NCBI GenBank assembly: GCA_031400935.1
Contig: JANNQV010000027.1
Coordinates: forward strand, 124,001-188,000
Direction: 5' to 3'
Length of the DNA stretch: 64,000 nucleotides
Source of the DNA: Armatimonadota bacterium
GTDB taxonomy: Bacteria; Armatimonadota; Fimbriimonadia; Fimbriimonadales; Fimbriimonadaceae
The notes below the pieces were generated by a model that saw only the letters and a program-made list of their open reading frames with translations, searched no databases and was not told the origin of the DNA. The stretch's first letter is position 1. Every line of letters begins with the position of its first letter. This document shows, one piece after another, positions 1-64,000 of the stretch. The position numbers and the translations under genes are program-made.

Positions 1-5
1 TTGTC

Positions 6-1862
6 GTGCCGTATCGGGGGAAGTTCTTCCTCGGCATTCTTCTTCTCCTATTTGCAGTCCCACTAGGACAATTTGCAATTTTCCTGACGAGGGATGTGAC
101 AAACAACGCCTTAACGGCAGTTCAGCTTTCGAGCACTGAGCGTTGGGAAACTGTCATTCGAGTCATTTCCATCCAGTTTTGCTTTTGGTTAGCAAGCAAC
201 TTGCTATCCGTTTGGCGTGAAGTCCTCGAATGGTACACGTCAATGAAATCCACCTTTGATTTGAGGATCAAGTTCTACAAGCACCTTCAGCGACTTCCAA
301 TGAGCTTTCTGAGCAAGAGGAGCCCAGGCGAACACCTTTACCGATCTACCGCCGATATGGTCTCCATGTTCAAAATCGGAAACCGAATTGAGACCGTTAC
401 CCCCGCGGGCCAAATGCCCCCAGACAGTAAAGAAGTCCAACTTAGCTATCACTACTCCAATGACGTTGACCCATTTGATCCTGGGGTCATGGGAATGATC
501 ACTCGGTCTATGCCGTTGTTCATCGAGACTTTGTACGCCTTGGGTTGGGGAGCCGCACTTCTGTTTCTCATTGACCCATTTCTTTCAGTTTGTCTAATCG
601 CATACATCATTCCTTTTTCTGCGATTTCGTATTTCTCATTCAATAGGGTTCAACATGCGGCGTTCAAATTCAAAGCGAATACGGAAATCGAAACAGGAGT
701 TTTGCGAGACAGCATTGCCGGAATGAGGGTTCTGAAATCGCTTGGACGGACTCGATTCCAACTCGGAAATTATTTCCATGCTGCCGGTCAAGCTCGCACG
801 GCTGGCGTGAATATGGCATGGCAGCTCGTTTTGACGCAGAACGTTTTGCAGCAAGGAATGCGCTGGATATTTACTGCAAGTTTGTACCTATATTTGGCCC
901 TTCGCATAGTAAAGGGCCAGGCCACGATCGGCGATTGGGTGGCGACGGCACTGCTTATTGAGGCAACCCAAATGCCGCTTCAGAATTTCGTACAGCTTCT
1001 CCAACTGCTCAAAATGCAAGCCGTTCCCGCATCCCGAATCGTAGAAACGATGCAAATAGAGCCAACACTCGTTGACAAACCGAATGCATTCCATTTGAGC
1101 GATTTTGAAGGGAAGATAACCTTTGAAAACGTAGAATTCGCGTATGAAGCTGGCAGGCCAGCTTTGGCAAATCTGAGCCTGAATATCGAGCCTGGAGAAT
1201 ACATCGGCATCGTGGGGCCTAGCGGTGCTGGCAAAAGTTCGCTTGCCAATTTGGCTCTACGACTCTATGCTCCCGATTCAGGCCGAGTCATGATTGACGG
1301 CCATGATCTATCTGATATTGAACTCCAGAGCTATTTGGATCACGTCGGAACGGTGCCGCAAACTACATATTTGTATTCGGGCACTGTTCGTGACAACATA
1401 TTGTTCGGAAACCCTTATGCCTCTGACGAGGACCTCGGCGAGGCAGTTGTCCGATCCGGACTGGAATCGTATGTGACCCGCCATCTCGATGGCTTGGAAA
1501 GCTGGATCGAGGACGATTCGAACTTGTCGGGCGGCGAGAGGCAGCGGATCGGAATTGCAAGAGCACTCGTTCGAAATGCAAAAATTCTCATTCTCGACGA
1601 AGCAACCGGGAGCCTGGACCCAGCAACGGAGCAAACCGTATTAGAAACCATAGAGACCGTTCGGCTAGGACGGACAGTAATTTCAATCGCACATAGGCTG
1701 AAAGCTGTCGCGCCTTGCGATCGAATTTATGTCTTAAATGAAGGCTGTGTTGTTCAGCAAGGAACCCACAATTCACTCATAGCTGAACCCGGTTTGTACC
1801 AGGAGCTTTGGAACCAGCAAAGCGAACAAAGCGGCGGAGCGACAGGAGCAGCGAATGACTGA
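6..1862 (+). CDS. ABC exporter subunit (TMD + NBD); 5' end probably lies before the window
   Basis: TM helices then Walker A GPSGAGKS, signature LSGGERQR, Walker B ILILDEAT, H-loop AHRL; frame is open at the window edge. Confidence 0.9.
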   Translation: MPYRGKFFLGILLLLFAVPLGQFAIFLTRDVTNNALTAVQLSSTERWETVIRVISIQFCFWLASNLLSVWREVLEWYTSMKSTFDLRIKFYKHLQRLPMSFLSKRSPGEHLYRSTADMVSMFKIGNRIETVTPAGQMPPDSKEVQLSYHYSNDVDPFDPGVMGMITRSMPLFIETLYALGWGAALLFLIDPFLSVCLIAYIIPFSAISYFSFNRVQHAAFKFKANTEIETGVLRDSIAGMRVLKSLGRTRFQLGNYFHAAGQARTAGVNMAWQLVLTQNVLQQGMRWIFTASLYLYLALRIVKGQATIGDWVATALLIEATQMPLQNFVQLLQLLKMQAVPASRIVETMQIEPTLVDKPNAFHLSDFEGKITFENVEFAYEAGRPALANLSLNIEPGEYIGIVGPSGAGKSSLANLALRLYAPDSGRVMIDGHDLSDIELQSYLDHVGTVPQTTYLYSGTVRDNILFGNPYASDEDLGEAVVRSGLESYVTRHLDGLESWIEDDSNLSGGERQRIGIARALVRNAKILILDEATGSLDPATEQTVLETIETVRLGRTVISIAHRLKAVAPCDRIYVLNEGCVVQQGTHNSLIAEPGLYQELWNQQSEQSGGATGAAND

Positions 1863-3663
1863 ACTTGAAGCCAGATCGCTCGGTCCGGACTACCGCCAGA
1901 ATTCGTGGAAGGCGTTCCGCTTTGTGCTCACATTCATCAAGCCGTTCTTGCCGCGGCTCTTATTGGTGTGCCTCTTGGACATCAGCATTTCACTTACAAA
2001 TCTGACGATTCCATGGTTTGGCAAGGCGATTATTGACCAAGGCTTTCCAAGTCGAGATTGGAATCAAGTCCTGATCTTAGCTCTCGCAGTGGCGGGATTG
2101 ACCGGATTTTTATACGGCATGGTTGGGCTTCGTACTTTCTTATATAACTCAACAGAAATGCTTCTCGGCCTTTCGATGCGACGAAAAATCTACGGGCACT
2201 TACAAGACCTTTCGCTTGACACAATCGAATCTATTCCGGTTGGTCAGCAGCAATTCAGAATCATCACTGACGCCGACCGAATCGCACACATGCTAGTGAG
2301 AATTCTGCCTACGTTGACTCTGCTGGTCGAATTTGCCCTCATTTTGACTGCTGCAATTTATGTTGAACCAATCCTGACGATGATCGTTCTTGGATTTCTG
2401 ATACCTTGGACATTTCTGTTCGTGTACGTTACGCATTTCGGGCGAGCATTCGACCGCAGGCGCCTTCGTTTTGCAGAAATGAGGGATTCTGGAATACTTC
2501 AAGCTGCTAGGAGCTTTTCAACGATCAAGAGCCTAGGGCGAACCAGAGAAGAAGTTCACAGAAACACTACCGCAAACATATCGGTTCAGCGAATTGCGAA
2601 TCAGGGTTATCTCATTTTGATCGGTTTCGAATTTGTTACTCTAAAACTGCTTCCGTATATAAAATCAACGATTATCTTCCTCTATCTTGCTGCAAAAGTT
2701 GTCGGCGGACAAATGACTTTGGGAATGACAGTTCCGATGATCGCCTACCTTTCGCGGCTCGCATTTCCGCTGGAGCGAATCGTCAATTTTGGATGCTGGA
2801 TTTGGCAAACGATGGTTTCCGCCGAGCGGATCATGTTGCTCATGGAAACGAAGCCAGCGATTCAAGATGCCGAGGATGCGATTCGAGTGGAAGCGTTTAG
2901 TGGACAAATCGAGTTTGACAATGTTTGTTTTGATCGCCCAGAGGTTGGACGGGTTCTTGATAACGTATCCATCAGGCTGGACGCAGGATCATTGACGGCG
3001 ATCGTAGGGCCAAGCGGTTCTGGAAAGAGCACGCTCGTTGATCTCTTGCTTCGAAATCTGGATCCCTCTGAAGGTCAAGTGCTTGCGGACGGAGCGAATC
3101 TTGAGGCATTGCATCGAAACAGCTTTGTTCGCCACATTGGTACGGTAACTCAAGAAACATTTATCTTTGGCGGGTCGCTGGCAGATAACCTTCAGATAGC
3201 CAAACCCTATGCAACTGAATCAGAACTAGAAACCGTGCTTCAACAAGTAGACCTCTTGTTTTGGGTGAACCAACTCCCCGAAGGCATAAATCAAGACCTG
3301 GAGGGCGGGATTGGATTATCGGCTGGACAGAGGCAGCGAATCGGCATTGCTCGTGCCCTTTTGACAACTCCATCGCTCCTCATTCTCGATGAACCTACGT
3401 CGGCATTGGATTCGGAAACCGAAGGACACATTATGGAAACCATTCGGCGAGTTTCAGTAGGTAAGACCGTACTCTTGGTAACTCACAGAATGAACACCGT
3501 AGTCCAGGCAGATAACATTTTCGTTTTGGATCGCGGCAAAGTTGTGGAGTCTGGAAAACATTCTGAACTAATCGCTAAAAGGGGACTTTACACAGAAATG
3601 GAATGGCTTCACAAAGCAACGACTGCTGAATCAAAGAATTTTCGGGAGACTCAAGCAAGATGA
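1855..3663 (+). CDS. ABC exporter subunit (TMD + NBD), likely heterodimer partner of the previous gene
   Basis: GPSGSGKST, LSAGQRQR, LILDEPT, THR; overlaps the previous gene by 8 nt. Confidence 0.9.
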   Translation: MTELEARSLGPDYRQNSWKAFRFVLTFIKPFLPRLLLVCLLDISISLTNLTIPWFGKAIIDQGFPSRDWNQVLILALAVAGLTGFLYGMVGLRTFLYNSTEMLLGLSMRRKIYGHLQDLSLDTIESIPVGQQQFRIITDADRIAHMLVRILPTLTLLVEFALILTAAIYVEPILTMIVLGFLIPWTFLFVYVTHFGRAFDRRRLRFAEMRDSGILQAARSFSTIKSLGRTREEVHRNTTANISVQRIANQGYLILIGFEFVTLKLLPYIKSTIIFLYLAAKVVGGQMTLGMTVPMIAYLSRLAFPLERIVNFGCWIWQTMVSAERIMLLMETKPAIQDAEDAIRVEAFSGQIEFDNVCFDRPEVGRVLDNVSIRLDAGSLTAIVGPSGSGKSTLVDLLLRNLDPSEGQVLADGANLEALHRNSFVRHIGTVTQETFIFGGSLADNLQIAKPYATESELETVLQQVDLLFWVNQLPEGINQDLEGGIGLSAGQRQRIGIARALLTTPSLLILDEPTSALDSETEGHIMETIRRVSVGKTVLLVTHRMNTVVQADNIFVLDRGKVVESGKHSELIAKRGLYTEMEWLHKATTAESKNFRETQAR

Positions 3664-4916
3664 AATCAAATTTTCCGCGCGAATGGCGAACACAGAGCAA
3701 GTGGAAGCAACGTTTTTATGTTCGTTACATGAAATGGCTTGAAAGGCTCGGCTATGTTCTCGTAACGCTGGTGATCGGGTCGTTTATATTTGCGTTCAAC
3801 TACAAAGTTGACGAAGTTATCAAAGCCGACGGCGTGACTATCGAGCCCGAAACATTCTCAGTTCTTGCTACGGACGAGACACGAATCGTTAGCTGGCTCA
3901 TAAAACCAGGCGAAAGCGTTCGGGAGGGTCAGCCCGTTCTCGCTATCGTTTTGGGGCAAAGGAACGTTGACAGATTTGAATTGCATATCCAGCTTCAAAA
4001 TCTGAACAGACAAACAGGTGGCGATATACGAATTCAAGAACTTCTCTCAAAAAATCCGATGCCGCCGCTTTTAACAATCAAGGCACCGGCAACAGGATAT
4101 TTCTTTGTTACAAAGCTCGACGACGAAATGCAGGCAAATTTCAGCAATGGGCAAGAATTAGCCAAGGTAGTAAATTTCGGCTCACTCCGATTGAAGCCAA
4201 GTTTGAGCGGACAATCGGTTTCAAGGGCCGAAGCCGGGCAATCAGCAAAAATCTCATCCATAGTTATTGAGCCACGATCGGGAATCATCTTTCGAAGCTC
4301 AGACGGAAACACCCCCATTCTTTCGAGCGAATTGATCTCGGATGAATTCAAAACAAAAGTTGACACGCAATTGCTTGGGAAATCTGTGAGAGTAGTTGAT
4401 GACATACTATTAATTATTGATGAGGTCGTTGCGATTGATCTTGAAGCGAAATCAACGACTTCACAAGCACCCGAGTCTTGGAGTTTTCAAACGCTTGATC
4501 CTCTCGCCACCGAAGTTGCAACGGGTAGGGTTTTCGATGGACATCACTCGGCTACATTGCAAATTGCCAAATTGCCAAGTTCAATTTCTGAACCACTTCT
4601 TCGTGCCATTCAAATCGAAGCAAAAGACAAACTGATTCATCGAGGCGATGGCAGGTACTTCACCATAAAGAGCATTGATGACATCAATGCGATTATAAAA
4701 GTCAAAGCAAGCGCCGATTTTGATGGTCTCAACAATCCTCTTTCCGGCGCTGTGATTTCAAGGACATTTGATGCTGAAATTTATGTGGAAAGCCCTAGTT
4801 TTGCACTAGCTTCGGCGGTAAGAAAGGCCTATTTGGATGGTCGAAAAGTTACTTGCAAAGTCGAAGTCAAAACCGGAAGCCGCCCGCTTGTACTTACCCT
4901 TTTGAAAAAATCATGA
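3660..4916 (+). CDS. HlyD/membrane-fusion-like periplasmic adaptor (divergent)
   Basis: Single N-terminal TM, lipoyl-like motifs (IKPGESVREGQPVL ... IKAPATG), C-terminal VKTGSRPLV..LL as in HlyD proteins; ATGA overlap with the ABC gene. Confidence 0.6.
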   Translation: MKSNFPREWRTQSKWKQRFYVRYMKWLERLGYVLVTLVIGSFIFAFNYKVDEVIKADGVTIEPETFSVLATDETRIVSWLIKPGESVREGQPVLAIVLGQRNVDRFELHIQLQNLNRQTGGDIRIQELLSKNPMPPLLTIKAPATGYFFVTKLDDEMQANFSNGQELAKVVNFGSLRLKPSLSGQSVSRAEAGQSAKISSIVIEPRSGIIFRSSDGNTPILSSELISDEFKTKVDTQLLGKSVRVVDDILLIIDEVVAIDLEAKSTTSQAPESWSFQTLDPLATEVATGRVFDGHHSATLQIAKLPSSISEPLLRAIQIEAKDKLIHRGDGRYFTIKSIDDINAIIKVKASADFDGLNNPLSGAVISRTFDAEIYVESPSFALASAVRKAYLDGRKVTCKVEVKTGSRPLVLTLLKKS

Positions 4917-7024
4917 GCACGCAACACGAACTTTCAATGAACTCGGTTGAATTGCCGAAACCGGTATCCAGCCCTGATCATCCCGATTATGTCAATCGGG
5001 TGTATGCAGGCGTTTTGGGCAAGATTATTGGCGTGTATCTTGGAAGGCCGGTCGAGAACTGGACTCACGAGCGCATTACCAGAGAGATCGGCGAAATTTC
5101 GTATTACATCCATGAACAGCTTGGCCGTCGCCTCATCATCACCGACGATGACATTTCGGGAATGCTCACATTCTTGCGGGCGATTGAAGACTACGGATAT
5201 GACCCAAACTTAACTGCGCAGCAAATCGGCCAAACATGGCTGAACTATCTGATCGAAGAAACTACAATTCTTTGGTGGGGCGGACTTGGGAATTCAACAG
5301 AACATACTGCATATTTACGCCTAAAGGGCGGCATTCCTGCACCAGAAAGCGGATCAGAAGCTACCAATTCCCGCACGGTTGCTGAGCAAATTGGCGGCCA
5401 GATTTTCATTGACGGTTGGGGGCTTATCAATCCTGGCGAACCTGAAAGGGCCGCTGACTTTGCTCGAAGAGCAGCCAGTGTGAGTCACGACGGAGAGGCG
5501 ATCTATGGTGCTCAAGTCATTGCGGCGATGATTGCACAAGCTTTCGTAGAAACCGACATTCAAAAACTCATAGACGTTGCCTTGCAGCAGATTCCGGGAA
5601 ATAGCACTATTCAAAGGCTTTGTGAAGACCTGAGGAGTTGGCATCAGTCTGAACCCGATTGGAGAGTCAATCGCGCCCGACTGGAAGAAAACTATGGCTA
5701 TCACAAATTTAAGGGTCAGTGTCATATCATTCCAAATCACGGACTCATCATTCTCGGCCTATTGCACGGAGACGGCGATTTCGACGAATCCTTGAAAATC
5801 ATCAATACTTGCGGATGGGACACCGATTGCAATTCAGGAAATTTGGGCACCATTTTGGGGGTTCGAAATGGACTTGACGGATTGAACAAGCATGATTGGA
5901 GAGGTCCTGTCGCCGACCGGCTTTACCTGCCATCGGCAGATGGCGGAAGTTCAATCACCGACGCTGCAGCAGAATCCATTTGGATCGCGAATGCGGCTCG
6001 GCTCATGCGAGGAATGGAGCCAATTGATCCTGGATATGGACATCGCTTTCATTTCAAGCTTCCCGGAAGCGTTCAAGGTTGGCATGCTCTAAACGAAAAC
6101 GGAAAGATGAGCCACTGCTATTGCAAAGAAGGCTACGGTGCACTTGAAATGGCTCAGGACGCAGAAACAGGAGAGTCTTTTGCGTGTTCTACACCAACAT
6201 TTATTCCGCCAGATACAAAAGACATGGTTACGGGCTATGTACTTGTTGCGTGTCCAACTCTATATCCTGGGCACACAGTTAAAGCCAACTTGACTGGACT
6301 AATGGATTCTAATGTTGGAAGGATGTTTATCGGTCACTACGGTCCAGAAGATGGGAGTATTCGGCATTATGGACCGGAAATTTCTATTGTCAAGGGATCA
6401 GAACTTGATTTGGAATGGAAAATCCCGGAGGTTGGCGGGTACCCCATTCATGAAATCGGAGTCGAAATGGATACTGGCAGCATACAGCTCCATTGGCTAG
6501 ATTGGGGCGGAGTTCCAAAAACTTCATTTCCTCCGGTGGACGGAACCATGTGGGCGCGCGCTTGGGCGAAAGCAATACACCGCTTTGCATTCGTACGTGA
6601 CCGATATGAGTATCTCGCACAAAATTCTGGAACAGGATTATTGATTCAAGGTTCTCGAACTTGGAAAGATTACCGGGTCGAATGTTGCCTTACGCCTCGA
6701 ATGGCAGCTTCTTCAGGGCTTGCCGTTCGAGTTCAAGGTCTGCAAAGATATTACGCATTCCAATTTGGCGAACAAGGCGAGGTACGTTTAGACAAGGTTC
6801 GCGACGGGCACAAAGTATTGGCCAAAGTTGCATTTCCGTGGGAACCGTTTCGAGACTATGATTTCGTCGTTGAAGCTCAAGGTCAAAAATTGAGATTGTT
6901 CATTGACGGTGAGCTAATCCTTCAAGCCACAGATGGCGAGGCACCTCTCGAAACTGGAGCATTTGCATTTGTTGTTGAGGCTGGATGCCTAGGAGCAGGA
7001 ACCCCTTCCATTTCTCCGTTATGA
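4913..7024 (+). CDS. ADP-ribosylglycohydrolase family protein with C-terminal beta-sandwich domains
   Basis: VYAGVLGKIIGVYLGRPVE, TDDD, SHDGEA and GWDTDCN motifs; ATG 4913 overlaps the upstream stop. Confidence 0.85.
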   Translation: MSTQHELSMNSVELPKPVSSPDHPDYVNRVYAGVLGKIIGVYLGRPVENWTHERITREIGEISYYIHEQLGRRLIITDDDISGMLTFLRAIEDYGYDPNLTAQQIGQTWLNYLIEETTILWWGGLGNSTEHTAYLRLKGGIPAPESGSEATNSRTVAEQIGGQIFIDGWGLINPGEPERAADFARRAASVSHDGEAIYGAQVIAAMIAQAFVETDIQKLIDVALQQIPGNSTIQRLCEDLRSWHQSEPDWRVNRARLEENYGYHKFKGQCHIIPNHGLIILGLLHGDGDFDESLKIINTCGWDTDCNSGNLGTILGVRNGLDGLNKHDWRGPVADRLYLPSADGGSSITDAAAESIWIANAARLMRGMEPIDPGYGHRFHFKLPGSVQGWHALNENGKMSHCYCKEGYGALEMAQDAETGESFACSTPTFIPPDTKDMVTGYVLVACPTLYPGHTVKANLTGLMDSNVGRMFIGHYGPEDGSIRHYGPEISIVKGSELDLEWKIPEVGGYPIHEIGVEMDTGSIQLHWLDWGGVPKTSFPPVDGTMWARAWAKAIHRFAFVRDRYEYLAQNSGTGLLIQGSRTWKDYRVECCLTPRMAASSGLAVRVQGLQRYYAFQFGEQGEVRLDKVRDGHKVLAKVAFPWEPFRDYDFVVEAQGQKLRLFIDGELILQATDGEAPLETGAFAFVVEAGCLGAGTPSISPL

Positions 7025-8754
7025 TCAAGACCACTCCTAACCTTCGATCTGTACGCGCTCAGCGGATTTATGGTCCGCTAGGCAAAGCCATGGATGCGAG
7101 CCTAGAAAATCGCTTGAAGAAGTTCATCGTTGATGCAGACTCTGAGCCACTGAAAATCTTTACTCAGGATCAAAAGGAGAACGCTTTTTCGGGCGATTGG
7201 TATGGCGAGCATGTTGGAAAATGGCTGGTGGCGGCGTCGCAAGCGTATGCTCGAACGAACGACCAGGACTTGAGGAAGAATCTTGAAACTGTGCTAGCGG
7301 CACTTTCAAATTGCCAAGAGCCTTCAGGCTATCTCGGAACCTATGCAGTAGACGCGCCATGCCGGTTCACGTCACCTGACGCAGGTACTGTTCGAACTTG
7401 GGACATCTGGACTCATTCATTCATGATTTTGGGACTCTTGGAAGTTGGAACTGCGCTCGACAAGCCAGAACCTATTGAGATGGCCTGCAGGATTGCAGAC
7501 TTGATTCTAAATGCCGTAACTCCAGAGTCGTTGTTGAAGTTTGGAAATCACAACGGTCTCAGCAGTCTCATCATCCTCGAACCGTTCGCTCTTCTTAGTG
7601 CCAAAACAAAAGATCGAAAATATGCTGAGTTTGCAAAAGTTGCCTTAGAATTTGCCGATAAAAATGGACTCAATTTCCTCTCATTTGATCCAAAAATTGA
7701 CGACACAAGCACGATTGGAACTGGGAAAATCTACCAAATTCTCTGGTGCTTGGTAGGGATCGTTGAACTGGCAAACTATCTCGAAATTCCTGCCTGGATA
7801 AGTCAGGTCGAACTCATTTTTGATAATATTGCCGATCATCATTTGACCCCTCAAGGCGGCCCTTGGGGCGGGATTGCTACTCACAAAGAGGTTTTCAATC
7901 CCAAGGGATTTTTCGATCCGAATGGAATGGTGGAAACCTGCTCTGCAGCAACTTGGACAAAGCTTTGCCGAAAACTTTACGAGTGTACAGGCAGGCAATC
8001 CTACCTAGATCGCGCCGAAACGACTCTTTACAATTCGATTCTTGGCGCTGTCAGCAACGATGCGACGGAGTGGATCTACTTCTCCTTTCCAAATGGACGC
8101 CGTAACTACACGTACTACTGGGCATGTTGCAAATCTAGCGGCGCGATGGCACTTGAGGAAGCCGCGCTTCTCATGATGCACCGCACGGAATATGGGATTG
8201 TTGTCCATGGAATCGCGCCATTCTCATTTGAAGAAGGGGAGTTTCATGTTTCTTTAGCTGGCGAACCTGGCGGCGCAAATTGGGATTTGGAAGTTAAGGG
8301 CAATTCAGGCGAAATCCGTTTGCGAAAACCTCAATGGGCCATTATGAAGTTGTCTCCTGAAGTGCGATTTGATCTAAATGAGCAATCGTTTGTCATCGAA
8401 AACCAAAGCGAATCGAAAACTCGCATATCTTTCGAAACTGAAATTCAAGTAACAACGCACACTTACACAGTTGAGCACCATGGGCAAGAAATTGCGCGAA
8501 CCGATTATGCCAATGTTTCATTTGGGCCGTATTCATTTGCCTTTGGCCTTCTTGACGGCGTTCGTAAAGAAGAAACGCTCCTGCTTCCCCGATTGAACCC
8601 GAAATCCGTCTTTAACCTGACCGGAAAGTCACCATTACAAATTGATTTGCGAATTCCGGGTCGAAGCCCTATTCCCATGTACCCGTACTACTTTGCTGGC
8701 GGACAAAACGATGGCACTTGGCGAGCATCTTGGATTCAGGTGGCGTGGCAATGA
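7021..8754 (+). CDS. GH127-like glycoside hydrolase (beta-L-arabinofuranosidase family)
   Basis: GEHVGKWL, QEPSGYLGTY, VETCS and WACC motifs; ATGA overlap at 7021. Confidence 0.8.
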   Translation: MIKTTPNLRSVRAQRIYGPLGKAMDASLENRLKKFIVDADSEPLKIFTQDQKENAFSGDWYGEHVGKWLVAASQAYARTNDQDLRKNLETVLAALSNCQEPSGYLGTYAVDAPCRFTSPDAGTVRTWDIWTHSFMILGLLEVGTALDKPEPIEMACRIADLILNAVTPESLLKFGNHNGLSSLIILEPFALLSAKTKDRKYAEFAKVALEFADKNGLNFLSFDPKIDDTSTIGTGKIYQILWCLVGIVELANYLEIPAWISQVELIFDNIADHHLTPQGGPWGGIATHKEVFNPKGFFDPNGMVETCSAATWTKLCRKLYECTGRQSYLDRAETTLYNSILGAVSNDATEWIYFSFPNGRRNYTYYWACCKSSGAMALEEAALLMMHRTEYGIVVHGIAPFSFEEGEFHVSLAGEPGGANWDLEVKGNSGEIRLRKPQWAIMKLSPEVRFDLNEQSFVIENQSESKTRISFETEIQVTTHTYTVEHHGQEIARTDYANVSFGPYSFAFGLLDGVRKEETLLLPRLNPKSVFNLTGKSPLQIDLRIPGRSPIPMYPYYFAGGQNDGTWRASWIQVAWQ

Positions 8755-9890
8755 CGACGATTTGTGGTGAATTTGGAGACGAAATTCGAGCGGACGTTCA
8801 GGTCATAGTTTCGGATAGTTCCAAACTCGAAGTCAGCGTTTCATCATCCGTCGAGGCGATGTACGGCGATGCCATTCGAGATCAAGTTACTAAAATTCTC
8901 GCTAAATTTGACCATCCGAATTTGCGAATCGAACTAAAGGACTCTGGCGCGCTGCCATTTGTAATTGAGGCACGGGTGGAAGCTGCGATTTGCCAACATT
9001 TGAATCTGAAATTGCCTGGAATCGCAGCCAATCAGAGATCGGTCCAGCGCATTCGCCTTCGTCGGACACGCCTCTATGTGCCAGGAAACACCCCAAAGTT
9101 CTTTACCAATTGTGCATTGCTAAAGCCCGATGCAATCATTCTTGACCTCGAAGATGCCGTAACTGATTCTGCAAAGTTCGCCGCCCGTGCCCTTGTAAGA
9201 AGGGCACTTTCGCAAGATCTATTTGGACAAAGCGAAGTAATGGTGCGAGTCAATCCCGGAAATGCAGGACTTGAAGACATCGTATCAGTCGCCAATCAGG
9301 GCGTCCAAACCTTTTTGATCCCAAAGGTGGAAACTGTTGCCGAAATCGAAGAAATTGACGCTCTTCTCACAAAACTCGGTGCCCCATGCCAATTGATTCT
9401 CCTTATCGAGTCCGCAATTGGAGTAGAGCGCTGCTTCGAGCTTCTTTCAGCCTCAAATCGCATCGTTGGAGCATCTCTAGGTCTCGAAGACTATGTTCTG
9501 GACATTGGAGCAAAGCGCACGGAATCGCAAGCCGAAAGTGCCTTCGCCCAGTCGAGACTCATCAATGCCGCTAGAGCGGCAAACGTTGTTCCGCTCGCAT
9601 CGGTTTTCCCAGGATTTGAAGACCTTGACCAAGTTTTCAGATATGCGAAAACTGCCCAAAGCATGGGTTGTGAAGGCGTTGGATGCATTCACCCAAGCCA
9701 AATTCGTCCGGTTCATGATGCTTTTCGGCCCTCATATGACGAAATTGATGCGGCGAGGAAAGTTGTAGAGGCATTTGAGCAAGCCACAAATGACGACCGT
9801 GGCGCAATTAGTGTCAATGGCAGAATGGTAGATCGCCCGGTCTACGAACGCGCCAAGCGAACCCTCGAGCTTGTAGAGGCATCTCGATGA
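8751..9890 (+). CDS. citE: Fusion of citrate-lyase ACP-like domain (CitD) and citryl-CoA lyase (CitE)
   Basis: N-terminal SSVEAMYGDAIR...KDSGALPFVIEARVEAA is CitD-like; then RRTRLYVPG, ILDLEDAV, PKVE, LIESA, CIHPSQI, GRMVDRP. Confidence 0.85.
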   Translation: MTTICGEFGDEIRADVQVIVSDSSKLEVSVSSSVEAMYGDAIRDQVTKILAKFDHPNLRIELKDSGALPFVIEARVEAAICQHLNLKLPGIAANQRSVQRIRLRRTRLYVPGNTPKFFTNCALLKPDAIILDLEDAVTDSAKFAARALVRRALSQDLFGQSEVMVRVNPGNAGLEDIVSVANQGVQTFLIPKVETVAEIEEIDALLTKLGAPCQLILLIESAIGVERCFELLSASNRIVGASLGLEDYVLDIGAKRTESQAESAFAQSRLINAARAANVVPLASVFPGFEDLDQVFRYAKTAQSMGCEGVGCIHPSQIRPVHDAFRPSYDEIDAARKVVEAFEQATNDDRGAISVNGRMVDRPVYERAKRTLELVEASR

Positions 9891-11440
9891 TGTACTCGGA
9901 ATATGCCATCGAGCTGTACGTTCCGCGTGAACATCGAGGACTTGTTTTGAAAGCGTACGCAGGAATAGGTAAGACAGCGACGCCTGAGCGATCCGCAAGA
10001 AAGGTTTTAAGATCGTGCGCTGAATTCGATCCATCCGGAAACAAGCAAACATCCGACTTGAAGTCTGCCTTGCTAAAGGCGGGGATTCAGAACGGAATGG
10101 TAGTTTCCACTCACCACCATTTGCGAAATGGCGATCATGTCGCAGGTCAGCTCTTTGCGGCAGCCGCTGAACTTGGAATCAAAGATTTGATATGGTTTCC
10201 CTCTGCTGTTTTTCCTTGCCATGAATCTCTGATTCCGTACCTTGAAAATGGAACGATCCATCACATTCAAGGGAGCCTCAATGGCCCTATAGGCGATTTT
10301 GCATCGCGAGGCAAGATGCATGACCTGGCACTCCTTCGTTCGCATGGTTCGCGCTACAGAGCCATCCAAGATGGAGATATTTCTGTTGGCATTGCCGTAA
10401 TTGCGGCTCCGTCTTGTGACCATTTTGGAAACATGACAGGCGCGATTGGTCCTTCGGCATGTGGCGTTCTCGGATTTGCCGTTGCGGATGCGGAATACGC
10501 CAACCATGTCATTGCTGTAACCGATAATCTGGTTCCATTTCCATGCGCTCCATGGCAAATCGCCGGAAACAATGTGGATCAAGTCGTTGTCGTTGATTCG
10601 ATTGGTGATCCCGCTGGAATCGTATCTGGCACAACTCAAATCACTCGATCTCCAGAGCGGCAATTTATTGCCGAACTAGCTGTTCAGTTTGTTATTGAAG
10701 CAGAAATATTGAAGGAGGGTTGGTCATTTCAGGCTGGTGCAGGCGGAACTTCATTGGCGTTTACAGCCTATGCGGCTAGAGAAATGCGAGAAAGAGGAAT
10801 TCGGGCGAGTTTCGTTCGAGGCGGAAGCACGGCTGTTGCCGTCGAAATGCTCGAATCGGGTCAAACCAGTTTTCTGCTAGACGGCCAAACTTTTGATCTT
10901 GAAGGTGTTCGATCCGTACGCGAAAACCCAAATCACGTCATGACATCGCCATTCAACAGCTACAACTATCACGGAAAAGGGAACATTGCTTCCATTCTCG
11001 ACTGTGCAGTTCTGGGGGCAACCGAAATTGACTTGGATTTCAACGCAAACGTCGTGACTCATTCCGATGGTCGAATGCTCCATGGAATCGGAGGATGGCA
11101 AGATGCGCTCTTTAGCAAATGCACCATTCTCGCCGTACCGAGCATGAGAAATCGAGTCCCGGTGATTCGCGAAAAGCTGACCACATTTTGCGGTCCGGGC
11201 GAACTGATTGACGTTGTCGTAACAGAAACTGGAGTCGCGATCAATCCGCTTCGCAAAGACTTGATTCAAGCCGTTTCAGGTTTAAATCTACCTCTAGTCA
11301 CCCTTCAAGAAATCAAAGACAGCTCCGAAAAAATGGCGGGCGGTCCTCCAAAACCGGCTTCACAAGCAGGGCGAATCATTGGACTAGTCAGTTGGGTGGA
11401 TGGAACCATTATTGATGTTATTCGGCAAATTGAAATTTAA
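9887..11440 (+). CDS. citF: Citrate lyase alpha subunit / citrate CoA-transferase
   Basis: HHHLRNGD, RSHGSR, FQAGAGG, LGATEIDLDFNANV, PGELIDVVVTE. Confidence 0.9.
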   Translation: MMYSEYAIELYVPREHRGLVLKAYAGIGKTATPERSARKVLRSCAEFDPSGNKQTSDLKSALLKAGIQNGMVVSTHHHLRNGDHVAGQLFAAAAELGIKDLIWFPSAVFPCHESLIPYLENGTIHHIQGSLNGPIGDFASRGKMHDLALLRSHGSRYRAIQDGDISVGIAVIAAPSCDHFGNMTGAIGPSACGVLGFAVADAEYANHVIAVTDNLVPFPCAPWQIAGNNVDQVVVVDSIGDPAGIVSGTTQITRSPERQFIAELAVQFVIEAEILKEGWSFQAGAGGTSLAFTAYAAREMRERGIRASFVRGGSTAVAVEMLESGQTSFLLDGQTFDLEGVRSVRENPNHVMTSPFNSYNYHGKGNIASILDCAVLGATEIDLDFNANVVTHSDGRMLHGIGGWQDALFSKCTILAVPSMRNRVPVIREKLTTFCGPGELIDVVVTETGVAINPLRKDLIQAVSGLNLPLVTLQEIKDSSEKMAGGPPKPASQAGRIIGLVSWVDGTIIDVIRQIEI

Positions 11441-11455
11441 ATTTCGTGAAATGAT

Positions 11456-12655
11456 ATGTCACTTCTCTACATCCTCGCAATCACCATGTCCCTCTCTGAA
11501 CAGCAACCACCCAGTTTTAAGGCTCCGGCACTGCTGCCCGACAGCAACTTTTTGGGTTTTGACACAAACCGACTTGCGTTGCTCAATCGTCGGCTGAAAG
11601 AGCAAGTTTTGTCAGGAAAAACGTCAGGAACGGTGACTCTTGTCGTGCGCAATGGAAAGACGATCCACTTCGAAGCTAACGGGTGGTCGAATATTGAAAA
11701 AAGAGAAGCAATGAGCCGAAATTCAATGTTCCAAATTTGGTCTATGACAAAACCTGTAACCGCTACCGCGGTCGCAATCGCTGCAGAAGAAGGGCTTTTG
11801 AACCTTGACGATCCTATTGAGAAGTATTTGCCATCCTTCAAAACTGTGCAAGTAAAATCTTTCGATTCAACGGTTCCTCTGACGAAGAAACCAACAATTC
11901 GCCATTTGTTAACCCACACTTCAGGGATCAGCTCAAATGACCCTGGCGGAATTTCAGACGATGAAAAATTCAAGCTGACCTTGAAGGAATATGCTAGCCG
12001 ACTTGGCAAAGCACCATTGGAAACCCAGCCTGGTTCAACGATTGCTTATAGTGGGGTCGGATTCTCAACGGCAGCCGCAATAGTTGAAATTGTATCAAAA
12101 ATGCCGTTTGAGAAGTATGTTCAATTACGAATTTTTGATCCTCTCGGAATGAAAAATACTCATTTCTTTTTGCCTTCTTCAGATTTTTCAAGATTAGCTA
12201 CCACCTACGGGAAAAACGACGGCGACGTATTGGTCCCATTTGCTCATGACGCTACGCGAAAGGGCGCACGATTCGCAAATGGCGCAGGCGGACTCTATTC
12301 GACCGCTGAAGACATGATGCGATTTATCCTTGCGTTTACAGGTCAGAAGACCAAAAAAGGGCTCTCCCCAGCTTCAATTCGAGTAATGACCAGATTGCAA
12401 ACTGGAGACTTGCAAATGGACGGCGGCGATGAGCGTGGGTTTGGGCTGGGATGGTCAGTTGTTCGAAATCCTGGCGGGCAAATGCACCTCAAGTCCATCG
12501 GCACATTTGGGCACACAGGGGCGTTTGGAACAGAATTTTGGCATGATCCCAAAACTGGGATAACCGCGGTCTACTTGACGCAAGGGTTTGGCCTTTCAGA
12601 TGCTCCTCGCAAGTCGTTTACAACAATGGTAAATGCAGCATTTACTGGCGAATAA
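11456..12655 (+). CDS. Secreted serine hydrolase, beta-lactamase-like family
   Basis: SMTK (SxxK), LLTHTSG, YSG, FGHTG; signal-like N-terminus. Confidence 0.85.
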   Translation: MSLLYILAITMSLSEQQPPSFKAPALLPDSNFLGFDTNRLALLNRRLKEQVLSGKTSGTVTLVVRNGKTIHFEANGWSNIEKREAMSRNSMFQIWSMTKPVTATAVAIAAEEGLLNLDDPIEKYLPSFKTVQVKSFDSTVPLTKKPTIRHLLTHTSGISSNDPGGISDDEKFKLTLKEYASRLGKAPLETQPGSTIAYSGVGFSTAAAIVEIVSKMPFEKYVQLRIFDPLGMKNTHFFLPSSDFSRLATTYGKNDGDVLVPFAHDATRKGARFANGAGGLYSTAEDMMRFILAFTGQKTKKGLSPASIRVMTRLQTGDLQMDGGDERGFGLGWSVVRNPGGQMHLKSIGTFGHTGAFGTEFWHDPKTGITAVYLTQGFGLSDAPRKSFTTMVNAAFTGE

Positions 12656-12724
12656 GTTTAGTGTACGAATGAAAGAGCCGATTCCAATTGAAAGCGGCTC
12701 CTCTAGAATTGGATACGATTGAAT

Positions 12725-13537
12725 CTATTTGCGTCGTCGTCGCAAGAGTCCAAGAACTCCAACGCCCAAGGCAAGCATGGTTGCTGGTTCTGGCACTAGT
12801 TTCAAATTATTGACGTAAAAGTCGCCATTCGTGTTGAATGTGTAGAACTGGGCTGCTTGGAGTGCTACTCCAGACGAAATGAAGACACCCGTGATCGTCG
12901 TCGTTGAACCGCCGAAAGGCGTAAGATCCAAACGATAGTTACTACCACCGGTCATGCTCAGCGCCAAGTCAAGACGCTGTCCGCCTACGACTGATAGAGA
13001 AGTTGGGGTTGATCCTGCTGCGTCGCCAATTGTCCAAAAACCGCCGCCAGCACCATTTACGCTGACCATATCGCGATTTGGGTTGCCAACGTTTACGCTT
13101 CGAAACTCAACGCCAAAAGCGCCTTGAGTGTTCGCTTGACCGGCATTTCCGCCGCCCGCCATTATGCTGGCCGAAAGCACTTGGCCAACAGTCATTGGAA
13201 GTAAAAGCCTGCGCCTTGCATCGGCTCCGCTAAATGCTTCGGTTCCAGCCCGTAGTCCGAATTGCTGCGAACCCATATTTAGGCCAACTGGCAGATTTGT
13301 GATAAGCGTCGTGCCCTGATTTGGGAAGGTGCCATAACCGCCACGTTGCCATGGATTGAAGCCGAAGCCTCCGTTGAGTCCGTTCAGGGCCAGGGATTGG
13401 TTACCGAGCGGCGTCCCAACTTGGATGTACTCGTTGCCAACTGTATAGACGGCATTCGATGCGTTGTCAGCAGCAATCTGCGCATACGCAGAAACTGCGA
13501 GGCAGGAGCCTAGAGCAAGAATTAGAGTTTTTTTCAT
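12725..13537 (-). CDS. PEP-CTERM sorting domain protein
   Basis: Signal peptide ending AYA; C-terminus VPEPATMLALGVGVLGLLRRRRK. Confidence 0.92.
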   Translation of the reverse strand: MKKTLILALGSCLAVSAYAQIAADNASNAVYTVGNEYIQVGTPLGNQSLALNGLNGGFGFNPWQRGGYGTFPNQGTTLITNLPVGLNMGSQQFGLRAGTEAFSGADARRRLLLPMTVGQVLSASIMAGGGNAGQANTQGAFGVEFRSVNVGNPNRDMVSVNGAGGGFWTIGDAAGSTPTSLSVVGGQRLDLALSMTGGSNYRLDLTPFGGSTTTITGVFISSGVALQAAQFYTFNTNGDFYVNNLKLVPEPATMLALGVGVLGLLRRRRK

Positions 13538-13877
13538 TGTGATCCCTCAATTTGGATAGCCTCCGATTCGCCAGCAAAGTTGCTGTGACCAAACGGTTGG
13601 TCATCCTAAGATCATATTACTTGCATTGATGTTAAGATAAGCGGAAAAAAATAATAACTGGCAAAAATACTTTCGACTCCCAGCTCATTTGAACCTAAGG
13701 GTGCTTTTTCGTATCCATTCACATGAGATGAATGAAGAAATTACATTGCTATCTTATTAGGCTATTAGGACATGCAGGCAGTCGGGAAGTACTTATTATC
13801 GTCTTCGGATTGTTCATTATGTCAAGCCGACCCATTCGCCTCTGTATCCAGAATATAGGAAAACAGTTCATGATTTT

Positions 13878-13904
13878 CCAATATTGACCTAAGGTCAATA
13901 TTGG
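13878..13904. promoter_or_regulatory. Perfect 13-1-13 inverted repeat, candidate operator
   Basis: CCAATATTGACCT-A-AGGTCAATATTGG in the AT-rich region upstream of the PEP-CTERM gene. Confidence 0.45.
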
Positions 13905-13953
13905 GCCATTAATAATCTTTGAGCAAGACGGATGGCAACCAACGTGTCAACTC

Positions 13954-13981
13954 AAAAACCTACCCTTCAAGGATAGGTTTT
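13954..13981 (-). terminator. Intrinsic terminator downstream of tRNA-Asn
   Basis: Minus strand AAAACCTATCC-TTGAA-GGGTAGGTTTTT. Confidence 0.65.
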
Positions 13982-13993
13982 AGGTTCAAAAAG

Positions 13994-14068
13994 TGGCTGC
14001 CGCAATAAGATTCGAACTTATGACCCGCTGATTAACAGTCAGCTGCTCTACCGCTGAGCTATGCGGCA
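13994..14068 (-). tRNA. tRNA-Asn (GTT)
   Basis: Cloverleaf: TGCCGCA acceptor stem, GCTGA-CT-GTT-AA-TCAGC anticodon arm, TTCGAAT T-loop, encoded CCA. Confidence 0.97.
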
Positions 14069-14203
14069 GCGTGGAGGCGAGATATTACCTTATCGGCAAC
14101 TGAAATGCGAAGCATTAGTACTGCCAAGACTTAGAAAAACACTTCCAAGAAAATAGTTGAGAACGAAGCTCGTAATCGGTTACATCTTTCGTCCTTAAAG
14201 ATC

Positions 14204-14878
14204 ATGAATATTCGAATTCTAGTTGGAATTGGCGTAGTGATATGTGGCTCTGCAATCGCATGGTCGCTCCAAACTGCGCGACTCTTCATCAATGGAAAAC
14301 CAGCTTCAAGTTCCGTCATTGAACGAAACGGGGTTGCCTACGTGCCTGTGAAAGATGTAGCTGCCGCATTAGGATGGAAGTTGCAAAAGACTGGGCGTGG
14401 GTACGAAATCGCTGATGCCGGAGGCGCAAATATGATCGAAGGCATCTCGGGCAAGGTTGGCGATCAACTGTTCAACGGCGTAGCTAGGTTTCAGGTGGTC
14501 AAAGTGATTCGAGGCAAAACTTACGTCAATCAGTTCAGCGGAGACAAGCAAGAAGTTACGCCGATTGGCGACGACAACGACGTTGTTATCATCATTTGTA
14601 GGATCAAAAATGGCACCAAAGAATCGCAAACAGCGAATCTTCCTTCAGGTCCAGAGACTGGTCTGACCGACACCGCAGAACGATCCTACGGACCAAGGAC
14701 TGGGCTTTCAATTGATGTTCCATCACGAGGGCCCTCGCTACTTCCTGGAGCCGCAGTAGACTTCGCTCTAACTTTCGATGTTCCAGCCAGCGCAGTACTA
14801 AAAGATCTCGTCTATCAGGTTCAATTTTTTGGAACGCCCGGAGCTGAAAGGAAAAAGTTTCGGGTGAGCCTGCAGTAG
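14204..14878 (+). CDS. Secreted hypothetical protein (stalk/copper-amine-oxidase N-terminal-like domain plus DUF4352-like Ig domain)
   Basis: Signal peptide; NGVAYVPVKDVAAALG; LLPGAAVDFALTFDVP. Confidence 0.6.
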   Translation: MNIRILVGIGVVICGSAIAWSLQTARLFINGKPASSSVIERNGVAYVPVKDVAAALGWKLQKTGRGYEIADAGGANMIEGISGKVGDQLFNGVARFQVVKVIRGKTYVNQFSGDKQEVTPIGDDNDVVIIICRIKNGTKESQTANLPSGPETGLTDTAERSYGPRTGLSIDVPSRGPSLLPGAAVDFALTFDVPASAVLKDLVYQVQFFGTPGAERKKFRVSLQ

Positions 14879-14888
14879 GGACACTGAT

Positions 14889-15008
14889 GTCGGTTAGCGG
14901 TTGTCAGTCGCTGTCTTGCTTTCAAATCTGCAACCTCAAAGAAACGTTGTCAACTGCTCGCAATATTAACAGAAGCAACCAATAGCCAATAACCGACAAC
15001 CGACAACT
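14889..15008. repeat. Degenerate heptamer repeats in two complementary arms
   Basis: GTCGGTTAGCGGTTGTCAGTCGCTGTC ... AACCAATAGCCAATAACCGACAACCGACAAC. Confidence 0.6.
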
Positions 15009-15046
15009 CCGCCACTTCCCCTTAAAGTACACTTGCACAAGACAAA

Positions 15047-16015
15047 ATGCCCAGCAATCGCGATCTCGAATTCATGAAAGTCACTGAATCCGCCGCTTTA
15101 GCGTCGGCGCGATGGGTTGGCAAAGGCGACCGAAACAACGCAGACCAAGCTGCATGTGAAGGCATGCGCTCCATGCTGAATACGATGCACATGGACGGCA
15201 CAATCGTTATCGGCGAAGGCGAGCGCGACGAAGCCCCTATGCTTTTCATTGGCGAGAAAGTTGGCACGGGCGAAGGCCCAGGAATTCAAATTGCCGTTGA
15301 CCCGCTCGAAGGCACCAACCTTTGTGCGAACGGAACTCCAAATGCGATTTCAGTTCTAGCCGCGGCAGTCGAAGGCGAAGGCTTCCTAATGCACGCGCCC
15401 GATACGTACATGGATAAGCTCGTGGTTGGTGCCGAATGCCGAGGAGTGATTGACATCACTTTGCCCCCCCGAGTGAACCTACGATTAATGTCAAAGGCAC
15501 TTGGAAAAGATATTGACGAACTGATTATTGGAATTCTGGAACGGCCAAGACACGATGCAATGATTGCTGAGATTCGGGAAACGGGAGCTAGGGTTCATCT
15601 AGTTTCGGATGGTGACCTCGCTTTGGCAATCGCTGCGCTCAATCCAGATGCTGGCCTAGATGGACTTTTTGGAATCGGAGGAGCGCCCGAAGGCGTAATC
15701 ACCGCCGCCGCTGTGCTCTGCAATGGCGGGGAAATGCAGGCACGCCTGAAGTTCCGCAACGACGACGAGCGCGCCCGCGCTGAGAAAATGATGACTGGCG
15801 ACATTGACCGGGTCCTCCATACAGAGGATTTGGCTTCAGGGAATGTCATTTTCGCGGCAACGGGAATCACTAGCGGCGATCTCCTTAAGGGAGTTCGGTA
15901 CAAGCGTGGTTTGGCACTGACAGAAAGCATCGTAATGGATTCTACGAGCGGAACCGTTCGAAGAATTGAAACTCAGCACCGCTATGATGAACGTGGCGAG
16001 CTGATCGGGAGATAA
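15047..16015 (+). CDS. glpX: Fructose-1,6-bisphosphatase class II
   Basis: VTESAAL, VIGEGERDEAPML, AVDPLEGT, DGD, GIGGAPEGV, FAATGIT. Confidence 0.97.
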   Translation: MPSNRDLEFMKVTESAALASARWVGKGDRNNADQAACEGMRSMLNTMHMDGTIVIGEGERDEAPMLFIGEKVGTGEGPGIQIAVDPLEGTNLCANGTPNAISVLAAAVEGEGFLMHAPDTYMDKLVVGAECRGVIDITLPPRVNLRLMSKALGKDIDELIIGILERPRHDAMIAEIRETGARVHLVSDGDLALAIAALNPDAGLDGLFGIGGAPEGVITAAAVLCNGGEMQARLKFRNDDERARAEKMMTGDIDRVLHTEDLASGNVIFAATGITSGDLLKGVRYKRGLALTESIVMDSTSGTVRRIETQHRYDERGELIGR

Positions 16016-16020
16016 GTCCT

Positions 16021-16132
16021 TTGTGGATTGTGGATTGAGGATGAGAGCGGAATGCCGAGAGCGAAGAGCGGACCGAAAACCAACAACCATCCGCCAACTG
16101 CTATCCGCTAGCTGCTAACACGCTATCTCCAC
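16021..16132. repeat. Degenerate heptamer repeat tract (G-rich arm then C-rich arm)
   Basis: TTGTGGA x2; GAGAGCG-like units; then CCAACAA, CCGCCAA, CTGCTAT, CCGCTAG, CTGCTAA. Confidence 0.55.
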
Positions 16133-16187
16133 TAGGACTAAAGTTCAAATTCGTCGCGAATCCACAATTATCCCGTAAACTGTTACC

Positions 16188-17675
16188 ATGAAGCCCACGC
16201 TTGATGATCGCGAGAAGATCTCGCATCTCCTTCGCCGATTTGGATTTGGCGCGACGCCAGAGGAAATTGACTCTTATCTCAAGCTTGGCGTTGACGGAGC
16301 GATTGAAAGTCTGCTCAATTTTGAGAAAGTGGACGAGGGATTTCCCATAAGTCCTTGGGAGTTTTGCTTCGAGGAAGGCAAAGACGAGGTCTATCTCGAT
16401 CCGTTCAGAGTAGTCGGTTGGTGGGGATTGCGAATGGTGCTAACCAAACGACCCCTTCAAGAAAAGCTGACTCTCTTTTGGCATGACCATTTTGCGGTAA
16501 GTGCGACGAAGGTTGAACTAGGTCCCTCAATGCTTGGCTACCTTGAGGCGATTCGAAAGAATTGCTCAGGCAAGTTCGAAACGATTCTAATGGCGATGGC
16601 AAGAGATCCTGCCATGATGCAATGGCTCGACACCATTTCAAATGAAAAGGGACGTCCTAACGAAAACTTCGGTAGAGAACTCTTGGAGCTTTTCACGTTA
16701 GGAATCGGAAATTACTCTGAGCAGGACATCAAAGAGGCTTCGCGCGCGTTTACCGGTTGGGGTATTCGATACCTTCTCTTCGAACAAGGAGGCGAAAAGG
16801 TTCAGGAAGTCGCGAAAGATTGCATCAAAACGGGAAGGCCGATGCTTTCCTATTGCTACAGTGACGATCTCCACGACCACGGCACAAAAACCGTAATGGG
16901 GCAAACGAAGAACTGGACTGGCGAGCAAGTGGTTGAGATGTTGGCGGCTCGTCCCGAAACGGCTCGATATTTGGCGAAGAAATTGTGGAGCTTTTTTGCA
17001 TATCCCGATCCTGCTCCTGCAATTGTGGAACGCTTGGCCAAGGCTTATCAGGATTCAGGGCAAAGAATAAAAGACGTGCTGAGGGCGATGACAAAAACCC
17101 CAGAGTTTTGGAGCGAAAGGTGCGTTCGTCAACGAGTGAAATCTCCAATCGAATACACGGTTTCTATCGTTCGGCAACTTGGCGTATCGCAATTTCTGGC
17201 ATTGCTTCATGGGCCGAATCCGTCTCCGATGAAGCCCATTGCACAACCCCTTCGCGAAGCCGCAGGCGGCGTAACCGGGCTGGCGTTTCAGCAGGGAATG
17301 CTTTTGCTGTATCCGCCCGATGTTGATGGTTGGGAATGGGGATCAGCATGGATCACTACGGATTCGATGACAAAGCGAATTCAGATGGCCGACCTATTAA
17401 TGCTTGGAGGCGCTCCCAAACAAGACTTCGGGCTTGCCAACGCTGTCACCTTGCGGCTGAAAGCTCATGGAAGCGTAGCAAGTAGCCAAGAGATAGCCAG
17501 TTCATTGGCAACGGTATTTGATGCCAAACTCACTGCCGAACAGCTAACGATTATGGCTCAAGCTTGTGATCGTGCCGGCGGCCCTGGGAGCCTCAACAGC
17601 CCGGAAGCTACGGCAAAGATGTATGCGTCCATGTTTCGGCTGCTTTTCGGTTGCCCTGAGTTTCAGTATTGTTGA
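16188..17675 (+). CDS. DUF1800 family protein
   Basis: HLLRRFGFG, LQEKLTLFWHDHFA, PNENFGRELLELFTLG, EASRAFTGW, KSPIE, PPDVDGW, PEFQ. Confidence 0.92.
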   Translation: MKPTLDDREKISHLLRRFGFGATPEEIDSYLKLGVDGAIESLLNFEKVDEGFPISPWEFCFEEGKDEVYLDPFRVVGWWGLRMVLTKRPLQEKLTLFWHDHFAVSATKVELGPSMLGYLEAIRKNCSGKFETILMAMARDPAMMQWLDTISNEKGRPNENFGRELLELFTLGIGNYSEQDIKEASRAFTGWGIRYLLFEQGGEKVQEVAKDCIKTGRPMLSYCYSDDLHDHGTKTVMGQTKNWTGEQVVEMLAARPETARYLAKKLWSFFAYPDPAPAIVERLAKAYQDSGQRIKDVLRAMTKTPEFWSERCVRQRVKSPIEYTVSIVRQLGVSQFLALLHGPNPSPMKPIAQPLREAAGGVTGLAFQQGMLLLYPPDVDGWEWGSAWITTDSMTKRIQMADLLMLGGAPKQDFGLANAVTLRLKAHGSVASSQEIASSLATVFDAKLTAEQLTIMAQACDRAGGPGSLNSPEATAKMYASMFRLLFGCPEFQYC

Positions 17676-17700
17676 GCCATGAGTCACCTTAGATTTCGCT

Positions 17701-17829
17701 CCTTTGAAGGAGGGACAAAGGGTGGATGGCGACCATTTCCCAACCGGACGCAACTCATTGGGTTCAGAAAAGTCGTTTCTATACAATTGTGAGATTTGCG
17801 CCACCCATCCTCGGTCCTTCCTTCAAAGG
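17701..17829. repeat. REP/MITE-like long inverted repeat (31-bp arms)
   Basis: Arms 17701-17731 and 17799-17829: 26 of 31 Watson-Crick pairs plus 2 G-T; followed by an A/C-rich heptamer tract to about 17905. Confidence 0.75.
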
Positions 17830-17930
17830 AAGGGAGCTAGACCTCCGAGGTTCAACGACTAACTGACAATCGAATAACCAACATCCGAACAACTAACAAC
17901 CAGTCCGTAGAGTAATCTCAACCCTATCCT

Positions 17931-20018
17931 ATGGCTAAACTCAAAGTCATCCAGCCCGCTAGCAAGCCGCGCCCATCTAAGATGGGAAAGTGGCGGGCGA
18001 TGGTGCTCATAGGGGTTCACGTACTTGTCGCTCTGCACATCTGGCATTGGAAGGCGACGGGCAGCACAGTCACGCCCGTTGAACCCAGTGAGGCGATGCA
18101 AACGCTCGAACTCGGCTATGTGAATGCCGGGTTCGTTTTCTTCGCCTTAGCAATCCTAAGCACACTGATCTTTGGAAGGTGGTTTTGCGGTTGGGGATGC
18201 CACGTTGTGGCTTTGCAAGACCTTTGCTCTTGGATGCTGAAAAAGGTCGGGATTCGCCCGAAGCCGCTTCGCTCCAGGCTTTTGGTTTGGATTCCAGTTT
18301 TCGCCGCTTTCTATATGTTCGCATACCCTTCCCTTGTTCGAGTTCTGGCTGGAAACGGGAACCCGGCTTGGATAGCGCACTTTCAAACTGAGAACTTTTG
18401 GGCGACGTTTCCGAATTGGCAGATTGCACTTGTTACCCTTAGCGTTTGCGGATTTTTGATTGTTGTCTTGCTCGGAAACAAGGGATTCTGCACTTACGCT
18501 TGTCCTTATGGAGGCATTTTCTACCATGCCGACCGCGTCGCGCCAGGCAGAATTCGGGTTACGGACGACTGCGATCAATGCGGCCATTGCACGACCGCTT
18601 GCACTTCGAACATAAAGGTTCATGAAGAGGTTGCTGTATTCAAAATGGTCCACGATTCGGGCTGCATGAAATGCATGGATTGCGTGAGCGTTTGCCCGAA
18701 AGGAGCCTTGTATTACGGGTTTGGATCGCCTATTCCCGTTAAGACTGCCAAAGTACGAGCCGAACGACATTACGATGTCTCAATGCCCGAGGAAGTCGCG
18801 CTTTTTGCGTTGTTTGCTGGTTCGTTTTACGCGTTTCGCGGGCTGTATGACGCGGTGCCGTTCTTGCTTAGCGTTGGGCTTTCTTCGATCAATGCCTTTT
18901 TGCTCTTGTCGTTTTGCAGACTTGTCTACACGAAGGATTTGCGGGTTCAAAGATGGCAGGTGAAGCGCGCTGGGAAATTGACGGCCAACGGCTTCGTTGG
19001 TACCGGAATCGGGCTGGCACTAGCTTCCTTGACAATCCATAGCGGAATCGTCAACTTTCATACTCACGAAGGAACTCGGGCTCTCTTGATAGCCACTACT
19101 CTATCGGAAAGGGATCCGAACTCTTCCGAAGCAACAGAACTCGCAAAGCAGGCGGAAAGCAGCTTTTCAAGAGCGGATTCCATGGCTCTGTTCCCCATCG
19201 CCGAATGGAAATACAAACTTGGCGTGACCGCTCAATTTCGGGGCGATTTTGAAACGGCAAGGAAACAGTTTCGTAAGGCATTGGAATTGGATCCAAACCG
19301 TCCGAATACGAGACTTCAGCTTGCTCATTTAAGCTACATCGCAGGAGATTTTGAAACAGCACAACGGGAATTCGGACTTGTTATTGAATCAAAGACTGAT
19401 CTCGGAGCCCTTTGGTCTGAATATGCCGAATCGTTGTTGCGGCTAGGCAAGAATAGGGAAGCACTTGGCGCGTTCAACCGCGCAGTTTCGTCTGACCCAG
19501 ATCGCCTCTCGAACTTACTGAATAAGGGAATGTTGTTGGCCCAATCTGGAGAACTTGAATCAGGAGCCGAAGCGATAGAGTTATACGTTTCGAAAAACCC
19601 TACAGATTCTGTTGGACATTTGAATCTCGGCCTAATAAGAGCAACCATGGGAAGGGCCGATGAAGCCATTGCTTCGCTTGATCAGGCAATTCGGCTCAAA
19701 CGCGATTCAGGAGCCGCTTATATCGCAAAGGCTCAACTGTTGGCCTCAAAAGGCAAACCAGACGAAGCGTTTCGTGACGCCCTGATTGCCATTAGGTTTG
19801 AGCCGCATAGTCTTTCAGTCGTCTCAGATTTTCTTTCCGTTGTCGTCGCTCTAAAGCTGGAAAAGAGAGCCATTTCCGAGCTTACTTTCCGCGAAAAAAG
19901 GGATCCAAAATTGGCATACATTCTGGCTGGAGTATATGCAGCAATCGGGAATCGAAACAGGTCTCAAGAAATACTTCAAGAAACTTGGAAAACTTTTCCG
20001 AACCTTCCGGGCTTCTAA
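17931..20018 (+). CDS. Membrane 4Fe-4S binding protein (NapH/MauN/FixG-like) fused to TPR repeats
   Basis: GRWFCGWGC, FCTYACPYG, CDQCGHCTTAC, CMKCMDCVSVCP; several TM helices; C-terminal TPR-like repeats (ALELDP, AVSSDP). Confidence 0.85.
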   Translation: MAKLKVIQPASKPRPSKMGKWRAMVLIGVHVLVALHIWHWKATGSTVTPVEPSEAMQTLELGYVNAGFVFFALAILSTLIFGRWFCGWGCHVVALQDLCSWMLKKVGIRPKPLRSRLLVWIPVFAAFYMFAYPSLVRVLAGNGNPAWIAHFQTENFWATFPNWQIALVTLSVCGFLIVVLLGNKGFCTYACPYGGIFYHADRVAPGRIRVTDDCDQCGHCTTACTSNIKVHEEVAVFKMVHDSGCMKCMDCVSVCPKGALYYGFGSPIPVKTAKVRAERHYDVSMPEEVALFALFAGSFYAFRGLYDAVPFLLSVGLSSINAFLLLSFCRLVYTKDLRVQRWQVKRAGKLTANGFVGTGIGLALASLTIHSGIVNFHTHEGTRALLIATTLSERDPNSSEATELAKQAESSFSRADSMALFPIAEWKYKLGVTAQFRGDFETARKQFRKALELDPNRPNTRLQLAHLSYIAGDFETAQREFGLVIESKTDLGALWSEYAESLLRLGKNREALGAFNRAVSSDPDRLSNLLNKGMLLAQSGELESGAEAIELYVSKNPTDSVGHLNLGLIRATMGRADEAIASLDQAIRLKRDSGAAYIAKAQLLASKGKPDEAFRDALIAIRFEPHSLSVVSDFLSVVVALKLEKRAISELTFREKRDPKLAYILAGVYAAIGNRNRSQEILQETWKTFPNLPGF

Positions 20019-20183
20019 ATCCGACGTACTAGTGAAAATAACGGCTCTAATTGAGTCTTATTCGTGTTAATATAGAGAGAATTCAGTTCGGCAATAGTTT
20101 CAGGCCTGTCTGATCGTAGTCGAATGGAAGGCAATAGGGGAGTTTTCGGTAGGGTCAACTTTCTTTAGAGGAGTATTTTTGGA

Positions 20184-22481
20184 ATGGTTAAACAAATATT
20201 GAAATTGGGGATCGTGCTTTTTGCTTTAGGCGCGGCAGTTGTTGCTTCCGCACAAGATGTACCGTGGAAAGTTACTGGCGGCACAGCGATTGTGCAATTT
20301 TGGCCTGACAATGTTCGAGCATACGGTCTTGAAATTACAAATTTGACCCCAACGGCGTTTGGGAACTGGCCGATGGAAGGTGGCTACGGATTCCAGATCC
20401 AATCGAGATCTGATCTAAAGGTAATGACCGAAAATCAGGTTTTTGGCTATTTTATGGACGGCCAAGTAAGAGTTAAGGGCGGATTTTCGATTCGATCTGG
20501 AAAAACTTCGGTGCCTGTTTTCAATTTGAGCGTCAAGCCAGTAGGACCGACTCAATCCTCACTACTAGCCATTCGGGACGGGTTCATTGGCGAGCTGGCT
20601 CCTCCGCTGGATATGGACCATGCAATAACATACTTTGACATAGATCGCAGAATATTGACGATGGGCTGGGCTGATTTGAAGTTGTCCCGCGAAGCCGCAA
20701 TGGCACTCGGAAAGCCCGAAGCTGAAGGTTTGCTTATTGGAGGATTCACAGTTTTTGCGAACGTAGCGCCAACGCAAGAGGTTAAGGGTGGTGGCGGCGG
20801 CGGCGGTGGAGGATTTGAAGATAACGTCAACGCCGACGTAAATCTTTTCAACATGAGTGGATTGGCATCCATGGGAAGAGATGGTGTTGCGTATCCAAAC
20901 GGAATTACAGGAATGGCCACATTGACTACATCTTGTAACAAGGGAACAACAAACATTGACTGGTTTCAGCCAATGAATGAAAGACATCCAGTTATCGTTC
21001 AGGACCTATTCCGGATTCGGCTGGGCAGAATAGAGCAGATCGGGTCAGCCTATCTAAAGCATGGATTTTTCGCAACAAACACGACAAACGGCGCTTGCGG
21101 AGTAGGCGTGCATCCCGGAACTGGCACATTGCTAGGGCCTGGCCTTACGGACACATACGGAACAAGCAACAACGGCGACCGATTCTACCTTGGCCCTCGA
21201 TCCGAAGTGAATCCTTTCACAGGGCATTGGACCGCATTTGGCTCGTTCTTTGATGTTGGAACCGGCGGTGCCGTACCCGATGGAGCTCGTTCACTTACTA
21301 GCGGTCAAGCTGGAGCACTCCCAGCCCATAAGAACCGGCTTGAAGTTCGAGATGCGGACCTCATCATCCCTGGAGGCGAATCTCGGCAATATTTGTATCA
21401 ATCGTTCTACCTTTGCGAACAGGACCTCAATTTGGCAAACCAAATTGGGACTCGCCAGGCGAATATCGCTTGGAACGGCTCTACTTGGGCATGTGCTGAC
21501 AATGGTGCATTTATTCCAGACAAAGCCGCAATCGAACAATACGTAACGATGATAAATGCATCGAAAAACGTTGGCGCTGGTGACGTCTTAGCTACGGTAA
21601 ACAGAATCGTAGTTGAACTATCTGGCCTCAACCAAGGTTGGGTCTATGTTGCTTGCAATCCGATCCGGCTTGGGGGCGGGCTTTGGCAATACGAGCTTTC
21701 CATGTTCAACTACACGAGTGATCGCCAGATTCGAGAGCTGAGGATTCCGATGATGACGGGAATGGCAGTCACGAACGTTGGGTTCCGAGACTCTGACCAA
21801 ACGGCTGGCAACGATTGGACAGGTGCCTACTCGAATGGTGAGATAGTTTGGTCAACTCAAACCTTTGCGGTCAATCCAAACGCAAACAGTCTGAAATATG
21901 GCTCGTTGTACAACTTTACATTTACAGCAAATGTGGCACCCATGGCAAATTCTTCAACCGTAGGACTGTTTAAGCCTGGAACAGGAACAGATTTTCCTGT
22001 GAGCGTCATGAGCCCTCCAAATGGAAAGATATCGCCATCTACAATCTCGATTAATTTTGGTTCAAATGGTGGTGGAAACGTAGGAAGCACAGCAACTTCG
22101 GATGATTCGTACTATCGAGTTAACGAAACCGCGGGGTCGCCCTTGAGCTACCCGGCTCAAGTAACTTTGAATGGCTTTGCGCCAATCACGACTCCTGGCA
22201 CCTTAAAGCTTGAAATCGAGTCGGCAGGAGACCGTAACGGCCGATTCCAGTCCTGTGAACTTTGGAACTGGATCACAGGCCAATTTGAAATAGTTGATAC
22301 GAGCTTTATTCGCTTAATTGACACTACAAGAACTGTAAATGTTGGGGGAACAGTATCGAGGTTCGTGAATTCCTCGACGCGAGAAATGAGAGCTCGGCTC
22401 ACGATGGATCGAGGTTCGGCGGAAACACTCTCCTTGGCATTCTTCAAGATAGACATGTTCCGATTCACTATCGGACTTTAG
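20184..22481 (+). CDS. Large secreted multidomain hypothetical protein; central domain has a lysyl-oxidase-like motif pattern
   Basis: RBS GAGGAG; signal peptide ending ASA; Gly-run linker; TTSCNKG, HPVI, KHGF, GPGLTDTYG; beta-rich C-terminal domains. Confidence 0.8.
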   Translation: MVKQILKLGIVLFALGAAVVASAQDVPWKVTGGTAIVQFWPDNVRAYGLEITNLTPTAFGNWPMEGGYGFQIQSRSDLKVMTENQVFGYFMDGQVRVKGGFSIRSGKTSVPVFNLSVKPVGPTQSSLLAIRDGFIGELAPPLDMDHAITYFDIDRRILTMGWADLKLSREAAMALGKPEAEGLLIGGFTVFANVAPTQEVKGGGGGGGGGFEDNVNADVNLFNMSGLASMGRDGVAYPNGITGMATLTTSCNKGTTNIDWFQPMNERHPVIVQDLFRIRLGRIEQIGSAYLKHGFFATNTTNGACGVGVHPGTGTLLGPGLTDTYGTSNNGDRFYLGPRSEVNPFTGHWTAFGSFFDVGTGGAVPDGARSLTSGQAGALPAHKNRLEVRDADLIIPGGESRQYLYQSFYLCEQDLNLANQIGTRQANIAWNGSTWACADNGAFIPDKAAIEQYVTMINASKNVGAGDVLATVNRIVVELSGLNQGWVYVACNPIRLGGGLWQYELSMFNYTSDRQIRELRIPMMTGMAVTNVGFRDSDQTAGNDWTGAYSNGEIVWSTQTFAVNPNANSLKYGSLYNFTFTANVAPMANSSTVGLFKPGTGTDFPVSVMSPPNGKISPSTISINFGSNGGGNVGSTATSDDSYYRVNETAGSPLSYPAQVTLNGFAPITTPGTLKLEIESAGDRNGRFQSCELWNWITGQFEIVDTSFIRLIDTTRTVNVGGTVSRFVNSSTREMRARLTMDRGSAETLSLAFFKIDMFRFTIGL

Positions 22482-22494
22482 TCAAAAACTCTTA

Positions 22495-22524
22495 AGCAGC
22501 CCCAAACGTATGTTTGGGGCTGCT
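22495..22524. terminator. Hairpin terminator between convergent genes
   Basis: AGCAGCCCCAAAC-GTAT-GTTTGGGGCTGCT, perfect 13-bp stem. Confidence 0.75.
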
Positions 22525-22558
22525 CAATTTTGCCGGCACTTCTAATATTCGGCCTGGC

Positions 22559-23581
22559 TTATGGCATAAACTTGACCATCGCCTTTACTTGCTCGACAAC
22601 GGCCACTGGGCTGATTTTTCTCATGCAATCGTGATGGCCAAGCGGGCAATTTCTTTCATAGCAAGGTGAGCATGAAATTCCTAGACTGATGATTTGGACA
22701 TGCTCTGAAAGCGGCGGTGTGTGACCTGCATGGGTCGGGCCATAAATCGCAACAATGGGCTTGTTAAGTGCTGCGGCAACGTGCATGAGTCCGGAGTCAT
22801 TGCAAACAATACTGCTGGCCGCGCTAAGAATGTGCACTGCTTGATCAAGCGACGTTTTTCCGCATAAATCGAGGCAGCGACTCTGGGTCGCCGTTTGAAT
22901 GGACTGAGCGATTCCGGTTTCCTTTTCCGAACCAATCAACCAGATTTGAAAACCCAGACCTAGTAACTGTATGGCAGCTTCAGCATAATGCTCGGCCGGC
23001 CAGCGTTTCGCGTCGCCCCCTTCTGAACCTGGCACCAAGGCAATGGATTTTTGGGGCCCAATGACGATACCAAATTCTTGCAATGTTCGAGCCACCTCTT
23101 CCTCATCGCAAATGAAGTTCGACCTTTCGGAAAAACCGGGTGTGGGCTCCTCTTTCTTGTCTAAGCCAAGCAAACATGCACGGTCTGTTGCTAGCGGGAA
23201 TTGGGCAATGTTGGTGACCTTAGGATCGTTGATAAGCAAATAGCGAAACTCACGATTCGTCCCCGATCGCTTGGGAATTCTAGCAAGCCAAGGGACGATC
23301 GCCGATTTGAACGAGCTCGGCATTACAATCGCCCAATCATAGCGGCGCTTTCGAACTTGAAACGCCATTCCAATTCGCCGGAACAAGTTGACTTTGCCTC
23401 TGGATGTTGAGCATTCCAGACAACCGTTTACTTCTGGCATATAGGAGAAGATCGGAGCGATGAACGGCGAAGCCAAAATTTCTATTGTGGCGGTGGGATG
23501 CCTCAGTCGAAGTAGCTTCAAGAGGCTTTGACTCAGTACAGCATCTCCCACCCATCTGGGAGCCACAACGAGTATTCTCAC
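22559..23581 (-). CDS. waaF: Lipopolysaccharide heptosyltransferase II (GT9)
   Basis: RILVVAPRWVGDAV, AKRWPAEHY, NDSGLMHVAAA, CSPCYERNCPLGHHDCM; GTG start with GGAG upstream. Confidence 0.9.
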   Translation of the reverse strand: MRILVVAPRWVGDAVLSQSLLKLLRLRHPTATIEILASPFIAPIFSYMPEVNGCLECSTSRGKVNLFRRIGMAFQVRKRRYDWAIVMPSSFKSAIVPWLARIPKRSGTNREFRYLLINDPKVTNIAQFPLATDRACLLGLDKKEEPTPGFSERSNFICDEEEVARTLQEFGIVIGPQKSIALVPGSEGGDAKRWPAEHYAEAAIQLLGLGFQIWLIGSEKETGIAQSIQTATQSRCLDLCGKTSLDQAVHILSAASSIVCNDSGLMHVAAALNKPIVAIYGPTHAGHTPPLSEHVQIISLGISCSPCYERNCPLGHHDCMRKISPVAVVEQVKAMVKFMP

Positions 23582-23665
23582 TTTGACTCCAAGATTAGCA
23601 TACAGCAAGAAATTTCCAGTACATAGTAGTTCCCATTGATTACCTCAAGTAGACTGCTGAATGAT

Positions 23666-26600
23666 ATGTTAGCTTCATTTTTTGTAGTATTGATTATGTC
23701 GAGCTCCAGCGTTGAACCGACTCAACTTCGATGCGAATCTCTCACAGATCCTGTTGGAATCGGAACCGCCGCTCCAAGACTTAGCTGGAAAGTTCGGGCG
23801 ATTACAGACGGCCGAGACTTGAGCCAAACGGGTTATCGAATAATAGTTGCAAGCGATCCCAAATCAGTATCGGTTTCTAAGGCCGACATATGGGATAGTG
23901 GAGTTGTTCGTTCGAACGAAACCATTGGCATAACGTATAAGGGAAAACCGCTCCGTTCCAACGATCGCTGCTGGTGGAGAGTTCAGATCGTAGACCAAGA
24001 TGGAAGTGTCTCGCAATGGAGCCCCCCTGCCCAGTTTGGAATCGGATTGCTTAATGAAAGCCACTGGAAGGCGGAGTGGATAGGATTCGATGAACCAAGA
24101 AATGCTTTGAAGTCTAACGATCCATTTGAAGGTGCAAAATGGATATGGGGCGAACCAAAAGTGAAGATTCTTGAGTTTCGTAGGACCTTTAGGGTCGAAG
24201 CTATTCCTTCGAAGGCTAAGCTTAGTATCACTGCTGACGATCACTTTATTGTCACGATGAACAATGCGGAGATTTACCGAAGCAATAGAGATACCGATTC
24301 ATGGCGCAAGCCTGTTGAATTAGACATTTCAAAAAGTGTGGTTCAGGGTGCAAACCAAATTCAAGTGCAAGTTGAAGACACTGGCGGCGACGCAGGCTTG
24401 CTGGCAGTACTGAGTATTGAAAGCTCGGCCACAGGTTCTGTAGTCCTTCGCACGAATAACGAATGGACCGTTTCTCCAACAAAAGATGGCACATTTCGAG
24501 CAGCCAATGAAGTCGCAACTTACGGCGCAAATCCTTGGGGAAGAATCAATCAGGCTTTACTTCTGCCTTCACCTCGCCTGCTTCGAAATGAATTCACCCT
24601 CACTAAGCCAGTTAAGAGTGCGACACTGCACGGAACTGCGCTCGGCCTACTTGATATGCACCTGAACGGTCGTAAAGTAGGCAATGACTATTTCATGCCC
24701 GGTTGGAGCGAATACGGCAAACGCACATATTCATGCAGTTATGACGTAACGAAGCTACTCAAACAAGGTCCGAATGCCTTGGGAATCGTACTTGGGGACG
24801 GCTGGTTTTCAGGCTATGTTGGCTATGGGGGAAGACGGGATCATTACGGTACCAAGCTTCGGGCAAAGGCGCAAATCATCGTGAATTATGTGGATGGGGC
24901 AAGCGAGACAATCGGAACTTCGAAGGATTGGAAAGCGGCTACGGGCCCAATGAAATTCTCGGACTTTCTGATGGGCGAGACCTACGATGCCCGGATTATC
25001 GAAGACGGATGGGACAGGAGCGGAATTCGGGCCAGCAATTGGAAACCTGTTGACGTCGGAAACGATTTTTCAACAACTATCGAGCCCTTTCCAGGACAGC
25101 CAGTTCGCGAAATAACCGTTTTGGAAGCCAAAGCAGTGACCCAACCAAAACCTGGAGTCTATGTACTTGACCTCGGACAAAACATTGCCGGGTTTGCCCG
25201 CCTCAATATTAAGGGAAGAAAGGGACAGGAAATCGTTCTTAGATACGCGGAACGATTGAGTCCCGACGGAACAATTTATACCGACAACCTTCGCGGAGCA
25301 CGAGCGATTGACACTTATATTTGTCGTGGCAGAGGCGAAGTTGAGACTTGGTCGCCACGATTTACCTTTCACGGATTTCAATACATCGAGGTGTCCGGCC
25401 TTGGCCGTCGCCCGGGCAAAAACGAAGTTGTTGGCGTTGCCGTCAGCAGCGACACGCCAAACGCTGGGACAATTGAAACCAGCGATCCGATGATCAACCG
25501 CCTAGTGAAGAACGCTTGGTGGACTCAGCAGATGAACTTCATTGACATACCAACGGATTGCCCTCAGCGAGACGAAAGATTGGGCTGGACAGGCGATGCG
25601 CAGGCTTATATTCGCACGGCGACCTACCTGAACGATGTTCAGCCGTTTTTCACTAAATGGCTCGTTGCACTTGACGACAGCCAGCGAGAAGACGGGCAGT
25701 TCCCTATGGTTGCGCCGGTCAAGGTTGCAGGTTCAGATGGCGGCCCAGCTTGGGCAGATGCAGGCGTAATATGCCCTTGGACAATTTACGATGTCTACGG
25801 CGACCGCCAATTGCTCGAACAGCACTATCCGGCGATGAAGAAATTCGTCGAATTTTGTCGAAAGCGATCTACACCTGACTTATTGCCGCCAAAGGAGTTT
25901 CACGCATTCGGCGATTGGGTGAACATCAACGATCCGACGCCAAATGAAGTGATCTATGAGGCCTATTTTGCGGGAAGCGCGCAAATTCTTTCAAAGGCGG
26001 CATACGTTCTCGGGAAATTGGAGGACGGCTTAGAATATGAGACGCTTTACCGAAGGGTACGGCGAGCTTTCCAAGGGGCTTACACCACCCCGGATGGCAA
26101 GGTCAGCGGCGATTCACAGTGCGCATATGTCTTGGCACTCGGATTTGATCTGCTAGAAAAGGATATGGCGGCCAAAGCCGCCGCACACCTTGTAGCCCGA
26201 ATCGAAAGCAAAGGCTGGCACCTATCAACTGGATTTGTCGGAACTCGCGACATCATGCACGTTTTGAGCAAAATCGGGCGAAACGATGTTGCTTTTCGCT
26301 TGCTTCACAACAAGACTTTCCCAAGCTGGGGGTTTACAATTGCGAACGGCGCGACCAGCATTTGGGAACGGTGGGATGGCTGGACGCCCGACAAAGGATT
26401 CCAAGACCCAGGAATGAACTCATTTGCCCATTACGCTTTTGGGGCGGTTGTAGGCTGGATATTTGCTCAACCTGCCGGAATAACCAACCTTGATGCAGGG
26501 TTCAAAACCGTCAAAATCGCCCCACAAATTGACCCGAATCTGAAATGGCTGAAATCGTCCTACGAGTCCGTTCGCGGGACGATTGTGTCCGAGTGGCGTA

Positions 26601-26731
26601 AAGACGGAAACTCGTTGACGATGCGAGTCGTAATCCCGCCAAACGTTATCGCTGAAATCCACGTACCGGGTGGACCAATTGAAATGGTCGGCTCTGGCGA
26701 GTATACGTATCGGAGCAAAATTGCGAAATGA
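23666..26731 (+). CDS. Alpha-L-rhamnosidase (GH78)
   Basis: PRLSW, DLGQNIAG, FTFHGFQY, PTDCPQRDERLGWTGDA, GATSIWERW, MNSFAHY. Confidence 0.93.
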   Translation: MLASFFVVLIMSSSSVEPTQLRCESLTDPVGIGTAAPRLSWKVRAITDGRDLSQTGYRIIVASDPKSVSVSKADIWDSGVVRSNETIGITYKGKPLRSNDRCWWRVQIVDQDGSVSQWSPPAQFGIGLLNESHWKAEWIGFDEPRNALKSNDPFEGAKWIWGEPKVKILEFRRTFRVEAIPSKAKLSITADDHFIVTMNNAEIYRSNRDTDSWRKPVELDISKSVVQGANQIQVQVEDTGGDAGLLAVLSIESSATGSVVLRTNNEWTVSPTKDGTFRAANEVATYGANPWGRINQALLLPSPRLLRNEFTLTKPVKSATLHGTALGLLDMHLNGRKVGNDYFMPGWSEYGKRTYSCSYDVTKLLKQGPNALGIVLGDGWFSGYVGYGGRRDHYGTKLRAKAQIIVNYVDGASETIGTSKDWKAATGPMKFSDFLMGETYDARIIEDGWDRSGIRASNWKPVDVGNDFSTTIEPFPGQPVREITVLEAKAVTQPKPGVYVLDLGQNIAGFARLNIKGRKGQEIVLRYAERLSPDGTIYTDNLRGARAIDTYICRGRGEVETWSPRFTFHGFQYIEVSGLGRRPGKNEVVGVAVSSDTPNAGTIETSDPMINRLVKNAWWTQQMNFIDIPTDCPQRDERLGWTGDAQAYIRTATYLNDVQPFFTKWLVALDDSQREDGQFPMVAPVKVAGSDGGPAWADAGVICPWTIYDVYGDRQLLEQHYPAMKKFVEFCRKRSTPDLLPPKEFHAFGDWVNINDPTPNEVIYEAYFAGSAQILSKAAYVLGKLEDGLEYETLYRRVRRAFQGAYTTPDGKVSGDSQCAYVLALGFDLLEKDMAAKAAAHLVARIESKGWHLSTGFVGTRDIMHVLSKIGRNDVAFRLLHNKTFPSWGFTIANGATSIWERWDGWTPDKGFQDPGMNSFAHYAFGAVVGWIFAQPAGITNLDAGFKTVKIAPQIDPNLKWLKSSYESVRGTIVSEWRKDGNSLTMRVVIPPNVIAEIHVPGGPIEMVGSGEYTYRSKIAK

Positions 26732-29283
26732 TCGAGCTTCGCGGCGTCTCGAAGCATTATGAAGGGACGCTCGCTCTCAGCGAGATTGATTTAGAGATTC
26801 GGGCAGGCGAAGTTCACGCGATTTGTGGCGAAAACGGGGCAGGCAAATCTACGCTGAATCGAATCCTCGCAGGATCGGTGGTGCCTGATTCAGGCGTAGT
26901 TCTTCTTAATAGCAGACCGCTGAAATTCGGGTCGGTACGAGACTCAGAAGCTGGCGGAATTTCGATGGTTCACCAGGAATCTGCGGCATTTCTGCACCTG
27001 AATGCGGTCGAAAATCACGAGATCATGCGTGAGCCATCCAAGGCGGGCGGTCTTTGGCTTGACCGCTATGAAATGCGAAATCGGAGCGAACAATCCTTAA
27101 AGTCCGTCGAAGAAGAATTCGATGTTGATCGGCCGCTTCTAGATCGAAGCGTCGCGCAAAGGCAAATGGTTGCGATCGCTCGTGCGCTTTCAAGCAATTG
27201 CCGGCTCTTGATCCTAGATGAGCCTACCGCCTCGCTTTCAAAGAAAGAATCAGATTCCTTGTTTTCCGCAATTCGCTCGGTGCGGGAAAGAGGCGTGGCA
27301 GTCCTCTATGTAACGCACCGGCTCGATGAAGTTTTCTTGCTTTCGGACAGGGTCACGATACTTCGGGATGCCAAGAAAATTGCAACGCTTAGAACGAAAG
27401 ATACAAGCCGCGAGGAATTGATAAAGCTGATGGTTGGGAGGGAAATACATAGTCCTCTTCGCCATTCAAAACCTCTCGGCGACGTTAGCTTGGAATTGCG
27501 TGAGCTATCGAAGAATGGCTCTTTTGAAAACATCAGCTTCAATGTTCGTTGGGGCGAAATTGTGGCGCTCACAGGCCTAGTAGGGGCTGGACGGTCAGAA
27601 GTTGCAAGAGCCATATTTGGGCTAGAAAAGCCTGATTCCGGACAAATTATTGGCAACAACAGGAATGGAAGTGAAGTGATCCCGGAGGGTTCAAAGCCGA
27701 ATAGCCTGGGGTCGAACTTGAGAGACCCCAGGTTCGACGTTCTAAGAGATTCCGCGCCCCGGAGGGGTGCCAGCATTGAGAAACGGCACCCTTCATCCGT
27801 TTCCGCAAGGATTGCCCTCGTTCCAGAAGACCGACAGCACCAAGGGCTTCATCATCAGCTCAGCGTCCGTGAAAACATTGCCATGGCTATTCAGAAGCCG
27901 CCAATCAAACAAAGGAAACTTGAAAGACTCGAATCCGAGAGGCAGATAGGGAATTTGTCGGTCAAGACAGAATCAGATTTGAACCTAGTTTCCTCGCTTT
28001 CAGGCGGAAACCAGCAAAAAGTGCTTCTCGCCAAATGGCTGGCAACCGATCCGGACGTTCTCATTCTCGATGAACCGACTAGAGGAGTGGATGTCGGAGC
28101 GAAAGAGCAAATTCATGAGCTGATTCATGAATTTGCCGAACAAGGTGGGGCGGTTCTTGTAATTTCATCGGATATGCCCGAAGTTCTCACTTTGGCAGAC
28201 CGAATTTTAGTGATGCGCCAAGGGAAAGTATCTGGAGAGATTTCAGGGGCAGACGCTACTCAGGAAGCCATTCTTGAACTTGCATTGCCCGTTGAAACTG
28301 ACTCCCAAGAAAAGTCGGACAAGAAAACTCGAAACTGGATTTCGCAAGAAACGGTTGTCGCCGCTTTGATCTTGCTCGTCGGAACCATTGCCGCTCTCGT
28401 CAATCCATCGTTTTTGTCTTGGACAAACATTTCGGACATTCTTGTCAAAATTGCGCCTGTTTTGATCGTTGGCACAATGATGACGCTCGTCATTCTCGCC
28501 CGCGAAATTGACATTTCAGTGGGATCACTGATGGGGCTTTGCGCCGTTGTCCTTGGAATTGCATGCTCTTCTGACCGAATGGGGCTGCCCATTGCAGTTG
28601 GGATATCCATGTGCCTTGGAGTTGGTTTGGTCGGCGGAGTTGTGAACGGCTTGCTCGTTTCAAAGGCAAAAATCCCTTCGATCATTGTCACATTGGGGAT
28701 GCTTACGATTCTGCGCGGCGTGACGGAACTACTCATGGGCGGAAAATGGATTGAAAACATGCCCAATGGCCTTCGCCAATTCGGCACGGGGGCTTTCCTA
28801 AATTTGCCCTATTCCATTTGGGTCGCATTGGCGACTGTTTTTGCAGGAGTCTGGATTACGAAACGCACAAAATTTGGACTTCGTGCTTTTGCTATCGGTA
28901 GCAACCCTGAAGCCGCTGTGATGCGCGGCATTCCCTCAACTCGAATTCGCACTGGCGTCTTTGCTTTAACTGGGATAGCCTGCGGAATCTCCGCGCTCTT
29001 CGGAGCAACGCAACTCCAAGTGATCGAATCTGGGTTCGGCTCAGGTTTTGAGCTGGTAGTTATTGCTTCAGTGATTGTTGGCGGCACCTCGATTCGTGGC
29101 GGGCAAGGTTCGATTCTAGGAACGGTGCTGGGAGCCATGTTGCTCGGTATGATTTCAACGGTTCTCATTTTCCTAAAATTAGGAGAATCAGCAACGTATT
29201 GGGAAAGGGCGATCCAGGGCGGGCTAATTCTTTTCGCCGTTTTGGGAGATCATTTTTGGCGGCAGAGGAAGCAATCCGCATGA
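26728..29283 (+). CDS. Sugar ABC importer: double-NBD ATPase fused to a permease (RbsA-RbsC-like)
   Basis: GENGAGKST, LDEPTA, VPEDR, LSGGNQQK, DEPTRGVDVGAK, then IDISVG and GGTSIRGG permease motifs in one frame. Confidence 0.9.
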   Translation: MIELRGVSKHYEGTLALSEIDLEIRAGEVHAICGENGAGKSTLNRILAGSVVPDSGVVLLNSRPLKFGSVRDSEAGGISMVHQESAAFLHLNAVENHEIMREPSKAGGLWLDRYEMRNRSEQSLKSVEEEFDVDRPLLDRSVAQRQMVAIARALSSNCRLLILDEPTASLSKKESDSLFSAIRSVRERGVAVLYVTHRLDEVFLLSDRVTILRDAKKIATLRTKDTSREELIKLMVGREIHSPLRHSKPLGDVSLELRELSKNGSFENISFNVRWGEIVALTGLVGAGRSEVARAIFGLEKPDSGQIIGNNRNGSEVIPEGSKPNSLGSNLRDPRFDVLRDSAPRRGASIEKRHPSSVSARIALVPEDRQHQGLHHQLSVRENIAMAIQKPPIKQRKLERLESERQIGNLSVKTESDLNLVSSLSGGNQQKVLLAKWLATDPDVLILDEPTRGVDVGAKEQIHELIHEFAEQGGAVLVISSDMPEVLTLADRILVMRQGKVSGEISGADATQEAILELALPVETDSQEKSDKKTRNWISQETVVAALILLVGTIAALVNPSFLSWTNISDILVKIAPVLIVGTMMTLVILAREIDISVGSLMGLCAVVLGIACSSDRMGLPIAVGISMCLGVGLVGGVVNGLLVSKAKIPSIIVTLGMLTILRGVTELLMGGKWIENMPNGLRQFGTGAFLNLPYSIWVALATVFAGVWITKRTKFGLRAFAIGSNPEAAVMRGIPSTRIRTGVFALTGIACGISALFGATQLQVIESGFGSGFELVVIASVIVGGTSIRGGQGSILGTVLGAMLLGMISTVLIFLKLGESATYWERAIQGGLILFAVLGDHFWRQRKQSA
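27681..27794. repeat. Palindromic REP-like element embedded in-frame in the ATPase gene
   Basis: CCCGGAGGG at 27681 and 27758; stem CCTGGGGTC (27705-13) / GACCCCAGG (27724-32); stem GGGTGCC / GGCACCC. Confidence 0.65.
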
Positions 29284-30215
29284 AGTGGTCTCGCGAGGCA
29301 ACTCTTGCTTTGGCTATCGCATTGTTGCTCGGATTCGCCTATTTTGTCGAGCCGAAATTTGTAACGTTTCGCGCACAATCTTTGCTCGCCGGACATTCCT
29401 GGGAGCTGGCAATAGTAGCTGTTCCCATGCTTCTCATTATCATGACAGCAGGGATTGACCTGTCCGTTGGAGCCATAGTTGCCCTGAGCGCAGTCGCAAT
29501 GGGACTATTGTTTGAGCGGGGAACGAATATATTTTTGTGTTCGATTTGCGGAATTGCGGTCGGAATTTTAGCTGGTGCGATCAACGGACTATTTATTTCT
29601 CGAACTCTAGTTCATCCCCTTTTGGTGACATTGGCAACCATGTCCGTCTTTCGCGGGCTTGCCGAAGGAACCAGCCTTGCGAGGCCGCTTTCGGGATATC
29701 CAGAGGCGTTCTTGGCACTTTCGACCGGCCCAATGCCTGTTTTGGTTTTTGCATGTCTGGCTTTTGGCTCCTACTTTGTCTTGACTAGAATGCGATTTGG
29801 CAGATGGATCGTCGCGATAGGCTTGGAAGAAAATGTGAGCCGATACTCCAAAATCCCTGTGGACCGCGTGAAGCTTTGGCTTTTTTCGTTTTCTGGCCTT
29901 GCTTGCGGAATCGCCGCAATTCTCCTAGTCGCTCGAAACAATACGGCCAAAGCTGACCTCGGAATGGGAATGGAGTTAGAAGCCATTACTGCCGTGGTTC
30001 TGGGCGGAGCCAGCATCCATGGAGGCAAGGGGCGTGTTCTCGGCCTGTTACTGGGGCTTGTCTTGATTCACGAGACCCGCGAATTTGTAAGCTGGCATTG
30101 GAAGCAAAGCGAGCTGAATTTGATCGTCATTGGATCGCTCTTGATCGCGACTGTAGTTTTTGACCAACTCATAGTGATCCGCCGAAAACCCGTTTTAGCG
30201 CAAAATGAAAGTTGA
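29280..30215 (+). CDS. Sugar ABC transporter permease
   Basis: GIDLSVG, ELEAITAVVLGGASIHGGKG; ATGA overlap at 29280. Confidence 0.92.
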   Translation: MKWSREATLALAIALLLGFAYFVEPKFVTFRAQSLLAGHSWELAIVAVPMLLIIMTAGIDLSVGAIVALSAVAMGLLFERGTNIFLCSICGIAVGILAGAINGLFISRTLVHPLLVTLATMSVFRGLAEGTSLARPLSGYPEAFLALSTGPMPVLVFACLAFGSYFVLTRMRFGRWIVAIGLEENVSRYSKIPVDRVKLWLFSFSGLACGIAAILLVARNNTAKADLGMGMELEAITAVVLGGASIHGGKGRVLGLLLGLVLIHETREFVSWHWKQSELNLIVIGSLLIATVVFDQLIVIRRKPVLAQNES

Positions 30216-31245
30216 TATGAAGTCGTTATCTCTTTTCACATTAGCGTTGTCTCTGTTTGTGGTTGGATGTTCTTCAAATGGAGGCGAATCTGCAACCTCG
30301 GGGAATGGCCAAGCCAGTGGCTCAGGAAAGAAAATCACAATTGCTCTTCTTCCGAAGAAAAAGGGCGTTCCATATTTCACTAGCTGTTCCGAAGGCGCAA
30401 TCGAAGCGGCTAAGGAACTTGGCAACGTGGAACTGATTTACGATGGACCAACAAGCGGCGATGCCGCTGATGCCGTAAAGCTGATTGACCAATGGATCGC
30501 GCAAGGCGTGGATGTAATCGCAGTCTCCCCAAACGACCCAGCCGTCTTGGGTCCAGCGATGAAAAGGGCGAGGGATACTGGAATCAAGGTCATCACTTGG
30601 GACGCCGATGCCGACCCTGCAAACCGCGAATATTTGGTGAATCAGGCCACGCCAGAAGAAATTGCAAACGCACTCGTGGATACGATGGCTAAAGACCTGG
30701 GCGGAGATAATGCGACGGGGGAGGTCGCGATTGTGACCGCTACGCTGACCGCTGCGAACCAAAATGAATGGATCAAATTCATGAAAGTCCGGCTCACAAA
30801 ATATCCTGGACTTAACCTCGTCGCGACTCAGCCATCAAACGAAGACCAAAAATTGGCATTTTCAACGACTCAGGACTTGATGAAAGCGTATCCAAACCTG
30901 AAAGGCGTGTTTGCAATCAGCTCGGTCGCATTTCCAGGCGCCGCGGAAGCCATCAAGCAAGCTGGGAAGTCGGGTTCAGTACTCGTAACAGGACTTTCCA
31001 CCCCCAACGACATGCGGACCTATGTAAATGATGGCGTTGTGAAATCTGTGATTCTTTGGAACACCAAAGACCTTGGCTATCTGACCGTTTTCACCGCGAG
31101 GGCATTAGTTGATGGCGACCTGAAATCCGGTTCAACAATGCTGAAGGCGGGGCGTTTGGGCGAGAAAAAAGTTGTCGGAGACAATGTGATGCTCGGCGGC
31201 ACGATTACTTTCACGAAAGAGAATATCGGTCAGTTTGATTTCTAG
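30205..31245 (+). CDS. Sugar ABC substrate-binding lipoprotein (RhaS/LsrB-like); start may be 30217
   Basis: Lipobox VVGC; LPK..GVPYF, VITWDAD, TAANQNEWI, LWNTKDLGYL. Confidence 0.88.
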   Translation: MKVDMKSLSLFTLALSLFVVGCSSNGGESATSGNGQASGSGKKITIALLPKKKGVPYFTSCSEGAIEAAKELGNVELIYDGPTSGDAADAVKLIDQWIAQGVDVIAVSPNDPAVLGPAMKRARDTGIKVITWDADADPANREYLVNQATPEEIANALVDTMAKDLGGDNATGEVAIVTATLTAANQNEWIKFMKVRLTKYPGLNLVATQPSNEDQKLAFSTTQDLMKAYPNLKGVFAISSVAFPGAAEAIKQAGKSGSVLVTGLSTPNDMRTYVNDGVVKSVILWNTKDLGYLTVFTARALVDGDLKSGSTMLKAGRLGEKKVVGDNVMLGGTITFTKENIGQFDF

Positions 31246-31357
31246 CCTGAGAACTTGGTGGCAAAAGGAGGCCGATCAGTTGGCCAGATAGGCACTTTCC
31301 GATTCAGACCGACTACTTGAATTTCTTGTGCCGTGTGCACGGCACATCGTATGAAAA

Positions 31358-31385
31358 TTGGCAAGGCTCGATTGAGCCTTGCCAA
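31358..31385 (-). terminator. Intrinsic terminator downstream of the S8 protease
   Basis: TTGGCAAGGCTC-N4-GAGCCTTGCCAA followed by TTTT on the minus strand. Confidence 0.7.
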
Positions 31386-31394
31386 AGAGTTCAA

Positions 31395-32876
31395 CTATTC
31401 GCCATAGATTGTCTTGCTGGAAAGGTCTACCGCGCTGTTGCTGGTTCCCCAAATCACGCGGTCTGCCCAAACTGAAGTTCCCCAAATGACGCGACTGGAG
31501 TCAAGAACGTCCAGGCTGGTTCCCCAGATAACTCTCGTTCCCCAGACGACGCGAAGATCGTTCACACCTTCGGTTCCCCAGATCACTCGATTTCCGTTGA
31601 TGTCAGTTCCCCATATAACGCGCAATGGATCCACAATCACGTTGCCGTTCGCATTCTGAATCAGGCTAGGGCTGAGAACCGGCATCGTGGGGACGGCAGT
31701 GCATCCTAACGCTGCTGGAATGTTGATGTATCCCGCTCCATACGTGCAAGGATCTGAATCGCCGTTAGGATCGAGCAACTTGTCCGCTGAGATCATCAAA
31801 CGTGCCTTAACCGTGTCTGGGGTTAATGTCGGGCTCTTCTGAAGCATCAGTGCGACAGCTCCGGATACTACAGGCGCCGCCATCGAAGTGCCAGACAATC
31901 TGAAGTACTCCTTAGAGCGATTCGCTCCTTGAATACCGTTTATATAGAATGATTTCAGAATGCGGTTAGTACCATAGTTTGTTGACAGGTAACTACCATC
32001 AGCGTCCACTGAAACGATCTTATTGCCTGGCGCGACAATGTCGGGCTTCAAAACGAAATCTAATCGAGAAGGCCCACGGCTAGAGTAGGTAGCGATAAGG
32101 TCGTTTGTGCGACCCGCTTCCGTCTTCTTCATAGCGCCGACAGTAATTACGAAAGGAGAATTTCCTGGAGATTGAATAGAGCCGTAAGCAGTACCCCATC
32201 CGTCATTGGGGTCGCCTTCCGTCTGAATTTCATTCGAGCGGCCGTTGTTGCCCGCCGCGCAAACGACTACGATTCCAGCCTCCCAAGCGGCCTTAACTGC
32301 TAAGCAGAGAGGGTCAGTCATGTGCCCTTCTCCAACCGGATGGCCGAGCGATAGGTTCATGACACGAATTTTGTATCTGTCCTTATTGGCGATCGCCCAT
32401 TGGATGCCGGAAATGACTTGGCTGACCGTACCTTTCCCTTGGGAATCCAGAACTCTAACATTCACAAATTGGACTTGTCGCGCAATTCCGTAAAATGTAC
32501 GAGAGTAATCCTCGCCAGTCGAGTCAAAGCCGCTACCGCCGATGATCCCTGCAATATGTGTTCCGTGGCCGCACTTATCTTCGGCGTTTGTGTTGTCCGT
32601 AGTGAAGTCCTTCGTGAAGATTATGCGGGAGGAGCCCGTCGTTATGTCTTTAAGATCATTCATCTGATGAATGCCAGAATCTAAGACAGCTACCGTGACA
32701 CCCTTTCCCGTAAGTCCGAACTGGCTGAAGGCAAGGTCGGCTCCGGTATGTTGAACGGTGAATTCATCGGCATATGCCGGGAGACTGACGCCTGCGAGCA
32801 TTCCTAGCAGGCTTGCTTGGGTCGCGATTGCTCCCAACGTACTCCTAATGCGATAGTTCTTAGTATTCGTTTTCAT
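31395..32876 (-). CDS. Secreted S8 subtilase (AprX-like) without a prodomain, with C-terminal RV(I/V)WGT repeats; alternative start 32894
   Basis: Triad VLDSG / HGTHIAG / GTSMAAP, oxyanion AAGN; signal peptide ending PAYA followed directly by DEFTV...GLTGKGVTV. Confidence 0.92.
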   Translation of the reverse strand: MKTNTKNYRIRSTLGAIATQASLLGMLAGVSLPAYADEFTVQHTGADLAFSQFGLTGKGVTVAVLDSGIHQMNDLKDITTGSSRIIFTKDFTTDNTNAEDKCGHGTHIAGIIGGSGFDSTGEDYSRTFYGIARQVQFVNVRVLDSQGKGTVSQVISGIQWAIANKDRYKIRVMNLSLGHPVGEGHMTDPLCLAVKAAWEAGIVVVCAAGNNGRSNEIQTEGDPNDGWGTAYGSIQSPGNSPFVITVGAMKKTEAGRTNDLIATYSSRGPSRLDFVLKPDIVAPGNKIVSVDADGSYLSTNYGTNRILKSFYINGIQGANRSKEYFRLSGTSMAAPVVSGAVALMLQKSPTLTPDTVKARLMISADKLLDPNGDSDPCTYGAGYINIPAALGCTAVPTMPVLSPSLIQNANGNVIVDPLRVIWGTDINGNRVIWGTEGVNDLRVVWGTRVIWGTSLDVLDSSRVIWGTSVWADRVIWGTSNSAVDLSSKTIYGE

Positions 32877-32909
32877 GTTCTTAACCCTTTTCATTCAGAT
32901 CAGAAGAAC

Positions 32910-32998
32910 TTCGGTAACTAGGCTGCCATTCGCCTGTCGCGGCGAGAAGGCCCTTTAGCTTTGCGTCCTGCCCTTTCGGATCAGTTTGCCAGTTCGGA
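32910..32998 (-). ncRNA. Cyclic di-GMP-I (GEMM) riboswitch
   Basis: Minus strand GGCAAACTGATCC-GAAA-GGGCAGGACGCAAAGCTAAAGGGCCT...ATGGCAGCCTAGTTACCGAA matches the GEMM consensus. Confidence 0.92.
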
Positions 32999-33125
32999 TA
33001 CTTCGTGTTTTCGTAGTAGATTTTCTGATTCGCTAATGAAATGCTCTAGCATCCTTTTCTAGTGCAGTACCACTCTCGATTGCTGGCCGTGCCGGCCAGG
33101 TGCCCTAATTATTCGGTTTCTCCGT

Positions 33126-33536
33126 CTATTTGATCATGCCGTCCAGCGACACCCTTTGCACAAAGGAAAGTGCCACCACCTTTGGCAGATTCCGATTCGG
33201 GATTCGGGCAGCTACAGACCGGATAATTGGCAAGCGGCGGTAGATGTCGCAGCCTAGTGCATTGAGCTTGTGGTCTCTATCCGGCGTCAACTTGTCCAGC
33301 TTCAAAATCACCGATGTCCAACCAGACTTTGGAAGCGAAGATAGCTTTTGCGCGATTGGAGAATCGCACTTGCTTGTTATCCCATTGGAATTCGCATTAG
33401 TGCCAAGGTTCACTAGAACTACCGCTGCCAGCAGATAACGAGCAAAGGAATTCCCTGACTTCGAACTTGCCCTTACGTCAGAAAGCTTTACCGCGAGGCG
33501 GTTCCGGTTTTCATGTCCTTCGTTGCAATTCAACAT
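33126..33536 (-). CDS. Stand-alone subtilase prodomain (inhibitor I9-like) with a signal-like segment
   Basis: Hydrophobic YLLAAVVLVNL; then SVILK...LNALGCDIYRRLPIIRSVAARIP.RNL.KVVALSFVQRVSLD. Confidence 0.75.
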   Translation of the reverse strand: MLNCNEGHENRNRLAVKLSDVRASSKSGNSFARYLLAAVVLVNLGTNANSNGITSKCDSPIAQKLSSLPKSGWTSVILKLDKLTPDRDHKLNALGCDIYRRLPIIRSVAARIPNRNLPKVVALSFVQRVSLDGMIK

Positions 33537-33872
33537 CTATTCCACTTCTCAATGAACGAACATGCCACAGAACGGTCTGCAGAGTTCGCTATGAACAGTT
33601 CATGCCATGGCCTTCGGATGGAAACCACTACAAAGAGTGCTAGTTATTGCAAAGGGTGAATTCTGGCAGTGGCGTTGGCTCTGACTTCGTGGTGCGGACC
33701 GATGTTGGAAATAGTGTTAGCTAGTAAGTTCTAAACATATAACAGTCCTTTATAGGAATGTAAAGGCGAAATTATGGCAATAACAATACTAGTTAGATAT
33801 GTTGCACGTAATATGCCTTAAAAGATACGTTATAGACAATTTTATGCCATAATGATCCTGTAGAGGAACTTT

Positions 33873-34220
33873 ATGAGAATTATCGCCAAGCTGTCTGACT
33901 CAGCAATACTCCAAGAGATCGGAGTGCGAATGGCAGCAATCCGGCTTCAAAGGAACATGACGCAAAAGGAACTGTCAGAGCGATCTGGAGTCTCGATACA
34001 AAGCGTAAAGCGGCTCGAATCAGGCGAGGTCGCCACTCGACTTTCCATATTCATTGCCATCTGCCGAACCCTCGAGATATTGGACCGATTTGAAGTATTG
34101 TTGCCTACTCCAACGCCGCGCCCTATTGATCTCTTCAAGTTGCAAGGCAAAGTACGGCAGAGAGCGCGAAAAAGTAAGTCCGAGAAGTCAGCTCCTTGGG
34201 AATGGAGCGAAGGCCAATGA
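33873..34220 (+). CDS. XRE-family HTH antitoxin (HipB-like)
   Basis: RLQRNMTQKELSERSGVSIQSVKRLESG; RBS GAGGA; ATGA overlap with the HipA gene. Confidence 0.88.
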   Translation: MRIIAKLSDSAILQEIGVRMAAIRLQRNMTQKELSERSGVSIQSVKRLESGEVATRLSIFIAICRTLEILDRFEVLLPTPTPRPIDLFKLQGKVRQRARKSKSEKSAPWEWSEGQ

Positions 34221-35512
34221 TCGCAGAAGTCATTCTTTGGGGCAAGAGGATCGCAGTTGTCAGCCAGGACGAAAATCAGAGCTTTGCGACGTTTCAATAT
34301 GAGCCGGGTTTTTCAAAGAGCGGAATCCAAGTTTCCCCGCTTATGATGCCGCTTCGAGACGATCCCTACGAGTTCCCAGCTTTGCCTTTTCAAACCTTTC
34401 ATGGGCTGCCAGGCCTGCTCGCCGATTCGCTTCCAGATCGGTTCGGCAACGCATTGATTGACGCATGGCTAGCACGTGAAGGAAGGCCGCCGGAGTCTTT
34501 CTCGATTCTCGAAAAGTTATGCTACATCGGCGAACGAGGCATGGGCGCCCTCGAATTCAAACCTGTCACAGGGCCAAAGCTTAACAAGACAAGTTCGCTT
34601 CAGATCAGTCACTTGGTAGACCTCGCCAATCAAGTGCTGGATGAGCGGTCTGGTTTTATCGCAAATTTTTCGCCATGTTCAAAAACAAACAGCATCGCCG
34701 ATATTTTGCGAGTGGGCACTTCAGCCGGCGGAGCAAGAGCAAAAGCTGTTATCGCATGGAATCCAAAGACCAACGAAGTTCGGTCGGGGCAAGTTAAAAC
34801 AGAATCTGAATTTGAATACTGGCTCCTCAAGTTCGATGGAATCCGAGATAACCAGGATAAAGAACTCGCAGACCCGAAAGGTTTTGGAGCCATCGAATAT
34901 GCATACAGCCTCATGGCAAAAGAGGTCGGAATACAAATGACGGATTGCCGACTGTTTGAAGAAAATGGCCGACGGCACTTTACAGCCAAGCGATTTGATC
35001 GCCTCGCCGAAGGAGGAAAGCTGCACATGCAGTCGCTATGCGGCATTGCTCATTACGATTTTAATCAAGCTGGCGCATATTCATACGAGCAAGCCATGAT
35101 GGCGATGCGAACCCTCAAATTAAACAAGTCGGAAGTCGAGGAGCAGTTTCGAAGGGCAGCGTTCAACATCGTTGCGCGAAATCAGGACGATCATGTCAAA
35201 AACATTGCATTCTTAATGGACCGCAATGGTGGATGGACTCTATCCCCAGCATACGACTTGACTTACAGTTACAATCCCGAAGGAGATTGGACATCTGCCC
35301 ATCAAATGACCCTGAACGGCAAGAGGGACAACTTTCTACGGGAAGACATCATGGCTTGTGCGAAGGCGGGCGGGATCAACCGCCAAGATGCCGTAAGAAT
35401 CTTTGAACGGGTCTTGCAAGTAGTTTCTCAGTGGAACACCTTTGCAGCCGAAGCGAAAGTCTCAGATTCCACGGCCGCGAAGATTGGACGCACTCACCGC
35501 TTGACGATTTAG
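34217..35512 (+). CDS. hipA: HipA-family kinase toxin
   Basis: DSLPDRFG, GTSAGGARAKA, WLLKFD, KRFDR, NQDDHVKN, LSPAYD. Confidence 0.92.
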   Translation: MIAEVILWGKRIAVVSQDENQSFATFQYEPGFSKSGIQVSPLMMPLRDDPYEFPALPFQTFHGLPGLLADSLPDRFGNALIDAWLAREGRPPESFSILEKLCYIGERGMGALEFKPVTGPKLNKTSSLQISHLVDLANQVLDERSGFIANFSPCSKTNSIADILRVGTSAGGARAKAVIAWNPKTNEVRSGQVKTESEFEYWLLKFDGIRDNQDKELADPKGFGAIEYAYSLMAKEVGIQMTDCRLFEENGRRHFTAKRFDRLAEGGKLHMQSLCGIAHYDFNQAGAYSYEQAMMAMRTLKLNKSEVEEQFRRAAFNIVARNQDDHVKNIAFLMDRNGGWTLSPAYDLTYSYNPEGDWTSAHQMTLNGKRDNFLREDIMACAKAGGINRQDAVRIFERVLQVVSQWNTFAAEAKVSDSTAAKIGRTHRLTI

Positions 35513-35565
35513 CGTGAATCGCCATCGTTTTCGATCAGAAGCCGTGCCTTCACTAAATTGAAAGC

Positions 35566-35580
35566 AAATTTGGTGGAGAT
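35566..35580. repeat. 15-bp direct repeat of the tRNA-Ala 3' end (att-like)
   Basis: AAATTTGGTGGAGAT is identical to 42028-42042; a TTCGAAC T-loop-like remnant follows. Confidence 0.6.
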
Positions 35581-35738
35581 TACTGGACGCAATTCGAACT
35601 CCAAGCGTCCTGGAACCACTGACTCGATCGGCAGCAGCGTCAGGATCATAGGGCTTCAGTGCTATAACCTCGTGAATCTACTTGGTTAAAGTCTTTGGAG
35701 CCCTTCCTTTCCGCTGGACAGGGTATTATCGCTGAGTC

Positions 35739-35816
35739 TTGGTTTTCGTACACGCATCACAACATCATCACCACGTAGCGTTATTGCTGCGGTGCTGTTG
35801 CGCATTGAAAATCTAG
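35739..35816 (+). CDS. hisL: his operon leader peptide (M)VFVHASQHHHHVALLLRCCCALKI
   Basis: TTG start, CAC..CAT CAT CAC CAC His codons, TAG at 35814; TATTAT -10-like box at 35724-35729. Confidence 0.75.
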   Translation: MVFVHASQHHHHVALLLRCCCALKI

Positions 35817-35833
35817 TAAAACTCAGAATTAAT

Positions 35834-35876
35834 CAAAACAGGCTCACCGCACAAGCGGTGAGCCTGTTTTGTTTTT
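35834..35876 (+). terminator. his attenuator terminator
   Basis: CAAAACAGGCTCACCGC-ACAA-GCGGTGAGCCTGTTTTG then TTTTT; upstream GCGGTG (35789-35794) can pair with the left arm. Confidence 0.9.
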
Positions 35877-35887
35877 GGAACATGCTT

Positions 35888-36259
35888 ATGAAGTTAAACT
35901 TTGTTAAACTTGATGGACTCATACCCACTATCGTTCAGGATGCGATCAGCGCAGAGGTGCTAATGGTTGCCTTCATGAACGAGGAGGCATGGCGAATGAC
36001 TCTTGAAACCGGATATGCGACCTTCTGGAGCAGGACCCGCGGCAAGCTTTGGCTTAAGGGTGAGAGCTCGGGCCATAGGCTTGTCGTTCGAGAAGTCCTA
36101 ACAGACTGCGACCAGGACGCGATCGTTCTGAAGGTCGAAGCTCAGGGACCAGGCGTTTGTCACGAAGGTTATGCAAGTTGCTTCTTCAAAACCCTTAAAG
36201 ACCGTGAATGGATAGTGGCCGCAGATCGCACGTTCGACCCGGCTGAGGTTTACCTATGA
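35888..36259 (+). CDS. hisI: Phosphoribosyl-AMP cyclohydrolase (monofunctional)
   Basis: [39 protein letters not shown]. Confidence 0.93.
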
Positions 36260-37125
36260 AACTCAAGCTTGGGATTCCAAAGGGCAGCCTTGAGGCGGCA
36301 ACCATTGAGCTCTTTCGCAGGGCGGGTTTCAACATCGCAGTTCGTAGTCGCTCCTACTTTCCATCGATTGACGATCCAGAGATTGAGTGCATGCTCATTC
36401 GGGCTCAGGAAATGGCGCGCTACGTCGAAAATGGGGTTCTCGATGCGGGATTTACGGGAGTCGATTGGATCGCGGAGTCACAAGCCGACGTGGTGCGTGT
36501 CGCCGACCTGATCTACGCGCGCCAAAGCTTTGGAAAAGTGCGATGGGTTATTGCTGTTCCCGAGGATTCGAGCATACAAACCGTTGGTGATTTGGAAGGA
36601 AAGACCATCGCCACCGAACTTGTTGCGACCACAGAGCGGTTCTTGAAAGATAACGGTGTGACAGCGCGCGTGGAATTCAGTTGGGGTGCTACCGAAGTCA
36701 AGCCGCCCGTTCTTGCAGATGCGATTGTAGAGGTCACAGAAACAGGTTCCTCCCTTCGGGCAAACAAGTTGAGAATCGTGCAGACCGTTCTCGAATCGAA
36801 TACCCAACTAATTGCCAACAAAGACTCTTGGCAGGATGAAGGAAAGCGCCAAAAACTTGAGGATCTACGTATGCTCTTACAAGGCGCGATCGAAGCGGTT
36901 GGTAAGGTGGGGCTCATGATGAACGTGCATCGAGACAACCTTGACGAGGTACTTACGGTGCTACCAGCCTTGAAACAGCCTACTGTGTCTCCGCTCAGTA
37001 GTGGCGATTGGCTTGCCCTCAACACAATACTGGAAGAGTCACTTGTTCGGACCATTATTCCTCGACTAAAGCGAGCAAAGGCGGAGGGCATTGTTGAGTA
37101 TCCGCTCAACAAGATCGTGCCATGA
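36256..37125 (+). CDS. hisG: ATP phosphoribosyltransferase (long form)
   Basis: [31 protein letters not shown]-terminal regulatory domain PTVSPL. Confidence 0.95.
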
Positions 37126-38366
37126 TTCGAATCCTCAACGCAGCAGAAGCAATTCCGTTGTTCACCAGAAAGAACAACCGGCTAATTGAAGTACGAGAAG
37201 AGGTCAAGGCAATTCTGGATGAGGTCGAAAAGCGTGGAGACGCTGCGATTCGAGACTTTGCTATGAAATTTGATGGTTTCGACCGCTCTTCCTTCATAGT
37301 TAGTGAAGAAGAATTGGTTAATGCCGAACGGTCAATTGACCATGCATTGAGGTCGGCAATTGAGACTGCAGCCCAAAACATTCGGTCGTTTGCCAAACTG
37401 CAGATGCCTTCTGAGTTTCTGACCGAACTCGCACCCGGTCACTTTGTCGGGCAGATCGTTCGCCCGTTGGAAACTGTAGCGGCATACGTACCGGGAGGGC
37501 GGTATCCGCTGCCATCAACGGTACTTATGACTTGTATCCCCGCTCTAGTAGCAGGAGTTCCGAATGTTTGGGTGACCACTCCGAAACCCGACCAGGCCGT
37601 CTTCGCTGCCTCGAAGATAACAGGGGCAACGAACATAGCTCTGATCGGAGGCGCCCACGCAATCGCAGCGTTTGCCTTTGGTACCGAAACGATTCCCAAG
37701 GCAAACCGAATTGTCGGACCGGGAAACGTCTATGTCACCGCTGCCAAGCAGATATTGGCTGGCAATGTTGGAATTGACTTTGTCGCCGGACCAACCGAGG
37801 TAATGATTCTTGCCAACGAAGGAAATCCGACTTGGATCGCAGCCGATATGCTTGCACAAGCCGAGCATGATACAGATGCCTGCGCGTTCTTGATTACTAC
37901 CTCGAAGTCCCTAGCTGAGGCGGTTTCGGAACAGATTGATAGTCAATTGGCTGTGTTGCCAACTGCCGATGTTGCCCGTGCTGCGATTAGCTCAAACAGC
38001 GCCATCGTCCTCTGTGAAACCAGCGATCAAGCCTTTGATCTTGCTAATATGGCTGCTCCGGAGCATTTGTGTCTCGCCGCCAGAAGCGAACTTCCTCGCG
38101 TTGCGAATGCTGGAAGCGTGTTTATTGGTCCTTACAGCCCAGAAGCAGCTGGGGATTACGTGTCGGGACCGAACCACGTCTTACCAACATCAGGTGCAGC
38201 GCGCCTTTCTGGAGGTTTGTCAGTTCTCGATTTTGTCAAAATCATCACCGTTCAAGAGCTCTCCCGAGATGCTCTGGAGCACGTAGGACGAGATGGAGCA
38301 ACGTTGGCGCGTGCTGAAGGATTAGAAGGACATGCTCGGTCAATTGAGGTGAGACTCAATGCCTGA
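37122..38366 (+). CDS. hisD: Histidinol dehydrogenase
   Basis: [41 protein letters not shown]. Confidence 0.96.
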
Positions 38367-39429
38367 GCCTAAACCTGCAATTGAGCGGATGCTTCCGTAC
38401 CACCCGCCGACCGGAAATCGGGATGGAATGCTGAGGCTAGACTTCAACGAGAATACGCTTGGATGCCCTCCTCACGTTTTGAACGCGCTGTCTGATGCAC
38501 TTTCAGGTGATTTGCTCGCAACCTACCCTGATTACAAGATGGCGCGGCAACAACTCGCAGACTTCTTTGACGTCAAAGAAGCTCAACTCTTGTTGTCAAA
38601 CGGAACGGATGAGGCGATCCAGCTACTTGTCAACACCTTTGTCGGGCCGGACGATGAAGTTGTTGTGCTTTGCCCAACCTACGCAATGTATCGGTTCTAC
38701 GCGGAGATTGCAGGGGCCGATGTACGGGAAGTCTTTTACCAGGATCGGCCTGGTAGCGAACCATATGAGCGAGTTCTGCAAGTCGACGTCACCGATATTC
38801 TGGCCAAAGTTAGCGAAAGGACACGAGCGATCTTTCTTCCCAACCCGAACAATCCAACCGGATCGACGATTAGCATGGAAACGATTCTGGAGGTCCTACA
38901 TGCAGCCCCTCAATGTTGCGTCCTCGTTGATGAAGCGTACTTCGACTTCTGGGGTGTTACAGCGTTGCCGCTCATCGAGCAAAATGAGAACCTTTTCGTA
39001 AGTCGCACCTTCAGTAAGGCATACGGTCTTGCGGGAGTGCGATTCGGGTGCCTGATGAGCCACGCCAAGAACATAACCAACATGAGAAAGGCACAGTCCC
39101 CATACAGTGTCAATGCGCTCTCGATGGTCGCAGTTCTTGCCGCAATCCAAGATCGTGCTTGGATTGACGAGTATTCGAATCAGGTTCGGCTGGGCAGCGA
39201 GTTGCTTGAGCGCGAACTGCAGAAACATTGCTATCCGTATTGGAAGTCCCATGCAAACTTCATTCTGTTTGATGCAGGCGATCAAGCCGAAGCCCTCCTG
39301 GAACGGTCTCGAGCAGCAGGCGTGCTGATCAGGGACCGTCGCCACGATCTGCCATGCGCCTTGCGAGTCACGGCGGGACCATCCGATCAGATGGAAAGAT
39401 TTGTCAGAGTATTGGAGGAAGTGCGATGA
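38359..39429 (+). CDS. hisC: Histidinol-phosphate aminotransferase
   Basis: [34 protein letters not shown]. Confidence 0.95.
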
Positions 39430-40013
39430 GGGAAGCGAAGCTGGAACGGATCACGACCGAGACGCAGATCAAAGGATCGCTAAGGATCGAAGGGTCGGGG
39501 AAATACAAGGTTGAAACCGGAATCGGGTTCATGACCCATATGCTGGAGCTCTTTGCAAAGCATGGAGGGTTCGACCTCGAACTCGTTGCCACGGGCGACC
39601 TCCAAGTCGACCAGCATCACACGGTCGAGGATCTCGGAATTGTCTTAGGAGAGCTCTTTGAAAAAGCGTTAGGCGATCGCAAGGGTATCAACCGGGCAGG
39701 CTATTTTGTCCAGACTATGGACGAGACTCTCGCTGTAGTCGCCCTCGATCTTGGGGGTCGGCCGGCCTGCATCTATAACGATAAAGTCAGAGCACGGCAT
39801 GTTGGGGGACTGACGGTTGAGTTGCTCCACGACTTCTTCGAGGCTTTTTCTCGGTCTGCGCGGGCAAACGTTCATGTAAAGGTTCTTTACGGTCGCTCAA
39901 GCCATCATAAGATTGAAGCAGTGTTTAAGGGTTTTGCCCGAGCGTTGAAGTTTGCATGCTCGACCGACTCGAGATTGAAGGACCAACTTCCTTCGACAAA
40001 GGGGCTGCTTTGA
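39426..40013 (+). CDS. hisB: Imidazoleglycerol-phosphate dehydratase (monofunctional)
   Basis: [27 protein letters not shown]. Confidence 0.95.
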
Positions 40014-40585
40014 TTGCTCTGATTGATTACGGCGCCGGGAATCTCTTCTCGGTTTCAAATGGGCTGGAAGCCATTGGAGCTCAGTTTCACCTTGTCCGAC
40101 ACCCTTCGGAAATGGGTCCCGACGACGCAATTCTACTGCCCGGAGTGGGCCACTTCGGACAAATGATGAGGGCGCTTGATGATCTAGATTTTAGGGCGCC
40201 GTTGATCGCTGCCGCAGGCGCAGGCCGGCCCTTGCTTGGAATCTGTCTTGGCATGCAAGCCTTATTTGAGTGGAGTGATGAGGCACCAGGCACTCCTGGA
40301 CTAGGGTTGCTTCCTGGAACCGCCCGGTTACTTCCCGATACCTGCCGGCTACCCCATATGGGATGGAACAGAGTGAGTTTTGTCGGAGCGAGTTCTGAAT
40401 GGTTTTACTTTGCTAATAGCTATGCACTGCCAAAGAACGATGCAACCTGGGGCACGACCAACTATGGTGGCGAATTCAGCAGCGCAGTGCGGAAAGACAA
40501 TCTCTGGGGATTCCAGTTTCATCCAGAGAAATCGGGCCCGGCTGGCCTAGAACTGCTCGCTCGGTGGTGTTTTGATGCTTGCTAA
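40010..40585 (+). CDS. hisH: Imidazole glycerol phosphate synthase glutaminase subunit
   Basis: [35 protein letters not shown] start overlapping the hisB stop. Confidence 0.95.
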
Positions 40586-41333
40586 GCGCATCGTGGCTTG
40601 CCTTGATGTCGCTGAAGGGCGCGTGGTCAAGGGGACAAACTTTGTGAACCTTCGAAACTCGGGTGACCCAGTTGAATTGGCAAAGCGATATAGCGACGAA
40701 GGAGCGGATGAAATCGTATTTCTGGATATTGGCGCCTCGCATGAAAGTCGCCCAACTCTCCTCGGAATCGTATCCAAGGTCGCAAGACAAGTGTTCGTTC
40801 CTCTTTCGGTTGGCGGAGGAGTCCGGTCAACTTATGATGCCCGTTTACTATTTAACGCTGGGGCTGACAAGGTTTGCGTAAACAGCTCCGCGGTTAGTCG
40901 GCCCGAGCTGCTATCCGAACTCTCAAGCGCCTTTGGAGCTCAGGCAACCGTTCTCGCAATTGACGCCAAACAATCTGCCGATGGTTGGGTTGTTTACGTC
41001 ATGGGTGGAAGAGAAGCGACCCGACTTAACGCGATAGATTGGGCAAGGGCAGGACAGGACGCTGGTGCGGGCGAGATATTGCTCACGAGCATGGACACAG
41101 ATGGAGTGAGGCAAGGGTTTGAATTGGGTTTGGTGAATGAGGTTTGTGGGGCCACCAATATTCCAGTCATAGCGTCTGGCGGAGCGGGATCGGCTGGACA
41201 CTTTGTCGATCTTTTCATGAAAACAGAAGCCAGCGCCGGACTTGCGGCATCGATCTTTCATGAGCGTTCTACTTCAATCTCATCTATTAAGGAGGCTCTT
41301 TGTTCGGCCAATATCATGGTGAGGCCAGCGTGA
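40575..41333 (+). CDS. hisF: Imidazole glycerol phosphate synthase cyclase subunit
   Basis: [42 protein letters not shown]. Confidence 0.96.
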   Translation: MLAKRIVACLDVAEGRVVKGTNFVNLRNSGDPVELAKRYSDEGADEIVFLDIGASHESRPTLLGIVSKVARQVFVPLSVGGGVRSTYDARLLFNAGADKVCVNSSAVSRPELLSELSSAFGAQATVLAIDAKQSADGWVVYVMGGREATRLNAIDWARAGQDAGAGEILLTSMDTDGVRQGFELGLVNEVCGATNIPVIASGGAGSAGHFVDLFMKTEASAGLAASIFHERSTSISSIKEALCSANIMVRPA

Positions 41334-42028
41334 TCATTCCCTGCATCGATCTGATGGGCCAGAAGGTGGTTCAACTTATCCAGGGCAAGGAGAAGGCTTT
41401 GGAAAGGACGGTTGATGAAACGCTGGAGTTGTTTGAAGGATTCCCACTCTTTCACATTATTGATTTAGATGCTGCACTTGGATCAGGCGATAACCATGCG
41501 ATGGTGATGGCTCTGCTCAATCGATGCCGCGCCCGTGTCGGCGGCGGCATCCGTTCAATTGAGCGAGCGAGAGACCTGATTGAGGCGGGGGCACATCAAG
41601 TGATAATCGGTTCCGCTGCGTTTAACGAAACAGGGTTGAATGCAACTCTTCTTAATGAACTTGTTCGCGAATTTGGCGCTTCCCGAATCATCATCGCGAT
41701 AGACTCTAAGGGCGGGCGAATCGCGGTGAGTGGGTGGAAAACGGTATTGGATCGAACGCCAGAGCACGCGATGCAAGCTTTGGCTCCATTTTGTGCTGGC
41801 TACCTTTGCACCAATGTAGACCAAGAGGGCCTTTTGCAGGGCACGGATCTCGAACTGTTCATAAACCTGCGCGCAAGAACGGACAAGATCTTAGTCGCCG
41901 CCGGAGGAATCACGACGATGAGTGAAATTGACGCGCTCACTGAAGTGGGAATCGAGGTCGCGTTGGGCATGGCTGCTTATACGGGTCGCCTCGATATCGT
42001 TGAGCTGCGCCGCAAAAGCGTCTGTTAA
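41330..42028 (+). CDS. hisA: ProFAR isomerase
   Basis: IIPCIDL..KVVQLIQG, HIIDLDAA, VGGGIRS, AAGGI; GTG start. Confidence 0.9.
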   Translation: MIIPCIDLMGQKVVQLIQGKEKALERTVDETLELFEGFPLFHIIDLDAALGSGDNHAMVMALLNRCRARVGGGIRSIERARDLIEAGAHQVIIGSAAFNETGLNATLLNELVREFGASRIIIAIDSKGGRIAVSGWKTVLDRTPEHAMQALAPFCAGYLCTNVDQEGLLQGTDLELFINLRARTDKILVAAGGITTMSEIDALTEVGIEVALGMAAYTGRLDIVELRRKSVC

Positions 42029-42032
42029 AATT

Positions 42033-42108
42033 TGGTGGAGATGAAGGGGCTCGAACCCTCGACCTCTGCAGTGCGATTGCAGCGCTCTCCCAGCTGAGCT
42101 ACATCCCC
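42033..42108 (-). tRNA. tRNA-Ala (CGC)
   Basis: GGGGATGTAGCTCAGCTGGGAGAGCG-CTGCA-AT-CGC-AC-TGCAG...TTCGAG...ATCTCCACCA; G3-U70 pair. Confidence 0.97.
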
Positions 42109-42122
42109 ATATTTGGTTGTTG

Positions 42123-42140
42123 GTTGTTGTTGTTGTTGTT
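42123..42140. repeat. (GTT)6 microsatellite just upstream of tRNA-Ala
   Basis: GTTGTTGTTGTTGTTGTT with degenerate flanking units. Confidence 0.7.
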
Positions 42141-42186
42141 GGACCCCAGGTTATCCGATTGTGTATCCTTTCAACCACATTTGTTT

Positions 42187-42723
42187 TTACCCGTTCATCG
42201 GGCCATTGCCTAACGGAACTCCAATCATCGTCGCTACCAGCTCTGCAACCGCCAGCGAATCTGAATCCATGCCGTGCTGCACGACTTGGCCCGCCAAAAC
42301 ATCTTCCCACATCATCCAGTCCGGCCAAATCGAGTTATTGACGAATTCTCCTTGCCCATAGAACCGAAACAGGATCACTTGGTTACCGTCTTTCAGCCAC
42401 AAACCTACTTTGAAAAGATCTTGCGCATCGTGAGAAAACCAGTCGCTCGACAACATATCCGTATATGCGTAAATCGTTTCGCGGACTCGGTCGAATGTGA
42501 TCACTTTTGTTTTGATTATTAGCCAAAAGTATCGGTCTTTTATCTGGACGATTTGTCTAGCTGGATCAACCGTTACTTTTCGGTAGCGGCCGCCTAGAGT
42601 AAACAATGCAGTTCGCCAACCAGAACGAATAATTAGAAACGCGCCTTCACGCCGAATTACGGGCCTAGGAGCGAGTGCCAAAGTAAGCAGACGTGAGACT
42701 ATTGAACCAATCAGATCGCCCAT
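42187..42723 (-). CDS. Hypothetical protein
   Basis: 178-aa ORF with protein-like composition, co-oriented with its neighbours. Confidence 0.65.
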   Translation of the reverse strand: MGDLIGSIVSRLLTLALAPRPVIRREGAFLIIRSGWRTALFTLGGRYRKVTVDPARQIVQIKDRYFWLIIKTKVITFDRVRETIYAYTDMLSSDWFSHDAQDLFKVGLWLKDGNQVILFRFYGQGEFVNNSIWPDWMMWEDVLAGQVVQHGMDSDSLAVAELVATMIGVPLGNGPMNG

Positions 42724-42816
42724 GTGGAGATTATGTTATCTCTTTCCATGGCAGTTCGAAGTCAGCTGCGACTCTTTGCGGAGCTAGTTGTTTGGCAATT
42801 GAAAATTCGGCGTGAC

Positions 42817-42904
42817 TGTGGCTCCGCGAACCGTGATGCGGAGCTTGCATTGCGGTGTCTTCAAGTATGGTGTGTTTGTGGCTCCGCGCTCCAGGTGCGG
42901 GCTT
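42817..42904. repeat. GTGG-type REP-like pair in direct orientation
   Basis: TGTGGCTCCGCG at 42817 and 42877, each followed by GCGG(A)GC able to form a hairpin. Confidence 0.55.
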
Positions 42905-43716
42905 CAAACGATGGTCGGAGTTTTCCACGAAACATTTTCCGGAAAGTAAGTCGCATCGAATCCAAACTTTAGTAAGTGGTCTTGAAAAGCACCAAGCCCT
43001 ATCATTGCTAGGTCGTCCAGTTCGTATCGCATTGATTTTTGAAAATAATTCGCGAGTCTGGCAGGCGACAAATTCGATTTTTCTCCTGCTGCCTTGATCC
43101 ACGTATCAAGGTCATTATGGCTGAGTCTATCGTAAGCTTCATAAAGTAGCCCAGCCAACTCTGGCGTCAGCCTTTCACCTCCAACCCAAGCTGCCCAAAC
43201 AAAAGGCAAACCAGTCAATTTAGTCCAAGCTTCACCCAAATCAAGGACATGATGGCCTTCAGAAGGTGCCGCCATCCCCAAATCGCCAATCAGAACGCAA
43301 GCATCGCATTTGGAAAGCATCTTCTCTTGGTTTGGCATCACTAACTGCACTTTAGGCATGCAGGAAAACTGCTCGGCAAGTAAAATTTGTGCAAGGGCGT
43401 TGCTCGTCATAGAGCTTGTATCAAGCGCCAATGACAGAATTTCGCTGAACGGAACTTTTGAAAAGAGCCGCACGGACTCAACGGGCCCAAAACTGCCGAT
43501 GCAAACGCCTTCTGCAATCCTTCGGTTTGGTTGAGTCAATGCATCAAAACTTGAGACCAAAATGGCATCTACGTCGCCAGAATCCAAAAGAGCAGGGAGC
43601 TTCGAAGGAACGTCGTAAATCACTCTCACTGGGCTTTCGTCGCCAAGCTGTTCAAAGCGATACACAAGTGGAATCGCATTTACGTAAGGAACGCATCCTA
43701 CAGTGAATTTCGCCAT
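42904..43716 (-). CDS. mqnA: Chorismate dehydratase, futalosine menaquinone pathway
   Basis: VPYVNAIPL, GPVESV, SMTSNAL, LIGD, DLGEAW..TGLPFVWAAW. Confidence 0.9.
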   Translation of the reverse strand: MAKFTVGCVPYVNAIPLVYRFEQLGDESPVRVIYDVPSKLPALLDSGDVDAILVSSFDALTQPNRRIAEGVCIGSFGPVESVRLFSKVPFSEILSLALDTSSMTSNALAQILLAEQFSCMPKVQLVMPNQEKMLSKCDACVLIGDLGMAAPSEGHHVLDLGEAWTKLTGLPFVWAAWVGGERLTPELAGLLYEAYDRLSHNDLDTWIKAAGEKSNLSPARLANYFQKSMRYELDDLAMIGLGAFQDHLLKFGFDATYFPENVSWKTPTIV

Positions 43717-43738
43717 TTTCGACCTGCATCAAGCGTAC

Positions 43739-44473
43739 CTACCTCTTCGGCTTTCTGGCGACGATGACAACACTGCTTCCCCAAGGCAGAGAAACCAACT
43801 GCATTACTGATGCCTCGATTCCCTGAACCCAAATCAGAAAGCGATTCAGAAACTCTGGAACTGATGGCAGCGACGCATGGGCAGGGCCTTTCCGCCCCTT
43901 TTCAAGCAAACGAATCAAATAGACAAGCGGAAAGAGGAAATAGACGGAATAGCTGATCTTCTCGACCTTGAATCCAGTACTTTCGAGCTTTCGCCTCAAT
44001 TCAGGCTTGGTGTACCGGCGAAAGTGCATCAAAGCCACATCATGCGGCCCCCACAAGAATTTGAAAGCTGGCACGCTTGCCACTAGAATTCCTCCAGATT
44101 TTAGGCTTTGAAACGCTTGAGCAAATGCCATCTCATCAAATTCTAGGTGTTCAAAAACATCGAGCGAGACAATGGCATCAAATGAGTTTTCTGCAAATGG
44201 CAAATGATGTCCGTCTCCAAGAACCAACGTTTGCAATTCGCGTGCTGTGCAGAATCGTAGAGCTTCAGGACTGAAATCGAACCCGACTGAAACAGCTCGT
44301 TTCGTCAATTCGCCAAGCACGACTCCCGTACCACAACCAAGATCAAGAATCTTGGAATTTGGATTCAAATCGGCGTGCCGGTCGAGCAAACGAAGAGCCA
44401 AATTTCGCCTCGCAACGAACCACCAATAGTGATCCTCCAGCGCGTGCATTCTTTCGTACTCTTGATGCTGCAA
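43739..44473 (-). CDS. Class I SAM-dependent methyltransferase
   Basis: EDHYWWF, LDLGCGTG, LDVFEH, VPA..FLWG.HD...HFRRY. Confidence 0.88.
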   Translation of the reverse strand: MQHQEYERMHALEDHYWWFVARRNLALRLLDRHADLNPNSKILDLGCGTGVVLGELTKRAVSVGFDFSPEALRFCTARELQTLVLGDGHHLPFAENSFDAIVSLDVFEHLEFDEMAFAQAFQSLKSGGILVASVPAFKFLWGPHDVALMHFRRYTKPELRRKLESTGFKVEKISYSVYFLFPLVYLIRLLEKGRKGPAHASLPSVPEFLNRFLIWVQGIEASVMQLVSLPWGSSVVIVARKPKR

Positions 44474-44482
44474 GGTTCGATT

Positions 44483-45226
44483 CTATCCGTTAGGCCGCTT
44501 TTCTAGCCGCCTGCCCTTGCCTGCTATCCGGAGTTTCACGAGTTCAACGAGCATTTTCGGGCCGTCCCGCATCATCACAACTTTCGATCCTTCCTGATGT
44601 GACCACCGAATCGGAACTTCGTCAATCTTGTAGCAGAGGTCACGAGCGATCATGAGAGATTCAAAGTCGAATCCGAATCCATTGAGTTTGCACCTTGAAA
44701 ACACATCTCGCGCTACTTCTCGCTTAAAAAGCTTGAACCCGCATTGCGTATCTTGAATTCCCTTTACAGCCAGAAGCTGGACAGCCATATTGAATGCCCT
44801 TCCCATTAGCTCTCGATACTTCGGCTGGTGAACTTCGAGTTGGCTTTCCTTCATCGGACGGCTACCGATTGCGATGTCGAAACCCTTTTCCATGGAAGGC
44901 AGCAGCTTTTCGATTTCTTCGATTGGGGCGGCGAGGTCCGCATCTGAAAAAAGGAGAAACTCGCCCTCAACTTGCAGCATCCCTGTTCGAACTGCCGCGC
45001 CCTTTCCTTGATTTGGACTGTTAACTATCAAGTGAAAGCCAGGATGTCCTTCGTTAAACTTTGAGGCAATCGTATCGGTTTGATCTTTACTTCCATCGCT
45101 GACAACAGTAACTGACCAGGAATAGGTTTGACCCGAAAGGTATTCGTAGATTCGCTCCAAAGTTGGGCGAAGTCGAATTTCTTCGTTGTACGCAGGGATG
45201 ATTACGGCAAGTCGTGGGGAACTCAA
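44483..45226 (-). CDS. GT2 glycosyltransferase (dolichyl-phosphate beta-glucosyltransferase-like)
   Basis: IIPAYNEE, DGSKD, NQGKGAAV, FSDAD, DTQCGFKLF, FGFDFE. Confidence 0.9.
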   Translation of the reverse strand: MSSPRLAVIIPAYNEEIRLRPTLERIYEYLSGQTYSWSVTVVSDGSKDQTDTIASKFNEGHPGFHLIVNSPNQGKGAAVRTGMLQVEGEFLLFSDADLAAPIEEIEKLLPSMEKGFDIAIGSRPMKESQLEVHQPKYRELMGRAFNMAVQLLAVKGIQDTQCGFKLFKREVARDVFSRCKLNGFGFDFESLMIARDLCYKIDEVPIRWSHQEGSKVVMMRDGPKMLVELVKLRIAGKGRRLEKRPNG

Positions 45227-45256
45227 ATCGCGGGGAGTCTACCGCGAACTAGCAAC

Positions 45257-45991
45257 TTAAGGCGTTCCCCATTGAGCGATCGTAGAAGGCTTCAATACAA
45301 AGTAATTGCACAATTTGCGCTTGGGAGGAATCACAAGCGAGCCTTTGTAATAGAGCGCCGTCGAACCGCCCCCATCAAGGCTGATAGCGTTTTGGACTCC
45401 AATTGAAAGCATCGCTTTGCCCATTTCAGAAAGTGTAACCGGGCTTGTGGTGGCCATCAAAACAATTTTATTGCCGTTTGTCATCCCGATCCCAGTTCTC
45501 GATGCTCTGCCCCAAAGCCTTTTGTCACGAAACTGTTGTGCCTTAGGATTTGGCTGAACTTTGCCATCGGCAACAATTCGAATCGTGCCACGAATTCCAA
45601 AGCGGTATTCGCCCCAATCGTAGGCTCTCTTGAAAATTGTGTCAAAAATCTTGACTTCGCCATAGTAGCTCACACCTATTGCCGATCCTCGATAGCCTTT
45701 GGCAACCAACGAGCCATCTACCAGCACATCGCCCACCGGCTTTCCGCTTCTCATGTGAAAAAAGGTTCCGGTGATGGCAGCGATCGGCTGTTCCTTGCCG
45801 ATCATTGTCCAAATCGAAGTGAGTTTGCCGGAAGAAGTGGCTTCGGGCGAGATCACTCCCGAATTAAGATCAGCAGTGACGACATGGAAACGTGCCTTGC
45901 CGCGAACGAAGTTCGAATACGCAACAGCATCCCCTGGCCGAGATAAATGGGCCATAGCGATGGTTGCAGTTGCGGCAAATAACATTTTCAA
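45257..45991 (-). CDS. Phosphodiester glycosidase (NAGPA) family protein
   Basis: ASRTGIG, AISLDGGGSTAL. Confidence 0.85.
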   Translation of the reverse strand: MKMLFAATATIAMAHLSRPGDAVAYSNFVRGKARFHVVTADLNSGVISPEATSSGKLTSIWTMIGKEQPIAAITGTFFHMRSGKPVGDVLVDGSLVAKGYRGSAIGVSYYGEVKIFDTIFKRAYDWGEYRFGIRGTIRIVADGKVQPNPKAQQFRDKRLWGRASRTGIGMTNGNKIVLMATTSPVTLSEMGKAMLSIGVQNAISLDGGGSTALYYKGSLVIPPKRKLCNYFVLKPSTIAQWGTP

Positions 45992-46133
45992 ATCCTGGAA
46001 GCGTTGTTTCCTTTCCGATCCTCAATCGTAGGATGCAATAATGGCTATCTATTCTCCACTGTAAATGTACTGGGTATGTGGAAAACCTGTCTATGCTACG
46101 GATAAAAGTGGTGGAAAAGTGGCAATTGAGCCC

Positions 46134-47480
46134 TTATTTCCTTTCGTGGCTCGACCTCACGACCATCCGCAAAGACGTTCCTTCCAAGGCATATTGCTTT
46201 CGAAACACATTTTCCAAGTACCGCATGTACGAAAAATGCACGAGTTCAGGGTCGTTTACAAAGAAAACGAACGTTGGCGGGGCGGTCTTCACCTGTGTGC
46301 AGTAGTACATTTTTAGAGTTTTGCCTTTTCGAGTGAGTGGTTTTTTGTGGAAGGCTTCTGCAAACAGCCGATTGAGTTGCCCAGTGGAAAGACGGAAGTT
46401 GTAGTTCTCCATCGCCTTGAAAACGGTTCTCAAAACAGCTTCCAAACCAGCCGATTCTTTCGCGCTTGTGAAGCAAACCTGGGCGTAGCCCACTTCGGGC
46501 AATTGGTCTTGCAGAGTCTGTCGCATCACTTTTTTCGGGATGGATTTGTTTCGCGGCTGCCCGTCTGGCGGCTCGACCAGATCCCATTTGTTGACAACGA
46601 TGACGACCGCCTTGCCGTCATCATGAGCCATTTTTGCTACACGCTTGTCACCGTCGGTCAATCCTTCGTCGCCAGCGACGATGATCAGAGCGCAATCGCA
46701 TCTCTCGATTGCGCGCTTCGCGCGATCCGCCATGTAGTATTCAATTGAGCCTTGAATCTTGCCCTTGCGGCGTAGTCCGGCTGTGTCAATCAGCCGAATC
46801 GTCTCATTATCCAGCTTCAGAACCGTATCCACAGTGTCGCGGGTCGTGCCTGGGATCGAAGAAACAATCGCCCTGGTCTCGCCGGAGAAAGCGTTTAGCA
46901 GCGAGGACTTGCCCACGTTCGGCCTGCCGATGATCGCAAGCCGGGTTTCGTCTGGCTTTTCCTCTTGCTCTGAAGCAGCGGGAATCAGTTCAACGATGTG
47001 ATCCAAAAGGTCTGCAACTCCCCTGCCATGAAGCGAAGAAATGGGAAATATCTCGCCAAGCCCAAGTTCATAAAACTCGGAGGCAAAGCCGTCTCGCTGA
47101 GGATTGTCGGCTTTGTTCACGACAACCAAAAGCGGCTTTTTGAACCCGCGGAACCGGTCTGCAAGTAGCTGATCGTCGGGGTGCGAGCCAGCTGTTGCAT
47201 CCGTGAGAAACAGAACCACGTCCGCTTCTTCGATAGCGATTTGAGCTTGAATTCGAATCTGCTCGACCAGCGGGTCGTCGTCGTGGAACAGAATTCCGCC
47301 TGTATCTACCACTGTAATCCGCTTTCCGCGCCATTCGGTTTCTGCGTAAAGTCGGTCGCGAGTGATGCCAGGCTCGTCTTCGACTACCGCCACGCGCTTC
47401 TTGATGAGGCGGTTAAAAAGAGTGCTCTTTCCCACATTTGGGCGGCCAACGATGACGATAACAGGCAGTTTTTTGCTCAT
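46134..47480 (-). CDS. der: Ribosome biogenesis GTPase Der
   Basis: Two GRPNVGKS P-loops, DTGG/DTAG, NKAD/NKWD, KH-like C-terminus. Confidence 0.97.
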   Translation of the reverse strand: MSKKLPVIVIVGRPNVGKSTLFNRLIKKRVAVVEDEPGITRDRLYAETEWRGKRITVVDTGGILFHDDDPLVEQIRIQAQIAIEEADVVLFLTDATAGSHPDDQLLADRFRGFKKPLLVVVNKADNPQRDGFASEFYELGLGEIFPISSLHGRGVADLLDHIVELIPAASEQEEKPDETRLAIIGRPNVGKSSLLNAFSGETRAIVSSIPGTTRDTVDTVLKLDNETIRLIDTAGLRRKGKIQGSIEYYMADRAKRAIERCDCALIIVAGDEGLTDGDKRVAKMAHDDGKAVVIVVNKWDLVEPPDGQPRNKSIPKKVMRQTLQDQLPEVGYAQVCFTSAKESAGLEAVLRTVFKAMENYNFRLSTGQLNRLFAEAFHKKPLTRKGKTLKMYYCTQVKTAPPTFVFFVNDPELVHFSYMRYLENVFRKQYALEGTSLRMVVRSSHERK

Positions 47481-47520
47481 AGCTGGCTCTTGGGGAAACC
47501 ATAGGGTACCTGGGAAGGGG

Positions 47521-47645
47521 CTGAGCTGGGTGATTTGGGTGAAATGGGTGAATTGGGTGACTGCTACGAGAGGCTCGAAATCTCACGAGTTAATCGCAGA
47601 GGTTCGCGGAAAGAAACTGCGAACCTCCGCGTCCACCGTGTGAAG
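47521..47645. repeat. 9-mer tandem repeats followed by an imperfect hairpin
   Basis: CTGGGTGAT, TTGGGTGAA, ATGGGTGAA, TTGGGTGAC; then CGCAGAGGTTCGCGG...CTGCGAACCTCCGCG. Confidence 0.6.
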
Positions 47646-47761
47646 AAAACTCTATGGATTCTAACGCAAAATTTCCAAAGCTGCGTAAACAACTCTTTGA
47701 ACCCACATTCCCCATTCCTTACCGCTATGGTATAATCCCATTTCGATTTAGGACTAACGAC

Positions 47762-47896
47762 ATGAAACGCACCTTCCAGCCGAATAACAGACACCAACAG
47801 AAGACGCATGGCTTTCGTGTCCGAATGAAAACCCACGACGGGCAAAACACGCTCAAGCGACGTCGCGCACGTGGCCGACACCGCCTTTCCTACTAG
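47762..47896 (+). CDS. rpmH: 50S ribosomal protein L34
   Basis: [10 protein letters not shown]...[10 protein letters not shown]...[18 protein letters not shown] promoter-like box upstream. Confidence 0.97.
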
Positions 47897-47937
47897 GCAA
47901 TATCGCAAGCCAACTCTCCAAAAATGGGTGAGTCATC

Positions 47938-48288
47938 GTGAGCCAATCCTTCAATCGCGGCATTTCTAAAGCCGAATTCGATAACATTTTTGAAAACGGA
48001 ATCCGAGTTTCCGGAATGTATTGCCGCGTCTTAGTTGCACGAGGCAAGGGCAGAGTAGGTATTTCGACTCCAAAAAAGGTCGGTTGCCATGCTCGCCGGA
48101 ACCGTTTGAAACGCCGTTTGCGCGATGCCGTAAAGACTAGCGTGAATCTTCTATCGAACGATCGCGACACCGTTGTTCTTGGCAAATTTGAGGCAGAAGC
48201 GGCTTCTTTTTCAGAAATCTGCGCCGACATCAGCCAAACTCTAGCTAGAGCGAACGAATTATGGGAAAAGCAATCGGCATCTACTTGA
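47938..48288 (+). CDS. rnpA: Ribonuclease P protein component
   Basis: [20 protein letters not shown]; position after rpmH. Confidence 0.9.
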
Positions 48289-48470
48289 TTCGAATGTATC
48301 AGCGAAACACCAAATGGATGCCGCCAACCTGCCGATTTACACCAAGTTGCTCGAATTACACACTTCAAGCGGTAGAAAAATTTGGCTTGATAAAGGGTAG
48401 CTGGCTAGGAATCAAGCGAATTGCCCGATGCCACCCCTGGCAAAAAGGGGGGCAAGACCCGGTACCATAG
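48261..48470 (+). CDS. yidD: Membrane protein insertion efficiency factor
   Basis: [24 protein letters not shown]. Confidence 0.95.
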
Positions 48471-48536
48471 ACAGATTGCGGCTGCCTGCCACTTTTAACG
48501 ACCGCAGACTGGCAGCCATTCCAACGAGAACGATTT

Positions 48537-49886
48537 ATGAGCCAACCTGCGCCTAAGGGCCAATTTATTCAAATACTGTTGATCGGTGCCACGGTCTTTC
48601 TGGGTTTCCAGCTTTTTATGCAAAAAGGCCCAGCCGATACAAGGCCGATTAGTGAAATTTTAACAAAGATGCGAACGATGAATTCGCAAGTTCTTGACAT
48701 ATCAATTGTCGGGGAGAATTCAAAGCTCGATTCGAGAATCAATGAAGAGGTCTCAAAGAAGACCCTGGGCGAATCTGACGCAAAACGGCTGCGGATCCAA
48801 GGCTCAATCCTTGTCGCAAACACCCAGTTTCGAGCTGGTGTAAACCGAAGCGACTTCAATCGCCTTAATACTGCTTTTACAACGTTGCAACCTTTAGAAA
48901 GGGCAATGCAAGTTGATCCTGTTTGGACACAATCAAAGGTCAAATTAGGCCCTCACCACAAATACCCGGCTACTGAATACACCGGGCAGGAAATGTATAA
49001 GGCGATCGTTGATGATCTTTCCGCAAGGTCAAAAACGGATTTGCTTTACGGAATCGTTCCTGGATACAAAGTTATTGATGTGCTGGTTCAAGCGACGGGC
49101 AAACTGCCGGGCCTGAGCTATTGGTTGGCGGCGCTGTTATTGGCCGCCATCGTGAGAATTGCTGTTTTTCCTCTTGCGCAAAAGCAGTACATGTTTGGCC
49201 GTCAGATGAGCCAATTGTCGCCATTGCTGGCTGAAATCAAAGAGCAATACACGGACAAAAAGACGAAGCAAGTCATCAATCCGCAAGAGTTTCAAAAGCG
49301 AACGATGGAGCTTTATGGGGAATACGGCATCAATCCGATGGCTGGCTGCTTCCCGGCGCTTATCCAGATTCCGTTTTTCCTATTGATCTACAACTGCATG
49401 CTCCACTACCAATTTGAATTCCAAAAAGGAGTATTTGCTTGGATCAATCCAACAATGAGCCAAGCAACTGGCGGGTTTATCGCGCCAAATCTAGGACAGC
49501 GAGACTACATTCTCATCGGCATCTATGCGATCTCCATGATCGTTACCACTATGCTCGCGCCGATATCAACTTCCGATCCAGCTCAAGCGAAGCAGCAAAA
49601 GTGGATCGGAATCGGAATGTCCGTCCTGTTTTCCGTCATCATGTTTTTCTGGCCGCTTCCGTCGGCTTTCGTTCTCTATTGGGTGTTTCTAAACGTTTTT
49701 GCAACGATGCACATGCTTTATGCTTACCGCTTACCCGCGCCTCCGTTGCAGAAGGTGAATGCACCTGGTGGAGGAACTTTTCCACTGACTCCAAAACCGC
49801 AATCAGGCGGATCTAATGGCAAGTCAAGTGTGAAACCTAGCAAGGGAACAGGAACTCCCGTGAAGCACCGCCCGAAGAAAAAATAG
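48537..49886 (+). CDS. yidC: Membrane protein insertase YidC
   Basis: VRIAVFPL, MELY..YGINPMAGCFPALIQIP, LPSAFVLYW. Confidence 0.93.
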   Translation: MSQPAPKGQFIQILLIGATVFLGFQLFMQKGPADTRPISEILTKMRTMNSQVLDISIVGENSKLDSRINEEVSKKTLGESDAKRLRIQGSILVANTQFRAGVNRSDFNRLNTAFTTLQPLERAMQVDPVWTQSKVKLGPHHKYPATEYTGQEMYKAIVDDLSARSKTDLLYGIVPGYKVIDVLVQATGKLPGLSYWLAALLLAAIVRIAVFPLAQKQYMFGRQMSQLSPLLAEIKEQYTDKKTKQVINPQEFQKRTMELYGEYGINPMAGCFPALIQIPFFLLIYNCMLHYQFEFQKGVFAWINPTMSQATGGFIAPNLGQRDYILIGIYAISMIVTTMLAPISTSDPAQAKQQKWIGIGMSVLFSVIMFFWPLPSAFVLYWVFLNVFATMHMLYAYRLPAPPLQKVNAPGGGTFPLTPKPQSGGSNGKSSVKPSKGTGTPVKHRPKKK

Positions 49887-49901
49887 TCTGGAGCAAATCT
49901 T

Positions 49902-50735
49902 ATGTCATCAATCGAAATTACTGGAAAGAACGTAGCCGATGCGACTGCAAAGGCTGCCACTGAACTTGGAGTAGACGCCAAGTCAATAACCGTCACAATT
50001 TTGGACGAGCAGAAGGGGCTTTTTGGCAAAAGCACTGTAAAAATTCGAGCCGAAGTGGCGGATGCTAAGCCAAAGAAGGGAGCCAAACCAAAGGCGGCGG
50101 AGGTTGTTGAAGCAACTCCCGAGGCCATAGTTGAAGCTCCTACTGAAGTTGTAGAAGAATCTCCAGCCCCTGCAAAGGCCAAGCGAGGCGCAAAGAAAGT
50201 GGAGCCTGCGAAGGCAGTTGTGGAAGCCACTGCACAACCAGATGGCGAAGAAGACGAAGAACGAGCTGAAGTCGTTGCAACAGAAGAAGACGAAACTGCG
50301 ATTGCAGCCATTGTCGCTCAATTGATGGAATCCGGCGATCTCGATGTCCAAGTTGAAGAAACCAGTCGCCAAGGCAAATATGTGAACGTCGTGCTAGATG
50401 GCAAAGACGCAGCGCATTTGGTCGGCAAGCACGGCGAAGTCTTGAACGCACTTCAATATCTTGTCAATGTCATGCTGACTCAAAAGCGAAAGAACGGAGT
50501 TCGAGCTACCATTGACGGTGGAAATTACCGTCGAAAGCGTGAAGAGGCACTAACTAAGCTGGCGACCAATATAGCGAACGAAGTCAAAAAGCGTGGCGAA
50601 GAAGCGGTTTTGGACGCTCTTCCAGCTTTTGAAAGGCGAATCGTGCACAAGGTGCTTTCGGAAATCGAAGGGATTGGAACGTACAGCGAAGGCGAAGAGC
50701 CAAATCGAAGAGTTGTTATTGCTCCGTCGGAGTAG
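49902..50735 (+). CDS. jag: Jag/EloR (KhpB) RNA-binding protein
   Basis: Jag_N, KH ([15 protein letters not shown]), R3H (ERRIVH), [12 protein letters not shown]. Confidence 0.93.
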
Positions 50736-50750
50736 GAACTTTCCGAACTC

Positions 50751-50800
50751 CACCCCCAAACCCCCTCCTCATTGCTCGTTCCTCGCAACAAGGAGGGGGA
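50751..50800. repeat. C-rich/G-rich hairpin element (REP-like or terminator)
   Basis: CCCCCAAACCCCCTCCT...AGGAGGGGG downstream of jag. Confidence 0.55.
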
Positions 50801-50848
50801 ACTGAGTTCATAGTCTCGATTCCCGGCAAAATCGCCTACAATATACTC

Positions 50849-51928
50849 ATGGCTGCGACGATGATGACTGAACTTGACCGAATTGCTTCAATTCTAAAGA
50901 ACGACGAACTTCTCAACTTTTCGAATCCTAAAATTGACAAAAAACACCTTCACTTGCCTGGACCGGACTTTGTGAACCGCATTTTTGTAAGCTCAGACCG
51001 CAATAACAAGGTTCTCGGCAATTTGCAAAAAATTTACGGAAATGGGCGGCTCGCAAACACAGGATACGTGAGCATCCTTCCGGTTGACCAAGGAATCGAG
51101 CATAGCGCCGGAGCGAGTTTTGCAAAGAATCCAGCCTATTTTGACCCAGAAAACATCGTCAAGCTGGCGATTGAAGGCGGATGCAATGCCGTTGCATCCA
51201 CGTATGGAGCTTTGGGATCGGTCGCAAGAAAATATGCTCACCAGATTCCATTTTTGGTCAAGATCAACCATAACGAGCTATTGACCTATCCAAACAAGGC
51301 CGACCAAATTCTATTTGGCAACATCGAAGAGGCATGGAACATGGGTGCCGCAGCGGTCGGAGCAACGATTTATTTCGGCTCTGATGGTGCATCTCGCCAA
51401 ATCGTCGAAGTTGCCGAATGCTTCCAGCATGCACACGAACTTGGAATGGCGACTGTTCTTTGGTGCTATTTGCGAAACGACGCATTCAAGAGCGACAAGG
51501 ATTATCATCTTTCTGCGGACCTGACTGGCCAAGCCAACCATCTAGGAGTGACCATTCAAGCCGATATAATCAAACAGAAGTTACCCGAGAATAACGGCGG
51601 ATTTTTGGCGCTCAATACTGGCAGCAGCAGCTACGGCAAGCTCGATAAACGAATCTATTCGGAACTCACAAGCGATCATCCGATTGACCTTTGCCGTTAC
51701 CAAGTTGCGAACTGCTTCATGGGGCGAGCAGGGCTCATCAACTCCGGCGGCGCCTCTGGCGACAACGACCTTCAAGATGCCGTTGCGACAGCCGTTATCA
51801 ATAAGCGAGCAGGCGGACAAGGTCTGATTTCAGGACGAAAGTCGTTCCAACGTCCGATGAATGAAGGCGTGCAGATTTTGAATGCCATCCAAGATGTGTA
51901 TCTTTGCGATGGCGTAACGATCGCCTAA
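50849..51928 (+). CDS. fbaB: Class I fructose-bisphosphate aldolase
   Basis: [45 protein letters not shown]. Confidence 0.96.
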
Positions 51929-51930
51929 TA

Positions 51931-52036
51931 TGGGAGTGCGCGAGCTTGACCGCGCTCTATCTTGGGGCACCAGAAAGCGTAAGTTCAGCCTAGTTTTGAA
52001 CGCAATCTAAAGCGCGGTCAAGCCCGCGCACTCCCA
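51931..52036. repeat. REPIN-like inverted doublet (GGAG-type)
   Basis: TGGGAGTGCGCGAGCTTGACCGCGCT and AGCGCGGTCAAGCCCGCGCACTCCCA are 25/26 complementary. Confidence 0.8.
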
Positions 52037-52102
52037 AAGGCCGAACAAATCGAAGAGTTTTCGGTCTATGCTTGAGTATAACCCTGTTCGAGGCTAACTA
52101 GA

Positions 52103-53386
52103 ATGTTGAAATTTTCTCGCTACGTGCTTTTCAGTGCGCTCATCTGCTTGAATGTTGCCGTTTCGGCGCAAAATCCCCCAACTCCCCCGTCTATTCCACC
52201 CGTTGCGCCAGTCTCGAATACAGAAGCGGTTTCTTCTGAGCAAAAAGCTGACATTCTAAAGGCTGTCGCAGAAATTATTGATCGCAGAATGTACGTCACT
52301 GGAATTGACCTGAAAAAGTGGCCGGAAAATCTTGCGAAGCATCAAGCAAATATAGACAAAGCTGAGACGACAAGAACATTCATCACCGAAGTGAATCGGG
52401 CGTTTCGAGAATTCGGATTCAGCCACCTTCGGCTTCGGTCTCCATCTGCTGCTAGAACCCGGCAAGAAGGACCAATTGCAGTCGGATTTGGAATGACAGT
52501 TGAGAAAGATGGCGACGCGCTAATCGTTCGTACCGTTGTTGTTGGGAGTCCTGCTGCAAACGCGGGAATAAGTGTTGGCGACAAAATCGTGGAATGCGAT
52601 GGCAAGTTGCCCGATTCGCCAGCGGTTTTAAGTGGCGAGCGAGGCACTTCGACCAAATTGAAGGTACTCAAACTATCTGGCCAATCAATTGATCTTGAAT
52701 TGCAACGGCAACAGTTTTCGACAGCTAAAAAGGACACTTTGAAGTGGACAGACGAGGAAACTGCGGTGCTAAGAGTGTTTTCATTTAGTCGTGGATACGA
52801 TCGAGAGAACATTGAAAAATTGGTTTCAGAAGCGAACGCGAAGGCGAAATTCCTAATCCTGGACTTGCGCTCAAACGGTGGCGGAGCAACCGACAATTTG
52901 CGCCATTTACTCAGCTTGCTGTTGCCAAAGGAATCCGTTATTGGAACTTTTGTCAATAAGCGCGAAGCAGAAAGATACGCCGAGGCAAACGGCGGGGAAG
53001 CTTCTGATCCCATCAAAATCGCATCTTTCAGCCAGCGTAAATATCGGACGTCTGAAGGGAAAGTACCCGCATTTGTGGGAAAAATCGCTGTGCTAATCAA
53101 TCGAGGATCGGCTTCGGCTTCAGAGATTTGTGCGGCGGCATTGAGGGAAATTTCAGGCTCGCCGATTGTTGGCGGGAGGTCTGCTGGGGCAGTTTTGGCT
53201 TCGGTTTACGGGAAGCTGCCGCATGGATTCGAAATTCAATATCCGATAACCGACTATGTGACTGCAAAGGGAATTCGGCTCGAAGGCAATCCGCTTATTC
53301 CCGATTTTGAAAGTTCGACCGTGCCCATTGGGGAACGGGACGATGCGCTTGAAAAGGCAATTTCCGTGCTCAAAAACAAACCATAA
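52103..53386 (+). CDS. S41 C-terminal processing peptidase with PDZ domain
   Basis: Signal peptide, GSPAANAGI, LILDLRSNGGG, SASASE. Confidence 0.9.
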   Translation: MLKFSRYVLFSALICLNVAVSAQNPPTPPSIPPVAPVSNTEAVSSEQKADILKAVAEIIDRRMYVTGIDLKKWPENLAKHQANIDKAETTRTFITEVNRAFREFGFSHLRLRSPSAARTRQEGPIAVGFGMTVEKDGDALIVRTVVVGSPAANAGISVGDKIVECDGKLPDSPAVLSGERGTSTKLKVLKLSGQSIDLELQRQQFSTAKKDTLKWTDEETAVLRVFSFSRGYDRENIEKLVSEANAKAKFLILDLRSNGGGATDNLRHLLSLLLPKESVIGTFVNKREAERYAEANGGEASDPIKIASFSQRKYRTSEGKVPAFVGKIAVLINRGSASASEICAAALREISGSPIVGGRSAGAVLASVYGKLPHGFEIQYPITDYVTAKGIRLEGNPLIPDFESSTVPIGERDDALEKAISVLKNKP

Positions 53387-53392
53387 TCTTTC

Positions 53393-54313
53393 ATGCCAAA
53401 GCCAAAACCGTTGAAGCAAGGGGACCTAATTCGGATTGTGTCGCCAGCTTCGCCGTTGCTTCCCGAAAAAGTTGACTTTGCTCAAGCAATGTTGGAAAGT
53501 TGGGGGTATCGAGTTGACTTTGGAAAGCATTGCTTTGATTGGACTGATCACCTTGCCGGTTCTGACGAGGATCGGGCAAGTGACTTGATGGAAGCGTTTT
53601 GCGACCCCGGCGTGAGCGCAGTTTTTTGCGCGCGAGGCGGTTATGGATGTGCCCGGCTGTTTCCATTTCTCGACCTTGATGCGATGGCAAATTCGCGCAA
53701 GATGTTCCTTGGCTTTAGCGACATTACGACTTTGCACCTAGCTTTGAATCAGAGAGGGCTCCCAACGCTCCATGCACCGATGCCTTTGACCCTGACGGTG
53801 CCTAGGGAAGATTGGGTAATCGAATCTCTTCGGCGAAACCTGATGGGTGACACTTCGGTTCCAGAAAGTGCATTGAAGGGGACAACCGTAGTTGGTGGAG
53901 GTGCTGAAGGAATCGTCACAGGAGGGTGCTTGATTCTGATGTGCGACAGTTTTGGAACCCAAAACAGCCTCAATTGCAAGGGGAAAATCGTCATTATTGA
54001 GGACGTAGATGAAGATCCGCATCGAATTGATGCCATGCTGACTCACTTGCTAAATGAAGGTTCGATTCGAAGTGCGGCGGGAATTGTTGTCGGAGAAATG
54101 ACCCGAACGGACGAAAAGCGAGACGAAGGGATTGGCGGAAGACCCTGGAGACAAATTGTGGAAGAACGGCTTGCCCCGCTTGGAATTCCCATGATTGTTG
54201 ATTATCCTTTTGGGCATGCTCCAAGCATGCTCACTTTGCCGCTCGGAATTCGGGCAAAACTAGTTGCCAACGTCGGAACACTCGCCTATCTGGAGTCTTT
54301 ATGCGAAAATTAG
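53393..54313 (+). CDS. ldcA: LD-carboxypeptidase (S66)
   Basis: ARGGYG, GFSDIT, IIEDVDE, FGH, LPLG. Confidence 0.9.
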   Translation: MPKPKPLKQGDLIRIVSPASPLLPEKVDFAQAMLESWGYRVDFGKHCFDWTDHLAGSDEDRASDLMEAFCDPGVSAVFCARGGYGCARLFPFLDLDAMANSRKMFLGFSDITTLHLALNQRGLPTLHAPMPLTLTVPREDWVIESLRRNLMGDTSVPESALKGTTVVGGGAEGIVTGGCLILMCDSFGTQNSLNCKGKIVIIEDVDEDPHRIDAMLTHLLNEGSIRSAAGIVVGEMTRTDEKRDEGIGGRPWRQIVEERLAPLGIPMIVDYPFGHAPSMLTLPLGIRAKLVANVGTLAYLESLCEN

Positions 54314-55671
54314 TTGCCATTTTCATTTTTGCTATAACATTCATTACAGGTAACGCACAGGTTTGGGAAAAACTGGTTGCTCCAGGACTGACGTACCGGA
54401 TGGAAATTGACCCAATCACTCCTCAAGTGATCCATGCTCTGCGCTGGACGCCTGATTCGACCGAAACTCGGGCCGTGCCGGAGTTGGCTGGCGAAACAGT
54501 CTTTGGAATTGAGGCTAATGGAGGTCGAGCTACGGTCTCTGCGATGGTGTCTCAACATAGGGCAATCGCTGGAATCAACGCTGATTTCTTTCCTTGGAGC
54601 GGTGATCCAATAGGGCTAATGATTCGTAATAGCGAGCTCCTAAGCAGACCCTATCCGAACAGAAGTTTCATCGCCTGGGGAGGCGGGAAATCGCTGTTTG
54701 CTACGTCGGGATTCACTGCGAAAGTTAAAATTGGAGACGCAGAATTGGTCGCAATGGGCTGGAATGAAGAAAATCCTGACAATTGCATAACGATCAATAC
54801 AGGAGATGCTGGATTAGCAAAATCAAAGGTCCCGGCTGCGTACGTTGTCCTCGAAATTTCGGAAGACAATCAAATTGCAACCGGGAAAATGGTTGGGACA
54901 GTAACGAAAGTACTTCATGGAGCAACTTCTTATCCAACCGACGAAAATGTCGTCGTCATTGTCGGGTCTGGGACGGAAGGGCTGAAATTAGAGTCATTTG
55001 CGATTGGAGCAGTGGTCGAAATATCTTGGGAACTCTTACGGCCGGAACTTCGGAGGATTCATCATGCGATAGCTGGCGGACCGACCTTGCTTCGTGGGGG
55101 AAAGATTGTTTCTGAATGGGCTGCAGAAGGATTTACGGAAAAATTTTCTTTTCAACGACATCCTCGCACCGCAGTAGGACGCACAAATTCTGGATACCTC
55201 TGGTTTGTTGCGATTGACGGACGGAGCAACCTAAGTGCTGGCGCCACTCTAGAAGAAACAGCGAGAATATTAATGCGACTAAGCTGCACGGATGCTGTAA
55301 ACCTGGACGGAGGTGGAAGTACAACTCTCAATATTCAGGGAATCGTAGTCAATCGCCCGAGCGATGGAACAGAAAGGCCTGTAGCAAACGGAATTTTATT
55401 TTTTGGGCCCGAAATTGAATCTGCAAAGTCAAACTTCAAGATTTCAGGGCCAGAAACGGTTTCTCTTGATGAAACAAAGGGCCTTGAAGTCGTAAGTGGG
55501 CCCGAAGGGCCGATTTCTGCGAGCGAAATTATATGGTCTGCGGAAGGTGCAGCTTGGATTGACCAAGGAGGCTACCTTCGCCCGACTAAGGCGGGGCAGG
55601 TTACAGTTAGAGCTTGCTGCCGTGGGAAAACCATATCGAGAACATTCGAGATTTCAAAACCTCGAAAGTGA
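54301..55671 (+). CDS. Phosphodiester glycosidase (NAGPA) family protein with a C-terminal Ig-like domain
   Basis: GINADFF, HPRTAVG, IDGR, NLDGGGST, NRPSDG.ERPVAN. Confidence 0.88.
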   Translation: MRKLVAIFIFAITFITGNAQVWEKLVAPGLTYRMEIDPITPQVIHALRWTPDSTETRAVPELAGETVFGIEANGGRATVSAMVSQHRAIAGINADFFPWSGDPIGLMIRNSELLSRPYPNRSFIAWGGGKSLFATSGFTAKVKIGDAELVAMGWNEENPDNCITINTGDAGLAKSKVPAAYVVLEISEDNQIATGKMVGTVTKVLHGATSYPTDENVVVIVGSGTEGLKLESFAIGAVVEISWELLRPELRRIHHAIAGGPTLLRGGKIVSEWAAEGFTEKFSFQRHPRTAVGRTNSGYLWFVAIDGRSNLSAGATLEETARILMRLSCTDAVNLDGGGSTTLNIQGIVVNRPSDGTERPVANGILFFGPEIESAKSNFKISGPETVSLDETKGLEVVSGPEGPISASEIIWSAEGAAWIDQGGYLRPTKAGQVTVRACCRGKTISRTFEISKPRK

Positions 55672-55781
55672 TTTTGGAGGGCGGAGCCGCAAATCACGCT
55701 ACCGTTTTCTCGCGTCAACCTAAGCTCCGCGGAACGAAGACAATTGCAGGAACTTTCATTAACAAAGACGAACTTAGAATA

Positions 55782-56972
55782 ATGCTATTAGTTGGACTTG
55801 TAATCTCAATGGCGACCATAACTCTTCAATCAACTCCTGATCTTCTGAAACAAATTGATGCTAAGAGGCTTCGATCAGCCGTCGAAAAGCTTGCCTCGTT
55901 TCAGACGAGAAATACGCTTAGCGAAACACTGAACGATGCGGCGAAATGGCTACAGAGCGAGTATCAGAATATTCCTGGAGTTCAGGCCACCCTTTTTGAA
56001 TACATTTTGCCAAAATCTAGGCGAGTTCCCGATGACAAGAAAGTCGTGGAAGTTGTCGCTTGGCTGAATGGCTCGGGCTCAAATGCCAAGTCACTCGAAG
56101 AATTGCGGGGGCAAAGAGTTCTTCTGATCGGTGGGCATTTGGACTCGCTAAACCTGCAAGTTGATGCGGCAACGGGCCGAGCTCCTGGTGCGAATGACGA
56201 TGCTAGCGGAGCGGCGGCGGCATTGGAATGCGCGCGAATTATGGCGAAGCAAAAGTGGAGCCGTGCGGTTGTTTTTGTCGGACTTACAGGGGAAGAGCAG
56301 GGGCTACATGGTTCGAGAGCGCTTGCCAAATTCGCCAAGGCAAATGGTTGGATTTTGGAAGCTGTTTTGAGCAATGACACCGTTGGCAGCAGCGGAAACA
56401 AAGCTGGGCAAACCGAAAAGAAGCGCGTCCGGGTTTTCAGCGACGAAGCAGAATCCCACAATTCTCGCGAACTAGCTCGGTTTATCGAATGGACTGTCCG
56501 CAAGCACATGAAGGGTTTTGGGATCAAATTGGTGAATCGTGCTGATCGATTTGGTAGAGGAGGCGACCATACTCCCTTTGCTCAAGAAGGCTTTTCCGCT
56601 GTCAGATTCATTGAAGTTCATGAGGAATACACTCGTCAACACACTCCTGACGATTTGCCCGAATTCATGGATTGGACTTACCTTGCAAATGTGACAAAAT
56701 CGAATCTTGCAGTGCTTTGCGAACTCGCCAATGCTGGCCCTGCACCGATTGATGTGAGGGTGGCAAGGGATCAATCACACGATGGTTCTTTGACGTGGAA
56801 AAGTGTTGCGCGGACAAAGTATGTGGTCTTTTGGCGCTCCACGACCAGTCCAATCTGGGAAGGTTCCGTTCCAGTTGGCGAAGCGTTCAAGGCAACTGTC
56901 CCTAAGGTAAATAAAGACGATCACTTCTTTGCAGTTGGTGCTGTTGGTGGAATTCCGGTTCTGGCAAAGTAG
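55782..56972 (+). CDS. M28 family metallopeptidase
   Basis: GHLDS, PGANDDASG, GEEQGL, GRGGDH, QHTPDD. Confidence 0.9.
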   Translation: MLLVGLVISMATITLQSTPDLLKQIDAKRLRSAVEKLASFQTRNTLSETLNDAAKWLQSEYQNIPGVQATLFEYILPKSRRVPDDKKVVEVVAWLNGSGSNAKSLEELRGQRVLLIGGHLDSLNLQVDAATGRAPGANDDASGAAAALECARIMAKQKWSRAVVFVGLTGEEQGLHGSRALAKFAKANGWILEAVLSNDTVGSSGNKAGQTEKKRVRVFSDEAESHNSRELARFIEWTVRKHMKGFGIKLVNRADRFGRGGDHTPFAQEGFSAVRFIEVHEEYTRQHTPDDLPEFMDWTYLANVTKSNLAVLCELANAGPAPIDVRVARDQSHDGSLTWKSVARTKYVVFWRSTTSPIWEGSVPVGEAFKATVPKVNKDDHFFAVGAVGGIPVLAK

Positions 56973-56977
56973 CCTTG

Positions 56978-58762
56978 CTAATGCCCAGCGCCCGGCTGGC
57001 CTGTTGAAACAATTACTGTCTTTGGCCGGCGTCCCGATATGATTTCAATTTCCTTCCGTCGTCGAAGCTCAATTAGGTTCAGCGAACTCAAATGAGGCGC
57101 TGTTGCTGAGCTACGAAATGCTTGGCGGAACACCGGCCACATCGGTTCGATGTTGTGAGAAAGATCGAAAATCATCACGCCTTGGGTCGCACCGCATGCG
57201 GCTTGCAAAGCGCTTCCAAGGCCCCGCGGATTTTGTGCAAATTGCTCCAAAGAGATTCCGGCATAGGTCCAGGTGGAATCGTTGGCAACCCGATTGGAAA
57301 GTGCGGCAGCAGACTCAATGCTTTGCCCAACGCCTTTGCCTAAAGTCATCGCTTCGAATATTGTCGGAGCCGGATAGTAGCAACCGGTGATTAAGAAATC
57401 GAGCTGATCAGCGAATCCAGTTTGGCGGTATTCGGGAGACATAAACCAGAATCCGGCATCTAGATCGTTTGCTCCATAATTTGCTCCAAATGCAGCGTAC
57501 TCGCCGTACCACGATCCCGCATAGAGTCCGAATTGAGCACTTGGCCGCACTTGCTTCAGCAAATTCCCAATCGCCGACACATACCTCCGCATCAGGACAG
57601 CTCGAAAAATGAGCCAATTCTCGTAATCGGGGCCAGGTTTCAAACCTCGAGAAAAGTTGGGTGAAAACGTAATCTGATACACGTCTTCGGGCCATCGCCC
57701 TGCCTTTCTGCCAAGCCAGTCTTCAAACAGTCCTCGGAATTCGGCACCAAAATCGGCATTCATTCCTGCAAAGCGCATTCGGTCGTCGTACACCATTCCA
57801 TCAATTTCATACTTGGAGGCGATTTCTCTAACGATGGAAGCGTTTCGCTCCCACACCTCTTTGCCGGCCGGGTTTGTCATCAGCGGAGTTTGGTCGGCTG
57901 GCTTTTGCCCAGACGGAATTAGGTTGGCTTTCGTAACAAATCGAACTGAAGTTGCGCCAAAACTTGCGCTTCGCAGCCTGTCAGCCATTTCTCCCATACC
58001 AACAAGTACGCACCCATTTCGAGGAATCGTGGGCTTCGTTACATTAGCGAAGAGTTCAAAGCCATCAACGAAGTTGCCAAATGAATCAATTGAAATGGCA
58101 AAACCATTCCCTGAAGATTTGGCAAGCGCTTCTGCGTTCGTAAAGACACCCAGCTCTTTGCCAGGGGAATTTGGAGCCAATTCCACTGGCAATTCCTGAA
58201 ATCCAATCTTTGCAAAAACTTTTGGCTCGTAAAATGTGGTTTGCCAAGAAACATGTTCATATCCCGGCCCAGTGCGAAACAGATTGTGCCCTTCACTAAA
58301 CGCATTTATACTCACAAACAATTGAACATTCTTTCGCTTTGCTTCTCTGCAGAAAATTGGCACCGGGTCAAAATCTTCGGGCAATTTTCGACCTCGCCAT
58401 TCCGTCAGTTTGGGTGCGAATTCGCTCTTGAAAATGACATGGCCCGAAATCGGTTTTACATCTAGGACAATTGTATTGAATCCGGTGCCGCCGATCTTCG
58501 TCACAAGTTCAACGATCTTTTGCTCGGTGTTGTATCGCTCGATGTTTGCAGTTGCATCAATCCAAAGAATTCTTCCTTGCAATCCTTTTGAACGAGCCAT
58601 TGGATTTGCGATCCCTGTTCTATGAAGTCGCCTGTCGAGCATGACACCCGGCAATGTCGGAATTGGGTTTTGGTTTTCAAATCGAGGAGGGACGGGTTTG
58701 GGTTCGAGTTGGTGTGTTTGGGCAACTGTTGCGAGCGATAATGCGATTGCCCAAATGGTCAT
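56978..58762 (-). CDS. GHL10/YddW-like glycoside hydrolase
   Basis: LWIDATAN, LDVKPISG, YEIDGMVYDDR, YAGSWY. Confidence 0.75.
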   Translation of the reverse strand: MTIWAIALSLATVAQTHQLEPKPVPPRFENQNPIPTLPGVMLDRRLHRTGIANPMARSKGLQGRILWIDATANIERYNTEQKIVELVTKIGGTGFNTIVLDVKPISGHVIFKSEFAPKLTEWRGRKLPEDFDPVPIFCREAKRKNVQLFVSINAFSEGHNLFRTGPGYEHVSWQTTFYEPKVFAKIGFQELPVELAPNSPGKELGVFTNAEALAKSSGNGFAISIDSFGNFVDGFELFANVTKPTIPRNGCVLVGMGEMADRLRSASFGATSVRFVTKANLIPSGQKPADQTPLMTNPAGKEVWERNASIVREIASKYEIDGMVYDDRMRFAGMNADFGAEFRGLFEDWLGRKAGRWPEDVYQITFSPNFSRGLKPGPDYENWLIFRAVLMRRYVSAIGNLLKQVRPSAQFGLYAGSWYGEYAAFGANYGANDLDAGFWFMSPEYRQTGFADQLDFLITGCYYPAPTIFEAMTLGKGVGQSIESAAALSNRVANDSTWTYAGISLEQFAQNPRGLGSALQAACGATQGVMIFDLSHNIEPMWPVFRQAFRSSATAPHLSSLNLIELRRRKEIEIISGRRPKTVIVSTGQPGAGH

Positions 58763-58780
58763 GTGGGAAAGGACGATGAA

Positions 58781-58872
58781 TGTGGCTTGGATGTGCCTTG
58801 GGCGTCTCGCCCAAGGCTTCTAAACATGGCCGAGACGGTCATCCTACGCTTGGGCGAGACGCCCAAGCCACA
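58781..58872. repeat. Cluster of GTGG-type REP palindromes
   Basis: CTTGGGCGTCTCGCCCAAG (58797-58815), a degenerate copy (58825-58847), inverted copy CTTGGGCGAGACGCCCAAGCCACA (58849-58872). Confidence 0.8.
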
Positions 58873-58873
58873 C

Positions 58874-60388
58874 TTAGTACGCCCTTGCAAACACAACACG
58901 CTGTTTCGACGGCTTGCCAGATAGCACGCAAGTCCCAGGTTCGCTGTCGGATGGTTCAAGGGGAACAAACGGGATGCACCGAATCGTTGCCTTCGTTCGT
59001 TTGGCGATTTCTTCTTCAGTTTCGGTTGTGCCATCCCAATGAGCCACAACAAACCCAACTCCGCCGTCGCCTTCAAATGCGGCTTCAAATTCAGCCCATG
59101 AATCAACACGTTTCGTGTTTGCGTTTCGATGATCGAGTGCCTTTTGGAAAAGGGAAGATTGCATCGTAGCCAATTCGCTAACAAGTGTTGAAACGGCGTC
59201 ATCAATGGGCAATGTCGTCTTTTCGCCCGTATCTCGGCGAGCCATAACCACGCAGTTGCTCTCTAAGTCCCGTGGCCCAATTTCAACTCGAAGACAAGCA
59301 CCTTTAAGTTCCCAATCGTTGAATTTGAAGCCAGGCGATTCATTGTCTCGCTTGTCAACCTTAACGCGAATCGGCATTCCATCCCAATTCTTGCATCGGA
59401 GTTCATTCGCCAATTTATCAGCTAGAGCATATGTTTTGGTTCGAGTTTCCTCGTCTCGCCCAAGCGGCACAAAAACCACCTGATTTGGCGAAAGTTTTGG
59501 AGGACAAACGAGTCCCTTGTCGTCGGAGTGTGCCATGATGATCGTTCCAATCAGCCGTGTGGAAACGCCCCATGAAGTTGCATAAACGTATTCGAGCTTT
59601 CCTTCCTTACTAGTGAATTGAACGTCGAACGCCTTTGCAAAATTCTGCCCAAGGTTGTGCGAAGTTCCGGCTTGAATGCATCGGCCATCTTGAACCAAAG
59701 CCTCGATGCAATAGGTGTGCTCTGCACCGGCAAATTTCTCGTTTTCGGATTTCGTGCCAGTCAAGACTGGAACTGCCATCCACTCTTCGGCGAATCTGCG
59801 ATACACATTTGCCATCTGAATCGCCTCGTCTTCGGCTTCTTGCCAGGTAGCATGCGCGGTATGCCCTTCTTGCCAAAGGAACTCTGCTGTGCGGAGGAAA
59901 AGCCGCGTTCGCAATTCCCATCGCATGACGTTTGCCCATTGGTTGATGAGAATCGGTAAGTCGCGGTAGCTTTGGATCCACTTGGCATACTGGTTCCAAA
60001 TCACGGTTTCGCTGGTCGGGCGGATGATTAGCTCTTCTTCTAGCTTGGCATCTGGATCAACAATGACTCCCTTGCCTTTTGGGTCCATCATGAGGCGGTG
60101 ATGCGTGACTACCGCGCATTCCTTGGCAAATCCCTCGACATGCTCGGCTTCTTTTGATAGAAATGACTTTGGAATCAGGAGAGGAAAATAAGCATTGACA
60201 TGGCCGGTCGCTTTGAACATATCGTCCAGTGCCCTCTGCGTCAGTTCCCAAATGGCGTAGCCGTTAGGGCGAATCACCATGCAACCGCGAACGGGTGAAT
60301 AGTCGGCTAATTCCGCCTTGAGAACTAGCTCGTTGTACCAATCGGAATAGTTTGCGTCGCGAGAAGTGATTCCTTTATCTGAACTCAT
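58874..60388 (-). CDS. proS: Proline--tRNA ligase (eukaryote/archaea-type)
   Basis: [46 protein letters not shown]. Confidence 0.97.
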
Positions 60389-60409
60389 ACGAAGTCAGAT
60401 TGTGGCAGA

Positions 60410-60605
60410 TTGGGTTCGGAAGGGTTTAGGGAGTGGGGGACAGGGTATGGCGGATAGGTTGAGAGCGGAGTTGTTAGAGTAGAAGGCGGAGAGCAGAGCA
60501 TGGAATGCTGAATGACAAGTGCTCAGTTCGGTATCTCGTCAAAAACTGCTGAACGCAAACCGCAAACAACAAACAACAAACAACTAAAAACCGACAACGA
60601 CCAAC
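60410..60605. repeat. Degenerate heptamer repeat tract (G-rich arm then A/C-rich arm)
   Basis: GGGTTCG, GGGTTTA, GGGGACA, GGGTATG... then ACGCAAA, CCGCAAA, CAACAAA x2, CCGACAA. Confidence 0.6.
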
Positions 60606-60614
60606 TTGTCTTCC

Positions 60615-61091
60615 CTAATTCCTCGTGAACATCAGCACTACTTTCGGAGCAGTAAAGCCTTTTGGCAGTGCTGTTTCTCCCTTTGGGCCTTTCACTTGCA
60701 TTTGGCCTTCCATAATCGTCGTCATTGTCTGGCCATTCTTGCTGATCGTCAGAACTCTGGTTCTGGGTTCAGATTTGTCAAGTTTGCCATCGCGTTTCAC
60801 AAAGAAAAGCGTAATTTTGCCGTTCGCTAGTTTCCAGGTTCCGTCCGATGTGTGAACTTTCTTATCTGGCGTGCCTTTGATATCCGTATGGAAAGTTCCT
60901 TGAGCTGTAAGCGTTAGAAAATATCCGATTGATGGCGCAGGCGGCATGGGAATCGCCTTACCATCTGGACCCTTGGCTGGAGTTACCTTCATTCGACCAG
61001 TCCACTTTCCTAAGAAATTTGGGGTCGAGGTTTGAGCAAATGAGGATACGGAAATCAAGAATGCCGAGATAAAGAAGCAATGGCGAATCAT
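60615..61091 (-). CDS. Secreted hypothetical protein (lipocalin-like beta barrel possible)
   Basis: Signal peptide ending SFA; FLGKWTG and GTWK motifs. Confidence 0.65.
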   Translation of the reverse strand: MIRHCFFISAFLISVSSFAQTSTPNFLGKWTGRMKVTPAKGPDGKAIPMPPAPSIGYFLTLTAQGTFHTDIKGTPDKKVHTSDGTWKLANGKITLFFVKRDGKLDKSEPRTRVLTISKNGQTMTTIMEGQMQVKGPKGETALPKGFTAPKVVLMFTRN

Positions 61092-61197
61092 CACGCAAAT
61101 AAGTACCTCAAAACGATGTAGTCTTGTTCCTCGCAGTTGGCGGTGCGACATGAAAGATGTGTGCAACAGACTCCTTTCTCAGAGCACTCCCAAAATA

Positions 61198-62793
61198 TTA
61201 CAAAGCATGAACTTCCGGCCAATCCAATTCCACTCCCATGGCTACAAGAACCGCCTGAAATTCTGCAACCCGCTCCTTTGAGTTGTAAACTTGCTGCGGA
61301 GTCAGATTGTGATTGAGACAAAACGCAGCCAGCGCTCCAGCCACTTCGCCGATATTCCATTCCACAGGATGAAGCCTGAAGCAGCCGTTTGTAATGTGAG
61401 TTACGCCTAGGTTCTTGCATGCTGGCAAAAGATTTTCAAATCTAACGGGAATTAGTGACCCTAATGGAATCTGAAATGGCAAGGAACTGAAATCAATAGT
61501 AGGCTTCCCATTTGCGCTGGGATGGAGGTCAATTCTGTATGCACCAATTCCAATAGAATCCCAAAAGGCGGGCGCTTTTGTCAATCCTGGATTATCATGA
61601 GCGGAAACATGCTGTTCGAGAACGGTAAACATTGCCTCGATCCTTCTGGATTCCCGAATGTAGGGGGCTTTGGCGAATCCGTCCTTTGTTCCAACAGGGT
61701 CGCCGTTCAGATAGAGTCCGGGATAGCCTTCGCCTCCATCTGGCCTCGGGGCTTCCGTTTGAAGCCAGTAGAGCAGGCTCAAAGATAATTGCTTGGAGTC
61801 ATTAAGGCGTTTTTCAAGAGTTGCTTCATCAATGTCGAGAGTTGTTGCTTCAAAGTAGTCGTTTTGAGGCCAATTGACGATCGTCGTGTCGCGAACGTTT
61901 TTGTGGTCAATTACATTCGTTGAAATGATTTGCCTGTAATCAAATAGCCCCTTGCTTCTTTCATGATCGTCAGCAAACAGAGTCCAAGTGAACGGTTCGC
62001 CTGTGTGAGCATGAATCGTATTCCAAGAAAGCAGGGCCCCAGCCCAAAACGGGGGCGAAAACGACTTCCAATGATCATATTGGGCGGGTCTATCAATAAC
62101 TTCGTTTCGCTGTTGATCCCAAGCCATCGAAAAGCACCAAGTGATTCCTTGAACGTTTTCAGGTTCTGGATCGCCGGCTACGGCATGTGCTTCGCCCGTT
62201 TGTTGGCGAGATTCTGCACCGATGCGATATTCAACATTCGCAAGAGGAAGCAGATCACCCATTTCTGTGGCATCGAGCACAAACTTGCATTCGACAGTTT
62301 CCGATTTTCCATTCTCGAGATTTAGGAATGTGACTGATCGAACTTGGTTTTGCGAAATCTCGACTCCCTTTGGCACTCTGCCCAAGCGAATATCGAGTTG
62401 CTCTGGTGACAAAATTTCGTCCAGCATTCCATTGAGTACGCCCCAGGCAATTCGAGGTTCATGGCACAGATGAGAAACCCAGCCTAAACCTGGGTTTAGA
62501 AAAGTTGAACTCTTGGCTGATGCAGTCAATGGATAAAAATCAGCATAGAATTTTCGAACCCGATTCCGAAATTTTCGATAGGTTGCAGTACATCCAAATT
62601 GCTCGATCCAGGGATGTTCGTCTGGAGGAACGGCCTGAGAAGTCAATTGCCCACCGATCCAGTCCGTAGGTTCAGTCAAGATAACGCTAAAACCTGAATT
62701 CGCAAGAGCGAGCGCAACGGCGCACCCACCAACGCCACCGCCGACGATCAGTACGTCGCAATGAGTATTAGAACTTGTGATTGATCTTGTCAA
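61198..62793 (-). CDS. FAD-dependent oxidoreductase
   Basis: DVLIVGGGVGG, GGQLTSQ, DATEMGD, PYIRESRR, FQIPLGSLIP, RLHPVEW. Confidence 0.88.
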   Translation of the reverse strand: MTRSITSSNTHCDVLIVGGGVGGCAVALALANSGFSVILTEPTDWIGGQLTSQAVPPDEHPWIEQFGCTATYRKFRNRVRKFYADFYPLTASAKSSTFLNPGLGWVSHLCHEPRIAWGVLNGMLDEILSPEQLDIRLGRVPKGVEISQNQVRSVTFLNLENGKSETVECKFVLDATEMGDLLPLANVEYRIGAESRQQTGEAHAVAGDPEPENVQGITWCFSMAWDQQRNEVIDRPAQYDHWKSFSPPFWAGALLSWNTIHAHTGEPFTWTLFADDHERSKGLFDYRQIISTNVIDHKNVRDTTIVNWPQNDYFEATTLDIDEATLEKRLNDSKQLSLSLLYWLQTEAPRPDGGEGYPGLYLNGDPVGTKDGFAKAPYIRESRRIEAMFTVLEQHVSAHDNPGLTKAPAFWDSIGIGAYRIDLHPSANGKPTIDFSSLPFQIPLGSLIPVRFENLLPACKNLGVTHITNGCFRLHPVEWNIGEVAGALAAFCLNHNLTPQQVYNSKERVAEFQAVLVAMGVELDWPEVHAL

Positions 62794-62877
62794 AATAGCT
62801 TAAACTTCCTTCAACTGCGAGAAATTGTGACATCAGATTGCAATTCAAGTAATTTTACTATGTTGATTTAACACAGT

Positions 62878-62894
62878 TTGGCACGGAAACCGCA
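62878..62894 (+). promoter_or_regulatory. Candidate sigma-54 (-24/-12) promoter
   Basis: TTGGCACG-GAAA-CCGCA: GG and GC at canonical spacing, 55 nt before the PEP-CTERM gene. Confidence 0.5.
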
Positions 62895-62948
62895 TATACT
62901 CCTTGTAGCTGTTTATGAAAATGGCGGGGCCGCGATTGGCCGTATCAA

Positions 62949-63575
62949 ATGGAGAACAAAATGTTTAAGTTTTTTAGTGGGTCTTTTCGCTCCGTATTCG
63001 GTGTTTGTATTTTTGCTGCAGCGGCAGCATCTTCTCAAGCCATCACATTCTTCAATGTAACATTCGCTGGAAGTGCGCCGTTGATCTCAGGGGCATCTTT
63101 TGCAACAGGACTTACTGACATTGACTTTACGATGCCAAATGCAGTTGTTGGCGACTTTCAAGCTCTGCGCCAAGGCACGTTTACGATTACCTACGAAGCA
63201 ACTAGCGCGGTATCCATGGTGATGGACCAAATGGTTTTATCCATTTTGGGCGGAGTATCTGGCAGCGGAATCATCATGTTCAGCGAAGTCATCGAAGACA
63301 TGGTCGTTCCTGGAATCATCGGCACGCTTTCGACGCAAACAATCACTTCAAACTCACAGCTGCCTTGGACGGGCAATATCTGGTTCTCACGTCCATCCAA
63401 CCACATTAAAGTCAAAAAGGAATTTTTCTTGATGGCTAATCCCGATACAAATGGGCTTGATCTATCCCGTATCGCTTTAATTGAGCAGAATCTTCATGTT
63501 GTTCCTGAACCGGCAAGCCTAGCTGCAATCAGCTTGGGAATTGCAGCATTAGCTGCTCGCCGCCGCCGTAAGTAA
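62949..63575 (+). CDS. PEP-CTERM sorting domain protein
   Basis: Signal peptide ending SQA; VPEPASLAAISLGIAALAARRRRK. Confidence 0.92.
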   Translation: MENKMFKFFSGSFRSVFGVCIFAAAAASSQAITFFNVTFAGSAPLISGASFATGLTDIDFTMPNAVVGDFQALRQGTFTITYEATSAVSMVMDQMVLSILGGVSGSGIIMFSEVIEDMVVPGIIGTLSTQTITSNSQLPWTGNIWFSRPSNHIKVKKEFFLMANPDTNGLDLSRIALIEQNLHVVPEPASLAAISLGIAALAARRRRK

Positions 63576-63734
63576 ATCGCAGGCTCACTTCATTGTGAGC
63601 ATACGTTTTCAAAATCCAGGCAATTTTGCAACCGATAGAGCCTCGGAAATGACAGACTTCGTGATATACTGAAGTCTGTCATTTTGTTATTTGCTTGCCA
63701 ATTTATTTTTTGGTAGCGTAGAGGAGCTGTATTC

Positions 63735-64000
63735 ATGTTTGTTTTTGGTACTCGAAAGAGATTTTTCGGTTTCGCACTTGCGAGTGCATTGCTACTTGGA
63801 TTGACTGCGAGTTCGCAGGCAGTCATCACGTTTTCGAACATTACGTTTAGCGGAACGCCCAATTTGATCAGTGCAGCTACATTTAACACCGGCAACTTCG
63901 ACATAGATTTTACGTTGCCAAACGCCGTTGTTGGCGATTTTCAAGTGGCTCGCCAAGGTGTGATTACCATCACTTATGAAGCGCAAAGCAATGATCCGAT
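63735..64000 (+). CDS. Paralogue of the preceding PEP-CTERM protein, cut by the window end (absent from the ORF track)
   Basis: RBS GAGGAG; MFVFGTRKRFFG...SSQAVITFSNITFSG...DIDFTLPNAVVGDFQ..RQG..TITYEA closely matches 62949-63575. Confidence 0.85.
   Translation, partial: MFVFGTRKRFFGFALASALLLGLTASSQAVITFSNITFSGTPNLISAATFNTGNFDIDFTLPNAVVGDFQVARQGVITITYEAQSNDP

What the first reader, a model, noticed from the sequence alone, without database searches (positions are those of the whole stretch)
20830..21500. Secreted protein with a cryptic lysyl-oxidase-like core (candidate Lys-Tyr cofactor)
Seen, in order: SCNKGTTNI; HPVIVQDLFRI; AYLKHGF (K292, nt 21057); LLGPGLTDTYG (Y325, nt 21156); LEVRDADL..PG...YLYQ; QDLNLAN. 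Known (recalled human LOX sequence): KNQGTSDF; HYDLL; GHKASF (LTQ Lys); GLSPGCYDTYG (LTQ Tyr, 35 residues later); IDITDV.PG.Y; ESDYTNN. Motif order matches and the K-to-Y spacing here is 33. The LOX HxHxH copper triad is absent; His residues occur in HPV, KHG and VHP instead. Inference: a divergent LOX-fold protein, possibly with a Lys-Tyr crosslink and a remodelled metal site. This is a by-eye alignment only.
Basis: partly seen in the sequence, partly recalled or inferred. Interest (0 to 1): 0.82.

Follow-up and report, generated by a model that had tools for sequence, protein, structure and literature searches.

The report
Bacterial lysyl-oxidase relative with iron-sulfur partner
A likely secreted bacterial protein, predicted to share the fold of the collagen-crosslinking enzyme lysyl oxidase, keeps the lysine-tyrosine pair that likely forms a built-in cofactor but lacks the usual three-histidine copper motif, and its gene travels with an iron-sulfur membrane protein that likely helps to build or recharge that cofactor.

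Summary
The core domain (residues 215-460) has no Pfam or PDB sequence hit, but its confident model (pLDDT 90) matches human LOXL2 best among 48,161 chains (Z 10.0; next 7.1). The unnamed family is large (2,313 clusters). No HxHxH triad occurs in 373 cores; two other histidines, H268 and H293, are near-invariant and predicted to face each other. K292 and Y325 are coupled: of 449 cores 435 keep both, 12 lose both, none loses Lys alone (9 independent pairs, p 0.004). The upstream gene, a NapH/MauN-like iron-sulfur membrane protein with TPR repeats, is a partner: 45 of 45 Planctomycetota genomes carrying it have the family, 0 of 241 without the family do. Best reading: a Lys-Tyr quinone enzyme with a rebuilt metal site, matured or re-oxidised with the partner's help. 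Cofactor, metal and activity are untested; in LOXL2 each triad histidine is essential. The scan noted this family and partner before on another genome (e1-5303732); my paper searches found no description. New variant of a known kind.

The parts
20184..22481 (+). Gene for the 765-aa LOX-fold protein (P0001), single copy in the genome
   Evidence: full-length model pLDDT 92.4, pTM 0.89
20184..20252 (+). Likely signal peptide, residues 1-23
   Evidence: read from the sequence; most hydrophobic windows start at residues 5-9; helix 2-16 in the model
20256..20783 (+). Domain 1 (about residues 25-200), beta-rich, no known family, present in part of the family only; followed by a poly-Gly linker
   Evidence: 102 of 292 core-bearing proteins reach into it; no Pfam or NCBIfam hit
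20826..21563 (+). LOX-fold core domain, residues 215-460
   Evidence: model pLDDT 90.3; 5ZE3 LOXL2 top VIA match Z 10.0, 169 aligned, model 1-241 to chain 546-763; Foldseek prob 0.99, TM 0.39
20835..20837 (+). D218, likely counterpart of the LOXL2 calcium ligand Asp549
   Evidence: model residue 1 aligns to chain residue 546, no gap assumed; kept in 422 of 449; Asp549 named in PMC9659206
20985..20987 (+). H268, candidate metal ligand
   Evidence: 443 of 449; hairpin couplings V270-L291 and R277-E284 place it opposite H293
21057..21062 (+). K292 (candidate LTQ lysine) and H293 (candidate metal ligand)
   Evidence: K 437 of 449, H 444 of 449
21150..21173 (+). D323, Y325 (candidate LTQ tyrosine) and N330: pocket residues lost together with K292
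   Evidence: among 12 K-less rows Y lost in 12, N330 in 8, D323 in 7
21423..21443 (+). D414...N419-Q420, likely counterpart of the LOX C-terminal Asp...Asn-Asn calcium loop
   Evidence: register inferred, not measured
21576..22019 (+). Domain 3 (about residues 465-612), all-beta, nearly constant companion of the core
   Evidence: 268 of 292 core-bearing proteins continue into it; no usable Atlas hit
22029..22478 (+). Domain 4 (about residues 616-765), a C-terminal module shared by 18 ORFs of this genome; likely a sorting or anchoring domain
17931..20018 (+). Partner gene: 695-aa membrane polyferredoxin (seven hydrophobic segments, CxxxCH and CxxxCP motifs, two 4Fe-4S motifs, conserved H36/H150/H370) with C-terminal TPR repeats; ends 165 bp before the LOX-fold gene
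   Evidence: linkage

Best explanation
This is a likely secreted protein whose middle domain is predicted to have the lysyl-oxidase fold and which likely crosslinks Lys292 to oxidised Tyr325 into an LTQ-type quinone, using a predicted rebuilt metal site (His268 and His293 on neighbouring strands) in place of the absent HxHxH copper motif, with the co-inherited iron-sulfur membrane protein likely supplying metal or electrons for that step. Shown here: motifs, family, predicted fold, specific Lys-Tyr co-loss, absence of the triad, two-way genetic coupling to the partner. Inferred: export by Sec and surface or periplasmic retention through domain 4; copper bound by H268/H293 with D323 or the tyrosine itself (M264 may help in one subfamily only); oxidation of Y325 to dopaquinone and attack by K292 as proposed for LOX; service by the partner, whose TPR tail is predicted to be periplasmic and which is usually single-copy against up to nine or more paralogues, so a shared maturation or redox factor rather than a 1:1 subunit; the mature enzyme would oxidatively deaminate primary amines or peptidyl lysines at the cell surface. 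My odds by step: LOX-fold homologue 0.93; partner functionally coupled 0.9; Lys-Tyr crosslink forms 0.65; amine-oxidising catalysis 0.5.
For: Fold: 5ZE3 is the only one of 48,161 chains with Z of 8 or more (Z 10.0, rmsd 4.3, 169 aligned, whole catalytic domain 546-763); in Foldseek it is the only listed row with high probability (0.99, TM 0.39; other listed rows at most 0.21 and 0.19). Strand couplings (C251-T322, A245-T327, T248-I271, V270-L291) fit the arrangement described for LOXL2, Tyr strand antiparallel to beta-4 and Lys strand antiparallel to beta-7 (PMC9659206 passages). Lys-Tyr coupling: 449 cores, 435 both, 12 neither, 2 Tyr only lost, 0 Lys only lost; 10 and 11 changes on the tree; 9 of 9 independent pairs go the same way, sign test p 0.004; ten other conserved columns are lost in 0 of the 12 K-less rows. 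A relaxed profile alignment of subfamily B to canonical bacterial LOX puts Lys on Lys and Tyr on Tyr. His pair kept in 426 of 435 K+Y rows. Partner: adjacent in 12 of 79 family loci; loci fetched by the partner alone carry the family next door in 14 of 20 informative clusters and none of the 41 loci of 7 kb or more carries canonical LOX; 45 of 45 partner-bearing Planctomycetota genomes have the family and 0 of 241 family-less ones have the partner (my comparison of the lists); in the window's own phylum the partner is in 2 of 201 genomes, both among the 4 with the family. Related membrane polyferredoxins serve redox enzymes: CcoG is a cupric reductase needed for cbb3 oxidase assembly (PMC8475189 passage); the partner's best ferredoxin-type hit is NapH/MauN.
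Against: In LOXL2 each of H626Q, H628Q and H630Q abolishes LTQ (PMC9694262 Table 3), and 0 of 373 cores have the triad. Only two His are conserved and no third ligand is universal (M264 is missing in subfamily B). Two cores keep K and Y with neither His, seven with one; all 12 K/Y-less cores keep both His, so the His pair and the Lys-Tyr pair are not tightly coupled. Sequence-level similarity to LOX is weak: no PF01186 hit, profile-profile probability 4% with a different register for subfamily A, and the subfamily B score is reached by 5 of 40 shuffles. Foldseek E-value for 5ZE3 is only 0.0038, rank 7. The partner was not found in 15 of 60 family-bearing Planctomycetota genomes nor in 2 of 4 in the window's phylum. 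No copper-handling gene recurs nearby. The window's clade lacks the Cys308/Cys321 pair.
Confidence: 0.5

Rival explanations
1. Amine dehydrogenase: the Lys-Tyr quinone forms, but is re-oxidised in every turnover by the membrane polyferredoxin, which passes electrons to the respiratory chain, so the oxygen-activating copper triad became dispensable.
For: Loss of the triad in 373 of 373 cores goes with gain of a NapH/MauN-like partner; conserved membrane His residues H36 (81 of 81) and H370 (80 of 81) could hold a haem or metal relay.
Against: The 4Fe-4S clusters are predicted to be cytoplasmic; 15 of 60 family genomes lack a detected partner; one partner for many varied paralogues fits maturation at least as well; no cytochrome or other carrier recurs nearby.
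Confidence: 0.2
2. Non-catalytic surface protein: the K292/D323/Y325/N330 cluster makes a purely structural crosslink (Lys-Tyr, or a Lys-Asp/Asn isopeptide as in pilins) that stabilises a family of adhesin-like surface proteins.
For: Up to nine or more paralogues per genome with varied tails; D323 and N330 are partly lost with K292; two cores keep K and Y without either His; the rest of the protein is beta-sandwich domains.
Against: Lys loss tracks Tyr (12 of 12) better than Asn (8 of 12) or Asp (7 of 12); the same Lys, Asp and Tyr are invariant in canonical bacterial LOX; a redox partner is not needed for spontaneous isopeptides (general knowledge).
Confidence: 0.15
3. Sensor pair: the LOX-fold protein binds a metal or amine outside the cell and the Fe-S/TPR membrane protein is a signal transducer or regulator of its expression.
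For: The genes are divergent in 18 of 25 linked clusters, a layout common for regulators; K/Y-less paralogues keep the His pair.
Against: No DNA-binding or kinase domain in the partner; sensing alone does not explain the strict Lys-Tyr coupling.
Confidence: 0.1
4. The LOX likeness is a generic beta-sandwich resemblance and the motif matches are chance.
For: About 10% identity and rmsd 4.3; no HMM-level hit.
Against: LOXL2 stands 2.9 Z above all other chains and is covered end to end; the two residues picked as LTQ precursors by analogy are exactly the pair that is lost together.
Confidence: 0.05

Closest known systems
Lysyl oxidase catalytic domain, Pfam PF01186 / InterPro IPR019828 (human LOX, LOXL2; PDB 5ZE3)
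   Same: Predicted fold over the whole domain; order of motifs; Lys and Tyr at comparable spacing (33 here; K320-Y355 in LOX, K653-Y689 in LOXL2); likely calcium-site Asp; secretion.
   Different: No HxHxH triad; His pair on a hairpin instead; insertion of about 40 residues after the Tyr; below any PF01186 score; extra constant beta domain; coupled to an Fe-S membrane protein, whereas LTQ formation is described as autocatalytic (PMC11951088 passages).
Canonical prokaryotic LOX (Grau-Bove 2015, PMC4448552; HTU-LOX, PMC6452851)
   Same: Bacterial, secreted LOX-fold proteins; found in the same phylum (10 of 201 genomes), once in the same genome as this family (G165).
   Different: They keep the His core and score on PF01186; the only His-less case in the passages read is the red alga C. 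merolae. None sat beside the partner (0 of 41 loci).
NapH/MauN/CcoG(FixG)/NosR-type membrane polyferredoxins (TIGR02163, PF12801) - for the partner
   Same: Membrane protein with CxxxC motifs and two 4Fe-4S motifs; gene beside an exported redox-type protein.
   Different: Below the family cut-off (56 against 213 bits); first motif is CxxxCH in 81 of 81 rows; three more membrane segments and a TPR tail; client is a LOX-fold protein.

Membership tests
Lysyl oxidase (PF01186) | LOX catalytic-domain fold | tested here: met
   predicted model; VIA Z 10.0, rmsd 4.3, 169 aligned to 5ZE3 546-763; Foldseek prob 0.99
Lysyl oxidase (PF01186) | Score above the Pfam PF01186 cut-off | tested here: not met
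   no hit for the protein, for 83 of 83 cores or in the genome
Lysyl oxidase (PF01186) | HxHxH copper-binding triad (IPR019828) | tested here: not met
   0 of 373 cores
Lysyl oxidase (PF01186) | Conserved Lys and Tyr precursors of LTQ | tested here: met
   435 of 449 keep both, 12 lose both, 0 lose Lys alone
Lysyl oxidase (PF01186) | Lys and Tyr in structural register with K653/Y689 and able to meet | tested here: inconclusive
   relaxed hhalign path agrees for subfamily B but not for A; K292-Y325 ranks 16 of 20,301 coupling pairs (driven by the same loss rows); no coordinates or residue-level superposition returned
Lysyl oxidase (PF01186) | Calcium site (Asp549, Glu722, Asp724 in LOXL2) | tested here: inconclusive
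   D218 matches 549 by range offset and D414/N419 are conserved; no Glu722 counterpart identified
Lysyl oxidase (PF01186) | Bound copper, LTQ cofactor, amine oxidase activity | not testable with these tools
   needs protein chemistry
NapH/MauN ferredoxin-type protein (TIGR02163), partner gene | Score above the curated cut-off | tested here: not met
   56.4 bits against 213
NapH/MauN ferredoxin-type protein (TIGR02163), partner gene | Membrane protein with CxxxC motifs and two 4Fe-4S motifs | tested here: met
   PF12801 and PF12838 over cut-off; 12 motif Cys kept in 80-81 of 81 rows

The most novel reading that the evidence does not exclude
A second, prokaryotic branch of the lysyl-oxidase superfamily, thousands of clusters strong, that makes or recycles a Lys-Tyr quinone without the copper triad by using a dedicated membrane iron-sulfur protein: the first partner-assisted LTQ biogenesis, or the first LTQ dehydrogenase wired to the respiratory chain.
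Probability: 0.35. Interest if true: 0.9.

Novelty: new variant of a known kind. Interest (0 to 1): 0.78.

Why it matters
LTQ is listed only for lysyl oxidase, as an autocatalytic product, and no structure with mature LTQ had been solved (PMC11951088 passages); its biogenesis is called elusive for lack of suitable recombinant protein (PMC9694262). A large bacterial family that keeps the Lys-Tyr pair under joint selection but has dropped the triad offers soluble test proteins, natural K/Y-less and His-less controls, and a candidate maturation factor. That makes the question of what LTQ formation really needs directly testable. It also points to unrecognised surface amine chemistry in Planctomycetota, Armatimonadota and related phyla, where some genomes hold nine or more copies.

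Tried and rejected
Sequence searches of Pfam, NCBIfam and PDB with the protein or its profiles gave nothing relevant. Atlas: unnamed clusters at 0.79-0.83 only for the core, no usable hit for domain 3. Foldseek rows for staphylococcal pore-forming toxins ranked above LOXL2 by E-value but have TM 0.10-0.17 and rmsd above 21, so I rejected them. Foldseek on the full-length model gave only generic multi-sandwich rows (TM by query at most 0.18); domains 1, 3 and 4 were not folded or searched alone, so their folds stay open. H310 as a ligand: rejected (16 of 151). M264 as a universal third ligand: rejected (absent from subfamily B). Whether H268 equals LOXL2 H630 or sits at a new position could not be fixed: counting from the following strand favours H630, hairpin arithmetic allows another place. 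The conservation in alignment A2 is partly built in, because the scan was seeded with KHGF and DTYG patterns; the counts I rely on come from HMM and phmmer sets, although the 449-row set still includes the 83 seeded rows. The first tree test (166 rows) had only 4 independent pairs, p 0.125; the larger set gave 9. No third recurring neighbour. The CcoG primary paper (PMC6800367) is not held.

Full report
OBSERVATION. The finding lies in one ORF, window 20184-22481 (+), 765 aa. Every quoted motif is present, in order, with K292 at nt 21057 and Y325 at nt 21156. The gene is single-copy in the genome, with GC equal to the genome mean (0.488 against 0.487). Nearest named relatives are Armatimonadota (89% identity). 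The protein reads as signal peptide, domain 1 (about 25-200), poly-Gly linker, core (215-460), domain 3 (465-612) and domain 4 (616-765); the full-length model is confident (pLDDT 92.4, pTM 0.89). Domain 4 ends 18 ORFs of this genome, and relatives carry dockerin-like or FlgD-Ig tails instead, so it is likely a sorting or anchoring module (inference).

FAMILY. No Pfam, NCBIfam or PDB sequence match. In GTDB genomes 439 of 464 candidate stretches encode a relative (78 loci fetched, from Armatimonadota, Planctomycetota, Eisenbacteria, Gemmatimonadota and others). A profile of 83 cores finds 2,313 clusters at 50% identity (E at most 0.001; 1,074 at 1e-30; best 150 retrieved). A distant hit opened a second subfamily (2,129 hits, 119 new ones retrieved). 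The family is in 4 of 201 sampled genomes of the window's phylum and 60 of 301 of the phylum of G201, a Planctomycetota genome, with up to nine or more matches each. 268 of 292 core-bearing proteins continue into domain 3.

FOLD. The core model (83-row alignment; pLDDT 90.3, pTM 0.88) was compared with solved structures twice. Foldseek found nothing at E 0.001; LOXL2 (5ZE3) came seventh by E-value (0.0038) but is the only listed row with a high probability (0.99; TM 0.39), the others reaching at most 0.21 and 0.19. The full alignment against 48,161 chains put 5ZE3 first, Z 10.0, rmsd 4.3, 169 residues, model 1-241 on chain 546-763; it is the only chain at Z 8 or more and the next rows (7.1) are generic sandwiches. 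If the first four pairs are ungapped, D218 falls on Asp549, a calcium ligand of LOXL2 (PMC9659206, passages read). At the sequence level the link is faint. I fetched canonical PF01186 proteins from the same phylum (10 of 201 genomes; 10 of 13 matches aligned; their profile hits 5ZE3 at 6e-22). For subfamily B a relaxed path put Lys on Lys, Tyr on Tyr and the last two motifs on their LOX counterparts, but 5 of 40 shuffles reached its score. So homology rests on the structure match, with weak sequence support.

THE LYS-TYR PAIR. Because one search was seeded with patterns holding K292 and Y325, I recounted on HMM-retrieved rows: K 142 of 151, Y 141 of 151, H268 147 of 149, H293 149 of 151, D323 144 of 151, H310 16 of 151. 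The exceptions coincide. Adding subfamily B and 79 paralogues from 15 Planctomycetota genomes (82 loci fetched of 104 listed matches) gave 452 cores, 449 covering all sites (3 dropped for gaps): 435 keep both residues, 12 lose both, 2 lose Tyr only, none loses Lys only. On a FastTree tree built without these columns, Lys changes 10 times and Tyr 11; 9 of 9 independent pairs go the same way (sign test p 0.004). It is not general decay: C251, N252, G254, H268, P269, H293, C305, C308, C321 and R385 are lost in 0 of the 12, while N330 is lost in 8 and D323 in 7. A smaller set had given 4 pairs, p 0.125. Direct-coupling analysis ranks K292-Y325 16th of 20,301 pairs, but draws on the same rows. This pattern is what a covalent pair would leave: once one residue is gone the other is free. 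It does not prove a quinone. The K-Y distance could not be read from the model, and in 5ZE3 the two precursors are 16.6 A apart anyway.

METAL SITE. None of 373 cores has HxHxH. H268 and H293 are kept in 443 and 444 of 449. Couplings V270-L291, Q273-A289, R277-E284 and I278-I283 define a hairpin that sets H268 opposite H293, and T248-I271, C251-T322, A245-T327 and I271-Y325 bring the Tyr strand next to it. This is a plausible two-His site beside Y325 (inference). M264 is conserved in subfamily A only (222 of 251; absent in B). Against a simple story: in LOXL2 each triad His is essential for LTQ (PMC9694262, passages and Table 3); 9 of 435 K+Y cores lack one or both His; and all 12 K/Y-less cores keep both. 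Whether H268 is the third triad His could not be settled.

THE PARTNER. The upstream gene (17931-20018, same strand, 165 bp gap) encodes a membrane polyferredoxin with TPR repeats, nearest to NapH/MauN but below cut-off. It recurs beside the family in 12 of 79 loci, the window's own included, in two phyla and several orientations, at 52-64% identity. Reverse test: 80 metagenome loci fetched by the partner alone (best 80 of 545) hold the family core in 23 of 41 loci of 7 kb or more and canonical LOX in 0 of 41; after clustering at 90%, 14 of 20 clusters with enough flank have it, and of 25 linked clusters 18 are divergent. Across the 301 genomes, the partner (E at most 1e-60) is in 45, all among the 60 with the family, and in none of the other 241; 15 family genomes show no partner, among them most of the best-scoring long forms of subfamily A (my comparison; the centre genome was chosen for having both, kin are not independent, assemblies are incomplete and only 6-9 candidates per genome were scored). 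In the window's phylum it is in 2 of 201, both family-bearing. The partner is mostly single-copy against many paralogues. It has seven hydrophobic segments before the TPR tail, CxxxCH and CxxxCP motifs, two 4Fe-4S motifs, and His36, His370 and His150 in 81, 80 and 69 of 81 rows (the rows are redundant, 51 clusters). By analogy with NapH-type topology (recalled) the clusters are cytoplasmic and the TPR tail and these His face the periplasm. No third gene recurs.

MECHANISM. I commit to: export; metal, most likely copper, bound at H268/H293; Y325 oxidised and joined to K292 as in LTQ; the partner supplying metal or electrons for this, as CcoG does for cbb3 oxidase (PMC8475189, passage); amine or peptidyl-lysine oxidation at the surface. 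Confidence 0.5 overall. Rivals: a dehydrogenase wired to the membrane (0.2), a non-catalytic crosslinked surface protein (0.15), a sensor pair (0.1), chance likeness (0.05).

COMPARISON AND NOVELTY. It is built like a lysyl oxidase but fails two defining tests (triad, PF01186 score), so I do not file it as a member. Prokaryotic LOX are known and keep the His core (PMC4448552: abstract, first sixth of the text and passages; PMC6452851: passages). LTQ is listed for lysyl oxidase only, as autocatalytic (PMC11951088, passages). Searches for a description of this family or pair found none among the listings seen: 8 papers; 20 of 454 listed; 2; 0; 5; 0; 12 of 1,914 listed, none holding 'lysyl oxidase'; 6; subscription journals and supplements were not covered, and the supplementary sequence sets of PMC4448552 were not read. 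The scan had noted the same family, the missing triad and the iron-sulfur partner on another genome (e1-5303732); I had reached that reading before the look-up, and add the Lys-Tyr co-loss test, the His-pair geometry and the reverse linkage.

VERDICT. Observation confirmed, interpretation supported and extended; new variant of a known kind; interest 0.78.

Noticed in passing
window 22029-22478: The last 150 residues are a module without a Pfam family that ends 18 ORFs of this genome; likely a lineage-specific sorting or surface-anchoring domain.
   Followed up: partly
window 22495-22524: Perfect 13-bp inverted repeat with a 4-base loop just after the stop codon, between convergent genes (seen); likely a terminator. 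No tool was run on it.
   Followed up: no
P0101, P0120, P0125, P0129, P0141, P0153, P0163, P0172; L232, L251, L253: Natural paralogues that lost both Lys and Tyr but keep both His and the Cys: candidate non-catalytic or metal-only members and ready controls.
   Followed up: partly
L203, L255, L221, L245: Paralogues that keep Lys and Tyr but replace one or both His; unexplained under a strict two-His copper model.
   Followed up: partly
P0163: 860-aa protein with two K/Y-less cores and a C-terminal part like the phosphohistidine domain of PEP synthase or rifamycin phosphotransferase; may be a true fusion or an assembly chimera.
   Followed up: no
L003, L004, L006, L011, L013, L015, L021, L074: Eight Armatimonadota loci have a conserved 190-240 aa gene directly downstream of the LOX-fold gene, with a PEP-CTERM tail in the one of two scanned that scored, and no adjacent iron-sulfur partner.
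   Followed up: no
L030, L038, L046, L047, L049, L071: Some Planctomycetota loci place B12-binding radical SAM, PMT-type glycosyltransferase and MFS genes around the family gene (4 loci each).
   Followed up: no
L080-L092: Canonical HxHxH lysyl oxidases occur in 10 of 201 genomes of the window's phylum, 6 of 16 in its family; G165 has both kinds.
   Followed up: partly
window 12725-13537 and 16188-17675: A PEP-CTERM protein and a DUF1800 protein lie upstream; tRNA-Asn at 13994-14068. No link to the finding was seen.
   Followed up: no

Follow-up and report, generated by a model that had tools for sequence, protein, structure and literature searches.

We describe a locus in which a predicted, true subtilisin-type propeptide has a gene of its own (ORF1), upstream of a gene for a predicted subtilase that lacks a propeptide (ORF2). 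The locus lies in the window, the 64,000-nucleotide stretch of Armatimonadota DNA analyzed here (Table 1). The first-pass annotation had placed a prodomain ORF, a riboswitch and a prodomain-less protease in this order, and both the parts and their coordinates hold. Our best reading, which we hold to be reasonably probable, is that of a tandem gene pair: the upstream gene has shrunk to its prodomain and the downstream enzyme borrows this prodomain in trans. The layout of ORF1, aptamer and ORF2 is identical in G001, a different species of the same genus (~82% nucleotide identity over 108 kb; aptamer at C6:1314-1404). Hence the split and the riboswitch, proposed as features to look for in related genomes, are both present in a second species.

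Table 1. Positions of the features of the propeptide and protease locus within the window.
Feature	Position	Strand	Remarks
ORF1 (P0002)	33126..33536	-	136 aa; putative signal peptide ~1-50, propeptide ~54-136
ORF1 leader, non-coding, conserved; candidate promoter or 5' UTR	33537..33683	-	comparison with G001
TAG stop of ORF1	33126..33128	-	homolog alignment and G001
GC-rich 7-bp hairpin, without U-tract	33083..33099	-	27 nt 3' of the ORF1 stop
c-di-GMP-I (GEMM-I) riboswitch aptamer	32910..33000	-	RF01051
ORF2 expression platform and ribosome-binding region, short	32877..32909	-	33 nt, without terminator
ORF2 signal peptide, residues 1-36	32769..32876	-	ends A-Y-A, then mature D37
ORF2 S8 catalytic domain, residues 37-410, AprX-like	31647..32768	-	PF00082
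ORF2 C-terminal tail	31395..31646	-	six hydrophobic W-G repeats and conserved end motif
Intrinsic-terminator-like hairpin 3' of ORF2	31358..31385	-	12-pair stem, then T-run

ORF2 is predicted to encode an S8A subtilase with an intact catalytic domain. It matches Peptidase_S8 with 182.6 bits (cut-off 21.8), and its catalytic residues D66, H104, N210 (oxyanion hole) and S331 are invariant in a 101-row alignment. The signal peptide, judged like that of ORF1 by eye and homology, abuts D37, and no match to the prodomain profile was found in ORF2. This confirms the earlier description of an S8 gene with an intact triad that goes straight from signal peptide into mature domain. The Asp singled out there, at 32768, begins the mature domain; the catalytic Asp is D66. 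Of two possible starts the ATG at 32876 is preferred, since the one at 32894 reads ATA in G001. Between the two species pN is 0.17, synonymous sites are saturated and dN/dS is 0.09.

Most ORF2 homologs are annotated as 'serine protease AprX' in their source records. The best PDB matches of ORF2 are 9ues and Tk-SP (3afg); its predicted structure has a pTM of 0.88, with low confidence for residues 461-480. With such AprX-like or Tk-SP-like S8A subtilases ORF2 shares the catalytic domain, the triad and the signal peptide. In contrast, these enzymes carry their propeptide in cis and cleave themselves, whereas ORF2 has none and its N-terminus is predicted to be made by signal peptidase. The tail also sets ORF2 apart: its W-G columns are nearly invariant across the family, and it is unmatched in the PDB alignments.

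For ORF1, the earlier claim was an I9-like prodomain that ends in SLDGMIK before the stop, and the propeptide fold is borne out. Although the sequence matches no Pfam or NCBIfam family, Foldseek aligns the ORF1 model with 3afg (E 3e-4) and 2z58_B (E 9.5e-4, rmsd 1.7 A). The predicted elements are E73-80, H85-93, E97-102, E107-113, H114-121 and E126-131. Identity of ORF1 to prodomains of fused homologs reaches 60% in ORF2's wider subfamily but is only 21-27% for the fused paralogs of its own genome. Hence ORF1 is the only closely matched propeptide in the genome. S130 and D132 are invariant in all 88 fused homologs and may be the equivalent of the helix-capping pair Glu69/Asp71, described for the BPN' propeptide near its C-terminus (PMC6993865).

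A closed 136-aa ORF1 is present in both species, a separate gene and not a piece cut from a larger precursor. Its signal peptide appears less convincing than that of ORF2, with a 34-residue n-region and an Asn in the h-region. The leader is more conserved than the synonymous sites of ORF1 (7 differences in 147 nt against 15 in 105 sites, Fisher P 0.012). It shows no Rfam match and no sigma-70 consensus, its folding z is +0.46, and apart from G001 no further copy occurs in the genome or the fetched loci. A MicX match inside ORF1 was discarded as chance (19.8 bits, cut-off 75).

The stop codon of ORF1 falls exactly where the fused homologs encode a Lys (86/88; Arg in the other 2). TAG is one base away from AAG, and the stop is at the identical place in G001. 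Two residues separate the end of ORF1 from the mature Asp; 85 of 88 fused homologs have both at that spacing. Thus the final two positions ahead of the mature N-terminus have no counterpart in ORF1. If the cleavage site lies where we infer it, the chain would end at P3, without P2-P1, and would not offer four C-terminal residues to fill S4-S1. Absence of this tip is easier to reconcile with a foldase than with a tight inhibitor. Of the proposed chaperone/inhibitor role, the inhibitor half is therefore weakened.

Together the two ORFs cover a fused precursor with all but two residues accounted for. It is nevertheless improbable that a single gene was cut here in place: ORF2 is a member of a larger group of prodomain-less enzymes with signal peptides of their own. 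A profile search of the gap in three frames and two species found no remnant of a catalytic domain, which points to a loss that followed the domain border cleanly. The hairpin behind ORF1, seen in sequence and fold, is identical in G001 and was not called as a terminator on that strand.

ORF2 is one of 13 proteins among 120 homologs with the identical, precise deletion of the prodomain. At the junction between signal peptide and mature domain, 12 of the 13 signal peptides end in Ala and one in Gly, and the D, H, S and N motifs are kept in all 15 prodomain-less rows. The prodomain-less form appears to have arisen more than once; a single origin is rejected by the AU test (P 0.006). Wherever the context of a prodomain-less gene is known (4/4 loci, G000, the genome studied here, G001, L008 and L009, from three genomes; 11 other prodomain-less proteins are outside this count) a source of a prodomain lies directly upstream on the same strand. 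At the two Armatimonas loci (L008 and L009) the prodomain-less gene starts 1 nt behind a full-length paralog. At another locus (L064) a tandem array of the subtilase family contains a broken third copy. Across homologs, similarity to the pair in the prodomain is uncorrelated with that in the catalytic domain (rho 0.02, n 121). A tree of the prodomains gave no resolved topology.

Stand-alone prodomains were found in two genomes of one genus. A word-based search of proteins of 74-238 aa returned only the cluster of ORF1 itself, with 2 members. Searching 1.84 billion representatives with HMMER gave 111 prodomain matches, and the short ones end at scattered sites, mostly within the prodomain or past the catalytic start. 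About ten end at most 6 residues from the junction (e.g., P0129, P0149, P0206 and P0214); having no DNA context, they are indistinguishable from fragments at contig ends and hence are not counted. Among 122 other prodomain matches in genomes, nine frames are shorter than 400 aa: eight continue into catalytic sequence and one (L056) leaves its contig. Twelve further short or broken frames are fused genes, frameshifts or contig ends. A scan for the junction pattern found 2 loci in genome contigs and 0 in metagenome contigs. A looser pattern in 71 genomes gave mostly chance matches, and the one of 30 loci with a subtilase was the already known L093. The four related loci in metagenomes are two fused genes and two partial matches.

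A split unique to this genome and free of purifying selection is not what we find: a second species shares it, and dN/dS of ORF1 is 0.21 (0.14 for the prodomain). Synonymous sites differ more often than nonsynonymous ones, both in the whole ORF (15/105 against 10/303, P 1.9e-4) and in the prodomain alone (11/65 against 5/184, P 2.7e-4). These counts, only 25 substitutions between two species, indicate purifying selection on ORF1 after the stop had arisen. The non-coding gap is also more diverged than the nonsynonymous sites of ORF1 (pN, P 0.014). Sharing of the ORF1 block between the two species is recent: its dS of 0.16-0.19 is below that of 61 out of 61 background genes (lowest 0.24, most 0.5-1.5). 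The non-coding flanks differ by 5-10% and ORF1 overall by 6%; neither has indels.

The aptamer matches RF01051 over positions 1-87 of 87 (64.2 bits, gathering cut-off 35, E 2.9e-10), so the GEMM riboswitch reported between the two ORFs is there, as a full-length and ordinary member of its family. It starts with G-G-C-A-A-A-C, presumably the c-di-GMP rather than the c-AMP-GMP type. Because it lies past the stop of ORF1 and 33 nt before the start of ORF2, it can gate ORF2 only, and in this the first-pass annotation was right. However, it had also suggested that c-di-GMP thereby sets the ratio of inhibitor to enzyme. A c-di-GMP-I aptamer leads all three subtilase genes of the genome and many fused homologs across the phylum. 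The riboswitch is the ordinary leader of the subtilase family and no special mark of the split. Hence control of the ratio would be a consequence of position and need not be a design. Control is probably translational, judging from the platform: it contains no terminator-like site, and one hairpin can cover the bases ahead of the ATG. A competing helix pairs the 5' strand of this hairpin with the 5' flank of the aptamer. The two helices are within 1-3 kcal/mol of each other, and their order is reversed between the two species.

A model of the complex of ORF1 and ORF2 reaches an ipSAE of 0.91 (best of 3 controls, 0.00). Among 157 solved complexes 116 pass the mark applied, as against 2 among 215 mismatched pairs; complexes of propeptide and subtilisin have already been solved, so the pass of ORF1 and ORF2 may reflect structures known to the model and shows likeness rather than binding. 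At least 98% of contacts agree between model runs, and partner pLDDT is at least 91. The modeled interface is canonical (ORF2 residues 147-162 and 187-196, plus 177-179), with S130 and D132 of ORF1 touching residues 151-152 and 188-189.

In the tandem-pair reading both proteins would be exported by Sec. Signal peptidase alone would make the mature N-terminus of ORF2, and a self-cleavage step would thus be unneeded. ORF1 would bind the two surface helices of an ORF2 folding intermediate, as subtilisin propeptides do, and aid folding. It would block the active site weakly, because its chain would end at P3, and would act mainly as a foldase and transient brake. c-di-GMP would control translation of the enzyme alone, through the ordinary leader of the family. 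The pair may have originated from a tandem of a full-length gene followed by a prodomain-less gene, like the two Armatimonas loci. In the upstream gene the junction Lys codon would then have turned into a stop and the catalytic part would have disappeared, with the prodomain retained because the downstream enzyme needs it. Against such a need, some subtilases, Tk-subtilisin among them, reportedly fold without a propeptide (Pulido 2006, cited in PMC12474785).

ORF1 could instead be a young, non-functional remnant of a full-length paralog. ORF2 would then fold alone or with propeptides set free by the two resident fused paralogs, and the riboswitch would simply be its leader. Several observations agree with this: the stop is a single base from a near-invariant Lys codon, ORF1 occurs in two genomes only, tandem arrays of the family do decay (as the third copy at L064 shows), ORF1 overall is no better conserved than its non-coding flanks, and the low dS means that there was little time for decay. 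Yet the low dN/dS between two copies that both carry the stop, a pN below the divergence of the gap, the clean loss at the domain border and the conserved leader speak against a remnant, and the resident prodomains are only 21-27% identical to ORF1. We consider a remnant unlikely.

It is quite improbable, in our view, that ORF1 is a dedicated I9-type inhibitor like POIA1 or SUB1-ProM, the alternative closest to the original idea. Here ORF2 would fold unaided, and steady ORF1 would set a threshold for enzyme synthesis driven by c-di-GMP. An enzyme made without a propeptide has no built-in brake, and gating by the aptamer concerns ORF2 alone. Propeptide-like inhibitors that stand alone have been described, SUB1-ProM beside subtilase genes (PMC6993865). 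A separately expressed propeptide is described as shielding cells from Tk-SP (PMC12474785), the solved enzyme most closely related to ORF2. However, the same source places the last four residues of TKSpro in S1-S4 of the complex and reports that the S1 residue matters for inhibition (PMC12474785). ORF1 would lack P2-P1, and its model makes no confident contact to H104, N210 or S331.

That splicing, read-through of the stop or a DNA rearrangement joins the ORFs back into a normal precursor, or that the junction is an assembly artifact, is largely refuted and hardly credible. The near-perfect tiling would suit rejoining, and a riboswitch-controlled self-splicing intron is known in Clostridioides. 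Still, a single 27.6-kb Logan contig covers 31200-34300 with 0 differences and no joint across the gap, although this contig may be the source of the studied DNA and is thus not independent support for the assembly. Runs X4-X6 hold short near-identical pieces of the 5' part of ORF1 or of ORF2, none of which bridges the gap. Together with the spanning contig, the same layout in G001, the lack of an intron family match in the gap and stops in all three gap frames of both species reject misassembly, splicing and read-through. ORF2 also has its own signal peptide, as do 12 other prodomain-less proteins, and a low dN/dS. The split, which was to be checked for misassembly, is genuine.

Returning to the tandem pair, subtilisin is the textbook intramolecular chaperone, and its refolding with added propeptide is an example of use in trans. 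Engineered truncations have been used to study whether the folding and inhibitory roles of the propeptide are separable. The exported lipase LipA and its private foldase Lif, encoded by a neighboring gene, work in the way proposed for ORF2 and ORF1, but the fold of Lif is unrelated to ORF1 and its origin is not a propeptide. The Tk-subtilisin propeptide co-expressed with Tk-SP acts in trans (PMC12474785). In both cases of a propeptide used in trans, as modeled for ORF1, a separate polypeptide binds the catalytic domain through its two-helix face. These two are engineered or in vitro, whereas ORF1 and ORF2 are a natural pair in which the P2-P1 tip would be missing.

Stand-alone I9 inhibitors named in one source are POIA1, yeast peptidase B inhibitor, Arabidopsis subtilisin propeptide-like inhibitor 1, TgMIC5 and Plasmodium SUB1-ProM (PMC6993865). 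They share with ORF1 the propeptide fold and a small gene of their own, which for SUB1-ProM adjoins subtilase genes. In contrast, all those named there are eukaryotic, and that source treats the first three as mimics without significant sequence similarity to propeptides (PMC6993865), whereas ORF1 is bacterial, is by sequence a true propeptide (up to 60% identity to fused ones) and has a neighbor without one. In the literature searched, stand-alone propeptide genes are described in eukaryotes only. PopC/PopD of Myxococcus xanthus is similar in that a secreted protease is checked by a separate protein with input from a nucleotide second messenger, (p)ppGpp (PMC6434023). PopD, however, blocks secretion and is degraded on starvation, and that account gives no sign that it is a propeptide. 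At the locus described here, the messenger input would reach synthesis of the enzyme by way of RNA.

With ORF1, a stand-alone propeptide gene would thus be known from a bacterium as well, and the locus suggests that a step normally taken within one chain is done between two proteins. The natural pair, together with prodomain-less enzymes that kept their active sites, offers a wild-type test of whether a helper is needed, whether it is reused and what the tip does. Were ORF1 a mere remnant, the group of subtilases that mature with no propeptide in cis would still be of moderate interest. A wider generalization, possible though we rather doubt it, is that secreted subtilases of this phylum repeatedly shed their propeptide and borrow one from the next gene, with the donor here turned into a dedicated foldase whose inhibitory tip is trimmed. 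If true, helper and enzyme would not be coupled one-to-one, and the helper could serve more than once. c-di-GMP could then raise active protease at once, without the delay of self-cleavage or propeptide degradation. The chaperone and inhibitor roles of a subtilisin propeptide would also be separated naturally.

The riboswitch link suggests that c-di-GMP controls a multi-copy secreted protease family across a little-studied phylum, a link we did not find in the literature. In a crude motif scan, the ORFs of the genome contain seven GGDEF-like matches, about five of them in plausible context, and three HD-GYP-like matches.

The split between propeptide and protease is real. A 27.6-kb Logan contig, possibly from the same source sample, covers the locus with 0 differences. 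G001, a second species of the genus, has the identical layout (ORF1, its stop, a gap, the aptamer and the prodomain-less ORF2) at about 82% mean nucleotide identity to the window's genome, G000, over 108 kb of alignments. The spanning contig and the matching layout rule out an artefactual split, a danger raised in the first-pass annotation, and G001 supplies the related genome with split plus riboswitch that it had suggested looking for. In G000 and G001 alike, each of the 3 gap frames contains stops, and no trace of a catalytic domain can be detected in any of these frames between ORF1 and ORF2.

Features of the split subtilase locus (positions in the window)
Feature	Position	Strand	Length	Details
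ORF1	33536-33126	-	136 aa	
Gap between ORF1 and aptamer		-	125 nt	
c-di-GMP-I aptamer	33000-32910	-		RF01051, 64.2 bits (cut-off 35)
Leader between aptamer and ORF2		-	33 nt	
ORF2	32876-31395	-	493 aa	Peptidase_S8, 182.6 bits
Terminator-like hairpin after ORF2	31385-31358	-		

The active-site residues of ORF2 (D66, H104, N210, S331) do not vary across a 101-row alignment, and its best matches among solved structures are 9ues and Tk-SP (3afg). Residues 1-36 are signal-peptide-like and run straight into D37. This is the Asp at 32768 singled out earlier: it does start the catalytic-domain sequence, as the mature N-terminus, but the catalytic Asp is D66. The tail (31395-31646) consists of hydrophobic W-G repeats with a conserved motif at the end, is common to fused and prodomain-less members and has no Pfam match in ORF2 or its homologs. 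It may serve in assembly, sorting or surface binding.

ORF1 matches nothing in Pfam or NCBIfam. Its most likely role, which we favor with some reserve, is that of a trans-acting propeptide that would serve the prodomain-less ORF2. In 88 fused homologs (prodomain and catalytic domain in one chain), S130-x-D132 is followed by V135 (81 of 88), K/R at 137 (all 88), a small or variable residue 138 and then D (87). The ORF1 stop is codon 137, a TAG that a single substitution would turn into AAG. With the junction Asp as mature N-terminus, as the 13 prodomain-less proteins imply, ORF1 would end at P3, without P2-P1. A model of the ORF1-ORF2 complex scores 0.91 against 0.00 for the best control and passes the mark that 116 of 157 solved pairs and 2 of 215 mismatched ones attain, although similar complexes have been solved and the pass may reflect those structures. 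At least 98% of contacts agree across runs and partner pLDDT is at least 91. The ORF1 sheet lies against ORF2 147-162 and 187-196, the tail against 147-151 and 177-179. Confident ORF1 contacts with H104, N210 or S331 are absent from the model, which agrees with an ORF1 lacking its tip.

Propeptides also work in trans during in vitro refolding. Engineered systems use them in this way, according to PMC12474785, where the last four residues of a foreign propeptide fill S1-S4 of Tk-SP and an L69A change lowers yield four-fold. Going by the title of PDB 3a3n, a propeptide minus its last two residues still crystallised on subtilisin. Given the apparently missing P2-P1, the modeled contacts and the Tk-SP and 3a3n precedents, we infer that ORF1 is a foldase first and an inhibitor second. 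A dedicated inhibitor, which we think quite improbable, would have company: stand-alone propeptide-like inhibitors are described from fungi, plants and apicomplexans (PMC6993865). Myxococcus PopD holds back the secreted protease PopC under (p)ppGpp control (PMC6434023).

ORF1 might also be a young remnant, which seems unlikely. Between G000 and G001, ORF1 has changes at 15 of 105 synonymous sites but at 10 of 303 non-synonymous ones, giving dN/dS 0.21 (Fisher P 1.9e-4). Within residues 54-136 the counts are 11 of 65 and 5 of 184 (dN/dS 0.14, P 2.7e-4). Both copies have the stop, so these substitutions most likely postdate the truncation. ORF1 pN is also below the divergence of the gap (P 0.014). 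Yet ORF1 dS (0.16-0.19) is under that of every one of 61 background genes, whose minimum is 0.24 and which mostly lie at 0.5-1.5, while synonymous sites in the ORF2 catalytic domain are saturated (pS 0.77). Divergence jumps at the ORF2 start (32876) from 5-10% upstream to 23-32% from the signal peptide onward. So the segment from ORF1 leader to aptamer appears to have been shared recently, either by recombination or under strong constraint; the two ORF1 copies are not deep, independent witnesses. The break could reflect exchange of the catalytic gene or a recent transfer of the upstream block. The purifying selection that mattered to the first-pass annotation is visible in dN/dS, but tempered by the recently shared block and by non-coding flanks about as conserved as ORF1 overall. 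The C14 paralog has a milder break: its dS is 0.24 over the signal and prodomain and 0.55 over the catalytic part. Upstream of ORF1, a non-coding stretch of 147 nt (33537-33683) has 7 differences from G001 before conservation stops abruptly; it has no Rfam match, stable fold or other copy.

ORF1 shares 21-27% identity with the prodomains of G000's two fused paralogs and G001's C39 gene, against up to 60% for homologs from other families. This suggests that ORF1 and ORF2 came in together. Divergent beside ORF1 (33873-35512, plus strand) are an HTH gene (HipB-like, below cut-off), which also adjoins the locus in G001, and a HipA-family gene whose NF007297 match, at 45.9 bits, falls short of the cut-off. 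They make up a toxin-antitoxin-like pair next to a possibly imported cassette.

The prodomain-less enzyme form is, judging from homologs, wider and older than the split. Among the best 120 listed homologs, 13 (ORF2 included, and P0003, which matches ORF2 of G001) join the signal peptide directly to the same Asp, and exactly those 13 lack a prodomain by profile. All of these keep the catalytic motifs. We built a 44-row tree from the 13, two Armatimonas loci (L008, L009) and 29 fused rows hand-picked from a 133-row tree (P0007 omitted). In it, 14 of 15 prodomain-less rows form one weak group (81/90) with fused P0061 nested within, and prodomain-less P0010 is sister to fused P0008 (100/96). The tree requires at least 3 changes of state, and a single prodomain-less clade is rejected (AU P 0.006), so exact prodomain deletion occurred, or was reversed, more than once.

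At L008 (2708-5876) and L009 (2657-5699), in one Armatimonas genome, the prodomain-less gene begins 1 nt past a full-length paralog's stop, and no aptamer separates the two. A prodomain source thus lies directly upstream in all four loci with known context (G000, G001, L008, L009; 3 genomes), which points to a prodomain borrowed in trans from the upstream gene. ORF1 itself would be the shrunken upstream partner of a tandem pair rather than one half of a single gene that split in situ. At L064 (1417-1818), all that lies behind G365's third full-length gene is a second subtilase gene's C-terminus, apparently a decayed copy of the prodomain-less partner.

The separate-gene prodomain is confined to G000 and G001 among sampled genomes and protein searches, the latter yielding no secure additional case. 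Homologs named Chthonomonadaceae, together with a genome of the same phylum that contains the ORFs of an Armatimonas record, indicate Armatimonadota as the host phylum. We found 123 prodomain matches in 56 of 401 genomes drawn from the phylum. Besides ORF1, 9 of 122 are in frames under 400 aa; 8 continue into catalytic sequence and 1 leaves its contig. All 228 genomes of the class give 26 matches, with two short frames (G000 and G001). These sets are samples and many assemblies are fragmented.

The riboswitch is more widespread. All 3 above-cut-off aptamers of G000 lie directly upstream of its 3 subtilase genes, and all 56 subtilase-bearing genomes tested have one. A crude pattern, which overlooks many Rfam-detected aptamers, picks one up ahead of 33 of 59 distinct gene starts; in 27 of these cases, 17-50 nt separate it from the first in-frame start. 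G139 has three tandem subtilase genes, each with a separate aptamer. Subtilases of this family seem to be a main output of c-di-GMP in the phylum. No terminator follows the ORF2 aptamer, so control is probably translational; the start-region hairpin and its competing helix have near-equal energy, and their order reverses between G000 and G001. We found no aptamer belonging to ORF1. Gating of the protease only, as first proposed, fits the aptamer's position, but a designed inhibitor:enzyme ratio is not evidenced and the aptamer is an inherited leader. Three-gene fused arrays (G139:C1:1354936-1361302, G244:C1:4268418-4274588, G209:C1:953152-960216, G351:C4:275725-281692) contain many genes with their own c-di-GMP-I aptamer, some with two in tandem. 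By the crude pattern, L019, L022, L026 and L032 have A, not G, at the first motif base, which influences ligand choice (c-AMP-GMP or c-di-GMP).

The literature searched, mostly openly available papers, contains no natural bacterial subtilase with a separately encoded propeptide and no c-di-GMP riboswitch-subtilase link, although supplementary riboswitch gene-context tables could list the latter. The architecture would surprise a protease-folding specialist and is easy to test. Its exact form rests on two related genomes, and its regulation is more ordinary than at first proposed.

Elsewhere in the window, by eye, an 851-aa ORF (26728-29283, plus strand) is an apparent fusion of sugar ABC ATPase and permease. 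Its operon also includes a glycosidase-like gene (23636-26731), another permease and a binding protein. Histidine biosynthesis genes, also labeled by eye, occupy 35792-42028 (plus strand), and two tRNA genes lie at 13997-14068 and 42036-42108.
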